Origin: Bacteroidales bacterium
GTDB lineage: Bacteria; Bacteroidota; Bacteroidia; Bacteroidales; UBA1402
Assembly: GCA_017380635.1 (NCBI GenBank)
Contig: JAFODP010000004.1
Span: forward strand, 86,828-150,827
DNA: 64,000 nucleotides
Direction of reading: 5' to 3'
A program made the translations under genes and the position numbers. Shown here piece after piece: positions 1 to 64,000 of the stretch (position 1 is the stretch's first letter; every line of letters begins with the position of its first letter). The notes beneath the pieces were generated by a model. It saw only the letters and a list, made by a program, of their open reading frames with translations, was not told where the DNA came from and did not search any database.

Positions 1-861
1 GTTGAATACGCCGCTCATTTCGCCGGCCATGCAAAAACCACACTGATCGCAAACACCTTGTTCATAACCAATACATTGCGCTTTGCGCGAACCATCGGTG
101 AAGATAAAATTGGTCACCCAACACTGCGGTTTGAAATGCAAATCTTTCATCTTTTTCAAGCCGGGAATGGAGTTCATAATGGGATAACCTTTTCGCTTGT
201 AATCGATAATCAGGTCGATAATTTCGTGACGACGTCTTTCGTCGAGCGCCAGATATTCCGTTCCGGCAAAAGGCGTGTGGAAATTGAGCGAAATAGATTG
301 GATATGAGGATTGCTTTTCACGTACTCGATGGTTTGTGCCACCGCCGTATGATTGAGCGTATTGATAGCCATATTCACCGAAAGGGCCTTGTGTCCGCAA
401 GTGGCGATATTCTGTTCCAAACGGGCAAAAGTGCCTTTACCGCGCACCGCTTCGTGAAACTCGCCATAACCATCCAAACTAACCCAGATGCTATCGGCAC
501 GAGAATTGGGGAAAGGCTTCTGCGCGTTGGTGGTGATGGTGCAAGAGAAAAATCCCATCGATTTGGCTAAGTCGCAAAGGTCGTTGATATCGCGTCCGTT
601 GTCTTCCCAAATGAAGGGTTCGCCGCCTTCAAAATCGACAAAACGTGAGCCCTGGTCGTAGCAATATTGCAGTTCCTCGCGGATTTGTTCAAATGTCTTG
701 TTCAGCGGATTCTTATGATTATAGACACTGCAATGCTTGCAGGAAAGATTGCAACGGTCTGAGATAAAAATAACGCTTTGCAAAGGACGACGTCGACCAA
801 AGAATCTGGCGCCGATAAACCAATAGGCTAAATAAAACAGTTGTTTGATTTTCAGAAACAT
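1..861 (-). CDS. Radical SAM protein, 3'-truncated by the window edge
   Basis: Absent from the ORF track because it has no in-window stop. Manual minus-strand translation from the ATG at 861 gives MFLKIKQLFYLAYWFIGARFFGRRRPLQSVIFISDRCNLSCKHCSVY... This carries the CxxxCxxC 4Fe-4S/SAM motif (CNLSCKHC), an FEGGEPF motif and a Cys-rich distal part (CDQCGFCMAGE). The frame stays open for 287 codons to position 1. The start overlaps the stop of the upstream UbiA gene by 10 nt. Confidence 0.8.
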   Translation of the reverse strand, partial: MFLKIKQLFYLAYWFIGARFFGRRRPLQSVIFISDRCNLSCKHCSVYNHKNPLNKTFEQIREELQYCYDQGSRFVDFEGGEPFIWEDNGRDINDLCDLAKSMGFFSCTITTNAQKPFPNSRADSIWVSLDGYGEFHEAVRGKGTFARLEQNIATCGHKALSVNMAINTLNHTAVAQTIEYVKSNPHIQSISLNFHTPFAGTEYLALDERRRHEIIDLIIDYKRKGYPIMNSIPGLKKMKDLHFKPQCWVTNFIFTDGSRKAQCIGYEQGVCDQCGFCMAGEMSGVFN

Positions 862-1859
862 ATCAGATAAATAATATGAGCAATGATACTTAATTGACAA
901 AAAGCGGAGATGGTGTTGCGGGCGGCATACCATCGTATCATGAACCAATCGGTGCCGCTCTGACAAATGCGTTCCCAGTTTTCCATGCGTCCCATGAAGC
1001 GGGGCGGTTGTTGAGTGGGGAGGGCGTCGTTGCGAGCGAATGCGAGCAACGACGACAGCAGCCAGAGAGCGCGCGGCAAGGCAAGCAACACCAAAAGATA
1101 CAGCCAGTGCAGTTGCGCTGTGATTACACCCAACACAACAATAACAAAGGGCAAAAGATTGATAATGAAACTGGCTGCCAGATTGGCTTTATTGCTTTTG
1201 AGCAAACGGGCAAAAGTCATCTTGTGCGATGCTTCGTCGGCCGCTTGGTCGATAAAGCTATGCGTAAAGAGAATATTCAGCACCAAGAGGCCCACCGGCA
1301 CAGACATATACACGATAGACATATCAAATTGTCCGCAAGCCGACACATACACACCCGTCATCAAGAGCGGTCCAAAAATGATGCCGATCACTACTTCACC
1401 CAAACCTCTGTAACTGAGCTTCAATGGCGGAGCTGAATAAAACACGCCCATCAAAAGCGTCAGCAAAAAGATGTAGAGCAAAATATTAGAACGATGCAGC
1501 CAAACGATAAAGCCCAACACCACGGCCAACAAAAAGAAAACAGCGATGGCAATGCGCAAATCTTTCAACGTAGCGCTTCCATCTATCAGATAAGGATATT
1601 TCACGTGACGTGCACGAATACCCTTGCGTTGCAATTCCTCGCGCGATTTGGCCGAATTTTCGTAATAATCGAAATAATCGTCGCAAAGATTCAAGCCCAA
1701 ATGCGCCATCATCACACCTACAACCGCCATCAAAGCCAAAGGCAGCGAGAATCCCTCATGTCCATAAGCCAGTACCACAGCCAAACAGGCCGGCATCATA
1801 CTCTGCATCAAAGAAGTAGGACGCGCATTATGCCACCAGGCTTTAAGTTGTTTCATCAT
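852..1859 (-). CDS. UbiA-family (MenA-like) integral-membrane prenyltransferase
   Basis: 335-aa polytopic hydrophobic protein. N-terminus is WWHNARPTSLMQSMMPACLAVVLA (UbiA/MenA style). Asp-rich motif NLCDDYFDYYENS fits NxxxDxxxD. Sits in the operon lpxB-aminopeptidase-UbiA-radical SAM. Confidence 0.75.
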   Translation of the reverse strand: MMKQLKAWWHNARPTSLMQSMMPACLAVVLAYGHEGFSLPLALMAVVGVMMAHLGLNLCDDYFDYYENSAKSREELQRKGIRARHVKYPYLIDGSATLKDLRIAIAVFFLLAVVLGFIVWLHRSNILLYIFLLTLLMGVFYSAPPLKLSYRGLGEVVIGIIFGPLLMTGVYVSACGQFDMSIVYMSVPVGLLVLNILFTHSFIDQAADEASHKMTFARLLKSNKANLAASFIINLLPFVIVVLGVITAQLHWLYLLVLLALPRALWLLSSLLAFARNDALPTQQPPRFMGRMENWERICQSGTDWFMIRWYAARNTISAFCQLSIIAHIIYLICF

Positions 1860-1871
1860 CCTTCGAAGAAA

Positions 1872-3167
1872 TTAAATATTATAGAATGTTGTAAATGCCT
1901 TGCAAACATATTCATGATCGACCACAGCCATGGTTTCGCGTACCGAGTGCATGGCCCACATGGGATTGCCCATATCTACGCCACGGATAGGCATTTGCGC
2001 GGTGAGAATGTTGCCCAAAGTAGAACCTCCGGCCATATCGGAATGATTCACAAAGTACTGACAGGGCACCTGAGCGCGGCGGCAGATTTCTGCGAAAACA
2101 GCCGCCGAATCGGCATCCGTCACATATTTCTGATTGGCATTAATCTTGATAACCGGGCCGCCACCCATTTTGGGATGATTGGTGGGATCGTGTTTTTCCA
2201 CATAATTGGGATGCAGGGCGTGCGCCATATCGGCCGACACCATGAAAGATTTTTCCAAGGAACGATAAGCATCTTCCATCGTGCCGCCTTGTGCCAACAC
2301 GATACGTTCCAAGAGATTTTTCAGGATGGGAGAAGCCGCGCCTTGTTTGGTTCCGCTACCGGTTTCTTCGTTGTCGAAAACAGCCAGTACCTGCGTCATT
2401 TCACCGGGCTGCGACTGCAGCAACGCATGCAATCCGGCATGAACCATAGCCAAGTCGTCCAAACGACCGCAACTCAAGAATTCCTGATGCAAGCCCACCA
2501 AGGTAGCAGGCTGGGTATCGTACAAATACAAATCGAAATCGATGATTTCTTCGGCCGACACTTTCAATTCTTCGCAAAGCATCTTGAGCAAGAGATTGTC
2601 TTTTTCGAAAGTATCGTTGAGCATGGCCAACACGGGCAGCATATCTTTCTGTTTGCTAAGCGCGTTGCCTTCGTTCACCTGACGGTTGAAGTGGATAGCC
2701 AAATGAGGAATCGTGAGCAGCGCTTGCTTGAAATGCACCGTTTTCTGTGTGGGATACAGCGGATTTTCGCCACGCAAGATAACACGTCCGGCCAAAGACA
2801 ATGGACGATCGAACCAAGTATAGAGAATGGGACCGCCATACACTTCGGTATTGAGTTTCAACACGCCGGCCTGAGTCATTTCGGCAGCAGGCTTCACACG
2901 GAAACAGGGCGAATCGCTATGCGCACAAATCAACTTGAAACCACTGTCGGCCAAGGGCTTGCTGCCTAAACGGAAAGCCATGACTGCACTGCCGTTTTTC
3001 TTGAGGTAGTAGCCTTTGCCGGCCTGCAAGGCCGGCAAAGCGGCCGCCATATCCAAAGCTTCGAATCCGGCATCTTTCAAACGATTTTCCACATATTCAG
3101 CGGCTAAAAAATTGACGGGAGAAGCATCGAGCATCGCCATCAAATCTTGAATCAAAGTCTTTTGCAT
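1872..3167 (-). CDS. M18-family aminopeptidase (aspartyl aminopeptidase-like)
   Basis: 431 aa. Family-typical motifs include CAHSDSPCFRVKP, FDNEETGS and SADMAHALHPNY. Lies 2 nt downstream of lpxB. Confidence 0.85.
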   Translation of the reverse strand: MQKTLIQDLMAMLDASPVNFLAAEYVENRLKDAGFEALDMAAALPALQAGKGYYLKKNGSAVMAFRLGSKPLADSGFKLICAHSDSPCFRVKPAAEMTQAGVLKLNTEVYGGPILYTWFDRPLSLAGRVILRGENPLYPTQKTVHFKQALLTIPHLAIHFNRQVNEGNALSKQKDMLPVLAMLNDTFEKDNLLLKMLCEELKVSAEEIIDFDLYLYDTQPATLVGLHQEFLSCGRLDDLAMVHAGLHALLQSQPGEMTQVLAVFDNEETGSGTKQGAASPILKNLLERIVLAQGGTMEDAYRSLEKSFMVSADMAHALHPNYVEKHDPTNHPKMGGGPVIKINANQKYVTDADSAAVFAEICRRAQVPCQYFVNHSDMAGGSTLGNILTAQMPIRGVDMGNPMWAMHSVRETMAVVDHEYVCKAFTTFYNI

Positions 3168-3169
3168 AA

Positions 3170-4318
3170 TTATGATTGTTTTAAATATTTCAACATTAAA
3201 TCGGCCGTATGTTCAGCGGCTCCGGCTGGCCCAAGCAACTGATGCATACGCGCATATTCCTGCAAGATATTCTCTCTTGACGAATCTTGCAAAATCAGCG
3301 CCAGTTCGCGAGCGATATTACCAACGCTACATTCGTACGACACCAATTCGCGCACCACTTCGCGGCCGGCCACCAAATTGACCAAAGAAATGAAAGGCGT
3401 TCGAATAAAATATTTCCGAACCAATCGGGTAAGAAATTTACCACCTTTCATGTAATAACAAACCACTTGCGGCACATCGAAAAGCGCGGTTTCGAGCGTA
3501 GCCGTTCCCGACACCACCAAAGCCGCGTGCGCTTGCTGCAACAAAGCATAAGTCTGATCGAAAACTATCGGAAAATCAAAGCCTTGCATATATCGACGAT
3601 AGGCTTCCATGTTTTGTCCCGGAGCTCCCGAAATCACTATTTGATAATCGTTTTGATAAGCCGCGGCCGCCTGCAACATCAAGGGAAAATTTTGACGGAT
3701 TTCCTGACTGCGACTGCCGGGAAGAATGGCCAAAATCGGTTTCTGCAGCAACAAAGGCGCATCGTTCTGCAAACGCAAAAGCGGTGCCTGCGGATGATTT
3801 TCCAAGTAAGCCGATACCGAATCTACCGAAGGATTGCCTACATAATCGACAGCATAATTTCTATCGGCAAACCATTGTTTTTCAAAGGGAAAGACGATAT
3901 ACATTTTGTCGACGTAAGCACGAAATTGATTGATACGATAACTTTTCCAAGCCCAAATTTTCGGAGAAATGTAGTAATGCACGGGCAAGGAAGGACAATG
4001 CGTCTTGACAAACTTGGCTATCTTCAGATTAAAGCCGGCATAATCGACCAAAATAAGCACATCGGGCTGCCAAGCGAGAATATCCTCTTGACAAAGCTTC
4101 ATATTTTTCAAGATGATACGCGCATGCAACAGCACCGGAATGAAACCCATATAGGCCATTTCCCGATAATGACGCACCAAACTGCCGCCTTGTGCTGCCA
4201 TTTTATCGCCACCGAAAAAGCGGAATTCAGCCTGTTCATCCCTCTGTTTCAGCGCTTTCATCAAGTTGGAGGCATGCAAATCGCCGGAGGCTTCGCCCGC
4301 AATCAGATAATACTTCAT
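3170..4318 (-). CDS. lpxB: Lipid-A-disaccharide synthase
   Basis: 382 aa. N-terminus MKYYLIAGEASGDLHASNLMKAL is the canonical LpxB start. GT19-like length and layout. Confidence 0.9.
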   Translation of the reverse strand: MKYYLIAGEASGDLHASNLMKALKQRDEQAEFRFFGGDKMAAQGGSLVRHYREMAYMGFIPVLLHARIILKNMKLCQEDILAWQPDVLILVDYAGFNLKIAKFVKTHCPSLPVHYYISPKIWAWKSYRINQFRAYVDKMYIVFPFEKQWFADRNYAVDYVGNPSVDSVSAYLENHPQAPLLRLQNDAPLLLQKPILAILPGSRSQEIRQNFPLMLQAAAAYQNDYQIVISGAPGQNMEAYRRYMQGFDFPIVFDQTYALLQQAHAALVVSGTATLETALFDVPQVVCYYMKGGKFLTRLVRKYFIRTPFISLVNLVAGREVVRELVSYECSVGNIARELALILQDSSRENILQEYARMHQLLGPAGAAEHTADLMLKYLKQS

Positions 4319-4443
4319 ACTTGAAAAAATATGATTTTTGAACCCACAAAGGTAACGAATGCCGAGTTAAGAAAAAACAAGCACTTGATTTTTATTTTAG
4401 CGATGCAATCACTACCTTTGTCGGTTATAAATTTTGTTCATTT

Positions 4444-5211
4444 ATGGGAAAAATCATTGCCATCGCAAACCAAAAAGGCGGGGTTGGAAAAACCACCACA
4501 ACCATCAATCTGGCAGCATCTTTAGCTGTTCAGGAAAAGAAAGTATTGGTGGTTGACGCCGATCCTCAAGCCAACGCATCTTCCGGTTTGGGCATCGACA
4601 TCCGTCAGGTGGAAACGACCATCTACGAATGTATGATAGATCAGGTGCCGGCCGAAAATGCCATCAAAAACACAGAAATCAATTATCTGGACGTATTACC
4701 TTCGCATATCGACTTGGTGGGAGCCGAATTAGAAATGATACAACTTCCTCAGCGCGAGTATATTATGAAAAATATGCTGCAAGCCGTGCGCGATCGTTAC
4801 GATTATATTCTGATTGATTGTTCGCCCTCTTTGGGGCTGATTACGGTAAACTGCCTCACGGCGGCCGACTCGGTGCTGATTCCGGTACAATGCGAATATT
4901 TCGCCCTCGAAGGAATCAGTAAATTGTTGAATACCATCAAGATAATCAAGAGCGGACTAAACAAGGCTTTGGAAATCGAAGGCTTCCTGCTCACCATGTA
5001 CGATGGTCGTCTGCGAAGCGCCCGCCAAGTGGCCGACGAAGTGCGTAAGCATTTCCAGAATTTGGTCTTCAACACGATGATTCAACGTAATGTCACGCTG
5101 AGCGTTGCGCCCAGTCACGGCGAGCCCGCCCTACTCTACGATGCCGACTCGAAAGGCGCCATCGACCACATTCAATTAGCATTGGAAATCATTCAAAAGA
5201 ACAAACACTAA
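4444..5211 (+). CDS. parA: ParA/Soj chromosome-partitioning ATPase
   Basis: 255 aa. Deviant Walker [15 protein letters not shown]. Followed by parB with a 1-nt overlap. Confidence 0.9.
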
Positions 5212-6083
5212 TGGCAAAAAGACACGACTTGGGCCGAGGACTCGGCGCCCTGATAAGCACAGAAGAAGTTCAAACCGTGGGATCTTCGTCCATCAGCGAA
5301 ATTCCATTGAGTCAGATACATCCCAATCCCAACCAGCCTCGCCAGGAATTCGAAGAAGAAGCCTTGGAAGAGTTGGCTGTTTCTATTCGTCAATTGGGTA
5401 TTATTCAGCCTATTACCTTGCGAAAAATAAGCGAGGGCAATTATCAGATTATTTCGGGAGAACGTCGTTATCGCGCTTCGAAATCGATAGGTTTGGAGCA
5501 GATTCCCGCTTACATCAAGACCACCGAAGACGAGCAGGTGATGGAAATGGCGCTCATCGAAAACATCCAGCGCGAAGACCTGAATGCCATCGAAGTGGCT
5601 TTGGCTTATCAGAAACTGCTGGAAGTGTACAAGTTGACCCACGAAAAATTGAGCGAACGCCTGGGCAAGAAACGCGCCACCATCAGCAATTATCTTCGTT
5701 TGTTGAAACTGCCTGCCGAAATCCAAATCGGACTGAAAGACAAGAAGATAGAAATGGGACATGCCCGCGCTTTGGCCGGCATCGACGATTCTCAATGGCA
5801 ATTGCAACTTTATCACGACATCGTGCTGCACGGCTATTCGGTGCGCAAGGTGGAAGATATCATCAAGCAATATTCTCCCGAAAACATTGCTCGTCAAAAG
5901 GCTGAAAAACAAGCTAAAAAGAAATTGCAAAGCGAATATATCGACTTGCAGAAACTGTTGTCGGAAAAATTGGGCACAAAAGTAAAACTCAACGTCGATG
6001 CTTCGGGAAAAGGCAGCATCAATATTCCTTTTAAATCGGAAAAGAAACTGGAAGAAATCTTGGCTTGTTTGGACAAAATCTGA
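5211..6083 (+). CDS. parB: ParB/Spo0J partition protein
   Basis: 290 aa. GRGLGALI N-terminal box, the ParB box ISGERRYRA, and an HTH region. Confidence 0.9.
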   Translation: MAKRHDLGRGLGALISTEEVQTVGSSSISEIPLSQIHPNPNQPRQEFEEEALEELAVSIRQLGIIQPITLRKISEGNYQIISGERRYRASKSIGLEQIPAYIKTTEDEQVMEMALIENIQREDLNAIEVALAYQKLLEVYKLTHEKLSERLGKKRATISNYLRLLKLPAEIQIGLKDKKIEMGHARALAGIDDSQWQLQLYHDIVLHGYSVRKVEDIIKQYSPENIARQKAEKQAKKKLQSEYIDLQKLLSEKLGTKVKLNVDASGKGSINIPFKSEKKLEEILACLDKI

Positions 6084-6084
6084 T

Positions 6085-6945
6085 ATGCGAACAACCTTTT
6101 ACATAAAGTTCTGTGTATGTTTACTTTGTCTGTCGGTGAGCTTAGGCTTGTCGGCCAAGGATGCTACGCGCGTTTCGCCTAAGCAAATGACCAGCCTTGT
6201 CATGCCTGAAGACAGCGTCCACAAAGCTTCGCGCAGCATGCAAAAAGCCGCAACCGGGAGAAATTCGACGGAGAGAATTTCGATGCCGGAAACCATAACA
6301 GAAAAAACCGCAACCCGAGAAACCTCGACAGAAGAAATTTCATCCCAAGAAGCTGCTCCAGAAGAAGTTGCAAGCCAGGAAGTTTCAACAGAAAAAATTG
6401 CGACAGAAGAGAATTTGCCGGAGGAAAAAGAAAGTTTCGTTCCCGATTCTAACAAAGCCATTTGGTATGCTGCGCTCTGCCCCGGTTTGGGACAAATTTA
6501 CAACCGTCGTTATTGGAAACTTCCCATCGTGGCCAGTGGCATTGTGGGTGTGAGTTATGCCATCAGTTGGAACGGAAAATATTACGAAGCTTACACTTAC
6601 GCCTATCGCGACTTGATTGACGGCGACCCCAATACCAATTATTTCAGGGAACTGATTCCGCCCGGCGCGAATTATTCCGAATCGCAGATGCAGACGCTGT
6701 TCAAGAACCGCCAGCAAACTTTCCGTCGTCAGCGCGATTTGAGCATTATTGTGGGTGTTGGCTTTTACCTTATTTGTTTGTTGGATGCCTATGTAGATGC
6801 CGAATTGTTCAATTTCGACATCAGCGACAATTTAAGTTTTCACTGGGGAAGCGAGAGCGAGGAAATGCCGCAATGGCGCGAACCACAATGGCGATTTGTA
6901 GAAGAGCCACAAAACCTTAATCTTAGTTTCAGCCTTCATTTCTAA
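6085..6945 (+). CDS. DUF5683-like membrane protein with an acidic S/T/E-rich linker
   Basis: I place the start at the in-frame ATG at 6085 (MRTTFYIKFCVCLLCLSVSLGLSA signal/anchor) rather than the ORF-track 5998, which overlaps parB. C-terminal part AALCPGLGQIYNRRYWKLPIV... resembles the DUF5683 proteins that follow parB in Bacteroidales. Confidence 0.7.
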   Translation: MRTTFYIKFCVCLLCLSVSLGLSAKDATRVSPKQMTSLVMPEDSVHKASRSMQKAATGRNSTERISMPETITEKTATRETSTEEISSQEAAPEEVASQEVSTEKIATEENLPEEKESFVPDSNKAIWYAALCPGLGQIYNRRYWKLPIVASGIVGVSYAISWNGKYYEAYTYAYRDLIDGDPNTNYFRELIPPGANYSESQMQTLFKNRQQTFRRQRDLSIIVGVGFYLICLLDAYVDAELFNFDISDNLSFHWGSESEEMPQWREPQWRFVEEPQNLNLSFSLHF

Positions 6946-6953
6946 TTTTTTGT

Positions 6954-8330
6954 ATGAGATTCATTATCAGCCTTATCATAGCACTTATATGGGCCACGCC
7001 GCAAATGGATGCCGCGAGCGCGAAAGCTAAAGATCTGCCCATCAAAAGCAAACGTCTGCGCAAGGAAAGCAGCGAAATGCTACGCGTGGACACCATTTAT
7101 CTGACGGACACCATTGTTCTGACGCAAGCACCCGAAGCATTGATTATCAAGATAGACTCTTCTTATCTGTTGGACGACACGCTGCTCAATCCGCTTTCGT
7201 ATATCGACAGCAGCATCGACAGTCTGTACATGGAATGGCGCGATGCCGGCTTGCTCAAAACGCACGAACATTGCATCGAAATGCCCGACAATCAGGATAT
7301 TCCCGACGAAGTTTTCTTGCAGCGCATCGCCGCTTTGCCCAACGTGATTCCCTGTTCGTACAACAAGATTGTGCGTCGTTTCATCGAAATGTATCTCTAT
7401 CAGCGCCCCGGGCAAGTAAGCAACATGTTGGCCATGTCCGACTATTATTTCCCCATTTTCGAAGAAGTGCTGGAAAGACATCAACTGCCTTTGGAACTGA
7501 AATATTTGCCGGTGATAGAATCGGGCTTGAATCCGAATGCCGTTTCCAAAATGGGCGCGGCCGGCCTTTGGCAATTCATGTACTCGACGGGAAAAATGTA
7601 TGGCCTGCAAATAAACAGCCTCACCGACGAACGTCGCGACCCGGTGAAATCGACCGAAGCGGCCGCCAAATTCCTAAAATCGTTGTACGACATGTTTGGC
7701 GACTGGAACCTGGCCATCGCGGCTTACAACTGTGGTCCGGGCAACGTGCGTAAAGCCATCGCGCGTAGCGGTTACAGCAAAGATTTCTGGAAAATTTATT
7801 ATCATCTGCCTCGCGAAACGCGCAGCTACGTACCTATTTTCATTGCCGCCAATTATGTGATGGTGTATCACGCCGAACATGGCATCTGCCCCGCCGAAGT
7901 TGAATTTCCGCTGGTCTGCGATACCTTCATGATTGAGGAAAACATGCACTTCAAACAGATTGCCACTGTCTGCGACATTCCGATGAATGATATCAAGAAA
8001 CTGAATCCGCATTTCCGTAGCGAGATTGCGCATGGTAGCGAAAAAACAGCCGGCGTGCTGTATCTGCCAAGCCAGTACACAACGCGATTCATTCAGTGGC
8101 AAGACAGCATTCCCAACTACAAGAAAAAAGAATTGCTCAACGATAAACTTACCGCCAAGCCTTACAATCCTTATCGTGCCAATGGAGAAGCCGTCGTGTA
8201 TCGGGTGCGCTCGGGCGACAATCTCTACAACATCGCGCGAAAATATGGCGTTTCGGTAAGCAAAATCAAATCGTGGAACAACCTGAAAAGTGATATGCTC
8301 CAAATTGGACAACGTTTGATAATTTATTGA
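6954..8330 (+). CDS. Lytic transglycosylase (SLT domain, MltD-like) with a C-terminal LysM
   Basis: 458 aa with a signal peptide. SLT motifs ESGLNPNAVSKMGAAGLWQFM and AAYNCGPGNV. LysM at the end: YRVRSGDNLYNIARKYGVSVSKIKSWNNL. Confidence 0.8.
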   Translation: MRFIISLIIALIWATPQMDAASAKAKDLPIKSKRLRKESSEMLRVDTIYLTDTIVLTQAPEALIIKIDSSYLLDDTLLNPLSYIDSSIDSLYMEWRDAGLLKTHEHCIEMPDNQDIPDEVFLQRIAALPNVIPCSYNKIVRRFIEMYLYQRPGQVSNMLAMSDYYFPIFEEVLERHQLPLELKYLPVIESGLNPNAVSKMGAAGLWQFMYSTGKMYGLQINSLTDERRDPVKSTEAAAKFLKSLYDMFGDWNLAIAAYNCGPGNVRKAIARSGYSKDFWKIYYHLPRETRSYVPIFIAANYVMVYHAEHGICPAEVEFPLVCDTFMIEENMHFKQIATVCDIPMNDIKKLNPHFRSEIAHGSEKTAGVLYLPSQYTTRFIQWQDSIPNYKKKELLNDKLTAKPYNPYRANGEAVVYRVRSGDNLYNIARKYGVSVSKIKSWNNLKSDMLQIGQRLIIY

Positions 8331-8331
8331 T

Positions 8332-10599
8332 ATGATGGATCCTGATGGAAAATTGCCGGAAGTACAATCGGCCGACGATCTTATGATTGAAGCGGAATTT
8401 CAAGACCTGTTGCAAAAATATCTCAACAGCAATCACCGCAAGAAAGTAGACATCATCACCAAGGCTTTTCGCTTTGCTGAAAAGGCTCACCGCGGCATCA
8501 AACGTCGTTCGGGAGAGCCTTACATTATGCATCCGCTGGCAGTGGCCAAAATATGCTGCTGCGAAATTGGTCTAGGCTCTACCTCCATTTGCGCCGCCCT
8601 TTTGCACGACGTGGTGGAAGACACCGAATTTACCATCGAAGACATCAACCATCATTTCGGTGAAAAAATTGCGTCCATCGTCGAAGGTTTGACCAAAATT
8701 TCCGGTGGCATTTTCGGCGAACAAGCTTCTACACAAACCGAGAACTTCCGTCGTCTGTTGCTAACCATGGCAGAAGATATCCGCGTGATTCTCATCAAGA
8801 TGGCCGACCGTCTGCACAATATGCGTACCCTGGACGGACAACCGCCCCAAAAACGTTACAAAATTGCCGGCGAAACGCTTTATCTCTACGCGCCGTTGGC
8901 GCATCGTCTGGGTTTGAACCGTATCAAAACGGAGTTGGAGGACCTCAGTTTCAAGTACGAACATCCGCAGGAATACGAAGAAATTGCCCGCAAACTGGAA
9001 AACACCGCCGCCGATCGTCAGGAATTGTTCCAGCAATTTATCCAGCCTTTGAAAGACGCCTTGATCGATTTGGATATCCGCTACGAGATTAAAGATCGTG
9101 TCAAGTCGGTGTATTCCATCTGGAGCAAGATGCAGAAAAAACATCTTCATTTCGAAGATATCTACGACATTTTGGCCGTGCGCATCATTTTCGACGAACC
9201 CGAAAATCTGACTGCCGAAGAAGTGGAAGCTTGGGAAAAGAAGAAATGTTGGGGCATTTACGGCGCTGTTACCAATTTATATAAGCCGCATCCCGATCGT
9301 CTGCGCGACTGGATCAACAATCCGAAAGCCAATGGTTATCAGGCACTTCATACCACAGTGATGGGTCCTTCGGGCGAATGGGTAGAAGTACAAATCCGCA
9401 GCCGCCGTATGGATGTGATTGCCGAACGTGGTTTTGCCGCCCATTGGAAATACAAGGTGGACGAAATCGACGACGAAAACGATCTGAACCGTTGGATCCT
9501 CACCATCAAGGAAATTCTGGAAAGCCCGGAACCCAATTCCATCGATATGCTGGACACCATCAAGATGAATCTTTTCGCTTCGGAAATTTTTGTCTTTACG
9601 CCCAAGGGTGAAATTAAAACCATTGCGCAAGGTGCCACCGCGCTCGACTTTGCCTTCGAACTGCACAGCGAACTGGGTTATCATTGCATCGGCGCGAAAG
9701 CCAATCATCAGTTGGTGCCGATGAGCTACGTGCTGAAGAGCGGCGACCAGATTGAAATCCTCACTTCCGACAACCAATCGCCCAAATATGAATGGCTGAA
9801 ATATGTAAGCACCGGCAAGGCTTATTCCAAGATTCGCACGCGTTTGCGCAAACAAAACCGCGCCATGCTGAAAGAGGCTGAAAAGACGCTCAACGAATTT
9901 TTCATTCAGGAACGTTTATCGGCTTCGCCCGAAAATCTGCAAGTGTTGATGGAACATTTTGTCTGCGACAGCCGCGACGAACTTTTGATGAAGCTGGCGC
10001 GTCAGGAAATCAAATTGGACAGCAACCTGGCCGATCTGTACAAAAAATCGTCGGAAAGCACTTGGATGAAATACCTGAAAATATCGTTCAAGAAAAGCAA
10101 GAAAAACGAAAAATACGGCAAGGTCGACAAGAAAGCCATGCACAAACTCACCGAAGAAGCCATGCGCGATCGCTACATGCTGGCGCCTTGTTGTCAGCCT
10201 ATTCCCGGCGACGAAGTGGTGGGTTATGTAGAAAAAGACGGCAGCATTTCGGTACACAAACAGCATTGTCCGGTGGTGATGAAACTAAAGAGCAGCCACG
10301 GCAACAACATCATCTCGGCCGAATGGGCTACGCACAAAGCCATGTCGTTCCTGGCTTACCTCGAAATGACCGGCGTGGACGAAGTGGGTGTCATCAGTCA
10401 ATTGACGCGCATCGTTTCGGACGAATACAAAGTAAACATCCAAATGTTGCACATCGAAACCAAAGACGGCATTTTCAAGGGTTATCTGACGCTCTACATC
10501 CACGACGTGGAAGATCTCAACATCCTTATCGGCAAACTGCGCAGCCTGAAGTCCATCCGCGACGTAAAACGCATCGAAAAATCCGACTTGAAGTTCTAG
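8332..10599 (+). CDS. Bifunctional RelA/SpoT-family (p)ppGpp synthetase/hydrolase
   Basis: 755 aa. HD hydrolase motifs (HPLAVA...LLHDVVEDT), a synthetase domain (GYQALHTTV, RSRRMD), then TGS and C-terminal ACT-like regions. Confidence 0.9.
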   Translation: MMDPDGKLPEVQSADDLMIEAEFQDLLQKYLNSNHRKKVDIITKAFRFAEKAHRGIKRRSGEPYIMHPLAVAKICCCEIGLGSTSICAALLHDVVEDTEFTIEDINHHFGEKIASIVEGLTKISGGIFGEQASTQTENFRRLLLTMAEDIRVILIKMADRLHNMRTLDGQPPQKRYKIAGETLYLYAPLAHRLGLNRIKTELEDLSFKYEHPQEYEEIARKLENTAADRQELFQQFIQPLKDALIDLDIRYEIKDRVKSVYSIWSKMQKKHLHFEDIYDILAVRIIFDEPENLTAEEVEAWEKKKCWGIYGAVTNLYKPHPDRLRDWINNPKANGYQALHTTVMGPSGEWVEVQIRSRRMDVIAERGFAAHWKYKVDEIDDENDLNRWILTIKEILESPEPNSIDMLDTIKMNLFASEIFVFTPKGEIKTIAQGATALDFAFELHSELGYHCIGAKANHQLVPMSYVLKSGDQIEILTSDNQSPKYEWLKYVSTGKAYSKIRTRLRKQNRAMLKEAEKTLNEFFIQERLSASPENLQVLMEHFVCDSRDELLMKLARQEIKLDSNLADLYKKSSESTWMKYLKISFKKSKKNEKYGKVDKKAMHKLTEEAMRDRYMLAPCCQPIPGDEVVGYVEKDGSISVHKQHCPVVMKLKSSHGNNIISAEWATHKAMSFLAYLEMTGVDEVGVISQLTRIVSDEYKVNIQMLHIETKDGIFKGYLTLYIHDVEDLNILIGKLRSLKSIRDVKRIEKSDLKF

Positions 10600-10674
10600 G
10601 ATTTCAACCACCGACAATTACGGTAATGCTTGCTGAAAACCGACTTTTCGGTAATGTAAAAACGACCAAAAACA

Positions 10675-10706
10675 AAGGGAACGACTTTAGAGCCGTTCCC
10701 TTTTTA
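10675..10706. terminator. Rho-independent, probably bidirectional terminator between convergent relA-like and alaS genes
   Basis: Inverted repeat AAGGGAACG (10675-10683) / CGTTCCCTT (10694-10702). It is followed by a T-run on the plus strand and preceded by an A-run, which reads as a T-run on the minus strand. Confidence 0.6.
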
Positions 10707-10833
10707 TATACATTTCGCAATTATCACAGACACTTACATCTGCTTTGTCAGAATTGATGAAATGCGGTGGCGATGAAATTTGGGGCGAAGGGAGTTTACT
10801 GGAGTAAATGACCGAGCCCCATAATTGAAATCG

Positions 10834-10891
10834 GCGCCGCAGTTCGCAATTATCACAAAGCAGCGCCGTAGTTCGCAATTATCACAAAGCC
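10834..10891. repeat. 29-bp tandem duplication spanning the alaS stop codon
   Basis: Copy 1 is 10834-10862 and copy 2 is 10863-10891. By my alignment they differ at 2 positions. The 15-nt core TTCGCAATTATCACA also recurs at 10714-10728. Confidence 0.8.
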
Positions 10892-13494
10892 GCAATCACT
10901 GAATCTAAGGCAGCTTGCAAGCCTGCAACATCCTTACCGCCGGCCACAGCAAAATGAGCCTGACCACCGCCATTACCTTTAATATGTTGGGCAGCCTGAC
11001 GCACCATTGCACCAGCATTCATACCTTTATCTACCAATGCAGCACCCAAAGCAATCGTGATGAGAGGTTTGCCATCGTATTGAGTAGCAGCTACAAACAA
11101 GAGATTATCGCCACATTCGCCACGAAGTTGGAAAGCGATATCTTTCACTTGGTCGGCAGGCATTTCAGCACAGATAGAAGCCACATCTACTCCATTGATT
11201 TGACGGATGTTAGCCTTGATCTCTTCTTTAACAGCCTTGGCTTTTTCGGCCATGAAAGTATCCACTTGCTTTTTCAGTTGCTTGTTTTCTTCCATCATCT
11301 TGCGGATAGCCTCAGCTACATTACCGGTGTTGTTGAACATCGATTTGATATCGGCCAAAGTATCTTTCAAAGCATCGGTATAATCTTCCACCACTTCGGC
11401 GGTGATGGCTTCGATACGACGGATACCGGCAGCGATAGAACTTTCATTCTGAATACGGAAAGCACCGATACGACCGGTGTTGCTGATATGTGTACCACCA
11501 CAAAGTTCCACCGATTCGCCATAACGAACCACGCGCACTTCGTCGCCATACTTTTCACCAAAAAGAGCCATAGCACCCAAGGCGCGAGCCTCAGCAATAG
11601 GCATATTGCGATGTTCGTCCAAATCGATGCAAGCACGGATCTTGGCATTCACCTTGTGTTCCACCAAGCGAATTTCTTCTTCGCTAAGTTTTTGGAAATG
11701 AGAGAAGTCAAAACGCAAGAGAGCATCGTTTACATAAGAACCTTTCTGTTCTACGTGCGTACCCAACACTTCGCGCAAAGCTTCGTGCAAGAGGTGCGTA
11801 GCCGTGTGGTTGGCAGAAATCTTGGCACGACGAGGCGCATTCACCACCGCCTTGAAAGTTGCTGCAGGATCTTCGGGCATCGTATCGACAATATGTACAC
11901 TCAGGTTGTTTTCTTTCTTCACATCACGAACAGTAATTTTCTTGCCATCGGCTTCGAGATAACCCATATCGCCAACCTGACCACCCATTTCAGCATAGAA
12001 AGGTGTGCGATCTAAAGCAATCTGATAGAAAGATTTACCCTTCTGAGCCACCTTGCGATAACGGATGATTTCGGCTTCACATTCCAGAAAATCGTAACCT
12101 ACGAAACTTTGTTCGGCATCTTTCAGGATAACCCAGTCGCCGGTTTCGATGGCAGCTGCGTTGCGGGCACGCTCTTTCTGCTGTTGCATTTCTGCGTTGA
12201 AACCTTCGATATCGGCCTCCATATTATTTTCGCGGAGAATGAGCTCGGTCAAATCCAAGGGGAAACCATAAGTATCGTAAAGCGTGAAAATATCTTTACC
12301 ATCTACCAAAGTTTTGCCGGCAGCTTTTTGCGCAGCCATCACCTTATCGAGCAACTTGATACCGGTTTCGAGTGTACGCAAGAAGGCTTCTTCCTCTTCT
12401 TTGATAACGCGTTCCACCAAAGTTTGTTGAGCCTGCAATTCGGGATAAGCACTACCCATAGAATCGATGAGCGCGGGCAACAGACGATACAAGAAAGCCT
12501 GACGACGATCCAGGAAAGTGTAACCATAACGCACCGCACGACGCAAAATACGACGAATCACATAACCGGCTTTAGCATTCGAAGGCAACTGTCCATCGGT
12601 GATAGAGAAAGCGATGGTACGGATATGGTCGGCAATCACGCGCATAGCGATATCCACTTTTTCGTCCTGACCATAAGTCTTGTCGCAAAGTGCAGCGATT
12701 TCTTTAATAATAGGTTGGAAAACGTCGGTATCGTAATTAGAAGTCTTGCCTTGAACAGCCATACACAAACGTTCGAAGCCCATACCGGTATCGATATGAC
12801 GAGCGGGCAAAGATTCCAAAGAACCGTCGGCCTTGCGGTTGAACTGCATGAACACGAGGTTCCAGATTTCAATTACCTGAGGATGATTTTCGTTTACCAA
12901 GCTAAGACCATCTACCAAAGCGCGTTCGCTGTCGGGACGAAGGTCGATATGAATTTCAGAGCAAGGACCGCAAGGACCCGTATCGCCCATTTCCCAGAAG
13001 TTGTCGTGCTTGTTACCATTAATAATACGTTCTTCGGGAAGATATTTTGCCCAGATAGAGGCAGCTTCGTCGTCACGGCTCAAGCCTTCGGCAGGACTTC
13101 CTTCGAACACGGTGGCATACAAACGATCTTTGTCGAGCTTCAATACATCGGTGAGATATTCCCAAGCCCAGTCGATGGCTTCTTTCTTGAAATAATCGCC
13201 GAACGACCAGTTGCCCAACATTTCGAACATGGTATGATGATAGGTATCGTGACCTACTTCTTCCAAGTCGTTGTGCTTACCGCTGACGCGCAGACATTTC
13301 TGAGAGTCGGCCACACGAGGATATTTCGCCGCCGCCTGTCCCAGGAAAATATCCTTGAACTGGTTCATACCGGCATTGGTAAACATCAAAGTGGGGTCGT
13401 CCTTCACTACCATCGGAGCAGAAGGCACAATTTGGTGTCCTTTCGAAGCGAAAAAACTTTTAAACGATTCACGAATTTCTTTAGCACCTAACAT
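10882..13494 (-). CDS. alaS: Alanine--tRNA ligase
   Basis: AlaRS motifs are [23 protein letters not shown] and an editing domain with HTATHLLH. I place the start at [15 protein letters not shown] (ATG at 13494) rather than the ORF-track upstream extension to 13608. Confidence 0.95.
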
Positions 13495-13601
13495 AATATC
13501 TAATTTTAAACGGCCGCAAAAGTACAATATTTTTGTCATATCATTGTTTTGTCGATAAGATAAAAATAACTTATTTTTGCCCCATCGAAAAAATGTAAAA
13601 C

Positions 13602-14579
13602 GTGGCAAGAAAAAACACCAAATATCGTTTCAACGAAGAAACCCTGAATTTTGAGCCTTATCAGCCATCGGCGCTGAACAGGTTCTGGAGTGTATTTTCC
13701 AATTGTGTGCTGGCCGCCTTGCTCGGACTTGCCGCATTCCTCATTTACAATCATTTATTCGACTCGCCCGAAACCAAACAATTGCGCGAAGAAAACAGCC
13801 GTTTGGCCATGCAATACGAATTGCTTTCGCGTCAACTGGACGAAATTGACGAAGTATTGGCCGAACTGGAACAACGCGACGACAACATGTACCGCGCCAT
13901 TCTGCAGAGCGAACCGGTAGAAAACCGCAAAGGCAATTTCGACAAAAGCAACCGCTACGAACAATGGTCTGATTTGAATCATTACGCTTTGGTAAGAAAA
14001 ACCAGCAAGAATATCGACGAATTGTCGCGCCGCATTTATCTGCAATCGAAATCGTACGACGAGCTGGTAGCCATGATGAAAAACAACGAAGACCGCATGC
14101 GACACACGCCTGCTATTCAGCCTGTTAAACATGCCGGACTGAAACGCGAAGCTTCCGGTTACGGTTGGCGAATCGACCCCATTTACAACTATCGCAAATT
14201 TCACGAAGGCATCGACTTTTCGCTTCCCGTGGGCAACGACGTTTATGCCACCGCCGATGGTGTTATTTCTCATATCGGTTATCAACGAGGCGGTTATGGT
14301 TATCTGATTAAAATCGATCATGGCTATGGCTACGAAACACGTTACGCTCACCTCAAACTCAATTCGGCCAAAGTGAAGAAAGGCCAAAAAGTGAAACGTG
14401 GCGATGTGATTGCCCTGAGCGGCCATACCGGAAAATCTACCGCACCTCACTTGCATTACGAAGTGCGCATCAACGGAAAACCCGACAATCCCATTCACTA
14501 TTTCTTCAAGGATCTTACCGCCGAAGAATACGACGACATGCTGATGGAACTCTCCAACTCGGGCGTTCCCATGGACTAA
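13602..14579 (+). CDS. M23-family metallopeptidase (membrane-anchored)
   Basis: 325 aa with an apparent GTG start at 13602. One TM helix, a coiled-coil segment, and M23 motifs HEGIDF and [24 protein letters not shown]. Confidence 0.85.
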
Positions 14580-14613
14580 TTTTTCCCGATTTCACCGCTG
14601 ATTTTCCTTAAGC

Positions 14614-14937
14614 ATGAAACAATTTTACTCCATCAAAGAAGTGGCCGAATTGTTGGGCGTTTCTCAGCCCACTTTGCGTTATTGGGAAGAACAGTTCGAC
14701 AATATCCGTCCGCACAAAAGCCAAGGTGGCACGCGTCGTTACGACCAAAAATGCATCGATGAAATCCGCCGGGTACAACATCTTCTCAAAGAGCAGAAAC
14801 TCTCCATTGCCGATGCTCGCATTGCACTGAAAAACAAACGCGACAAAATTGACAGCCGCCTCGAACTTCTGCAACGCTTGGAAAGCCTCCGCGACCGGCT
14901 AAATCAACTCAAAGACAGCTTGGACGAGAACTGTTAA
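14614..14937 (+). CDS. MerR-family HTH transcriptional regulator (small)
   Basis: 107 aa. YSIKEVAELLGVSQPTLRYWEEQF is a MerR-type HTH. The tail is coiled-coil. Confidence 0.8.
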   Translation: MKQFYSIKEVAELLGVSQPTLRYWEEQFDNIRPHKSQGGTRRYDQKCIDEIRRVQHLLKEQKLSIADARIALKNKRDKIDSRLELLQRLESLRDRLNQLKDSLDENC

Positions 14938-14973
14938 ATCCTTTCACTTATCAAAGCGATTTTTTAATCATTT

Positions 14974-15005
14974 TTTGGTATATCAGATTTTATACCTTAT
15001 ATTTG
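14974..15005 (+). promoter_or_regulatory. Candidate Bacteroidota sigma-A promoter for the 1780-aa gene
   Basis: TTTG (14974-14977), a 20-nt spacer, then TATATTTG (14998-15005), matching the TTTG/TAnnTTTG consensus. It lies about 145 nt upstream of the ATG. Motif match only. Confidence 0.3.
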
Positions 15006-15150
15006 ACCGCTTTTTGGGTACTCTTCCGAAATGGCGGCCACAGCGGTGTTTCCGCCGAAGAATACACACGGAGCCAGCGATATATTTTATCGCTTGATTA
15101 TCAGAGAATTATTTTTTATCTATTAACTTTTTTATTAACTATTTTAATTC

Positions 15151-18100
15151 ATGCTTATGAAAAAATTTTTCAAAAACTGCGCCATGTTTATCGCATTGGC
15201 CGCAATGAGCTTGAGTTTGAATGCTGCTGCTCCTGGCGATGATTTGACCTCATCGTTCGTGAATGCAAATTTTGCAGACGGAGCTAACGGCTGGACCGTA
15301 GCAGCAAAAGACATGAGCAAAATCACCTATGCTACTGCTACGGGTGAGTTTGGTTTCGAAGGCACCTTCTTGAAAGCAGAAAGTGCTAAGAAATTCCAAG
15401 ACTACTCAGTTGCTCAAGAAGTAACTGGTCTTCCTTTGGGAGATTATGAAGTAAGCGCTAAGATTTACCAAATTGAAGAAACCAACTATGGTAAAGGTGG
15501 TGCAACTTTGTATGTTAACAGCAGCAACAAAAAAGCTGGTAACTCAAGCGCTGCCGGTGCAGCATCTGTAACCGTTGCAACCCGCGTTGCTGATGGCAAG
15601 ATGAAAGTTGAATTCAAGCACACCGGTGGTAACCGTAACACCATCGTTGCATTCGGCGACTTGAAAGTTGTTTTGAAATCTATTCCCGAATTGGCTTCTG
15701 CATTGGCTACCGCTGAAACTTTCGCTGACCAAAAAATGTTGGACGATTATTCAGCTCGTTATGATACCGCTATCGCTGCTGCTAAGGCTCACAGCGGTGT
15801 AGTTGATGCTGAATACATGGCTCTTTGCACCGAACTCGAAACTTTGAACGCTGCTGCTCAGGGTTCTATCGACGATTTCGCTGCTTATGCTGCTGCCATC
15901 GCTAAGGCTGAAGCTTTCGTTGCCGCCAGCACTATCGCTGACAAGGCTGCTATCCAAGCTACTATCGCAGAACACAAAGCCAACTACGAAATTGCTGCTC
16001 AGAGTCCTAAGGCTCAGGGTTGGATTGCTGCTTTGGAATTGGCAGTTGGTCAGTTCGACGCAACTTATTTCGTTGTTAACCCCAGCTTCACCGATGGTTT
16101 GAATGGTTGGACTTTGGACACTGTTGCCAAGAATGCAAAATCTCCCATCGTTGTTGAATATGTTGCTGATCAGAAGGGCATCAAGAATGCCATCTATCTG
16201 CACAACACCTTGAACGAAAAGCAAGCTTTCAAGAAAGTAGAACTTTCTCAGACCGTTACTGGTTTGCCCAATGGTGACTACTATGTGAATGCTAAGGCTT
16301 GGAGAAACGAAGGTGGCAACTACACCAAGGGTACCATCACTCTGTTTGCTAACGCCAAGAGCGGCAAGTTCAGCAACTCTACTGCTGATGCTTGTGGTAC
16401 TGCAAAAGTAAAAGTTCGCGTTACCGACGGTACTTTGACCCTTAAGATTTCTGAAACCGACAGCCGTAATGGTGATTTGATGTTCGGTGAAATCAATTTG
16501 GAATACAAGGGCTTCGAAAGCTGGGCTAAGATCAACGGTACTACCGCTACTGCTAGTTGCATCGAAGAATTTGTTGACGCATTGAAAGACGCTTCATTCG
16601 ACGGTCAGGACGTTACTATCGAATTGACCTCTGGTAGCCTCTACAAATTGGCTGCTAACAACAGCGCTCCCGAACATGCTGCATTCAAGAGCTTGACCAT
16701 CAAGTCTACCGCTGGTGCCCAGATTGCAGGTCGTATCACTCCTGCTTTGGCTAAGATGGAAAACTTGACCTACGACGGTTTGACCTTCGTTGCATGGCCT
16801 GACGGTTCTGCTGAAAACGCCACTTCTATCAACTTCTTCAAGGGTGATGATGGTGACTCTATCAAGGTTTTGACCGTTAAGAACTGTACTTTCCAAGATT
16901 TGGGTGCTGAACAAATTATCGCTCACCGCGGTAACAGCTTCAACCAAACCATCGAAACCATCATCTTCACCAACAATACCATCAATAACTATGGTATGTC
17001 GAAGGCTGATGGTGGTAACCACCCCTTCCAGATCAACAAGGGTTGTACCAACAACTTCATCATGACTGAAAACGTGTTCAACAACTGGGCTGGTAAGCAA
17101 TTCTTGAACTTTGGTAATATGTCTACCATCGTGGGTTCAGACTCTATCATCACCATCACTGTTGAAAACAACGTATTCAATGGTTGGGATAGCTACAGTG
17201 TTAACCATACCGACAGCACCATCGCTACCGATAGCAGAAATGCTCACTGGTTCCTCGAATTCAGCAACAACATGAGCAAGGGTATCAAGTTGGACATCAA
17301 CAACAACTTGTTCTTCCACAACATTATTGATTCTGCTGAAAACAAATATCCCGTTTCTGCTGGTATCAACTTCACCAAGGATTTGAACGATGCTTATGCT
17401 GCAAACTCTGAAATCAGCCTTGTTGGTAACTTGTTGATTCCTGATTCTGTTTTGAACCTCCGCAACATTAATCCCGCATTCGAAGCTGCTGTTGAACTCC
17501 CCAGCAATGCCAAGGATTACATTGAAAAGTTCAAATCATTCAAACGTGAAAACAAGTTCCAGAAGGACTTCCCCGAATTTGTTTATGTTGCTGGTGAAAA
17601 GATGTTGACCTCTCATCCTATGTACACCGCCGGTAAGGATGGTAAGTACATTGGTATTGCTGATATGTACTATGATTTCGCCGCAACCGAAGTTGGTGCT
17701 ACCGTTAGCACTGCTGATGGTTTGATCCAGGCTATGGGTTATACTTTCGAAGGCGTTGAACATCCTGTTATCACTATGTTGGATTGCACCGACGAAGGTG
17801 GTGTATATAACGTAGGTACTGGTTATAAGAAGATGGGTGCTCATGCCAACTTGACTATCAAGGCTGCTGCCGGTGCTACTCCTGTAGTAAGCGGTACTTT
17901 GGCTGGTGCTAACTACAACATGGAAAGCTTGACCATCGAAGGTCTGAAATTCATCGCCGGTGGTAACCCCATCCAGATGATGAATGCTAAGGACTCTATC
18001 GATGTTTTGACCGTTAAGAACTGTACTTTCGAACAGTTTGGTGCTGAACAAGTTGGTTTGTTCCGTGCTGCTAACGGTTATCTTGGCAAATTCGTATTCG

Positions 18101-20493
18101 TAGGCAACATCGTTTCAGAATACGGTTATGGCAAGCAAGATGGTGGTAACCACGCATTCCAATTCAACCAATCTAACTTCACCATCGGTGGCTTGGAATT
18201 CACTGAAAACCAATTCATCGAATATGGTGGTAAGCAATTCATCAACTTCTCGAATGCTGCTCCTGTTGCTGGTAGCGACTCTATCATGCACATCAACTTC
18301 TCTAACAATACTTTGTACGGATTCTCAGGTAACGGCTGGTGGGCTGACAAGGCTCAGTATCGTAACTTCATCGAATTCACCTGTGGTAGCAAGTACAAAT
18401 GGGTTGGTGCTGACATCACTATCAACAACAACTTGTTCTACGAATTGAACCACACTTGTGATTCACTGGGTATTGCTAACCGTTTGGCTTTGGGTACCGA
18501 TGGTACTTCTGAAACCTACAAGGTTAACGTATTGAACAACGTATTCTATCCTGACTCAGTAATGGCTCAGGTTGAATTGGGTAAGACCATGGAAGATGGT
18601 AACTTGCCTATCTTTGATAACGAAAATATCAAGGCTACCCGCAACGATCTTACTTTGGCTGCTCTCGGTTTGACTCCTGAAACTATTTGGTACAAGGGTG
18701 AAGCTTTGGCTATTCCTCATACCTCTCCTTTGATGAAGGCTGGTGTTGACGGTACTTATATTGGTGCTAAGGCTAACTACGTGAAGGATACAGATGGTAT
18801 TCCTACCGTTGCTTACATCACCACCGACCAAAAGATGGGCGAAGGTGCTGTTGCTACTACCAACGATCCTATCTACAACTACCTGAACGAAGGTTATGAC
18901 TTCAACATGGTATTGGTTGTAGTAAGCGACGACAAGAAGGCTGACGTTTCTGCCGACATCGATTTGAGCAAGTATGATGCTGCTATCATCGCTGAACAAT
19001 TCGCCGGTGATGCTGCTGCTTTGATGCCCGAAGGTCCTTTGGCTATCAACAAGCTCAATATTCCTACCATCTATAACAAGACTTATGCATTCAAGAGCAA
19101 ACGTGCTTTGGCTAATGGCGGTTCTGCTACCGGTGCTGACGCTAATGTTGGTGCTATCGTAGTAGCTAAGGAAAACCAGGCTTGGGGCTTGTTCGACGGT
19201 ATCGAATTCACTACTGACACTATCGTTATCTTCAAGGAATTGACCGATGATAATGGTGTTCTGGGTGGCGAAAAGTCAATTAAGGGTATCAACTATGTTA
19301 AGGGTATCGACAACTTGGTAGCTGGTAAGTTGGCTGATCCTGCTATTGCTGACGTTTCTGCTGTAAGCGCTTGTATCAACTATGTACCTGCCGGTACTGC
19401 TATCGCTTCTGAAACTACTGCTGCTCCTATGTTCATCTTCGGTATGAACTCTGGTGCTATCTGCGCTAACGGTGGTGAAAACATCACTGAAGAAGGTTTG
19501 AAGTTGTGGAAGAACGCTTTGAACACCTTGCTGGGCAACATCGACGAAACTCCTCGCAACTTGGTAGGTTTGAAGAAGGTTGCTTATGTAACTGCTGAAA
19601 AGGAAATGGCTGAAGGTTGCGAAGATGCAGTTTTGGCTGCTTTGAGCGCTGACGAAAGCTTGAACGTTGTTAAGATGTTTGCTACTGATGTGAACATTGA
19701 AGGCTTCGACGCTGCTATCGTTCAAGAATCTTTGGGTGGCGGTGACGCTATCTTGAAACCCGAAGGTGCACTTGGTTTGGCTAACTTGAGCGTTCCTACT
19801 ATCTACAACAAGTTGTATGCTATGAAGGACGGTCGCGCATTCACAAGCGTTGGTAAGGCTGCTACCGGTAAGGAAGCTGGCGAAACCGTATTGACCATCA
19901 CCAAGACCAAAGAATCTAGCTTGTTCGAAGGCGTATTCGCTGAAGGCGCTAAGGAAGCTCAGATGTTCGTAGGTACTGCTAGCGATACCGGTGCTGAAGG
20001 CGTTAAGGCTTTGAACTACGCTGCTGGTGTTGAAAACGCAGGTACTCAACTGGCTACTCCTACTGGTGTTGAAGCTGCAGTTGCTATCAACTACATCAAG
20101 GCTGGTGAAGTTTTGGGTGACGCTACTTTGAAGACCAACGTTCTTACTTTGGGTATGAACTACGGCGCTTTGAGCGTAGCTGGCAACGTAACCGATGCTA
20201 ACATCCAATTGTGGAAGAACGCTGTTGCTATCATGACTGGTGCTAAGGAACTCACCATCGAAGATCTGCCTAACGCTTTGAATGCTCCTGTAGTATTGAA
20301 CAAGGTATTCGCTAACAATGGTGTTGTTTATGTAAATGCTGCTGAAGCTGCTGTAATCAACGTTTACAGCATGACTGGTAGCCTCGTTAAGAGCGTTGAA
20401 GTTAAGGAAGGTCTTAACAGCATCAACGGTTTGAACGCTGGTCAGGTTTACATGATCCGTTGCAACGACGAAGTTTCTAAGGTTATCCTTTAA
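15151..20493 (+). CDS. Giant (1780 aa) modular T9SS cargo protein: 2x CBM-like, 2x beta-helix-like and 2x alpha/beta modules plus a CTD
   Basis: Signal peptide MLMKKFFKNCAMFIALAAMSLSLNAAA; an alternative ATG is at 15157. Three pairs of internal repeats are described in the findings. The C-terminal approx 75 aa (VYVNAAEAAVINVYSMTGSLVKSVEVKEGLNSINGLNAGQVYMIRCNDEVSKVIL) look like a T9SS type-A sorting domain. Function is not assignable. Confidence 0.85.
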   Translation: MLMKKFFKNCAMFIALAAMSLSLNAAAPGDDLTSSFVNANFADGANGWTVAAKDMSKITYATATGEFGFEGTFLKAESAKKFQDYSVAQEVTGLPLGDYEVSAKIYQIEETNYGKGGATLYVNSSNKKAGNSSAAGAASVTVATRVADGKMKVEFKHTGGNRNTIVAFGDLKVVLKSIPELASALATAETFADQKMLDDYSARYDTAIAAAKAHSGVVDAEYMALCTELETLNAAAQGSIDDFAAYAAAIAKAEAFVAASTIADKAAIQATIAEHKANYEIAAQSPKAQGWIAALELAVGQFDATYFVVNPSFTDGLNGWTLDTVAKNAKSPIVVEYVADQKGIKNAIYLHNTLNEKQAFKKVELSQTVTGLPNGDYYVNAKAWRNEGGNYTKGTITLFANAKSGKFSNSTADACGTAKVKVRVTDGTLTLKISETDSRNGDLMFGEINLEYKGFESWAKINGTTATASCIEEFVDALKDASFDGQDVTIELTSGSLYKLAANNSAPEHAAFKSLTIKSTAGAQIAGRITPALAKMENLTYDGLTFVAWPDGSAENATSINFFKGDDGDSIKVLTVKNCTFQDLGAEQIIAHRGNSFNQTIETIIFTNNTINNYGMSKADGGNHPFQINKGCTNNFIMTENVFNNWAGKQFLNFGNMSTIVGSDSIITITVENNVFNGWDSYSVNHTDSTIATDSRNAHWFLEFSNNMSKGIKLDINNNLFFHNIIDSAENKYPVSAGINFTKDLNDAYAANSEISLVGNLLIPDSVLNLRNINPAFEAAVELPSNAKDYIEKFKSFKRENKFQKDFPEFVYVAGEKMLTSHPMYTAGKDGKYIGIADMYYDFAATEVGATVSTADGLIQAMGYTFEGVEHPVITMLDCTDEGGVYNVGTGYKKMGAHANLTIKAAAGATPVVSGTLAGANYNMESLTIEGLKFIAGGNPIQMMNAKDSIDVLTVKNCTFEQFGAEQVGLFRAANGYLGKFVFVGNIVSEYGYGKQDGGNHAFQFNQSNFTIGGLEFTENQFIEYGGKQFINFSNAAPVAGSDSIMHINFSNNTLYGFSGNGWWADKAQYRNFIEFTCGSKYKWVGADITINNNLFYELNHTCDSLGIANRLALGTDGTSETYKVNVLNNVFYPDSVMAQVELGKTMEDGNLPIFDNENIKATRNDLTLAALGLTPETIWYKGEALAIPHTSPLMKAGVDGTYIGAKANYVKDTDGIPTVAYITTDQKMGEGAVATTNDPIYNYLNEGYDFNMVLVVVSDDKKADVSADIDLSKYDAAIIAEQFAGDAAALMPEGPLAINKLNIPTIYNKTYAFKSKRALANGGSATGADANVGAIVVAKENQAWGLFDGIEFTTDTIVIFKELTDDNGVLGGEKSIKGINYVKGIDNLVAGKLADPAIADVSAVSACINYVPAGTAIASETTAAPMFIFGMNSGAICANGGENITEEGLKLWKNALNTLLGNIDETPRNLVGLKKVAYVTAEKEMAEGCEDAVLAALSADESLNVVKMFATDVNIEGFDAAIVQESLGGGDAILKPEGALGLANLSVPTIYNKLYAMKDGRAFTSVGKAATGKEAGETVLTITKTKESSLFEGVFAEGAKEAQMFVGTASDTGAEGVKALNYAAGVENAGTQLATPTGVEAAVAINYIKAGEVLGDATLKTNVLTLGMNYGALSVAGNVTDANIQLWKNAVAIMTGAKELTIEDLPNALNAPVVLNKVFANNGVVYVNAAEAAVINVYSMTGSLVKSVEVKEGLNSINGLNAGQVYMIRCNDEVSKVIL

Positions 20494-20509
20494 TCTTCTG
20501 ACTGACTAA

Positions 20510-20583
20510 GCTTGCAGGCCTGCGGCCTGCAAGCCTAACATAAAGAGAGCCTCGGGCGCGCGCGTCCGAGGCTCTCTGCTTTT
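20510..20583. terminator. Two consecutive GC-rich hairpins between convergent genes
   Basis: Hairpin 1 is GCTTGCAGGCC (20510-20520) / GGCCTGCAAGC (20524-20534). Hairpin 2 is AGAGAGCCTCGG (20544-20555) / CCGAGGCTCTCT (20566-20577), followed by GCTTTT. Confidence 0.6.
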
Positions 20584-20601
20584 GCCGACTACTCTTCTCG
20601 C

Positions 20602-21171
20602 CTATCTGAATCGTTCTTTAATCAAAGGTAAAAGCACTTTGCGTATCACCTTATCGTTGAGTTGATGCTCGCCCTCGAAGCGAATGGTATTGGGATAATA
20701 TTTGCGAAAAACATCGTAGGTGTTCACCACCTTATCGTTGATGCCGAAAAGGCCGATGCAGTTTTCTTTGTCGAAAGCCGTGATACCTTTGAATTGCAGG
20801 CGTTCCATTTGCGCATATTCGTGCATGGTATCTTTGGTAACGCGGAATTCCTTGGCATTATCCTGACGACGATTGTGGTATTTATGCACGCCAGTTTTAA
20901 GCGAACCCATCTTCGACATATTGAATGCCGGATTCACACAGATACGACGATAACCGAACATTTGCTGGGCATACATGCCGCCCATACTGGTGCCGATAAT
21001 CAAATCGGGTTGTTCTTGTTCGCAAAGTGCGCGCAGCATAGGCAGTGCCTCGGCCGGCGACATAGGAATATCGGGAGCAATGATTTCGTCTTCAGGCAAA
21101 GCGTTGCGCAGCGTTTCCACCGTTCCGCTGGTGCCGGAAGAAGCAAATCCATGGAAATACAAAATCTTCAT
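20602..21171 (-). CDS. YqiA/UPF0227-like alpha/beta-fold esterase
   Basis: Start taken at MKILYFHGFASSG. Nucleophile elbow GTSMGG. Length about 189 aa. Confidence 0.7.
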   Translation of the reverse strand: MKILYFHGFASSGTSGTVETLRNALPEDEIIAPDIPMSPAEALPMLRALCEQEQPDLIIGTSMGGMYAQQMFGYRRICVNPAFNMSKMGSLKTGVHKYHNRRQDNAKEFRVTKDTMHEYAQMERLQFKGITAFDKENCIGLFGINDKVVNTYDVFRKYYPNTIRFEGEHQLNDKVIRKVLLPLIKERFR

Positions 21172-21189
21172 ATAGAGAACACAAAACAA

Positions 21190-22155
21190 TCAGTAAATAT
21201 ACTTCGAAACAAAAGCTTCCACACGTCGGGTATATTCTTCGGGATACATTTTATACGAACGTGCATGATCCACGCCCGGAGAAAGCCACATCTCTTTGTC
21301 ACCAGACTTGGCTTCGTACAAAGGATAAATCATCCAGGTGGGCACAAAATCGTCTTTATCACCGTGAATGAACATCATCGGAAGTTGACATTTAGCTACT
21401 TGCGCCAAAGCGGAAGCCTCTTTAAATCCCCAGCCATGAATCATTTGGTTCAACAAGCCCGAAAGATGAAGCAGAGGAAAAGGCGGCAAGCCGAAACGCG
21501 ATTTCAATTCGTGGGCAAATTCGTCCCAAACGCTGGTGTAACCGCAATCTTCCACAAAACATTTCACGTAAGGTGCCTGCGCTTCGCCTGAAACCATCAT
21601 CGTGGTGGCAGCGCCCATCGAGACTCCATGCAAGAGCATTTGTGTGGCCAGCGAATCGCCTTTGAACATATCGTTGGCCAAGGCCATCCATTGCAGCACA
21701 TCGTGACGATCGAGCCAGCCCATGCGGATATGACTGCCTTGGCTAAGTCCGTGCGCATAACCATCGGGCAAGAGGATATTGAAACCCAAATCGTGATGAT
21801 ACATATAGGCGTAAGGCATCATGCCCCAAAGACAATCGGTGTAACCATGAATCAACAGCGCACTGCGATTGCTCGGCCGCGAAGCGGGAATATATTTGGC
21901 ATGCAAACGTTCGCCACCCGAAGCCAGTATAAAAGTATCACGCAAAGCCCCGCAAGCCTGCAGACTATCCAACCAAGCCGTTTGCGTCGGGTAATCCCTG
22001 CGGTAACGCTCCTCAGCCTGGGCTTCGTCGCGACGACCATCGGCCAGGTTCTTGCTGAGCGCGTAAGGAATCATGGCCCAGGCAATGGCTATACAAAGCA
22101 ACAGCGCCCCGAGGACGCTGAAGCCGATTATTTTCTTAAATTTCCAATTGTGCAT
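21190..22155 (-). CDS. Membrane-anchored alpha/beta hydrolase
   Basis: 321 aa with an N-terminal TM helix. Contains LLIHGYTD and the nucleophile elbow HGVSMGA, with late D and H residues (HGDKDDFV, GVDHARS). The start overlaps the stop of the upstream GH28 gene by 20 nt. Confidence 0.7.
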   Translation of the reverse strand: MHNWKFKKIIGFSVLGALLLCIAIAWAMIPYALSKNLADGRRDEAQAEERYRRDYPTQTAWLDSLQACGALRDTFILASGGERLHAKYIPASRPSNRSALLIHGYTDCLWGMMPYAYMYHHDLGFNILLPDGYAHGLSQGSHIRMGWLDRHDVLQWMALANDMFKGDSLATQMLLHGVSMGAATTMMVSGEAQAPYVKCFVEDCGYTSVWDEFAHELKSRFGLPPFPLLHLSGLLNQMIHGWGFKEASALAQVAKCQLPMMFIHGDKDDFVPTWMIYPLYEAKSGDKEMWLSPGVDHARSYKMYPEEYTRRVEAFVSKYIY

Positions 22156-23671
22156 CTTTCAATTCGTAATGAGTTTTCTTGCCTTCTTCGTGATTGATCT
22201 TCGTCTTGATAAACTTCACTTTCTTACCATTATTAATCTCAACCACCGTATCGGGCGAATGAACTTCCACTTGCTTCAAAACAATATCGTCCACATCGTA
22301 CAGACTCATCAGACGTTGCGAATGATCTACGCGGACATTCTCGATGCGCACGCCACTGAGCGGACTTTCGGGAATACCCTTGGCTTTGACGAAATATTTA
22401 CAAGATTCCACATAAATGTCGCGAGCCACGATATTGCGATAGAAAGGCGTCAGCGGCGTCATTTCCAAAGCGGGGAAACGCACGGCCAATTCGCCCACAT
22501 ACATCTTGCTGCCCAACATATCCCAGTTGAAAGCATCGCCACGCAAAATCATGCGCACACGTTCGTAGGTGATATTTTCGCCACCGCCACCACGATTACG
22601 ACGCGTCTTGAAACGAATACCCGAACCTGTGCCATCGAACACGCAATCGTGCAGATAAAGGTTGCGGATAACGCCGGCAGTTTCGCTACCGCAAGTGATA
22701 CCGCCATGACCTTGTTGGGCCAAGCAATAACGTACCACCACATTTTCGGTAGGCTTGTTCACGCGCAATCCGTCTTCGGCACGACCGGCCTTCATGGTGA
22801 AACAGTCGTCGCCACAACTGAGCGTACAATATTCAATCAAGACATTGCGGGTAGATTCGATATCGATACCGTCGCCGCGGGGAATGCCCACCGAACGCAC
22901 CGTAATACCACGGATAATCACACCGTCGCAATACACGGGCACCACGTTCCACATGGGCGTACGTTCCAATGTAATGCCTTCGATGAGCACATTCTTACAA
23001 TCGGTAGGCGACACAAAAGTAGGAAGAAACACGCCCTGACCTTGCTGGTTGTCGAACAAACGTGATTCCACCGGAGAGTTGGCATCGATGAGATTTTCAA
23101 TAACGCCACCCTTCTTTTCGCTGCGCAGAATTTCGCAATCACGTTCCGGACCAACAATTTTACCTTTACCGGTGAGCGCGATATTTTCCTGTTGATAAGC
23201 GTAAATGCAAGCACCCATCGAGTAAACTTCCACGCCTTCGCAACGGGTAAACACCGCCGGCAGATAATCCTTGATATCGCCACTGAAATGAATCTCGGCA
23301 CCTTCTTCCAAATGCAGATTAACGTTGCTCTTCAGATGAATACGACCACTCTTCCAAATACCTTGCGGCACAATCACCTTACCGCCACCTTTGGCCGACA
23401 TTTCGTCGATAGCCTGCTGAATTTGTTTGGTTACCAACTGAGAAGCATCCAGGTTCAAATCTTTCAGGTTGATTTCGCGGGCCGGAAACTTCGGAGCCTG
23501 CAACTGCGGCATCGCAAAAGGTGCCTTGATAGGCGCGATGTCTGCGGGCAAACAAGTAGCACCCACTTCTTCGATTTCGGGCACCAAAGTAGCAGGATCC
23601 TTCTCAGCCTGACAAGCAACGAGCGACAAAGACGCAAGCGCCAAGAACATTAAACGAAACATTTTCATCAT
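22136..23671 (-). CDS. Glycoside hydrolase family 28 (polygalacturonase-like), lipoprotein-type signal
   Basis: Start taken at MMKMFRLMFLALASLSLVACQ. GH28 catalytic motifs SCGDDCFTMKAG, QGHGGITCGSE and GIRFKT. Confidence 0.85.
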   Translation of the reverse strand: MMKMFRLMFLALASLSLVACQAEKDPATLVPEIEEVGATCLPADIAPIKAPFAMPQLQAPKFPAREINLKDLNLDASQLVTKQIQQAIDEMSAKGGGKVIVPQGIWKSGRIHLKSNVNLHLEEGAEIHFSGDIKDYLPAVFTRCEGVEVYSMGACIYAYQQENIALTGKGKIVGPERDCEILRSEKKGGVIENLIDANSPVESRLFDNQQGQGVFLPTFVSPTDCKNVLIEGITLERTPMWNVVPVYCDGVIIRGITVRSVGIPRGDGIDIESTRNVLIEYCTLSCGDDCFTMKAGRAEDGLRVNKPTENVVVRYCLAQQGHGGITCGSETAGVIRNLYLHDCVFDGTGSGIRFKTRRNRGGGGENITYERVRMILRGDAFNWDMLGSKMYVGELAVRFPALEMTPLTPFYRNIVARDIYVESCKYFVKAKGIPESPLSGVRIENVRVDHSQRLMSLYDVDDIVLKQVEVHSPDTVVEINNGKKVKFIKTKINHEEGKKTHYELKDAQLEI

Positions 23672-23732
23672 AACTCTCTCATTAAGCATGAACGTCAAGA
23701 CCGAAGCCTCAACGTTCATACATATTTACTAT

Positions 23733-25145
23733 TTATTTTGAAGCCTTCTGAGCCTTCAGCTCTTTCAACTTCTTACCATTAATCTTGACATTGTCGAGCG
23801 ACACGCTGCCCACCAGACCGGCCATAAAGTTGCCTTTAGAAGTAACACCGTTGAAGTTGCAGTCTTTCAAGTTGATGTTGTCGATATTGGTAACGTTGTC
23901 CAGACCGTGCAAGTAGATACCGTATTGCGATTTCTGACAATTGATGTTTTCCAGATACACGTTGCGAACGATAGGATCGAACGAACGATCGCAATTTTCG
24001 CGAGGTTCGTAAGCCAGGTTGATACGAACCACAGCTTCGCGACATTCACCTACTTCGATATTGCGCACGTAGATATTTTCGATAACACCGCCACGACAGT
24101 TGGAAGTTTTGATACGCACCACGCGGTCGAGGTTGGGAGAATCCATGGTACAATCTTCCACGAACAAGTTGCGATAACCGCCTGAAATTTCCGAACCAAT
24201 CACGATACCGCCATGACCATCGGCCATGTGACAACGACGAACCACGATGTTTTCACTGGGAACATTCCACTTACGACCATCGGCATTACGTCCACTCTTG
24301 ATAGCGATACAGTCGTCGCCCGTGTCGAAAACGCAATCTTCGATAAGCACATTCTTGCAAGATTCGGGGTCGCAGCCGTCGCCGTTAGGACCATGGTTGC
24401 GCACGGTAACACCGCGAACAATAAGGTCGTCGCAGAAAAGCGGATGAATCACCCAGAAAGGCGAGTTGAGCAAAGTAACATCTTCGATAAGCGCCGTGTT
24501 GCAACGATAGAAGTTCACAAACTGAGGACGCATGTAGTTGTCGGGCGTAAAAGTACGCTGATGCAAAGGAAGTTGTTCTTCGCCCCAACGCAACAATTGC
24601 AAACGAGGAGCCAATTTTTCGGGCGTAGATTTACGTTCGCGGGCCTGAATATGCCACCAACGATCGGGCGCACCTTGCGCGTCAAGCACACCTTTACCGG
24701 TAAGCGCGATATTGGTTTCGCCATAAGCATAAATAAGCGGATGCGTGTTGTTGCAATCCACACCTTCCCAACGAGTGGGCACTGCGGGGAAATAATATTC
24801 AGCTTCGGTGGTAAATCTCAACACGGCTCCATCTTGGAAATGCAAACGTACGTTGCTCTTCAAAGTGATAGGACCGGTATAGAAAGTATCGGCAGGAACC
24901 ACTACCGTACCACCACCCTTCTGATTCATATCCAAAATAGCCAAGTTGATAGCATCGTGGGCCAGTTCCAAAGGATTGTTGGCCACAGCACCGAAATCGA
25001 CGATAGACACTTGACGATCGGGGAAGTTTACCTTTTTAATATTAGCCACAATAGCATCCGCCTGCGACCATGGATCTGTCTGAGCCGACAAAGGCATTGG
25101 CAACAATAAAGCCAGACAAGCCAATAATATCATTGATTTCTTCAT
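23733..25145 (-). CDS. Glycoside hydrolase family 28 (second copy)
   Basis: 470 aa with a signal peptide. Motifs NGDGCDP, DTGDDCIAIKSGR, DGHGGIVIGSE and RIKT. Confidence 0.85.
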   Translation of the reverse strand: MKKSMILLACLALLLPMPLSAQTDPWSQADAIVANIKKVNFPDRQVSIVDFGAVANNPLELAHDAINLAILDMNQKGGGTVVVPADTFYTGPITLKSNVRLHFQDGAVLRFTTEAEYYFPAVPTRWEGVDCNNTHPLIYAYGETNIALTGKGVLDAQGAPDRWWHIQARERKSTPEKLAPRLQLLRWGEEQLPLHQRTFTPDNYMRPQFVNFYRCNTALIEDVTLLNSPFWVIHPLFCDDLIVRGVTVRNHGPNGDGCDPESCKNVLIEDCVFDTGDDCIAIKSGRNADGRKWNVPSENIVVRRCHMADGHGGIVIGSEISGGYRNLFVEDCTMDSPNLDRVVRIKTSNCRGGVIENIYVRNIEVGECREAVVRINLAYEPRENCDRSFDPIVRNVYLENINCQKSQYGIYLHGLDNVTNIDNINLKDCNFNGVTSKGNFMAGLVGSVSLDNVKINGKKLKELKAQKASK

Positions 25146-25149
25146 ACCA

Positions 25150-26640
25150 TTACAATGTTACACCGGTTTTGAAAATAGCGATTTCGCGATAGCCTTTCTT
25201 TTCGTTGTTCACTTCCTCGCCAGAAGCCACCTTCAAAAGATATTCCACGAAACGGGCATGAACGCTTTCCATAGCTTCGTCTTCTACCAATACGCCGGCG
25301 TTGAAGTCGATCCAAGTGGGTTTGTTCTTGGCCAGATTAGAGTTGGTAGACACCTTCATGGTAGGAACGAAAGTACCGAATGGCGTACCACGACCGGTGG
25401 TGAAAAGTACAATCTGACAACCGGCAGCAGCCAAAGCCGTAGAGGCCACCAAGTCGTTACCGGGAGCTTCGAGCAAGTTCAAGCCGGTCTTCTGGATACG
25501 GTCGCCATAACGCAATACATCGCGCACGATAGATTTACCACATTTCTGGGTACAACCCAAAGCCTTTTCTTCGAGGGTTGAGATACCGCCTGCCTTGTTA
25601 CCGGGAGAAGGATTTTCGCCCACAGGTTCGCCATGCGACAAGAAATATTGCTTGAAATCGTTGATAAGGCTGACAGTCTGTTCGAAACGTTCGCGGTTTT
25701 CGCAACGGTTCATCAAGATGGTTTCAGCACCAAACATTTCGGGCACTTCGGTAAGCACGCTGGTACCGCCTTGGCTAACGATGAAATCGGAAAGAACACC
25801 CAACAAAGGATTAGCAGTGATACCTGAGAAACCATCCGAACCACCACACTTCAAACCAATTTTCAACTTGCTGAAAGGAACATCCACACGCTTGTCTTCT
25901 TTGGCCAAAGCATACAATTCGCGAGCAATGCCAAGTCCGGTGGGCACTTCGTCGCCGGGCACTTGCTGAGCCACCATGAAGCGAACACGTTCTTCGTCAA
26001 ATTCGCCACAGAATTCGCGGAACACATCAGGCTGGTTGTTTTCGCAACCCAAACCTACTACCAAAATAGCACCGGCATTGGGATGATGTACCATATTGCG
26101 CAACACTTTCTTGGTATTTTCGTGGTCTTCGCCCAACTGAGAGCAACCATAATTGTGAGGGAAAGCCACGATAGCATCTACGCCTTCGCCCTTGGTTTCG
26201 GCACGCAAGCCTTCGGCAATCTGGTTAACGATACCATTCACACAACCCACGGTAGGGATGATCCAAATTTCGTTACGGATACCTACGTCGCCATTCTTGC
26301 GCACATAGCCCTTGAAAGTCAGGCCCTGATCGGGAGCAGTCACTTCTTCCAACTGAGGATCGTAGGTATATTCCAACAAACCGGCCAAGTTGGTCTTGAT
26401 ATTTTTGTCGCTCATCCAGGCACCGGCTACTGCATCTTCGATGGCATGACCGATAGGATAACCATATTTGATAACATCTTCGCCCTTGGCAAAGTTTTTC
26501 AAAGCAAATTTATGACCGGCAGGTACATCTTCCTGCAACACTACTTCTTGACCTTCCACGTTTACCACAGTACCTTTTTTCAATTCGGTAATGGCAACAG
26601 CCACGTTGTCGGCGGGATTAATTTTCAAATGAGAAATCAT
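25150..26640 (-). CDS. uxaA: Altronate dehydratase
   Basis: 496 aa. N-terminal SAF domain (INPADNVAVA), UxaA-family length and conserved body, adjacent to uxaB. Confidence 0.9.
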   Translation of the reverse strand: MISHLKINPADNVAVAITELKKGTVVNVEGQEVVLQEDVPAGHKFALKNFAKGEDVIKYGYPIGHAIEDAVAGAWMSDKNIKTNLAGLLEYTYDPQLEEVTAPDQGLTFKGYVRKNGDVGIRNEIWIIPTVGCVNGIVNQIAEGLRAETKGEGVDAIVAFPHNYGCSQLGEDHENTKKVLRNMVHHPNAGAILVVGLGCENNQPDVFREFCGEFDEERVRFMVAQQVPGDEVPTGLGIARELYALAKEDKRVDVPFSKLKIGLKCGGSDGFSGITANPLLGVLSDFIVSQGGTSVLTEVPEMFGAETILMNRCENRERFEQTVSLINDFKQYFLSHGEPVGENPSPGNKAGGISTLEEKALGCTQKCGKSIVRDVLRYGDRIQKTGLNLLEAPGNDLVASTALAAAGCQIVLFTTGRGTPFGTFVPTMKVSTNSNLAKNKPTWIDFNAGVLVEDEAMESVHARFVEYLLKVASGEEVNNEKKGYREIAIFKTGVTL

Positions 26641-26717
26641 AGTCGTATAAGGAAAAAAAGAGGAACGTGTGTTCCAGTGCGCGCACGTTCCTCGTTAGAT
26701 GATAGAATTATTTCAAA

Positions 26718-34671: not shown

Positions 34672-35790
34672 TTATTGACGATTGATACTGATTTTCGTTA
34701 TCTCTTCCTGCTCATCGGCCTTCATTTGCAGCACGACGGCATCGCCTAGTGGCGGCGAGACAAAGTTAAGCACTTCCTCATAAAGGCCGCTCTGCGTTTG
34801 GCCTTTATTTAACATACCCACCATTCGACTGGCAGCATCATACACACGAAACGTAATGCTGCAAGTCTGTTGCAACTCGTAATGAAGCTGCAAGCCCGTC
34901 TTGTCTTCCGTCACCCTTGCCGTCATTATTATCGGGAATGGCTCTTCCTGCATCTCTTGCGGTGCCGGCATCGTCTGTTGTTCCCTTATGGCTTCGTTGA
35001 CGCTGTCGCAAGGCAGATCGTAGGCCTGATCCATGGGTGCATAGCGGAAGGCCGTGGCAAACAAAAGTTCTTTTTCCCCTTGACGGATACGGCCGCTCTC
35101 GTAACTTTCCATCACCGGATAGCGATAACCCCACACATACCACCGATACACATCTTCGTACTTGACATTCAACGTATCTCTCTCCAAAACGGCTTTTACA
35201 CTATCTTCTTGGCTTATATTCATTGACAACGCATCTTTGCCTACCTTCTGTACATACTCACCGTAGCGATGTACCCGGAGCACGTTGTCCAAAGTATCTT
35301 CGCCCAGCACCATGCGTCCTTTAGCATCTGCCATGGTATAGCTATAGCCGCTCATGCTCATATGCAGGCGCTCGCCGTACAGTCCCCGCATGGCATAATA
35401 GCCGAAAATACTGTCTCCATACGAAAAAGGATAAGTGAGCTCGCATCGGGCAAGGAGTGATTGCATACGGGTTGTCCTGTTCTCAAAGCCCGTACACATA
35501 AGACTGTCCGAATGTATCTTATAAAAATACAGGCTGCCATGTTCTATGCTCACCAGACTATCTTCCACCACTCCGCAGTCTCGTCTGTAAGTTCTGTCCG
35601 ATGAAACTTCCGTGGGGCATTCCCAGATCAAGTTCTCGCCCCGTTCACCGGCCGGCACAAAGGGTATCTGCTGTTTATACAGGTAGTCTCCGTTTCGCAT
35701 CATATTGCCCTGTCGGGTGAGCTCGTGCTGTGCAAGGGATGATAACACGGCACACACGCACATGGCGGTTATTATCATTGGCTTTTTCAT
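34672..35790 (-). CDS. Secreted 372-aa hypothetical protein with a T9SS-CTD-like C-terminus
   Basis: Start taken at MKKPMIITAMCVCAVLSSLAQ (ATG at 35790), 1 nt after the upstream stop. Other in-frame ATGs at 35802 and 35826 are possible. The last approx 70 aa (LQLHYELQQTCSITFRVYDAASRMVGMLNKGQTQSGLYEEVLNFVSPPLGDAVVLQMKADEQEEITKISI) follow the beta-sandwich pattern of Por secretion tails. Confidence 0.7.
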   Translation of the reverse strand: MKKPMIITAMCVCAVLSSLAQHELTRQGNMMRNGDYLYKQQIPFVPAGERGENLIWECPTEVSSDRTYRRDCGVVEDSLVSIEHGSLYFYKIHSDSLMCTGFENRTTRMQSLLARCELTYPFSYGDSIFGYYAMRGLYGERLHMSMSGYSYTMADAKGRMVLGEDTLDNVLRVHRYGEYVQKVGKDALSMNISQEDSVKAVLERDTLNVKYEDVYRWYVWGYRYPVMESYESGRIRQGEKELLFATAFRYAPMDQAYDLPCDSVNEAIREQQTMPAPQEMQEEPFPIIMTARVTEDKTGLQLHYELQQTCSITFRVYDAASRMVGMLNKGQTQSGLYEEVLNFVSPPLGDAVVLQMKADEQEEITKISINRQ

Positions 35791-35791
35791 A

Positions 35792-38746
35792 TTATTCCTC
35801 ATGTGGGTGTTTATAATTGTAATCAAAAGTCTTTATGATACCTTGTGCATCACGGATGACAGATAGTTTGCCATCGTCGTGATAATCGTAATAGAGCGTA
35901 TAGCCGTTCTCGTTGGTGATGGCCGTGGGACCGAACAAGGGGCGATACACATAGGTGGTCAACAATACATTCTTATTGGCAAGAGCCGTGCGCAAGTTGA
36001 CAAGATGATTTCCCATTTCGGATGAATCATCACAGCTTTCTATGCTCGTCAGCAGCGACTCCAATCCCCAGGCCGTTCTCAGGCGTTCATGACTCACTCC
36101 CTTTATTTGTGCCACGGGATATTGTGAATGATAACCCCACACCAGCGCCACCGTATCTGTGGCATTCTCCACCAGCGTCAGGATATTACCCTTATTGTCG
36201 TATCGGGCAAAATGTATATCCTCTTCCAAGGGATTTCCTTGCAGGGCGCTTCTTATGGATTTCGGATAAAACCAATCCGTCTCTCCATTATACACATAAT
36301 CAATGGCTTTTGTCGACAACAGATTGTCGTTGCAATAATATCTCTCGCCCACCACCTGATCCAGCATTCCATAATCGTTTGCCATCGAATCGTACAAATC
36401 ATCCGTCCTATCTATGGTATATTCGTAGTCCGTCCTATATACCTTACCATCACTGCCTGTCCGTGTGACGCTCTTGGGCTTGAGATTTCTATACAGACTG
36501 TCGTAGGTGAAACTTTCCACACTGCTCACTCCCGTCACATTGTCCGTCACCGTCCTGCTCTTCAACAAACACACCGACGAGTGAGCTAGGACTTGGGCAT
36601 GGGGTATGGCAGTACTGTCTACAACATATGAACTCAATGGAAGAATCTCTCCAAATTCAGTTCCAATCGTATAAATACACATAACCTCGTTACCCACTTC
36701 GTATGATTTAACGCTCTTCGATTCGTATTCATAAGATTCTGTCTGCAACAAAAGACCTGTCTTGTCATAAATCTTTTTGGATTCAAGATAAGGACGAGCA
36801 TATCCCTCATCATTTAAATTGCTTGGAGATAAAAGAGGATTATCTAACTTTAACGTTCCAATATACTTAACAAAATTCCCAGGGAGATATTCATAACAAA
36901 TAGTTCCCTCATTATCAACCTCTCTAATGGTTTCATAAAACACAGGGCTACCGCTATTATCACTCAAAGGTAATATTGGATCTGCCAAACACATTGTTCT
37001 TTCACATAAAATAGTTGAGTCTAAAATTGTTATATAATGATGATAAACCTTGTATCTCATCATAAACTCTGGTGGATCGTGTGTAACATACCCCCAATCA
37101 TAATAATAATTCTTTATCCTTGATTTTCCATCATTTGCAGAAGAACTGATACGCTTTATCCGCAAGCCGCCAACGGTATGTCCATTTATGACATTGGGCT
37201 CGTAAACAAATCCCGTTGATCCTCCCGTGGGAAATGTAATGGATTTCAGAACACCCGTCTTTGCATATTCAAAATTCGGATTCTTATTTGCTGTATTTTC
37301 CAGCCAATGCTCTTTAGAAGAAAAGTGATGACCATTATCTACAAGGGAATCGATAATCGGTCTTATGACATCTACGGATACATAATTCTGGCTCTCTGTT
37401 CCATTCCAATATCCCCAATAGTCCGTACGAGACCTATGTCTTGCCACATTTCCATCCAATCCCTTTTCTTTCAGGTAATACGAAGGAAGCTGTCGGGATG
37501 TATCATAAGCGAATGAATACAGCCCTTCCGTTGATACCGAAAGTCCACGCAAGAGCATTCTGTAATTATCCAAATCTCGCCCCAAGTAATAATCATTGTC
37601 GAAGGAAATCGTCTTTACTATCTCACCTTGAAAATCTCTAACCTCCATCTTTGTCAATCGAATGGGGAGATGATCTCTTCGTTCCGTCGAATAAGAAAAA
37701 TCTATTCGATTTCCATTCCACCTTATACATTTTAAGATAGGTATGTTATATAGATACTGTATTGATTTTTTCTGTGGTTTTGCTTTATACCCCTCACTTA
37801 AACTTATCATTAGATCATCTGGATCAAGTTCTTCTTCATAATCCTCATCGGGATAAATATTCACAATTGTTGCTTCCCTAAAATACCCCAATTCCATTGA
37901 TTCTGATAATGCATAGGCATAATGATAATAGCACTTTTTATCATATTCAAAAGTTATATTACCATTCGGGGTTTGAATCTCAGAAAGATACCACGATGAT
38001 ATTTCTGTTAAGGTTTCCTCGTTAGTCGGGCCCACATATTCTTTATCCTGAAAGATGTAAACTATCCCATCAGTGTCCAAGATATAAAATTCGCTATTTT
38101 CACCCCTTGACACATAAATATATAGTGGATCTGCATTAAGCGTAACAAAACTGTTATCCTTATGCGAGTATCGAAGAACACCCGACTTATTGCCGAATTT
38201 ATAACAATACCTGTCCGATTGAACATCATATTTGGAATTGGTATTGAAGGTTTCTTCTGCAATTGCCCCTTGATTGATAATAGTCAATAATCTATCAAAA
38301 TTTAAACCTCCGGAACTTTGCATCTGTTCTATCAACGTATGCAGTTCCGCATAAGAATGATACAAAGTGTCTCTATCTGTCGCTTGACTTAATCTCAAAT
38401 CGGGCGCGCCATGTATGGTTCGCGTTACAACACCGCCTGCATTCAGCACCCAGCCAAGCCCCACCGTCGAGGCCACATCGTCCACACGTATTCCCGATGC
38501 ATGATACGAAATGGATATCGGCAAATGATAATCGCCCAACTGAATGTCGTACAAGGGAATTTCAATCTTTGGAACACCTGTCGTGTGTCCTACCGGATAT
38601 TCTCCGTAACGCGCCAAAGCCGCCGCCTCAGGCGAAGGAGGGACGACCCGATTCAATATCGATATGCTCGATGCTTCTTCCTGCGAATGTAGCAAAGGAC
38701 AAACCGACAAAAGCAACAAACTGATAATCAGAATTCGTTTCATCAT
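35792..38746 (-). CDS. Secreted 984-aa protein with an SpvB/TcB-like N-terminal motif and C-terminal YD repeats
   Basis: Signal peptide MMKRILIISLLLLSVCPLLHSQ. The stretch YGEYPVGHTTGVPKIEIPLYDIQLGDYHLPISISYHASGIRVDDVASTVGLGWVLNAGGVVTRTIHGAPD follows the SpvB/TcaC N-terminal pattern (G..IP...LP.SLSY.S....G.GW.L....I.R...G.PD). YD-type repeats sit near the C-terminus (DGKVYRTDYEY, YDYHDDGKLSVIRDAQG). Assignment rests on pattern only. Confidence 0.65.
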   Translation of the reverse strand: MMKRILIISLLLLSVCPLLHSQEEASSISILNRVVPPSPEAAALARYGEYPVGHTTGVPKIEIPLYDIQLGDYHLPISISYHASGIRVDDVASTVGLGWVLNAGGVVTRTIHGAPDLRLSQATDRDTLYHSYAELHTLIEQMQSSGGLNFDRLLTIINQGAIAEETFNTNSKYDVQSDRYCYKFGNKSGVLRYSHKDNSFVTLNADPLYIYVSRGENSEFYILDTDGIVYIFQDKEYVGPTNEETLTEISSWYLSEIQTPNGNITFEYDKKCYYHYAYALSESMELGYFREATIVNIYPDEDYEEELDPDDLMISLSEGYKAKPQKKSIQYLYNIPILKCIRWNGNRIDFSYSTERRDHLPIRLTKMEVRDFQGEIVKTISFDNDYYLGRDLDNYRMLLRGLSVSTEGLYSFAYDTSRQLPSYYLKEKGLDGNVARHRSRTDYWGYWNGTESQNYVSVDVIRPIIDSLVDNGHHFSSKEHWLENTANKNPNFEYAKTGVLKSITFPTGGSTGFVYEPNVINGHTVGGLRIKRISSSANDGKSRIKNYYYDWGYVTHDPPEFMMRYKVYHHYITILDSTILCERTMCLADPILPLSDNSGSPVFYETIREVDNEGTICYEYLPGNFVKYIGTLKLDNPLLSPSNLNDEGYARPYLESKKIYDKTGLLLQTESYEYESKSVKSYEVGNEVMCIYTIGTEFGEILPLSSYVVDSTAIPHAQVLAHSSVCLLKSRTVTDNVTGVSSVESFTYDSLYRNLKPKSVTRTGSDGKVYRTDYEYTIDRTDDLYDSMANDYGMLDQVVGERYYCNDNLLSTKAIDYVYNGETDWFYPKSIRSALQGNPLEEDIHFARYDNKGNILTLVENATDTVALVWGYHSQYPVAQIKGVSHERLRTAWGLESLLTSIESCDDSSEMGNHLVNLRTALANKNVLLTTYVYRPLFGPTAITNENGYTLYYDYHDDGKLSVIRDAQGIIKTFDYNYKHPHEE

Positions 38747-38836
38747 ATTTTAAGAATTTTTCACAAAGATAGAAACCTTATTTATTTTTTTCCCTCCTGC
38801 ACAATAAAAACGCCATTTTGCAGTTTATATAATCCC

Positions 38837-39805
38837 ATGGAGAAAATAAAACGATATATCATTATAATAGGTATTGCGATGTTGACGAATCTGCCGCAGC
38901 TGATGGCGCAATTCGACGGACAACTGACGCAATATATGCTGAACGCGGCAGCCTTCAATCCGGGCGGCATCGCCTTGAACAGCGACATGAACGTCCATCT
39001 GCATTTTCGCGAACAATGGACCGGTTTCGAGAACGCACCCAGCACTTTCAATCTGCAAGCCAATATGCCCGTCCGCATGGGCGAAAAAGTGAACGGCATC
39101 GGTCTGTTGATGGTGAACGAAAGCATCGGTCTGTTCAAAACTCAGTGGTTTCAAGCACAATACGCGCATAAATTCAAACTTTGGCAAGGCACGCTCAGCG
39201 CCGGTGTGCAAGGCGGACTCCTACAACAAAACTTCGATGCTTCGGGCATTTACATTCCCTCGGGCGATGGTTTCAGCCAAAGCGACGCTTCCATTCCCGA
39301 CGGCGATTTGGAAGGCATGATTCCCGATGTGAGCTTGGGTCTTTGGTACACGCGCGGCCCTTGGTATGCCGGACTTTCCTGCTCGCACCTCATTGGCGGT
39401 AAACTGAAACTGAATCCCGAAGAGAGTACCGAAGAGGAAGACGTGGCCACCATGCGCGTGAGCCAAACAATTTATTTTACCGGCGGATACAATATTTCGT
39501 TGAAGAATCCGTTATTCACCCTACAGCCCTCATTCTTGCTGAAGAGTGATTTCGTGGCCTGGCAAGCAGATTTGGCGGCTATCTTGCATTACAACAAGCA
39601 GTTTTGGGGCGGCGTCGATTGGCGCCCGGGTAGCGATCTTGGCTTTTTGGTGGGCATGAACTTCGAGTTCGGACTGAGCATCGGTTATTCCTTCGATGTC
39701 TCCATGCAACAGGCCACCGGCTCGCACGAAGTGATGATTGGCTATCGCAAGAAAATAGATACAAGTAAGATTAATAAGCAACAGAAAAGTATACGATTGT
39801 TATGA
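38837..39805 (+). CDS. porP: T9SS membrane protein PorP/SprF
   Basis: 322 aa. N-terminus AQFDGQLTQYMLNAAAFNPGGIA is typical of PorP/SprF. It comes first in the porPKLMN order. Confidence 0.85.
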   Translation: MEKIKRYIIIIGIAMLTNLPQLMAQFDGQLTQYMLNAAAFNPGGIALNSDMNVHLHFREQWTGFENAPSTFNLQANMPVRMGEKVNGIGLLMVNESIGLFKTQWFQAQYAHKFKLWQGTLSAGVQGGLLQQNFDASGIYIPSGDGFSQSDASIPDGDLEGMIPDVSLGLWYTRGPWYAGLSCSHLIGGKLKLNPEESTEEEDVATMRVSQTIYFTGGYNISLKNPLFTLQPSFLLKSDFVAWQADLAAILHYNKQFWGGVDWRPGSDLGFLVGMNFEFGLSIGYSFDVSMQQATGSHEVMIGYRKKIDTSKINKQQKSIRLL

Positions 39806-41220
39806 AAAGAAAATTCTTAGGTTGGAGCACGTTCATCTTGGCAAGCCTTTTGCTGAGCGCTTGCGGTTCGTACGACAATGGCGAATTGACAGCCGTAAAG
39901 GTTTCTTCGTGGTCGGAGCCCAACCCTTACGGCATGGTGCTGATAAAACAAGGTTCTTTCGAAATGGGACAATCTGCGCCCGACAGCATCTGGGGCACCG
40001 AAACACCTGCCAAGCATGTATCGGTGGCATCATTCTGGATGGACGAAACCGAAATTACCAATGGTCAGTACAAGCAATTCATCAAGTGGGTGTGCGACTC
40101 CATCATCCGTGAAAAGTTGGCCGATCCGGCTTATGGCGGCAACGATGAATACAAAATCACCGAAAACGAATTGGGCGATCCCATCAAGCCTTACCTCAAC
40201 TGGAAATTGCCTATTCCCGATCGTCGTCGTGCCAGCGAAGAAGAACTTACTGCGCTGAATTATTTCATGGAAGCCGATCCTATTTTCGGAGGTTATCGTA
40301 CGAAAACAGAATTGATTACCTATCGTTATGAATGGTACGATTACGAACAGGCTGCCAAGCGTGCGCATCAGTTGGATATCGCCAAGCGCGTGCGCAATAC
40401 CGACATCGACCTGAACACTTTGCCCGAAGTGATGATTACCAAAGACACGGCTTATTACGACGAAAACGGTCGCATCGTGCGCGAAAGCATCACCCGTCCG
40501 CTTGGTTCGGAATTCGACTTTTTGAACACTTACATCGTGGAAATTTATCCCGACACCACTGTTTGGGTAAACGATTTCGAAAACAGTTACGCCATTCCTT
40601 ATATGAAGAATTACTTCTCGCATCCGGGCTATGTGGCTCATCCTGTGGTGGGTGTTTCTTGGGAACAAGCGCGTGCTTTCTGCCATTGGCGTACGCAATA
40701 TCTGAATGCGGTGCTGAAACCTCGTGGTCAGGAAGTGTTGGAATATCGTCTGCCTACCGAAGCTGAATGGGAATATGCCGCCCGCGGTAAACAAGCCCAG
40801 GCCCGCTTTCCTTGGAAAGGCAATTACGCTGATACAGAGAGAGGTTGCTATTATGCCAACTTCAAGCCTCAAAAAGGTAATTTCACCAAAGACGGCAGCC
40901 TGATTCCTTCGAAAGTTGCCTCTTTCCCCGCCAACGATTATGGCTTGTACGACATGGCCGGCAATGTTTCCGAATGGACCTCAACTACTTGGAGCGCATC
41001 GGCTTACGAAGAAATGAGCGACATCAACCCCGAATACAATTATCGTACTTATTCTAACGAGCCTTACCTCACCAAACGCAAAGTGGTGCGCGGTGGTTCG
41101 TGGAAAGATGCTGCCCAATTCATCCAAGTAAACACCCGCAGTTACGAATATCAGAACGAAACGCGCTCGTACATCGGTTTCCGTTGCGTGCGCAGCCAAA
41201 TTGCCGGTGGAAATCAATAA
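39802..41220 (+). CDS. porK: T9SS lipoprotein PorK/GldK (FGE-sulfatase/SUMF1 fold)
   Basis: 472 aa. Lipobox LLLSAC. SUMF1-like motifs GSFEMGQ, HPVVGVSWEQARAFCHWR, RVVRGGSW and GFRCV. Overlaps the porP stop by 4 nt. Confidence 0.9.
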   Translation: MKRKFLGWSTFILASLLLSACGSYDNGELTAVKVSSWSEPNPYGMVLIKQGSFEMGQSAPDSIWGTETPAKHVSVASFWMDETEITNGQYKQFIKWVCDSIIREKLADPAYGGNDEYKITENELGDPIKPYLNWKLPIPDRRRASEEELTALNYFMEADPIFGGYRTKTELITYRYEWYDYEQAAKRAHQLDIAKRVRNTDIDLNTLPEVMITKDTAYYDENGRIVRESITRPLGSEFDFLNTYIVEIYPDTTVWVNDFENSYAIPYMKNYFSHPGYVAHPVVGVSWEQARAFCHWRTQYLNAVLKPRGQEVLEYRLPTEAEWEYAARGKQAQARFPWKGNYADTERGCYYANFKPQKGNFTKDGSLIPSKVASFPANDYGLYDMAGNVSEWTSTTWSASAYEEMSDINPEYNYRTYSNEPYLTKRKVVRGGSWKDAAQFIQVNTRSYEYQNETRSYIGFRCVRSQIAGGNQ

Positions 41221-41244
41221 GTAAAACCTAACAACGAAGATATT

Positions 41245-42093
41245 ATGTCACAGAAGAAAGCTTCAAAATTCATAGAATTCCTGGCCAGTTATAAGGGCAA
41301 GGTTTTGTTCAACTTCTTTTACGGTTTCGGTGCCGCCATCGCCATTTTGGGAACACTCTTCAAGATTCTTCACTTGGACGGCGCCAATGCCATGTTGGCC
41401 ATCGGTTTGGGTACGGAAGTATTGATGTTTGCCATTTCGGCCTTCGAACCTCCTTTCCGCAATTATCATTGGGAAGAAGTATTTCCCGTGCTGAAAACCC
41501 GCAATCCGGAAGATATGCCCAATTTCTACGGCGACAGACCTGTCGGCACTGTGGTACAAGGTAGCGTTTATGCCGGTCCCGTGGGCGCTCCCGTGGTAAA
41601 TGCCGAACCCGCGATGTTCGATGAGCCTGCTGTGCAAACGCCTGTAACGAACACAAACGCAGTAACGAATACTTCGCCCGTGGTGAACGCTTCGCCTGTG
41701 GAAGTGCCGAGTTTCAATATTCCGCAAATCAATCTGAGCGAAGACGAAAGCAAATCTTTGGAAAACAGTTTGAAAGAATACGCCGAACAGATGAACACCC
41801 TGAACTTGCATCTGAAAGGTTTGAACACCATCTACGAAATTCAGTTGAAAGACATCAGTTCGCAGATTCACACCATCGACTGTATCAACCAAAGTTTGCT
41901 GAATATCAAGGCTATGTACGAAGGCTCTGCCAACGACAACGATCGTTTTGTAAAAGAAACGGAAGCCATGGCCGGCAATTTGTCGAGCCTGAACCAGATT
42001 TATGCCCGTATGTTGCAGGCCATGATGTCGGGACAAGCTTTCGGCAGCATGCCTCAAGGCAATCAACAGAACAACAACGAAACCTCTAACTAA
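41245..42093 (+). CDS. porL: T9SS motor component PorL/GldL
   Basis: 282 aa. Two N-terminal TM helices with the GldL signature FYGFGAAIAILGTLFKILHLDGANAMLAIGLGTEVLMFAISAFEP. Confidence 0.85.
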   Translation: MSQKKASKFIEFLASYKGKVLFNFFYGFGAAIAILGTLFKILHLDGANAMLAIGLGTEVLMFAISAFEPPFRNYHWEEVFPVLKTRNPEDMPNFYGDRPVGTVVQGSVYAGPVGAPVVNAEPAMFDEPAVQTPVTNTNAVTNTSPVVNASPVEVPSFNIPQINLSEDESKSLENSLKEYAEQMNTLNLHLKGLNTIYEIQLKDISSQIHTIDCINQSLLNIKAMYEGSANDNDRFVKETEAMAGNLSSLNQIYARMLQAMMSGQAFGSMPQGNQQNNNETSN

Positions 42094-42101
42094 TCTACCT
42101 T

Positions 42102-43667
42102 ATGGCAGCAAGTAACGCCCCCGAAACGCCCAGACAGAAAATGATCGGCCTGATGTATATCATGCTGCTCTGTATGTTGGCTCTGAACGTATCTTCGGAT
42201 GTGTTGGGTGGTTTCGAATTGGTTGAAGACAGTCTGCTTAGAAGTACCCAGAACTCGGAATCGCAGAACCAATCGCTGTACGCCGATCTGGAATATTCTT
42301 ACGGACAAAACCCCGAAAAGAGCGGTGAATGGTATCATCGTGCGCAGGAAGTGCGTGCCATGGCCGACTCCATGTATCAATATATCGAAGATCTCAAATG
42401 GGAAATCGCTCGCAAGGCCGACGGAAAAGATGCTGATATCTACAACATTAAAAGACGTGAAGACGTGAATGCGCCTGCTTTCGTGATGTTGCCTCCCACC
42501 GGCAAGAAAGGTCGTGAACTGGCCATCGCCATGGAAGATTTCCGCAACAGCATGACCACCATGATTACCGACAGCCTCAAGCAGAAAGTGATTATGGACA
42601 ACTTCAATACGCAGCCTTCCGAAAAAGCCGTGGCCCAAGGTCTCGATTGGGAAACTTCCATGTTCGACAATATGCCCGTGAGCGCCGTACTGACTTTCTT
42701 CTCGAAATTGCAGAACGACATCCGTTACGCCGAAGGCGAAGTGCTTCACACGCTTAGCAGCAACATCGACGTGGGCGACTTCCGCGTGAACCAGATCAAG
42801 GCTTACGTTATTCCCAATTCGCAGAACATTGTGCGCGGCAACACTTATCGCGCCAACATCGTGCTTTCGGCCGAAGACTCTACGCAACGTCCGCATATTT
42901 TCGTGAACGGTCAGGAATTACCCATGGACAAGAATGGACTTTTCGAAGTGTACACCAACAAAACCGGCACTTTCCCCGTGCAGGGTCGCATCGATTTGCA
43001 ACACGGAGACGGCAGCGTACGCAGCTACACTTTCGACGAACAATACACCGTGGTGGAACCTACCGCCACCGTTTCTAACACAATGATGAACGTGCTGTAT
43101 GCCGGTATCGAAAACAACCTGAGTATTTCTGTGCCAGGCGTTCCCGGCAACATGGTACAAGCTTCGGTGAATAATGGAACGCTCAAACGTGCCGGCAACG
43201 GATGGGTAGCCACTCCCGCCGACATCAACCGAGAATGCGTGGTAACGGTGAATGCCGTGATGGATGGTCGTACGCAGAATGTGGCCAAGATTCCTTTCCG
43301 TGTTCGCCCGCTTCCCGAACCTCGCGCCTTCATCGAATACACCGATGCCAATGGCGTGGTACGCAAATATCGCGGCGGCACCGGTTTCGCCAAAAAGAAC
43401 ATCATGGATGCGCCCGGCATCATCGCTGCGCTCGACGACGATTTGTTGGATGTGCCTTTCACCGTATTATCTTTTGAAACACTCATTTACGACTCGATGG
43501 GCAACACCAACGTGGAAGTGTCGCAAGGCGCCAACTTCTCGCAACGTCAGAAATCGCAGATCAGAGCTTTGGGACGCGGCAAGCGTTTCTTCATCTCGCG
43601 CATCAAGGTGGTGGGTCCCGACAAAATCGAACAGACGCTCTCGCCGATGGAAATCATTATCAACTAA
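42102..43667 (+). CDS. porM: T9SS PorM/GldM
   Basis: 521 aa. N-terminus PRQKMIGLMYIMLLCMLALNVSSDVL is the GldM signature. The rest is a long periplasmic domain. Confidence 0.85.
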   Translation: MAASNAPETPRQKMIGLMYIMLLCMLALNVSSDVLGGFELVEDSLLRSTQNSESQNQSLYADLEYSYGQNPEKSGEWYHRAQEVRAMADSMYQYIEDLKWEIARKADGKDADIYNIKRREDVNAPAFVMLPPTGKKGRELAIAMEDFRNSMTTMITDSLKQKVIMDNFNTQPSEKAVAQGLDWETSMFDNMPVSAVLTFFSKLQNDIRYAEGEVLHTLSSNIDVGDFRVNQIKAYVIPNSQNIVRGNTYRANIVLSAEDSTQRPHIFVNGQELPMDKNGLFEVYTNKTGTFPVQGRIDLQHGDGSVRSYTFDEQYTVVEPTATVSNTMMNVLYAGIENNLSISVPGVPGNMVQASVNNGTLKRAGNGWVATPADINRECVVTVNAVMDGRTQNVAKIPFRVRPLPEPRAFIEYTDANGVVRKYRGGTGFAKKNIMDAPGIIAALDDDLLDVPFTVLSFETLIYDSMGNTNVEVSQGANFSQRQKSQIRALGRGKRFFISRIKVVGPDKIEQTLSPMEIIIN

Positions 43668-43677
43668 GCTATTCCTT

Positions 43678-44598
43678 ATGAAAACGAAAACTTTTGCCCT
43701 TTTGACAGTGATAATTGCCCTCGCAATGGGTCAAGTATATGCACAAAGTTCAAGCCTGCCCAGCCTGGACATGTCCAAAAATAAAATCATGGCTTCGCCT
43801 TCCGTTTCGGCCGACGACATCACTTGGCAACGCGATGTGTTCCGCATGCTTGATTTGAACGATAGCAAGAATGCGCCCTTGTATTTTCCGCCGCAACCCG
43901 ACGGCGAACGCCAGAACTTGTTCTCGCTGCTTTTTGAAAATGTGGCCCTCGGCAAGTTGAAAGTCTACGATTATCTGGACGGAAAAGAAGTATTCACCGA
44001 AGATTATCAAGTGAAATTCAACGAGTTGCTCGATCGTTTCTGGATTCCTTACGAAAAAGAACCCGATCCCAAGAGTCCGCAAGACACGCTCTACAAAGTG
44101 GAAACGGTGGACATTCCCAGCAACGAAGTAACGCTGTATTATATCAAGGAAAGTTATTATCTCGACCAAAGAACTTCGTCGGTAAAACGCAAAGTTTTGT
44201 GCTTCTGCCCCGTATTGGTGCGCGAAGACGAAACGGGCGAAACGCGTCGTTATCCTTTGTTCTGGGTGCCCTTCGATCAGGCGCGTCAGTTGCTTAGCAC
44301 GCACAGCCTCAGCACCAGCAATTACAACGCGGCCAGCCGTATGACCATCTACGATTATTTTATGCGTCATCAGTACAAGGGCGATATTTATAAGGTTTAT
44401 AATCTTCAGAACCAGAACATTATGAACTATTGCACTACGCCCGAAGAAATCGCTGCCGAACAAGCTCGTCTGGAAAAAGAACTCGACATGATGCTGAATG
44501 GTCTGTGGGAAGAATCGCACAAAGAGGCCATCGAAAGAGAAAATGCCGCCAAGGAAGAAGAAAATCAGAAAAAGTCTAAAAAAGAAGGACGAAAATAA
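43678..44598 (+). CDS. porN: T9SS PorN/GldN
   Basis: Start taken at the in-frame ATG at 43678 (MKTKTFALLTVIIALAMGQVYAQ). The ORF-track start at 43264 overlaps porM. 306 aa, in the GldN position with GldN-like content. Confidence 0.8.
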   Translation: MKTKTFALLTVIIALAMGQVYAQSSSLPSLDMSKNKIMASPSVSADDITWQRDVFRMLDLNDSKNAPLYFPPQPDGERQNLFSLLFENVALGKLKVYDYLDGKEVFTEDYQVKFNELLDRFWIPYEKEPDPKSPQDTLYKVETVDIPSNEVTLYYIKESYYLDQRTSSVKRKVLCFCPVLVREDETGETRRYPLFWVPFDQARQLLSTHSLSTSNYNAASRMTIYDYFMRHQYKGDIYKVYNLQNQNIMNYCTTPEEIAAEQARLEKELDMMLNGLWEESHKEAIERENAAKEEENQKKSKKEGRK

Positions 44599-44648
44599 TT
44601 GACATCGTCGCTTAGAAATAGTATCTTGCGGACAAATTCCAAAACGAT

Positions 44649-45725
44649 ATGAAAAACCATTATTGCGTCATTATGAGTGGCGGTATCGGCAGTCGTTTTT
44701 GGCCGGCCAGCCGCAGTTCTTATCCCAAACAGTTTCTCGACTTTTTCGGCACGGGCCGTTCGCTGATTCAACAAACTTTCGATCGCATCAAGAAAATTGT
44801 ACCGGTAGAAAACATCTTTGTCGTTACCAATCAACGATATAACGATCTCACGCTGGAGCAATTGCCAGAACTGAAACCCGAACAGATTCTTTTGGAACCC
44901 TGCCGACGCAATACCGCGCCTTGCATCGCTTACGCCGCGCATCATATTCACGCCATCAATCCGAATGCCAGCATGGTGGTAGCGCCTTCCGATCACCTGA
45001 TTCTGAAGGAAGATGAGTTTCTGAACAGCCTCAGCAATGGCCTGGATTTTGTATCGAAACACGATGTGCTGCTTACGTTGGGCATCAAACCCAATCGTCC
45101 GGAAACGGGTTATGGTTATATTCAGGCCAGCCATCAGAGTCTGGATGGTTTCACCAAAGTAAAAGCCTTCACCGAAAAGCCCAATTTAGAATTGGCCAAA
45201 GTCTTTTTGGAAAGTGGCGATTTTTATTGGAATTCAGGTATTTTCCTTTGGAATGTACAAAGCATCATCAAAGCCTTCAACGAATTCTTGCCCGAGGTGG
45301 CGCAAGCCTTCAACAACGGATTGTCGCTGTTCAACACGGAAAAAGAAAAAGCTTTCATCGACGAGATGTTTCCTTCTTGTCCCAATATTTCTATCGACTA
45401 CGGCGTGATGGAAAAGGCCAACAACGTTTATGTTCAAATGGGCGATTTCGGTTGGTCCGATCTGGGCACTTGGGGCTCGCTGCACGAACTTTCCGACAAA
45501 GATCAAAACGGCAATTCTATCTTGAAATGCAATGCACTTTGCTACGACAGCCACAACAATATCATCACCCTGCCCGAAGGTCAACTGGCCGTGGTGCATA
45601 AAATGGATGGCTACATCATCGCCTCATCCGGCAATGTGCTGATGATTTGCAAAAGAGAAAACGAACAGGAAATCCGTCAATTTGTGCAAGATGCCGAAAT
45701 CAAATTCGGCGAAATTTTTGTGTAA
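44649..45725 (+). CDS. Mannose-1-phosphate guanylyltransferase-like nucleotidyltransferase
   Basis: 358 aa. N-terminus CVIMSGGIGSRFWPASRSSYPKQFLDF is typical of GDP-mannose pyrophosphorylases. Confidence 0.85.
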   Translation: MKNHYCVIMSGGIGSRFWPASRSSYPKQFLDFFGTGRSLIQQTFDRIKKIVPVENIFVVTNQRYNDLTLEQLPELKPEQILLEPCRRNTAPCIAYAAHHIHAINPNASMVVAPSDHLILKEDEFLNSLSNGLDFVSKHDVLLTLGIKPNRPETGYGYIQASHQSLDGFTKVKAFTEKPNLELAKVFLESGDFYWNSGIFLWNVQSIIKAFNEFLPEVAQAFNNGLSLFNTEKEKAFIDEMFPSCPNISIDYGVMEKANNVYVQMGDFGWSDLGTWGSLHELSDKDQNGNSILKCNALCYDSHNNIITLPEGQLAVVHKMDGYIIASSGNVLMICKRENEQEIRQFVQDAEIKFGEIFV

Positions 45726-45728
45726 GGA

Positions 45729-46532
45729 TCAATCTTCCTCGCGACGAAGGCGCTTGCCGCTGGCATCTACCTCGACGGCGCGTTTACGCGAGAGTTCGAA
45801 ATTGACACCCAAGTAATTACGTCTTACGCTATCGTTGGCGGCCAATTCTTCGGGCGTTCCCTGGAATCGAATTTTTCCTTCGAAAAGCATATAAGCCCTG
45901 TCTGTAATGGACAGGGTTTCGCGTACATTATGGTCGGTGATGAGGATGCCGATATTCTTTTCCACCAAACTAGCCACGATAGATTGAATATCGTCTACAG
46001 CAATAGGATCGACGCCGGCAAAAGGTTCGTCCAACATGATAAATTTCGGACTGATAGCCAGACAGCGGGCAATTTCCGTACGACGACGTTCGCCTCCGGA
46101 CAAACGATCGCCCAAGTTTTTACGCACTTTATTCAGGTGAAATTCAGCAATGAGGCTTTCCATTTTCTCGCGTTGCTCTTCGGGCGACATATTGGTCATC
46201 TGCAACACCGAAAGGATATTGTCTTCGACCGTCATTTTGCGGAAAACGGAAGCTTCCTGCGCCAGATAACCGATGCCCGCCTGCGCACGTTTGTACACAG
46301 GATAGCCGGTAATATCGGTATCACCCAGGAAAATACGGCCTTCGTTGGGAACCACCAAACCGGCGGTCATGTAGAAAGTGGTGGTTTTTCCGGCACCATT
46401 CGGTCCTAAAAGTCCCACAATTTCGCCTTGTCGCAATTCGATGGAAACATGATCTACCACCGTGCGCTTATGATAACGTTTCACCAGATTTTCCGTTCTG
46501 AGAACCAAGCCGTTTTCCTGAATTTCTGCCAT
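45729..46532 (-). CDS. lptB: LPS export ABC transporter ATP-binding protein
   Basis: 267 aa. Walker [12 protein letters not shown], signature LSGGERRR, Walker [12 protein letters not shown]. LptB-type length and N-terminus. Confidence 0.9.
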
Positions 46533-46721
46533 AACTGAATTTTTGCGCGAAGTTACATATTTCTAAGCGTTTTTGGGCAAAGATTCGAGCGATTTACACT
46601 CATTTTAGTAGTTTTCGACAATTGAGTCGCTGGGGAAAGATATAAATTTCCGAATTGTCCATGTGAATCATCTATTTTTTCATTTCTTTGTCGTACCTTT
46701 GTTTCAAATCAGAACAACATT

Positions 46722-49592
46722 ATGTCAATGAATACTTGGAAGAAAAATTTAGAGGAAACTAAACAGCACTACATCGATTGGTGGAACCATAAAGGTTTGG
46801 TGCTGAACATGTGGGAACATTTTCAAGAAGGTGTCAAGGCTCATGCCGATGTGGCAACTCCCGCTCCGGCCAAAGACCTGAATCAGAAATGGTTCGATGC
46901 CAAATGGAGAGCCGATTTCCTGGATTGGTACGTGGCACACAGCTGTCTGAAAGCCGATATGCTGCCGGTGGCCAATACACAATTGGGTCCCGGTTCGTTG
47001 GCAGCCATTTTGGGCGGACGTCTGGAAGGCGGCGAAGACACCATCTGGATACATCCCAATCCTGATTTCAAAGAAGATATCGTTCTCGACGAAAACAATG
47101 CTGCCTGGCAATTGCACAAGGAATTGCTGAAAATCTGCAAGGAAAAAGCCCAAGGACACTACTACGTGGGCATGCCCGACTTGATGGAAGGTTTGGACAT
47201 TTTGGCTGCCTTGAAAGGTTCCGACACCGTGCTCATCGACTTGTTGACGCAGGGCGAAGTGGTGGAAAAGCAATTGCAACAGATCAACGATATTTACTTC
47301 AAAGTATTTGACGAACTTTACGATATTATCCGCGAAGGCGACGAAATGGCTTTCTGTTATTTTTCTGCCTGGGCACCCGGAAAGATGAGCAAATTGCAAT
47401 GCGATATTTCCACGATGATCAGCGAAGAAGACTATCGTCGTTTTGTGCAGCCCTTCATCCGCGAACAATGTCAGAAAATCCCTTACACCATTTATCATTT
47501 GGACGGCGTGGGCGCGATGCGTCATTTGCCCGCTTTGCTCGAAATTGAAGAATTGAAGGCTATTCAGTGGACGCCGGGTGTAGGCGAACCGCAAGGCGGT
47601 TCGCCCAAGTGGTACGACCTTTACAAACAGATTCTGGCCGCAGGCAAGAGTATCATGGCTTGTTGGGTCACCATCGACGAGTTGCGTCCTTTGCTCGATG
47701 CCATCGGCATTGAAGGTGTTCATCTGGAAATGGATTTCCACAACGAAGCCGAAGTGGAAGAAGCCATGAAGATAGTAGAAGAATATCGTCAGAAAGCGGC
47801 AGAAAAGAAAGCGCTGGAAGCCAAGCAAGCTGCCGAAACTAAACACGTTTGCCAATGTCAGGCTAGCGAAAGCTTCGAGATAGTACGTGAGGCGCCACAG
47901 GAAAAAGCTGCCATCACCGATTATATGAAGGAACGCGTGTTGGTAATGGACGGCGGATTCGGCACCACTTTGCAAGAATATCATCTGACGGAAAAAGATT
48001 TCCGCGGCAATTTGTTCGCCAAACATGCCAAAGATTTGAAAGGCTGCAACGATGTGCTTAGCCTGAGCAACCCCAGTTTGGTGGCCGATGTTCATCGTCG
48101 TTTCGTGCAAGCCGGTGCCAACATTATCTCTACCAATACTTTCAATGCGCAAGCCGTTTCATTGAAACCTTATCAATTGGACGACAAAGTGCGAGAAATC
48201 AACTTGGCGGCAGCCGTTATCGCGCGTAGCGTTGCCAACGAATATCATTGCAAGGAATATCCTGTTTATGTGTTCGGTAGCATGGGCCCGACGGAAAAAT
48301 GCATCGAATTGAACGAAATTGCCCGCGAAGATTTGCTCAAGGCTTATCGTGAACAAGCCGAGGCTTTGATGTTGGGTGGCGTGGATGCCTTTATCATCGA
48401 AACGATTTTTGATGCCGAAAATGCCTTGATCGCCTTGCAAGCTTGCCGCGAAACCATGGAGAAATTCCAAAGACAATTGCCTGTTTGCATGAGCTTTACC
48501 TTGAAAGATCCCAAGGGATTGAACATGATGGGTCAAGATCTTTTGGCTTATATGAAAGCGCTTCCGCGCGACATCGTTACTTGCGTTGGTTTGAACTGTT
48601 CTTTGGGCGCCGAACAAATGATTCCTTTCCTGAGAAAGATGGCGGCCGAATTGCCTTTCTACATTTCTGCTTATCCCAACGCCGGTTTGCCCAACAAAGA
48701 CGGCAAATACGATCAGACGCCCAAGATGATACAAGCTGCCGTTTGGCCGCTGATTGCCGAAGGCATTGTCAATATGATTGGCGGTTGCTGCGGCACCAAC
48801 GACGAACACATCGAACATATTGCGCGTTTGGTTGCCATCGACGAAGATTTGTGGATGAAGCCGCATGTCATTCCCGAAACAGCCAAGCAAGCCAGTGCAC
48901 AAGTCACTGAAAACAAGACTACAATCAATTCAAAAACTAACAATAAACAAACTACTATGACCAACGATTTGTTATTCCAAGCCATTCTGACGGGTAAATT
49001 GCCCGAAGCCGAAAAGGCCACTCAAGAAGCTATCGACGCAGGTTTGTCGCCTCAGGAAATCATTAACGGACAGATGATTGCTGCTATGAGCGAAATCGGC
49101 CAACGTTTCCAAGACGGTAAAGCTTTCGTTCCTCAATTGCTGATGGCTGCTCGCGCCATGAAAGGTGCCATGCAACTTTTGAAGCCTTTGATGGAAGGTG
49201 CTGCTGTTGAAACTTTGGGTAAAGCCATTATCGGTACCGTAAAGGGTGACTTGCACGATATCGGTAAAAACTTGGTTGCCTCTATGTTGGAAGGCTGCGG
49301 TTTCGAAGTAATCAACATCGGTATTGATGTTCCCGCTGAAAAATTCGTGGAAGCTGTTAAAGAACACAATGCCGACATCTTGGCTATGAGCGCTTTGCTT
49401 ACCACTACCATGCCTTACATGAAAGAAGTGATCGATGCTTTGGAAGCTGCCGGCATCCGTCAACAAGTGAAAGTAATGGTGGGTGGTGCTCCCCTCAGTC
49501 AGGAATATGCCGACGAAATCGGTGCCGATGGTTATAGCGACAACGCCAACAGTGCCGTTGCTTTGGCCAAGAGCCTGATGGGCAAAAACTAA
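46722..49592 (+). CDS. Three-module fusion: URO-D/MtaA-like barrel + homocysteine S-methyltransferase domain + cobalamin-binding (cap + Rossmann) domain
   Basis: 956 aa. Residues approx 398-705 form a Hcy-binding domain with Zn-ligand motifs VGLNCSLG and GGCCGT. Residues approx 746-956 form a corrinoid module with GDLHDIGKN (DxHxxG), MSALLTTT and VGGAP. Residues 1-345 are an unrelated domain with weak URO-D/MtaA-like features (GPGSLAAILGG, IYHLDGVG). No pterin-binding module lies between the Hcy and B12 domains. Confidence 0.8.
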   Translation: MSMNTWKKNLEETKQHYIDWWNHKGLVLNMWEHFQEGVKAHADVATPAPAKDLNQKWFDAKWRADFLDWYVAHSCLKADMLPVANTQLGPGSLAAILGGRLEGGEDTIWIHPNPDFKEDIVLDENNAAWQLHKELLKICKEKAQGHYYVGMPDLMEGLDILAALKGSDTVLIDLLTQGEVVEKQLQQINDIYFKVFDELYDIIREGDEMAFCYFSAWAPGKMSKLQCDISTMISEEDYRRFVQPFIREQCQKIPYTIYHLDGVGAMRHLPALLEIEELKAIQWTPGVGEPQGGSPKWYDLYKQILAAGKSIMACWVTIDELRPLLDAIGIEGVHLEMDFHNEAEVEEAMKIVEEYRQKAAEKKALEAKQAAETKHVCQCQASESFEIVREAPQEKAAITDYMKERVLVMDGGFGTTLQEYHLTEKDFRGNLFAKHAKDLKGCNDVLSLSNPSLVADVHRRFVQAGANIISTNTFNAQAVSLKPYQLDDKVREINLAAAVIARSVANEYHCKEYPVYVFGSMGPTEKCIELNEIAREDLLKAYREQAEALMLGGVDAFIIETIFDAENALIALQACRETMEKFQRQLPVCMSFTLKDPKGLNMMGQDLLAYMKALPRDIVTCVGLNCSLGAEQMIPFLRKMAAELPFYISAYPNAGLPNKDGKYDQTPKMIQAAVWPLIAEGIVNMIGGCCGTNDEHIEHIARLVAIDEDLWMKPHVIPETAKQASAQVTENKTTINSKTNNKQTTMTNDLLFQAILTGKLPEAEKATQEAIDAGLSPQEIINGQMIAAMSEIGQRFQDGKAFVPQLLMAARAMKGAMQLLKPLMEGAAVETLGKAIIGTVKGDLHDIGKNLVASMLEGCGFEVINIGIDVPAEKFVEAVKEHNADILAMSALLTTTMPYMKEVIDALEAAGIRQQVKVMVGGAPLSQEYADEIGADGYSDNANSAVALAKSLMGKN

Positions 49593-49618
49593 CGCAGCCA
49601 ACAACTAACATACTATCG

Positions 49619-51553
49619 ATGAGAAGATTTTTATCAATAGGATTATGCCTATTGCTGTTCGCATGCCAAGGATGTTGCCAACAAACGACATCCGGCTTGC
49701 GAGAAGCAGAAAAATTAAATAGAGGGCTGATTGTCAGTGTTAATGCTGACAATACAGCCTTTCTTTCTTGGCGTCTGCTTTTGGACGACAAAGCAAATCA
49801 AGCTTTCGACGTGTACAAACGCATGGAGGGCGAAACCAGTTTCAACAAGCTGAACAACAAGCCGCTACGTCAAGGAACCAATTTCAGTGATGCCACGTAT
49901 CAACGCGGTAAAGCTTGCGATTATTGCGTATTGCCCGCAGGCACAAAGCCAAACGACAAAAACATAGAAGCAGGAAGCCTCTTTCATCTGGAAGCACAAC
50001 AGAGGGCTAAAAATTACCGCAGCATTCCTTTGCAAACGCCCGAAGGTTATCGTCCGGGCGATTGTTCTTTGGGCGACTTGAACGGTGACGGACAATACGA
50101 AATCATCGTGAAACAAGAAAGCACGCCGCGCGACAATTCGCATGCGGGATTCACCGGACAAAGCAAACTGGAAGCTTATACCCTTGAAGGCCAAATGCTT
50201 TGGCGAGCCGACTTGGGCATCAACATCCGCGAAGGTGCGCATTATAGTCCTTTCCTGGTTTTCGACTTCGATGGCGACGGCAAAGCCGAAGTGGTGTGCA
50301 AAACCGCCGATGGCACCATCGACGGACAAGGCCATGTGTTGGGTGATGCTTCGGCCGACTGGCGTAACAAGCCGGAAGATCGTCCGGCCGGATATCAAGG
50401 AAAATTCTTCGAAGGTGTTATTATGAAAGGCCCTGAATATCTGAGCGTTTTCGACGGAGAAACAGGCGCCATCAAAGCCAATGCCAAATATATTCCGGCT
50501 CGTCATCCGGAAAAGGAAAATCCCAGCCCACAGGAAATGAGCGAAATTTGGAGCGACGGTTACGGCAATCGCAGCGAACGTTATCTGGCTTGCGTGGCTT
50601 ATCTGGACGGCGAACATCCCAGCATCGTCATGTGTCGCGGCTATTACAGCAAAACCGTGCTGGCTGCTTGGAATTACCAGGACGGCAAATTGGTACACCT
50701 TTGGACTTTCGATAGCGACGATGCAGCTCATCCTGAACACTTTGCATATCGCGGCATGGGCAATCACAACCTCAGCGTTGGCGATGTTGACAGCGACGGC
50801 TACGATGAAATTATCTACGGAAACATGGCGGTAGACCACGATGGAAAAGGTCTTTACACCACTGGCATCGGTCATGCGGACGCCATGCATTTGGGCGACC
50901 TCGATCCGCAGCGTCCCGGTTTGGAAGTATTCAATACCCAGGAACCCGTCGGTGCGTATGGCATGAATTTCCGTCAGGCCGGCAGCGGCGAAATCTATTG
51001 GAATGTGCCCACCGACAGTGTAGCTGTTTCTTACGAACGCAAACAACAAGGCCCCGGCAGAGCGGTAGCTTTCGACATCGACGAACGTTATCCCGGTGCA
51101 GAATGTTGGGTAAGAGGCGGTGGCATCAGCGGATTGTACACCTGCAAAGGCGAAAAAATTGCCGAACGCGCCCCCAGATCGTGCAACTTTGCCATCTACT
51201 GGGACGGCGACCTGCTGCGCGAATTGCTCGATGGTACCCGCATACAGAAATATCACTGGCAAGAATCAGATCTGGAAATGCTTTTCATGGCCGAAGGCTG
51301 TCGTTCCAACAACGGAAGCAAATCGACACCTTCCATCAGCGCAGACATCTATGGCGACTGGCGCGAAGAAGTGGTCTTCCCTACCCGCGACAACAAAGAA
51401 TTGCGCGTGTACACCACCACCATCCCGACAGACTATCGTCTGCCGAGTTTGATGTACGACCCCATTTATCGTTTAGGAATAGCATGGCAGAATGTCGCTT
51501 ACAACATTCCGCCACATCTTAGCGTAGACCTTGTTTCCAAGTTTCGTAAATAG
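49619..51553 (+). CDS. Rhamnogalacturonan lyase, PL11 (YesW-like beta-propeller)
   Basis: 644 aa with lipoprotein-type signal LLLFAC. Repeated Ca-binding FG-GAP-like motifs GDLNGDGQYEIIVK, FDFDGDGKAEVVCK and VGDVDSDGYDEIIYG. Confidence 0.8.
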   Translation: MRRFLSIGLCLLLFACQGCCQQTTSGLREAEKLNRGLIVSVNADNTAFLSWRLLLDDKANQAFDVYKRMEGETSFNKLNNKPLRQGTNFSDATYQRGKACDYCVLPAGTKPNDKNIEAGSLFHLEAQQRAKNYRSIPLQTPEGYRPGDCSLGDLNGDGQYEIIVKQESTPRDNSHAGFTGQSKLEAYTLEGQMLWRADLGINIREGAHYSPFLVFDFDGDGKAEVVCKTADGTIDGQGHVLGDASADWRNKPEDRPAGYQGKFFEGVIMKGPEYLSVFDGETGAIKANAKYIPARHPEKENPSPQEMSEIWSDGYGNRSERYLACVAYLDGEHPSIVMCRGYYSKTVLAAWNYQDGKLVHLWTFDSDDAAHPEHFAYRGMGNHNLSVGDVDSDGYDEIIYGNMAVDHDGKGLYTTGIGHADAMHLGDLDPQRPGLEVFNTQEPVGAYGMNFRQAGSGEIYWNVPTDSVAVSYERKQQGPGRAVAFDIDERYPGAECWVRGGGISGLYTCKGEKIAERAPRSCNFAIYWDGDLLRELLDGTRIQKYHWQESDLEMLFMAEGCRSNNGSKSTPSISADIYGDWREEVVFPTRDNKELRVYTTTIPTDYRLPSLMYDPIYRLGIAWQNVAYNIPPHLSVDLVSKFRK

Positions 51554-52577
51554 GAAACAGCTGTATAGGCGCATCGGTGTACCAGCCGTAACCATTGCGG
51601 CGTTCGTAACCGATTTCAGAAATATCATATTTAACAATACCGTCTCTGTCGGCACAGAAAGGACGGTTGGTATCCAGTTCGCAGAAGCGTCCCCATAGGT
51701 CGTTGCCTTTGGTGCTTTCTATCCAGATGCGGTTGCGCAAACCATCTGCATCAATTTCGTAAGAAACACGATGGTCGGTGATACGATTGGCCTCGAACCA
51801 AGCCATGGCGGCATGCACAGCTTCCTGAATTTCGGGAGAAGGATTGGGCAAACACATCAACAGACGAACGATACCTACCGATTCCGAACCGCTCAACGAG
51901 GGCAATTCATAAGCGCGTGCTTTGGCCGGAGCCAAGGTGAATTCGTCGTGTTGGGCGCACCAAACGGTCTTGACACCATTCTGCACATATTGCGTTTTCA
52001 GAATACAATCGATGGCACGATCGAAGGAATCCTGGATGCGCGCATACATTGCCTCATTGACAAAGGGGTCGAACAAAGCATCGTGTTGCAGGATATGCCA
52101 AAACAGCGTCAGCACGTTCACCATCGCGTTGTCGTTGTAGGTGATATGCGTGTAATAACCTTTATCGCGAGAGAATTGCTTGAAGCCGCCGTTTTCGTAT
52201 TGCAAGCTCAACATAAATTCCAATCCGCGCTTGAATGCTTTGATATAACGTTTGTCGGGATTTACTTGATATTGATGCGCCAAGAAAACCAACTCGCTGT
52301 ACGTAGCCTTGTTATCGATGGTAGATTCCGAAATTTGCGCACGAATTGCCTTGATTTGCTTACGTTCTTCGGGCGTCATTTCCTGACGATATTTGCGATA
52401 ATTTTTCGCCCAGCCACCATTGTTTCTTTGCAGCAACAAAACATTCTCTGCCACAATCATCGATTCGGGAGAACCATACCAATTGTCACGCGCGGGCAAA
52501 GAGCCTTTGTGTAAAGGCATGGCTGCCAAAGGCAACATCATCAAAAGCGCCAAAAGGCCCACAATCAATCTTCTCAT
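51519..52577 (-). CDS. Pectate lyase, PelA/Pel-15E family (PL10)
   Basis: 352 aa with a signal peptide. Motifs LLLQRNNGGW, TIDNKATYSELVFLA and WCAQHDEFTLAPAKARAYELPSLSGSES. Confidence 0.8.
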   Translation of the reverse strand: MRRLIVGLLALLMMLPLAAMPLHKGSLPARDNWYGSPESMIVAENVLLLQRNNGGWAKNYRKYRQEMTPEERKQIKAIRAQISESTIDNKATYSELVFLAHQYQVNPDKRYIKAFKRGLEFMLSLQYENGGFKQFSRDKGYYTHITYNDNAMVNVLTLFWHILQHDALFDPFVNEAMYARIQDSFDRAIDCILKTQYVQNGVKTVWCAQHDEFTLAPAKARAYELPSLSGSESVGIVRLLMCLPNPSPEIQEAVHAAMAWFEANRITDHRVSYEIDADGLRNRIWIESTKGNDLWGRFCELDTNRPFCADRDGIVKYDISEIGYERRNGYGWYTDAPIQLFPIYETWKQGLR

Positions 52578-52631
52578 TTTCGTTACGTTTTAATGGAAAC
52601 TTGCGTTTCCGGTTAGTATAAAAATCTCTCT

Positions 52632-55010
52632 TTATTTGACCACAACAATTTTAGCCACCACGCCGCTCTCACCATTTTCGTCGGCAGCATAGACCAGATA
52701 GACGCCACTCGACACGCGTTGCCCGTCGGGATGACAGAGATCCCAAAGGAATTGTCCGCCCAGAGAACGACCACTCGCCAACAGACGACCATGTATATCG
52801 GTGATTTTCACCTGAGAGTCTTCCATCAGACCTTGCACCACCACATCGCCCACAAATTCAGGACGCACCGGATTGGGATACACCGACACCGACGAGAAAG
52901 AAGCCTCGGCCTGCACCGCATCGCTACGATAAGAAACAATGCCCGCTTCGCTACCGATAAACACTTCGCCCGTCTGCGGATGCACTTCCACCGAGTAAAT
53001 CACATTCGATGGCAAAGGACTGTTTTCGGTGGTAAAATGATGAATGGTCTGCAAGCCGTCGGGCGACAGCAAATAAACACCATCGTTGTTGGTTGCCAGC
53101 CACTTGCGATTGGCCGCATCGACAGCAATATCGTAAATCATGGAAGCATTCAACAAATAATCGGCCTCCTGCGTACCATCGTTGCGAGGCACTTTAATGC
53201 GGGTAAACTGCGGCATGGAAACATCGAAAACACTGCGACTTCCCGAAATGAGCAAGGGACCGTAAGTACTTCCCACCCAAATGGTTCCATCCCGATCTTC
53301 GGCCATGCAATGCAGCGTATTGGTTTTCATCGCGTTACCATCCTGATCGAAAAATTGACTGATCCAGCGGGTTTTATCGTCGGAAGTATCTTCCAGTGTG
53401 CCATTGGTGTCGAGCACAAACAAACCGGTATTGATACGTTCCGAGTTCATCCAAACCAAGCCGTTAGAGGCAAAGAGAATATCATCCCACGAAGGCGCCA
53501 TGCCATCAAAATTCGAATACTTCGGACTAAACCAAGATCCATCGGGACGGATAATATGAATAGCACCTTTGCCGTTTACCACATCCGAATTGAGTAGCCA
53601 AAAATTGCCGGCCGCATCGAACTGCGCACCATCCACACGAACATAACGTTCGGGCTGCGCATCGGGAAACATCGTCACCAATGGACTATTATTCCAAGTG
53701 TGGCAAGTCTGTAATGTTCCATTTCGAAATTCCATCAAGCCATCGCCCCAAGTGCAGACATAAAGATGATTTTCGTCGGCGGGATCCACAGCCATGCTGA
53801 CAACATCCTGAAAATCAAAACCCAATTTCGCTTTCAAACTAGCATTATCTTCAACCAAAGAAATCCATTCGCCATCTTGATAAGCAAAAACAGCGCCCTT
53901 CCATCGATAACGATCGCCCCAACGACCACCGCCCGTGGCATACAACTTGCCGTTTTGGACAAACATTTTCCAAGCCGTCTGACTATTCGGGCCATTGGGT
54001 TTGATATCATTTTCTACGCATACATAGGCATTGCGGGATTCATCGTATTGCCAGATAGACAAGCCTTTATCGCCGGAGGCCGCATACATCAACTCCTTAT
54101 CGAAACTTACCGTGGCATTTTCAAAATAATCGGCACTGATTTTTCCATCGAAAGCATATTGCAGCAAACTTCCATCCGGACGATGGATACCGCGCACAAA
54201 ACCTGGACGTTGCACCACCAGAAAACCATCATCGGCAAACAAATCCGTTATCTCGGAATAATATTGAAAACGCAGTTCCCAAGTTTGATCTTCGGGATAA
54301 TAACGATAGATTTTCATGCCGGTGCTCACCAACATTTCGCCATTCCAATCGAGCAAAGCATCGGGCACGGGCGAAACATACATCTTCAGCGGATGCCAAT
54401 AAGAGAAGTCCAAAAGGTTGTCCTGACGATAACCTCGGTACATACCTTGCTGGGTGCTGATATAGAAGCAAGTATCGCTGGGCAACACGTCCTTCACCTG
54501 CAAATAACTGCCATCCGCCTGACGAAACATATAGCTTTCGCTGATTTCCTGACGTTGCATATCCACTTGCAGAAAACCGATATTGGTAGCCAGATATGCA
54601 TATTTACCATCCATGCGCACACGATTCACACTTTTATCGGCGGCAATAGCTTTATCTCGATAATCCGAAAGGTTGAAAACGTCGCCATCGGCGTTGCAAA
54701 GATCCATATTGCCATCGGAGTAGACCAACAGCAAAGTATGCGTTTCCTGGTTATAAGCCATCTGCGACACATGATTGCCATTCAGCGCGTTCAAAACGCT
54801 GTAAGTCTGGATAACACCGTCTTGCGGATCGTAAGAGAAAAGATGTCCGTTGGAAAGCGCATACACTGCCTGAGGCGTATGCAAAACTTTATCGACCGAA
54901 GCATAAGAAAAATGGGTACGCCACTCGCCTATACGCATCTGCGCCACAAGCAATTGCGGCAACAGACAAGCCAGCAACAAAGCCCACCATATTTTAGCCG
55001 GTCGATTCAT
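52632..55010 (-). CDS. Double beta-propeller (Reg_prop repeats) protein with a T9SS CTD; PorZ-like
   Basis: 792 aa with a signal peptide. Regulator-propeller repeats (DGTIWVGSTYGPLLI, NRKWLATNNDGVYLLS, TGEVFIGSEAGIVSY). C-terminal tail SVYPNPVRPEF...VSSGVYLVYAADENGESGVVAKIVVVK is a T9SS sorting domain. Size and architecture match PorZ, but orthology is not verified. Confidence 0.55.
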   Translation of the reverse strand: MNRPAKIWWALLLACLLPQLLVAQMRIGEWRTHFSYASVDKVLHTPQAVYALSNGHLFSYDPQDGVIQTYSVLNALNGNHVSQMAYNQETHTLLLVYSDGNMDLCNADGDVFNLSDYRDKAIAADKSVNRVRMDGKYAYLATNIGFLQVDMQRQEISESYMFRQADGSYLQVKDVLPSDTCFYISTQQGMYRGYRQDNLLDFSYWHPLKMYVSPVPDALLDWNGEMLVSTGMKIYRYYPEDQTWELRFQYYSEITDLFADDGFLVVQRPGFVRGIHRPDGSLLQYAFDGKISADYFENATVSFDKELMYAASGDKGLSIWQYDESRNAYVCVENDIKPNGPNSQTAWKMFVQNGKLYATGGGRWGDRYRWKGAVFAYQDGEWISLVEDNASLKAKLGFDFQDVVSMAVDPADENHLYVCTWGDGLMEFRNGTLQTCHTWNNSPLVTMFPDAQPERYVRVDGAQFDAAGNFWLLNSDVVNGKGAIHIIRPDGSWFSPKYSNFDGMAPSWDDILFASNGLVWMNSERINTGLFVLDTNGTLEDTSDDKTRWISQFFDQDGNAMKTNTLHCMAEDRDGTIWVGSTYGPLLISGSRSVFDVSMPQFTRIKVPRNDGTQEADYLLNASMIYDIAVDAANRKWLATNNDGVYLLSPDGLQTIHHFTTENSPLPSNVIYSVEVHPQTGEVFIGSEAGIVSYRSDAVQAEASFSSVSVYPNPVRPEFVGDVVVQGLMEDSQVKITDIHGRLLASGRSLGGQFLWDLCHPDGQRVSSGVYLVYAADENGESGVVAKIVVVK

Positions 55011-55022
55011 CTGAAGAGAAAA

Positions 55023-56546
55023 TTATCTAGGTTGTTGCAACATAAAGTCGGCAAAAGCCTGCACCGCACGTCCACGATGACTGATTTTGTTCTTTTCATC
55101 CGGACCCATTTCGGCAAAAGTCTGGTCGTAACCTTCGGGACGGAACACAGGATCGTAGCCGAAACCCTTTTCACCGATGCGGTCGGGCGTAATTTCGCCA
55201 CGAACTTCACCTTCGAAGAGATATTCCTTACCTCCCTGAATGAGCGCAATCACCGTTCTGAAACGCGCCTTGCGGTTTTCCACACCTTTCATAACCTGCA
55301 GAATCTTATCGACATTCTGTTCGAAAGTACAGCCTTCTCCGGCAAAACGAGCGGTATAAACACCGGGGCCGCCATCCAATGCTTCCACTTCGAGGCCCGT
55401 ATCGTCGGCAAAACAGTCCAAGCCAAATTTTTCGTAGACATAACGTGCTTTCTGCAAAGCATTACCGGCCAAAGTATCGGAAGTTTCGGGAATATCTTCG
55501 TCGCAACCCAACTGCGAGAGGTTGATCAAATCGATTTTATCTTTCAGAATAGCAGACACTTCGGAAGTTTTGTGCGCATTGTGCGTAGCAAAGACCAATT
55601 TGGGCAAAGCCTTGGGCGCCACCGACAAAGCCAACATTTTTTCGATAGGTTTGATGGCTTCTTTGGCTATATTTTCGTCCACCGTCACTTCGGGATTTTC
55701 GTCGCGCAGACAGAGATAAAGTTTTTCCAGGGTATTCATGCGCATATAGTCGCAAACATTTTCGGAAGATGATGCCTGCGGTGGCGCGGGAATGAATTGT
55801 TTATCGGGACAAAGCTTGCGCATTTCGAACAGCACGCCCGATTCGGTAGCCACGATAAATTGCTTGGCATCAGACTTTTGTACGTAAGTAATGAGCGCCG
55901 CTGTAGAACCCACATAATCGGAGAAATCGGCAATGGCCTGTTTGCACTCGGGATGCGAAATCACTTTGGCATCGGGATATTGTGCCTTGAGTTCCTTGAT
56001 TTTTTCGAGCGAGAATTGTTCGTGCACATGACAAGCGCCATCCCACAGCAACATCTGACGTCCCGTGAGCATATTGATGTAATTTCCCAAGTTACGGTCG
56101 GGACCGAAAATAATCTTGGCATCCTTGGGGAAAGATTCCACTATCTGTACGGCATTGGTAGAAGTCACCACCACATCGGTAAGCGCTTTCACGGCCGCCG
56201 AAGTATTCACATAACTGATTACCGTGTAGCCGGGATGTTCGTCCTTATATTTTTTCAAAGCAGCCGCCTGACAACTATCGGCCAAAGAGCAACCGGCCTT
56301 TTCGTCGGGAATGAGCACTTTTTTATCGGGAGAGATGATTTTTGCTGTTTCGGCCATGAAATGCACGCCGCACATCACAATAATATCGGCATCGGTTTTA
56401 GCCGCTTGTTGCGCCAAAGCCAAGCTGTCGCCAATGAAATCGGCTATATCCTGTATGTCTTTTTCCTGATAATAATGGGCCATGATGACGGCCTTCTTTT
56501 CACGACGCAGACGATTGATCTCTGCTACCAAAAATTCTTTTTCCAT
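55023..56546 (-). CDS. nadA: Quinolinate synthase fused in-frame to RdgB/HAM1 non-canonical NTP pyrophosphatase
   Basis: Start taken at [27 protein letters not shown] (NadA). The NadA body ends ...[12 protein letters not shown] 7-aa linker VAPKALP follows, then [15 protein letters not shown]...FGYDPVF...ISHRGRA (RdgB, approx 192 aa, nt 55026-55601). No stop codon at the junction near 55602. Confidence 0.85.
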
Positions 56547-56742
56547 AAACACTTGCAATGAAGTAGCAAAAATAATGTATGGCAGTAAGAGAACAAAATT
56601 ACACACCTTAATTTTTCAAGCTATTTTAAAATGCATAACAATTGCATAATCATTGTATATAATATATTTATTCACAAAATTCTTGCATAGTCTTTTTCAT
56701 GATATTAATTTTGTCGCCGTTTTTGAAAGGACAGCAAAATCT

Positions 56743-56773
56743 TTTGAAAGCTCCGACAAATTCCATACATTTG
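56743..56773 (+). promoter_or_regulatory. Candidate Bacteroidota promoter for korAB
   Basis: TTTG (56743-56746), exactly 19 nt of spacer, then TACATTTG (56766-56773). It lies about 60 nt upstream of the korA ATG. Confidence 0.45.
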
Positions 56774-56831
56774 CCGGATTGATTTTTCTTTTGAAAACCA
56801 AGATAAAAGCAACATTATCAAGAGTAAAACT

Positions 56832-58673
56832 ATGATAGTAACCCACAAAGAATTGGACAAGGCTGTGATTCGCTTCTGCGGCGACTCCGGCGATGGTATG
56901 CAATTGACCGGAACGTTGTTCTCCACCTTGTCGGCCGTATTCGGCAACGAGATTTCCACTTTCCCCGATTATCCTGCAGAAATGCGCGCGCCTCAAGGCT
57001 CATTGAGCGGTGTTTCAGGTTATCAGGTGCACATCGGATCGTCCAGCATCTACACGCCCGGCGACTTGGCCGATGTACTGATTGCCATGAACCCTGCAGC
57101 GCTTAAAACCAACGTGCGCAACATGAAGCGCGATGCCGTTGTCATCATCGACGAAGACAATTTCGATGCTTCGGGCTTGGAAAAAGCAGAATTCAAAACC
57201 GACGATCCCATCAAGGAACTGCATATCGAAAGCGCACAGATAGTAGCTGTGCCCATCACCTCGCTCACCAAGGCTAGTCTGGCCGACAGCGGCATGGACA
57301 ACAAGAGCATCCTGCGTTGCAAGAACATGTTTGCCTTGGGTTTGGTTTGTTGGCTGTTCAGCAAGCCTTTGGAAGAAGCAGAACATTTGCTCAAGAATAA
57401 ATTCGGTAAGAAGCCGGCGCTGTTGGAAGCCAACCTCAAAGTAATGAACGACGGCTACAACTACGGACACAATATCCACGCTTCGGTATCTACTTATAGC
57501 GTAAATCCTTCGAACCTGGAAAAAGGCATCTACACCGACGTCAAAGGAAATCAGGCCACCGCTTGGGGTTTGATTGCCGCCAGCGAAAAATCGGGACTGC
57601 CCTTGTTTTTGGGAAGTTATCCTATCACTCCTGCCACCGACATCCTGCACGAATTGTCGGCGCGTAAAGATTTGGGTGTCAAGACTGTTCAGGCCGAAGA
57701 CGAAATTGCCGGTATCTGTACCGCCATCGGTGCCGCCTATGCAGGCAACCTGGCCGCCACTTCTACTTCGGGTCCCGGTATCGCCTTGAAAAGCGAAGCT
57801 ATCGGTTTGGCCGTCATTGCCGAATTGCCTTTGGTTATTATCGATGTACAACGTGGTGGTCCATCAACCGGACTTCCCACCAAAGCCGAACAAACCGACC
57901 TTTTGCAAGCTCTTTACGGACGTAACGGAGAATCGCCCGCTGTGGTGATTGCCGCCAGCACGCCTGCCAACTGTTTCGATTATGCTTTCCAGGCTGCCAA
58001 AATCGCCTTGGAACACATGACGCCTGTTTTCTTGATGACCGATGCTTTCCTGGCCAATGGTTCTTCTGCTTGGAGAATTCCCGACATGAACGATTATCCC
58101 GCCATCAAGGCTCCTTTTGTAACGGAAGATATGCAAGGCAAATGGGCTCCTTATCTGCGTAACGACGAAAATCTGGTACGTTATTGGGCGGTTCCCGGCA
58201 CGGAAGGTTTTGCGCATCGTATCGGAGGTTTGGAAAAAGACGCCAAGAGCGGTATCATCTCTACCGATCCCGACAACCATCAATTGATGACCGATTTGCG
58301 TCAGGCCAAAATTGACAAGATTGCCGATTACATCCCCGAATTGAAAGTGGAAGGCAATGCCGATGCCGATGTTCTGATTGTCGGTTGGGGTGGCACTTAT
58401 GGTCATTTGTACGCAGCCGTAGAAGAGCTCAATGCCGAAGGAAAAGCTTGCGCATTGGCTCATTTCAACTATATCAACCCGCTGCCCAAGAATACGCAAG
58501 AAGTTTTGTCGAAATACAAGAAAGTGTTGGTATGCGAATTGAACAATGGTCAGTTTGCTGCCTATTTGCGCTCCAAAATGCCTTTCCATCTCGACATGAC
58601 TCAGTTGAACAAGGTACAGGCGCAACCTTTCTCTGTTGAAGAAGTTAAAAACGCCGCCAACCAATTGTTTTAA
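56832..58673 (+). CDS. korA: 2-oxoglutarate/2-oxoacid:ferredoxin oxidoreductase subunit alpha
   Basis: 613 aa. N-terminus [15 protein letters not shown]...[11 protein letters not shown] is typical of the fused gamma/alpha KorA. Confidence 0.9.
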
Positions 58674-58692
58674 GGATTAAAGCTCAGATATT

Positions 58693-59706
58693 ATGGAACT
58701 TACATATGCTCCCAAAGATTATAAAAGCAGCGGCAAAGTAAAATGGTGTCCCGGTTGCGGCGACCACGCTGTACTCAATTCCTTGCATAAAGCTATGGCA
58801 GAATTGGGCGTTCAACCCGACAAGATTGCCGTTATTTCCGGTATCGGATGTTCGTCGCGTCTGCCTTATTATATGAATACTTACGGATTCCACACCATTC
58901 ACGGACGTGCGGCCGCCATTGCTACAGGCGTTAAAACAGCTAATCCCGAATTGAGTGTTTGGCAAGTGAGCGGCGACGGCGACTGTTTGGCTATCGGCGG
59001 AAATCACTTCATCCACGCGCTGCGTCGTAACATCGACATCAACATCATTTTGATGAACAACCGTATTTACGGTCTTACCAAAGGCCAATATTCACCCACT
59101 TCGCCCAAGGGATTCGTTTCAAAATCATCGCCTTACGGCACCGTAGAAGAACCTTTCCGTCCGGCAGAACTTTGCTTCGGCGCCCGCGGACAATTCTTTG
59201 CCCGTATCCTCGATGTCGATTTGAAAAATTCGCAGGAAGTGCTGATTAAAGCCGCCCAACACAAAGGTGCTTCGGTGGTGGAAGCTTTGGTAAACTGCGT
59301 TATCTTCAACGATGGCACACACAAGGACATTTCCGACAAGGAAACCCGCGACGACCGCGTCATTTATTTGCGCCATGGCGAAAAGATGATTTTCGGTAAG
59401 AATCGCGACAAAGGTCTGATGCTGGAAGGTCTGACGCTGAAAGTGGTTACCATCGGCGAAAAGGGCATCACCGAAGACGACATTCTTACCCACGATGCTC
59501 ATTGTCAGGACAGCACTTTGCATTTCAAACTTGGTACGATGTGCGGACCCGAATTTCCCGTAGCCTTAGGCGTTATCCGCGATGTAGAAGCGCCCACTTA
59601 CGAAGCCGCAGTCGAAGAACAGATTGCCGAAGTACAGGCCAAACGTCCGCAGGTAAAATGTCTGAACGACTTTTTCAAAACCCTCGAAACTTGGGAAATC
59701 AAATAA
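58693..59706 (+). CDS. korB: 2-oxoglutarate/2-oxoacid:ferredoxin oxidoreductase subunit beta
   Basis: 337 aa. Contains WCPGCGDH, GIGCSSR and the TPP-binding GDGD motif. Confidence 0.9.
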   Translation: MELTYAPKDYKSSGKVKWCPGCGDHAVLNSLHKAMAELGVQPDKIAVISGIGCSSRLPYYMNTYGFHTIHGRAAAIATGVKTANPELSVWQVSGDGDCLAIGGNHFIHALRRNIDINIILMNNRIYGLTKGQYSPTSPKGFVSKSSPYGTVEEPFRPAELCFGARGQFFARILDVDLKNSQEVLIKAAQHKGASVVEALVNCVIFNDGTHKDISDKETRDDRVIYLRHGEKMIFGKNRDKGLMLEGLTLKVVTIGEKGITEDDILTHDAHCQDSTLHFKLGTMCGPEFPVALGVIRDVEAPTYEAAVEEQIAEVQAKRPQVKCLNDFFKTLETWEIK

Positions 59707-60908
59707 TGAAGAAAGCTCACAAACTATTATGTATCTTAGGGATAGCGCTTATGTGCTGTCCCTTTTACACTTCTGCACAGAAGCAGAAAAAGCCTTTCGT
59801 TTGGCAAGAATCGTCCACCGACACTTGCTTGCATTTCGGTTTGCAAAGAGAAATGCCGGTTTTTCTGAACCAGGCTCGCGAACAACTAACTTTTCCGATG
59901 GCTTGGCAAAACCAGCCCAAGAAAACCAAGTATAACAAATGGCGCAAGGCTGCCAGACAAGTGGTGTTCGATTGCATGGGCACGCTGCCTCCCACCACCA
60001 AAGACTTCGATTGCAAAATAGTGGATAGCGAAGACCGCGGCAAATACATCGCATACAAAGTCGAACTCAACATTTCCGACTGGGAACGCATTCCGGCTTA
60101 CTTGCTGCGCCCCAAAGGCGAAGGCAAATTTCCCGCCGTGTTGATGTTGCACGATCATGGCGCCAAGTTTTCTATCGGTAAAGAAAAAGTAATCAAGCCT
60201 TTCAACGTCAGCGAAGCCGTGATGAAAGACGCCGAAAGTTGGTCGGTGACTTGCTACGACGGCAATTTTGTGGGCGATTTCTACGCTGAGAATGGTTATG
60301 TGGTTTTCGCCATCGATGCGCTGTTTTGGAGCGAACGCGGACGCAAGGAAGGCATCGATTACAACGCACAACAAGCCTTGGCCTCCAACCTGCAACAATT
60401 GGGCATGAGCCTTTGCGGCGTCATCACCGCCGACGACATCCGTTCGGCAGAATTCCTGCAATCGCTTGATTATGTGGACAAAAACAGAATTTTCAGCGTA
60501 GGTCTTTCCATGGGATCTCACCGCAGTTGGATGTTAAATGCTTGCAGCGATATCGTAAAAGGCGGCGTAGCGGTTTGTTGGATCACCAACAGCGATCAGC
60601 AGATGAGCAGCGAAAATCACCGCAACACCGGCGGTAGCGTCTACACCATGTCTTTGCCTTTCATCCGCAGTTACCTCGATTTTCCGCATGTGGCCAGCAT
60701 CGCTTGTCCGAAACCTATGTATTTCATCAATGGCGACCACGACAAACTTTTCCCGCTGAAGGGCGTGCTGGAAGCACACGAAACGATGCGCGAAGTCTGG
60801 GAAAGCCAAGGCGCGGGCGAACATTTCCGCAGCGAAATCTGGGATGCTCCGCATTTCTTCAGCAAGGGTATGTTGGAAGAAAGCCTGAAATTCTTGAATC
60901 AATATTGA
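59706..60908 (+). CDS. Secreted alpha/beta hydrolase (dienelactone-hydrolase/esterase-like)
   Basis: Start at the in-frame ATG at 59706 (MKKAHKLLCILGIALMCCPFYTSAQ), overlapping the korB TAA by 1 nt. Nucleophile elbow GLSMGS. Contains LMLHDHG and a late GDHDKLFP. Confidence 0.7.
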   Translation: MKKAHKLLCILGIALMCCPFYTSAQKQKKPFVWQESSTDTCLHFGLQREMPVFLNQAREQLTFPMAWQNQPKKTKYNKWRKAARQVVFDCMGTLPPTTKDFDCKIVDSEDRGKYIAYKVELNISDWERIPAYLLRPKGEGKFPAVLMLHDHGAKFSIGKEKVIKPFNVSEAVMKDAESWSVTCYDGNFVGDFYAENGYVVFAIDALFWSERGRKEGIDYNAQQALASNLQQLGMSLCGVITADDIRSAEFLQSLDYVDKNRIFSVGLSMGSHRSWMLNACSDIVKGGVAVCWITNSDQQMSSENHRNTGGSVYTMSLPFIRSYLDFPHVASIACPKPMYFINGDHDKLFPLKGVLEAHETMREVWESQGAGEHFRSEIWDAPHFFSKGMLEESLKFLNQY

Positions 60909-60929
60909 TAGCCATTCATCGAATATCTG

Positions 60930-60968
60930 AAGGCTGTGTCGATTTTTTTCGGTACAGCCTTTTTTTTA
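60930..60968 (+). terminator. Rho-independent terminator after the hydrolase gene
   Basis: AAGGCTGT (60930-60937) / ACAGCCTT (60954-60961), followed by a T7 run. Confidence 0.5.
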
Positions 60969-61146
60969 TAACTTCGACTTTCTGCGGCATCTCGTCGCTT
61001 TAACTTTATTTAAGAATATCGCCTTCATATTTCTTTAGAATCCATCAATTATGAATTTTCATACTCCGTTTTTGTTTATATCTTTGCAGTCGGAAAACTT
61101 TGGTTTTCATAAAACGAGATAGTATTGAATAACATAATTAATTTTA

Positions 61147-62754
61147 TTGAAAATGAACAACTTAGATTTGACGAAGTACGGAATCACAGGTACTCCTGAA
61201 ATCGTACACAACCCCTCTTACGAACAATTGTTCGCCGACGAAACCAACCCCGCATTGGAAGGTTTTGAAAAAGGTCAGGAAACTGAACTGGGTGCTGTTA
61301 ATGTAATGACTGGTATTTACACCGGACGCTCTCCTAAAGACAAATTCATCGTTATGGATGAAAACTCTAAGGATACCGTATGGTGGACTTCTGACGAATA
61401 TAAGAACGACAACAAGCCCGTTAGCGAAGCTGCTTGGGCAGAATTGAAGAAAATTGCTCAAAACGAATTGTCTAACAAGAAATTGTATGTAGTTGACTGC
61501 TTCTGCGGTGCTAACGCTGACACTCGTATGGCTGTTCGCTTCATCATGGAAGTGGCTTGGCAAGCTCATTTCGTAAAGAACATGTTCATCCAACCTTCTG
61601 AAGAAGAATTGGCTAACTTCGAACCCAACTTCATCGTTTACAACGCTTCTAAGGCTAAAGTTGAAAACTACAAAGAACTCGGCTTGAACTCTGAAACCGC
61701 TGTTGTATTCAACATCACCAGCCGCGAACAGGTTATCATCAACACTTGGTACGGTGGCGAAATGAAGAAAGGTATGTTCTCTATGATGAACTACTACTTG
61801 CCTTTGAAGGGTATCGCTTCTATGCACTGCTCTGCCAACACCAACGAAAAGGGAGAAACCGCTATCTTCTTCGGTTTGTCAGGTACTGGTAAGACCACTC
61901 TTTCTACCGACCCCAAACGCATGCTTATCGGTGACGACGAACACGGCTGGGACGACAACGGTATCTTCAACTTCGAAGGTGGTTGCTACGCCAAGGTTAT
62001 CAAGCTCGACAAGGAAAGCGAACCCGATATCTACAACGCTATCCGTCGCAATGCTTTGCTCGAAAACGTTACCGTTGACGAAAACGGCAAGATCGATTTC
62101 GACGACAAGAGCGTTACCGAAAACACCCGCGTTTCTTATCCTATCAACCACATCAACAACATCGTGAAGCCCGTTTCTGCTGCTCCCGCTGCTCAGAACG
62201 TTATCTTCTTGAGTGCTGATGCTTTCGGCGTATTGCCTCCCGTTTCTATCTTGACTCCCGAACAGACCAAGTATTATTTCTTGAGTGGTTTCACCGCCAA
62301 GTTGGCCGGTACCGAACGTGGTATCACCGAACCCACTCCTACTTTCTCTGCTTGTTTCGGTCAGGCTTTCTTGGAATTGCATCCTACCAAATATGCTGAA
62401 GAGTTGGTAAAACGTATGGAAAAATCTGGTGCTAAGGCTTACTTGGTGAACACTGGTTGGAATGGTACCGGCAAGCGTATCTCTATCCGCGACACCCGTG
62501 GTATCATCGACGCTATCTTGGATGGTTCTATCAAGACCGCTCCTACCAAGACCATTCCTATGTTCAACTTCGAAGTTCCCACCGAATTGCCCGGTGTTGA
62601 TCCCGCTATCCTCGATCCTCGCGACACTTACGAATGCGCTTGTCAATGGGAAGAAAAGGCTAAGGATTTGGCTGGTCGCTTCATCAAGAACTTTGCTAAG
62701 TACGAAGGTAACGAAGCTGGTAAGGCTTTGGTTGCTGCTGGTCCTAGCTTGTAA
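61147..62754 (+). CDS. pckA: Phosphoenolpyruvate carboxykinase (ATP)
   Basis: 535 aa. Motifs [21 protein letters not shown] and IGDDEHGW. Strongly biased codon usage (GCT/GGT/TTG/AAC). Confidence 0.95.
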
Positions 62755-62805
62755 TTTCGAACAATCGCCAGGTCTCCTTTGCGGGAGGCTTGGTTTGATG
62801 ATAAG

Positions 62806-62840
62806 AGAGGGCTCGCGCTGCGCGCGAGCCCTCTTCTTTT
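62806..62840 (+). terminator. Rho-independent terminator of pckA
   Basis: AGAGGGCTCGCG (62806-62817) / CGCGAGCCCTCT (62823-62834), followed by TCTTTT. Confidence 0.65.
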
Positions 62841-62867
62841 CCACTCACCACAAACCAACTCCACTCA

Positions 62868-62992
62868 AGCAAATCACGCACCAAGCTCAAGCGAATCAAG
62901 CACCCTGCTCAGCAAATCAAGCACCCAGCTCAGCAAATCAAGCACCAAGCTCAGGCAAATCACGCTCTAGACACAGCAAATCAAGCTCCTGC
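62868..62992. repeat. Imperfect tandem repeat of about 21 bp, 5-6 units, intergenic
   Basis: Units: AGCAAATCACGCACCAAGCTC (62868), AAGCGAATCAAGCACCCTGCTC (62889), AGCAAATCAAGCACCCAGCTC (62911), AGCAAATCAAGCACCAAGCTC (62932), a truncated AGGCAAATCACGCTC (62953), and AGCAAATCAAGCTCCTGC (62975). Confidence 0.8.
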
Positions 62993-63044
62993 AAACAGTG
63001 CCAGTTGGCTCGACGAAAAAGTAAGCTCACAATCGAAGCAGAGC

Positions 63045-63075
63045 ACAAAAAAAGCGACTAAAAAAATAGCCGCTT
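63045..63075 (-). terminator. Candidate rho-independent terminator of serS
   Basis: On the minus strand: AAGCGGCTA, a loop, then TAGTCGCTT (9 bp including one G-U pair), followed by T7. It lies about 50 nt downstream of the serS stop. Confidence 0.5.
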
Positions 63076-63125
63076 TTCGTTTATCGTTAGAGATTTTCCG
63101 AGAAATCGAAATCTTTCCGCGAAGC

Positions 63126-64000
63126 TTAGTCGATGATATCGAAACCGCAGTAAGGAACCAACACTTTAGGAACGCGGATACCTTCGGGCGTCTGGTTGTT
63201 TTCGAGCAGCGCAGCCACGATACGAGGCAAAGCCAACGCACTACCATTCAAGGTGTGACACAACTGCGTCTTACCGGTTTCAGCCGAACGATAACGACAT
63301 TTCAGACGATTGGCCTGATAGCTTTCAAAGTTAGACACAGAACTTACTTCCAACCAACGCTTTTGAGCAGCTGAATATACTTCGAAGTCGAAAGTGAGAG
63401 CCGAAGTAAAACTCATATCACCACCGCAAAGACGCAAGATACGCCAAGGTAATTCCAAAGCATCCACCAAAGTCTGCACGTAATTCACCATCTTTTCCAG
63501 ACATTCATAAGAACGATCGGGACGCTCGATGCAAACAATTTCCACCTTGTCGAACTGATGCAAACGGTTCAAACCGCGAACATCCTTACCATAAGCACCT
63601 GCTTCGCGACGGAAACAAGCCGAATAAGCCGTATTCTTTACGGGCAAATCCTTTTCGTCCAAAATAACATCGCGATAGATATTGGTAACGGGCACTTCGG
63701 CCGTAGGAATCAGATAAAGATCGTCGGCGGTAGCATGATACATTTGTCCTTCTTTATCGGGCAATTGACCGGTACCGTAACCAGAAGCAGCGTTCACCAC
63801 ATAAGGAGGTTGAATTTCCAGGAAGCCGTTGTCGCGGGCGCTGTCGAGGAAAAACGAAATAAGTGCACGCTGCAAACGAGCCATCTTACCTTTATATACA
63901 GGGAAACCTGCGCCGGTAATTTTTGCACCCAATTCGAAATCGATAAGATCGTACTTCTTGGCCAAATCCCAGTGAGGCAAAGCGTTTTCGCTCAATTCGG
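63126..64000 (-). CDS. serS: Serine--tRNA ligase (C-terminal catalytic part; the 5' end lies beyond the window)
   Basis: Class II SerRS motifs are visible in the listed translation: LIPTAEVPVTN, CFRREAGAYGKDVRGLNRLHQFDKVE and GSALALPRIVAALLENNQ. Confidence 0.9.
   Translation of the reverse strand, partial: ELSENALPHWDLAKKYDLIDFELGAKITGAGFPVYKGKMARLQRALISFFLDSARDNGFLEIQPPYVVNAASGYGTGQLPDKEGQMYHATADDLYLIPTAEVPVTNIYRDVILDEKDLPVKNTAYSACFRREAGAYGKDVRGLNRLHQFDKVEIVCIERPDRSYECLEKMVNYVQTLVDALELPWRILRLCGGDMSFTSALTFDFEVYSAAQKRWLEVSSVSNFESYQANRLKCRYRSAETGKTQLCHTLNGSALALPRIVAALLENNQTPEGIRVPKVLVPYCGFDIID

Follow-up and report, generated by a model that had tools for sequence, protein, structure and literature searches.

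A TcB-like partner gene of a Bacteroidales Rhs operon is a mosaic with an exchangeable AT-rich centre, a candidate specificity module

Rhs and Tc-type shells get re-armed by swaps of their C-terminal toxin tips, and the locus described here raises the question whether a shell partner gene can be modular as well. Gene A, the first gene of a three-gene Rhs toxin operon, encodes 984 amino acids on the minus strand (positions 35792-38746 of the window, i.e. the whole stretch of 64,000 nucleotides that was analyzed). An earlier note on this DNA had proposed for it a conserved scaffold whose centre has been exchanged by recombination. We find that gene A is almost certainly a mosaic made in this way, and consider it rather probable that it is a TcB-like partner, combining an SpvB motif with an RHS shell, in which the exchanged centre is the best candidate for a specificity module.

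Layout and base composition of gene A

Three segments, all on the minus strand, were distinguished in gene A. The N-terminal flank (aa 1-118, 38392-38746, GC 0.50) carries a signal peptide and the best-conserved motif block of the family, PISISYHASG...VGLGWVLNAGG...GAPD. The AT-rich exchangeable centre (aa 119-716, 36599-38391) is predicted to hold the remaining SpvB-like region, an RHS-type hairpin wall and two helical inserts (aa ~124-159 and 433-495). The C-terminal flank (aa 717-984 plus the stop codon, 35792-36598, GC 0.47) contains YD/RHS repeats, and is inherited en bloc with gene B and the Rhs core.

Across aa 119-716, GC goes from 0.50 to 0.37 and GC3 from ~0.51-0.55 to 0.32. Sliding GC was 0.32-0.42 in 36600-38400, and 0.46-0.53 in 38400-38700 and 35850-36750, while GC3 along the codons was ~0.45-0.52 at aa 1-150, 0.22-0.43 at aa 121-720 and 0.48-0.63 at aa 691-960. 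Both profiles thereby place the AT-rich step at ~36.6 and 38.4 kb, where the earlier note had seen it by eye. Since GC3 also drops in the centre, the dip is mainly synonymous and not a matter of amino-acid content alone. Taken as a block of 1793 nt, the centre has a GC of 0.366 (N flank 0.501, C flank 0.466); stretches of the same size across the genome have a mean of 0.459 (SD 0.032), and 2.0% of them are equally low. Its GC3 of 0.318 corresponds to the 1.7th percentile among 1218 long ORFs of the same genome, the two flanks falling at the 38th and 63rd percentiles. The centre had also been called rich in N, K, Y and I, an enrichment that is real, though modest (Y 9.2 vs 7.3%, N 6.0 vs 4.9%, K 5.2 vs 3.6%, I 7.0 vs 6.0%), and A and V are depleted.

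An exact copy of the window protein is on record on four contigs from several sources, and the same block pattern occurs in independent assemblies (L001, L002, L003, L016, L023 and L025), which excludes an assembly artefact.

Recombination junctions

The sharpest comparison is with L001, a same-species variant whose flanking chromosome matches contig C46 of the window genome at 97.6-98.8% identity. Not a single mismatch separates the two gene A sequences in the 354 nt of the 5' flank or the 804 nt of the 3' flank, while 45% of the aligned centre nucleotides, 769 of 1725, differ (vs 0/1158 flank nucleotides; Fisher p 6e-212), so that identity collapses in aa 119-716 only, just as the exchange proposal had predicted for homologues. 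Beyond the centre, a block of 97-100% identity to L001 spans 36598 to 31998. Synonymous sites in the centre are saturated (pS 0.72) at a dN/dS of 0.23. Among centre versions dN/dS is 0.23-0.46, and about 0.2-0.3 between the deeply diverged ones; to judge from these ratios, the versions are functional and under purifying selection. The mean is below 1, i.e. there is no signal of positive selection in a test that is weakened by saturation.

Homologues locate the recombination junctions at aa 118/119 and 716/717, in agreement with the limits of aa ~115-715, directly after ...TRTIHGAPD, that had been read from composition. At these points identity changes from 100% to ~50% over a few nucleotides. 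The visible junctions fall at family-wide conserved motifs, G-A-P-D116 and P715/A717...AHSS, and the conserved motifs of gene A persist throughout the family. The homologues P0005 and P0006 repeat the pattern: compared with the window protein they are 100% and 96-100% identical over aa 1-110 and 725-984, and only 34-62% identical over aa 119-716. The conserved scaffold with an exchanged centre is thereby confirmed.

Variant classes and nested exchanges

A few dozen variants are known in all. In the 20 of these with near-identical flanks, the centre forms two deep classes of ~50% amino acid identity, both delimited by the same two junctions, and a third class sits on a diverged frame. The three classes are equidistant (45-46%), with corresponding flanks at 100%, or at 80% and 57%. 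Relationships conflict along the gene, as the window flanks group with P0005 (100%) and the window centre with P0004, L002 and G002 (98-100%).

Additional independent exchanges have taken place inside the centre, in both classes, the reshuffled sub-segments being aa 271-345, a long beta-hairpin, and aa 451-716. The former is a nested hypervariable patch (37712-37936, minus strand) formed by the outer part and tip of the very long hairpin, whose strands are predicted at residues 262-296 and 313-343 with a low pLDDT at the tip. The tip is acidic in the window strain and differs in length among variants. Between the window and L002 or L005 the centre is 98-100% identical, except in this patch (32-76%), and at least five patch types, with length differences of up to 29 residues, occur among variants with the same flanks.

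In distant homologues the N flank is 59-80% identical and the centre 27-39%, making it the least conserved part of the protein family-wide; low constraint alone therefore accounts for part of the pattern. Within the centre, conservation is lowest in the helical inserts, at 14% of positions, and next to nothing in the hairpin is constant. Conservation alternates along the strands (lag-2 correlation 0.19 vs lag-1 0.01).

The operon backbone and its second variable block

The constant backbone runs from the promoter box to aa 118, and again from aa 717-984 through gene B and the Rhs core. It is 95-100% identical at the nucleotide level between strains, even between species, and in a sister species it is 93-97% identical where the adjacent T9SS genes are at 84-89%. 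Its left edge (38747-38771, minus strand, 25 nt upstream of the ATG) starts exactly at a TAnnTTTG-type -7 box (TATCTTTG, 38771-38764). Homology with the operons of L001, L016, L005/L023 and L025, which occupy other chromosomal contexts, always starts at this same position (C26:125598, i.e. window 38771).

Gene B, a 384-aa ORF (34672-35826, minus strand), is 97-100% identical to L001 at the nucleotide level and stays constant while the centre of gene A changes; all related operons have a gene of 363-376 aa in its position. It gave no Pfam match at E<=10, nor any T9SS tag recognizable by Pfam. The core of gene C (31999-34662, minus strand, GC 0.51) consists of DUF6443 (PF20041), an RHS shell and an Rhs-associated core (TIGR03696, aa 807-888), and is 89-100% identical to L001, L002, L016 and L023 down to 31998/32027. 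Here the backbone homology stops and the tips differ between variants, so the swapped Rhs C-terminus, to which the mosaic of gene A had been likened, is indeed a parallel case. The second variable block (28235-31998, minus strand, GC 0.36) comprises the toxin tip (31351-31998) and downstream small genes. Beyond 31998, L001, L016 and L023 have no homology to the window, and toxin tips among variants are either unrelated or 33-38% identical. The right-hand limit of the island was set from an empty site in G002.

Two unrelated toxin tips accompany centre class I (one in the window, one in G002), and class II, in this small sample, occurs with one tip family only. Variation in the centre is not tied to that of gene B, the Rhs core or the toxin tip.

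Composition of the variable blocks

The toxin tip/immunity block is AT-rich too, which gives the operon GC blocks of 0.50 / 0.37 / 0.50 / 0.39, a series of four blocks that recurs in four variants. All centre variants with DNA examined have a GC of 0.37-0.38 on a 0.50 backbone; AT-richness is a trait of all of these variants, not a foreign-piece mark peculiar to the window strain. As a trait of the whole family it was rejected, given that L018 and L019 lack a clear dip and L017 is low throughout. Both variable blocks, i.e. the centre and the toxin tip with its immunity genes, are at GC 0.37-0.39 vs 0.50 in the backbone, and the operon of the relative L017, in a lower-GC host, is uniformly at 0.37-0.39. 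The cassettes therefore appear to be derived from a gene pool of lower GC, or to circulate in one. Used by itself as a query, the centre returned its own cluster, then matches at 43-45% identity, and no low-GC donor.

Predicted fold and family of gene A

The AlphaFold model of the whole gene A protein (pLDDT 83.5, pTM 0.82) has TcB chains as its best global fold matches in Foldseek (TMq 0.41-0.45, E 1e-17 to 1e-13). E values of 1e-17 to 1e-10 were obtained with the shells of Rhs, Tse5, Tse15 and teneurin, and the SpvB N-domain structure 6p0x matches with TMt 0.42. Searched by itself, the centre retrieved Rhs, teneurin and TcB-TcC shells as well as the SpvB N-domain. The secondary structure of the centre comprises a beta-hairpin wall, helical inserts and one very long hairpin, and in the model it is an SpvB/RHS-type shell wall with variable decorations. 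The suggestion that it might be an analogue of the TcB propeller was not borne out: the predicted fold is an SpvB-like region with an RHS hairpin wall, and Foldseek gave no propeller above probability 0.12 for the centre alone. Furthermore, FG-GAP was not matched, PF12256 (the TcdB mid-domain) was absent from the window protein and found in only one of 44 family members (E 0.03), and the predicted strands of the centre, 8-35 residues long, are those of RHS hairpins, unlike propeller blades.

The window protein has no Pfam match even at E<=10, and NCBIfam recognizes a single YD repeat (TIGR01643, aa 940-974). RHS_repeat matches 32 of the 44 family members, and SpvB (PF03534) four of the 44 (best E 2.6e-5; P0009, at E 0.001, is under the curated cut-off). 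A sequence-profile search of the PDB returned YD-repeat matches, with YenB marginal (E 0.17). An RHS/YD beta-hairpin spiral is thus indicated by sequence as well as by fold, and the shell is continued by a TcC-type partner with an Rhs-associated core, the region of the aspartyl autoprotease. The family comprises 4783 representative clusters at E<1e-30. Extra binding-type domains inserted into the centres of longer homologues were considered and rejected, as DUF5977, FN3 and PKD sit C-terminal instead; one longer homologue, P0113, has an N-terminal FN3. The literature searched on DUF6443 and T9SS-linked Rhs systems in Bacteroidales contained no description of this operon type, nor did it mention DUF6443.

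Comparison with known systems

With TcB (YenB, TcdB2), gene A shares the signal peptide, the SpvB-like motif block, the RHS/YD hairpin shell and a position preceding a TcC-like partner with an Rhs-associated core; TcB-TcC fusions are paralleled by A-C fusion proteins of ~2000 aa in relatives of gene A. However, gene A is ~480 aa shorter, its sequence similarity to TcB is marginal, no sign was found in its centre of the beta-propeller with which TcB seals the shell and attaches to TcA, and its operon has the extra conserved gene B between A and C. Searches for the TcA-type families PF18276 and PF03538 had no match in the 97%-complete genome, and none in the control genomes either.

In CdiA, the receptor-binding region is central and variable (classes I-IV), and recombination exchanges it without involving the C-terminal toxin; the CdiA receptors were identified through resistant mutants that were selected and mapped (PMC5371414). 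Like the central receptor domains of CdiA, colicins and pyocins, the gene A centre is a discrete variable region that has conserved flanks on either side and assorts without regard to the toxin domain. CdiA is unrelated in family and fold, however, being built of filamentous haemagglutinin repeats and not of an RHS shell. The module of gene A also differs from those of CdiA and the colicins in lying in a separate gene from the toxin and in being ~600 aa long with internal sub-mosaics, and its receptor role would be a candidate one by analogy.

Origin and possible function of the centre

In the mechanism that we propose, island copies would be transferred horizontally and then undergo homologous recombination in the conserved flanks, whereby deeply diverged versions of one fold would be combined with one backbone, with no dedicated switching machinery. 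Programmed variation inside a single genome, be it through a diversity-generating retroelement, an invertase shufflon or gene conversion from silent cassettes, has next to no likelihood. The hypervariation is limited to defined segments of one gene, as such systems would have it, but tblastn found no second copy or fragment of gene A in the genome, and neither the centre nor the patch is bordered by direct or inverted repeats. The differences, moreover, lie at all codon positions with dS saturated, which does not fit adenine-targeted mutagenesis. For the window genome, with its single copy and no bounding repeats, all three devices are effectively ruled out.

The centre most likely faces outward and may serve to recognize the surface of the target cell, a role like that of the receptor-binding domains in the middle of CdiA and colicins. 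Outward specificity is the most likely role because the centre changes without co-variation of gene B, Rhs core, flanks or tip, and because the regions of highest variability in it decorate a scaffold that is itself conserved. We infer the outward exposure of these parts only from predicted secondary structure and conservation, and a specificity or receptor function, argued by analogy, is a tentative assignment that we rate at somewhat below even. It is very improbable that the centre varies because its shell wall has to match a partner, be it the toxin tip, gene B or the Rhs core. Tc and Rhs shells do enclose the toxin (TcB-TcC and Rhs structures being the top fold matches), and class II has so far been found with one tip family only. 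Against such co-adaptation, class I occurs with two unrelated tips, and operons of different centre classes have gene B and Rhs core at 97-100% identity. A coupling of the centre to the cargo was rejected on this small sample, on account of the two tips of class I.

A different reason for an exposed centre to diversify would be to escape recognition, and not to choose a target, the candidate agents being secretory antibody of the host, phages or predators for which the centre is a receptor, and neutralizing factors of competitors; frequency-dependent selection would then keep old variants and recombination would move them. We regard this as unlikely. It would be suited by the occurrence of deep classes on a single backbone, by hairpin tips that are hypervariable and differ in length, by decorations that vary more than their scaffold, and by animal-gut Bacteroidales as hosts. 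Yet the gene A product has a signal peptide only and no sign of surface retention, gene B has no T9SS tag recognizable by Pfam, and the population pattern is equally compatible with receptor choice. Somewhat less likely still is a neutral by-product, in which a GC-0.50 backbone swept horizontally over older AT-rich operons and the centre, as the least constrained segment, was left unconverted where divergence blocks recombination, with no modular function. The centre is indeed the most diverged part in every family comparison, species resemble each other more in the backbone than in the adjoining chromosome, one operon type is AT-rich throughout (L017), and the junctions lie at conserved motifs, the easiest places for homeologous crossovers. 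But the junctions are razor-sharp and the same two bound both classes, repeated reshuffling inside the centre is unexpected if divergence merely blocks recombination, and the centre versions are still under purifying selection.

Returning to target recognition, a yet more tentative step would be to see in the centre the targeting cassette of an antibacterial Rhs delivery system in two parts (TcB/TcC-like) that is very widespread in Bacteroidota. If so, the deep centre classes would select different target-cell receptors and the hairpin tip would fine-tune recognition, so that a constant shell would be re-aimed by recombination independently of its re-arming at the toxin tip. Rhs systems would then have a second, separately encoded axis of polymorphism. 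A sharply bounded, independently assorting module in the shell partner gene is the piece most likely to set specificity, and the natural sets with the same backbone and different centres let this idea be tested.

Enterobacterial Rhs elements have a GC-rich core joined to AT-rich displaced C-terminal tips. The present operon has the same combination of a higher-GC core and AT-rich replaceable cassettes with sharp junctions, also at its toxin tip, and with its AT-rich variable blocks on a GC-0.50 backbone it is a clean case of cassettes keeping a composition unlike that of their carriers. The gene A cassette differs from the enterobacterial ones in being internal instead of C-terminal, in lying in the partner gene, and in encoding a structural module of conserved fold, not alternative toxins. 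Lastly, the host organisms are animal-gut Bacteroidales, represented by a roe-deer rectum MAG and Candidatus Aphodosoma.

Base composition of the operon

The 984-aa TcB-like protein P0001 is the product of the first of three operon genes on the minus strand (gene A, 35792-38746). Directly after it comes gene B (34672-35826; 384 aa), for which domain-family searches gave no family match, and then gene C (31351-34662; 1103 aa), with DUF6443 and an Rhs-associated core. In the composition profile, gene A had a GC content of 0.46-0.53 at both ends and of 0.32-0.42 between approximately 36600 and 38400, the drop being greatest at third codon positions (GC3 0.22-0.43 in aa 121-720, as against about 0.45-0.52 in aa 1-150 and 0.48-0.63 in aa 691-960). 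With the junctions set by homologue comparison, the centre (36599-38391) has a GC of 0.366, which only 2.0% of windows of this size in the 2.34-Mb genome (mean 0.459, SD 0.032) match or undercut, and a GC3 of 0.318. Among 1218 long ORFs of the genome the latter ranks at the 1.7th percentile, and the flanks at the 38th and 63rd. The AT-rich middle proposed in the earlier note is thus present also at codon level, while the proposed enrichment in N, K, Y and I turned out to be modest (Y, N, K, I, F and E up, A and V down).

The same four blocks recur in the window, L001 (the locus encoding the relative P0005), L023 (in the same-genus genome G002) and L016, namely the N flank (GC 0.50), the centre (0.37-0.38), a stretch comprising the C flank, gene B and the Rhs core (0.50), and the toxin tip of gene C with the downstream genes (0.36-0.39). 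The AT-richness is consequently not special to the window strain. In L017, the locus of a 51% relative, the operon has a GC of 0.37-0.39 throughout (locus GC 0.40), and no consistent drop in GC marks the centre of relatives more distant than this. The most economical interpretation is that a pool of related, lower-GC operons is the source of both exchangeable blocks, or the place where they circulate, the backbone having a different history; no donor for the low-GC blocks was identified.

Exchange of the centre

Relatives of the gene A protein were sought among 5.8 billion protein clusters. The family is very large, with 4783 representative clusters at E<1e-30, and full-length relatives were 93, 65, 64, 51, 43% and less identical to P0001. 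In a window-by-window comparison, identity to P0001 in aa 1-110 and aa 725-984 is 100% for P0005 and 96-100% for P0006, but only 34-62% between these ends; identity thus collapses in the middle, which the earlier note had proposed to check. P0004 (93% overall) departs from 96-100% identity only at aa ~276-350. At the nucleotide level, L001 shows zero mismatches to the window from the ATG at 38746 to 38392, 769 differences over 1725 aligned positions from 38391 to 36599, and again zero in the final 804 nt of the gene (Fisher p 6e-212 for centre against flanks). The junctions, aa 118/119 (directly past ...GAPDLR) and 716/717, agree with the boundaries first estimated by eye. Synonymous sites of the centre are saturated between the two loci (pS 0.72) with a dN/dS of 0.23; the two versions are therefore old, functional forms of one module, as opposed to a stretch in recent decay or rapid evolution.

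Among 24 close variants aligned, 20 have N and C flanks in common at ≥90% identity, and these 20 fall into two deep classes, about 50% identical in aa 119-270 and 346-450. In aa 119-270, the class II variant P0289 shares 81-88% identity with the other members of its class. The backbone of a third class (P0007) has itself diverged. The three centre classes are equidistant (45-46%), while the matching flanks are 100%, or 80% and 57%, identical. Smaller mosaics are nested within this pattern: variants with the same flanks carry at least five types of a hairpin patch (aa 271-345), which differ in length by up to 29 residues, and class II has at least four or five types of aa 451-716. Between species, the class I centre is 98-100% identical, but only 32-76% in the patch. 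A deeper incongruence is seen in P0013, whose C flank is unusually near the window's, yet whose centre is the most distant.

The exact junctions, nested sub-mosaics and repeated composition pattern strongly support the suggestion that the centre was exchanged by recombination, as judged from sequence comparison. No nearer source of the window's centre was found by the search. Silent-cassette, shufflon and DGR mechanisms are excluded, since the window's genome holds no second copy or fragment of the gene and no repeats were found bounding the centre or the patch. Modular exchange is already known in polymorphic toxin systems; here it is found in an unstudied protein family.

Predicted fold and possible role of the centre

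The gene A protein was modelled confidently by AlphaFold2 with a 44-sequence alignment (pLDDT 83.5, pTM 0.82). In a Foldseek search of the PDB, TcB chains led by global fit (YenB 4igl_C, TMq 0.45, and 5kis_A, 0.41; TcdB2-TccC3 6h6g, 0.44), which makes TcB of the Tc toxins the best global match. E-values of T6SS Rhs and teneurin shells were comparable, though their TM was low; the SpvB N-domain was also among the matches. Modelled alone (pLDDT 84.2), the centre matched shells of Rhs, teneurin and TcB-TcC, as well as the SpvB N-domain. The earlier note had likened it to the propeller of TcB; unlike TcB, however, it gave no significant propeller match in Foldseek, and the analogy is rejected. By Pfam, RHS_repeat occurs in 32 of the 44 family members and SpvB, weakly, in four, the TcdB mid domain being in effect absent from all 44.

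The predicted secondary structure of the centre starts with a three-helix insert (aa 124-159), followed by SpvB-like strands, a long hairpin (strands aa 262-296 and 313-343, 31-35 residues each) with the hypervariable patch at its tip, short YD-like hairpins, a second helical insert (aa 433-495) and further RHS-type hairpins. The 5' junction falls within the SpvB-like region and not on a domain border. Conservation between classes is lowest in the helices, at 14% of positions (strands: 34%), and it alternates along the strands, as would suit one face belonging to a conserved scaffold and another that is free. By these fold matches and this conservation, the centre is a shell wall with variable decorations.

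The centre is replaced with the flanks, gene B and Rhs core unchanged, and class I is joined to two unrelated toxin tips; the contact partner of the variable surfaces is therefore probably not encoded in the operon. In colicins, receptor-binding regions are central. This, the nested hypervariability centred on the decorations and purifying selection within classes make a candidate outward-facing specificity module the best-supported reading, and a plausible one. CdiA, with its central receptor-binding regions (PMC5371414), adds a further precedent for such a variable centre. Two alternatives are live: the variation of the centre may serve to evade whatever recognises the protein, or the pattern may simply follow from weak constraint together with a sweep of the backbone.

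Operon partners and fusions

In some relatives gene A is fused directly to DUF6443-RHS, giving proteins of about 2000 aa, which supports the view that A and C may form one assembly. The inheritance of the C flank of A, gene B and the C core as one single block fits these fusions, while the toxin tip of C is replaceable between variants. In other relatives DUF5977, FN3 or PKD domains are found at a terminus, which is the C-terminus in all but P0113 with its N-terminal FN3, and some have a C-terminal DUF4329 (Tox-JAB-2-type) domain; A-C fusions and terminal-domain variants in other Bacteroidota are found among P0124, P0125, P0012, P0009, P0032, P0038, P0089, P0103, P0113 and P0019. The search of the window's genome yielded no TcA-type genes, which is weak evidence, as control genomes gave no signal either.

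Chromosomal sites and transfer of the island

There are two alternative chromosomal sites for the whole Rhs island (28235-38785), and the window's copy adjoins porP-gldKLMN. L001 belongs to the same species as the window, since its chromosomal flanks match contig C46 of the window's genome at 97.6-98.8% identity. In L001 the operon is a 10-kb insert elsewhere, between an OmpA-like gene and rimP (L001:9862-20093). That site is empty in the window's genome (C46 ~67612-67706). The operon is also at the rimP-side site in L025 and in G002, a roe-deer rectum MAG, where the site of the window's island is in turn empty, with the mannitol dehydrogenase gene and porP 36 bp apart (L020/L021, contig C18). 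T9SS adjacency is thus not a conserved operon feature, because other variants occupy another site. Neither an integrase nor a target-site duplication was seen.

In all contexts, backbone homology starts exactly with the TATCTTTG -7 promoter box (38764-38771), at its first base, 38771; the mobile unit therefore carries a core promoter element of its own and no upstream sequence. The homology stops at 31998/32027, where the toxin tips diverge. Against L002, from a sister species, the backbone (31999-38771) is 93-97% identical, whereas the adjacent T9SS genes reach only 84-89% (porP, gldK, gldL and gldM 85-89%), which indicates a recent transfer of the island between species. The right edge of the island (28263-28450) carries a hairpin-containing intergenic repeat, dispersed and about 170 nt long, with diverged copies (73-91% identity) on at least seven other contigs of the window's genome and several in G002. 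Lastly, in two independent metagenome assemblies the break coincides exactly with a module junction, L025 at ~36606 (the 3' junction of the centre) and L002 at 31999 (the toxin-tip junction), as coexisting variants in these samples would produce.
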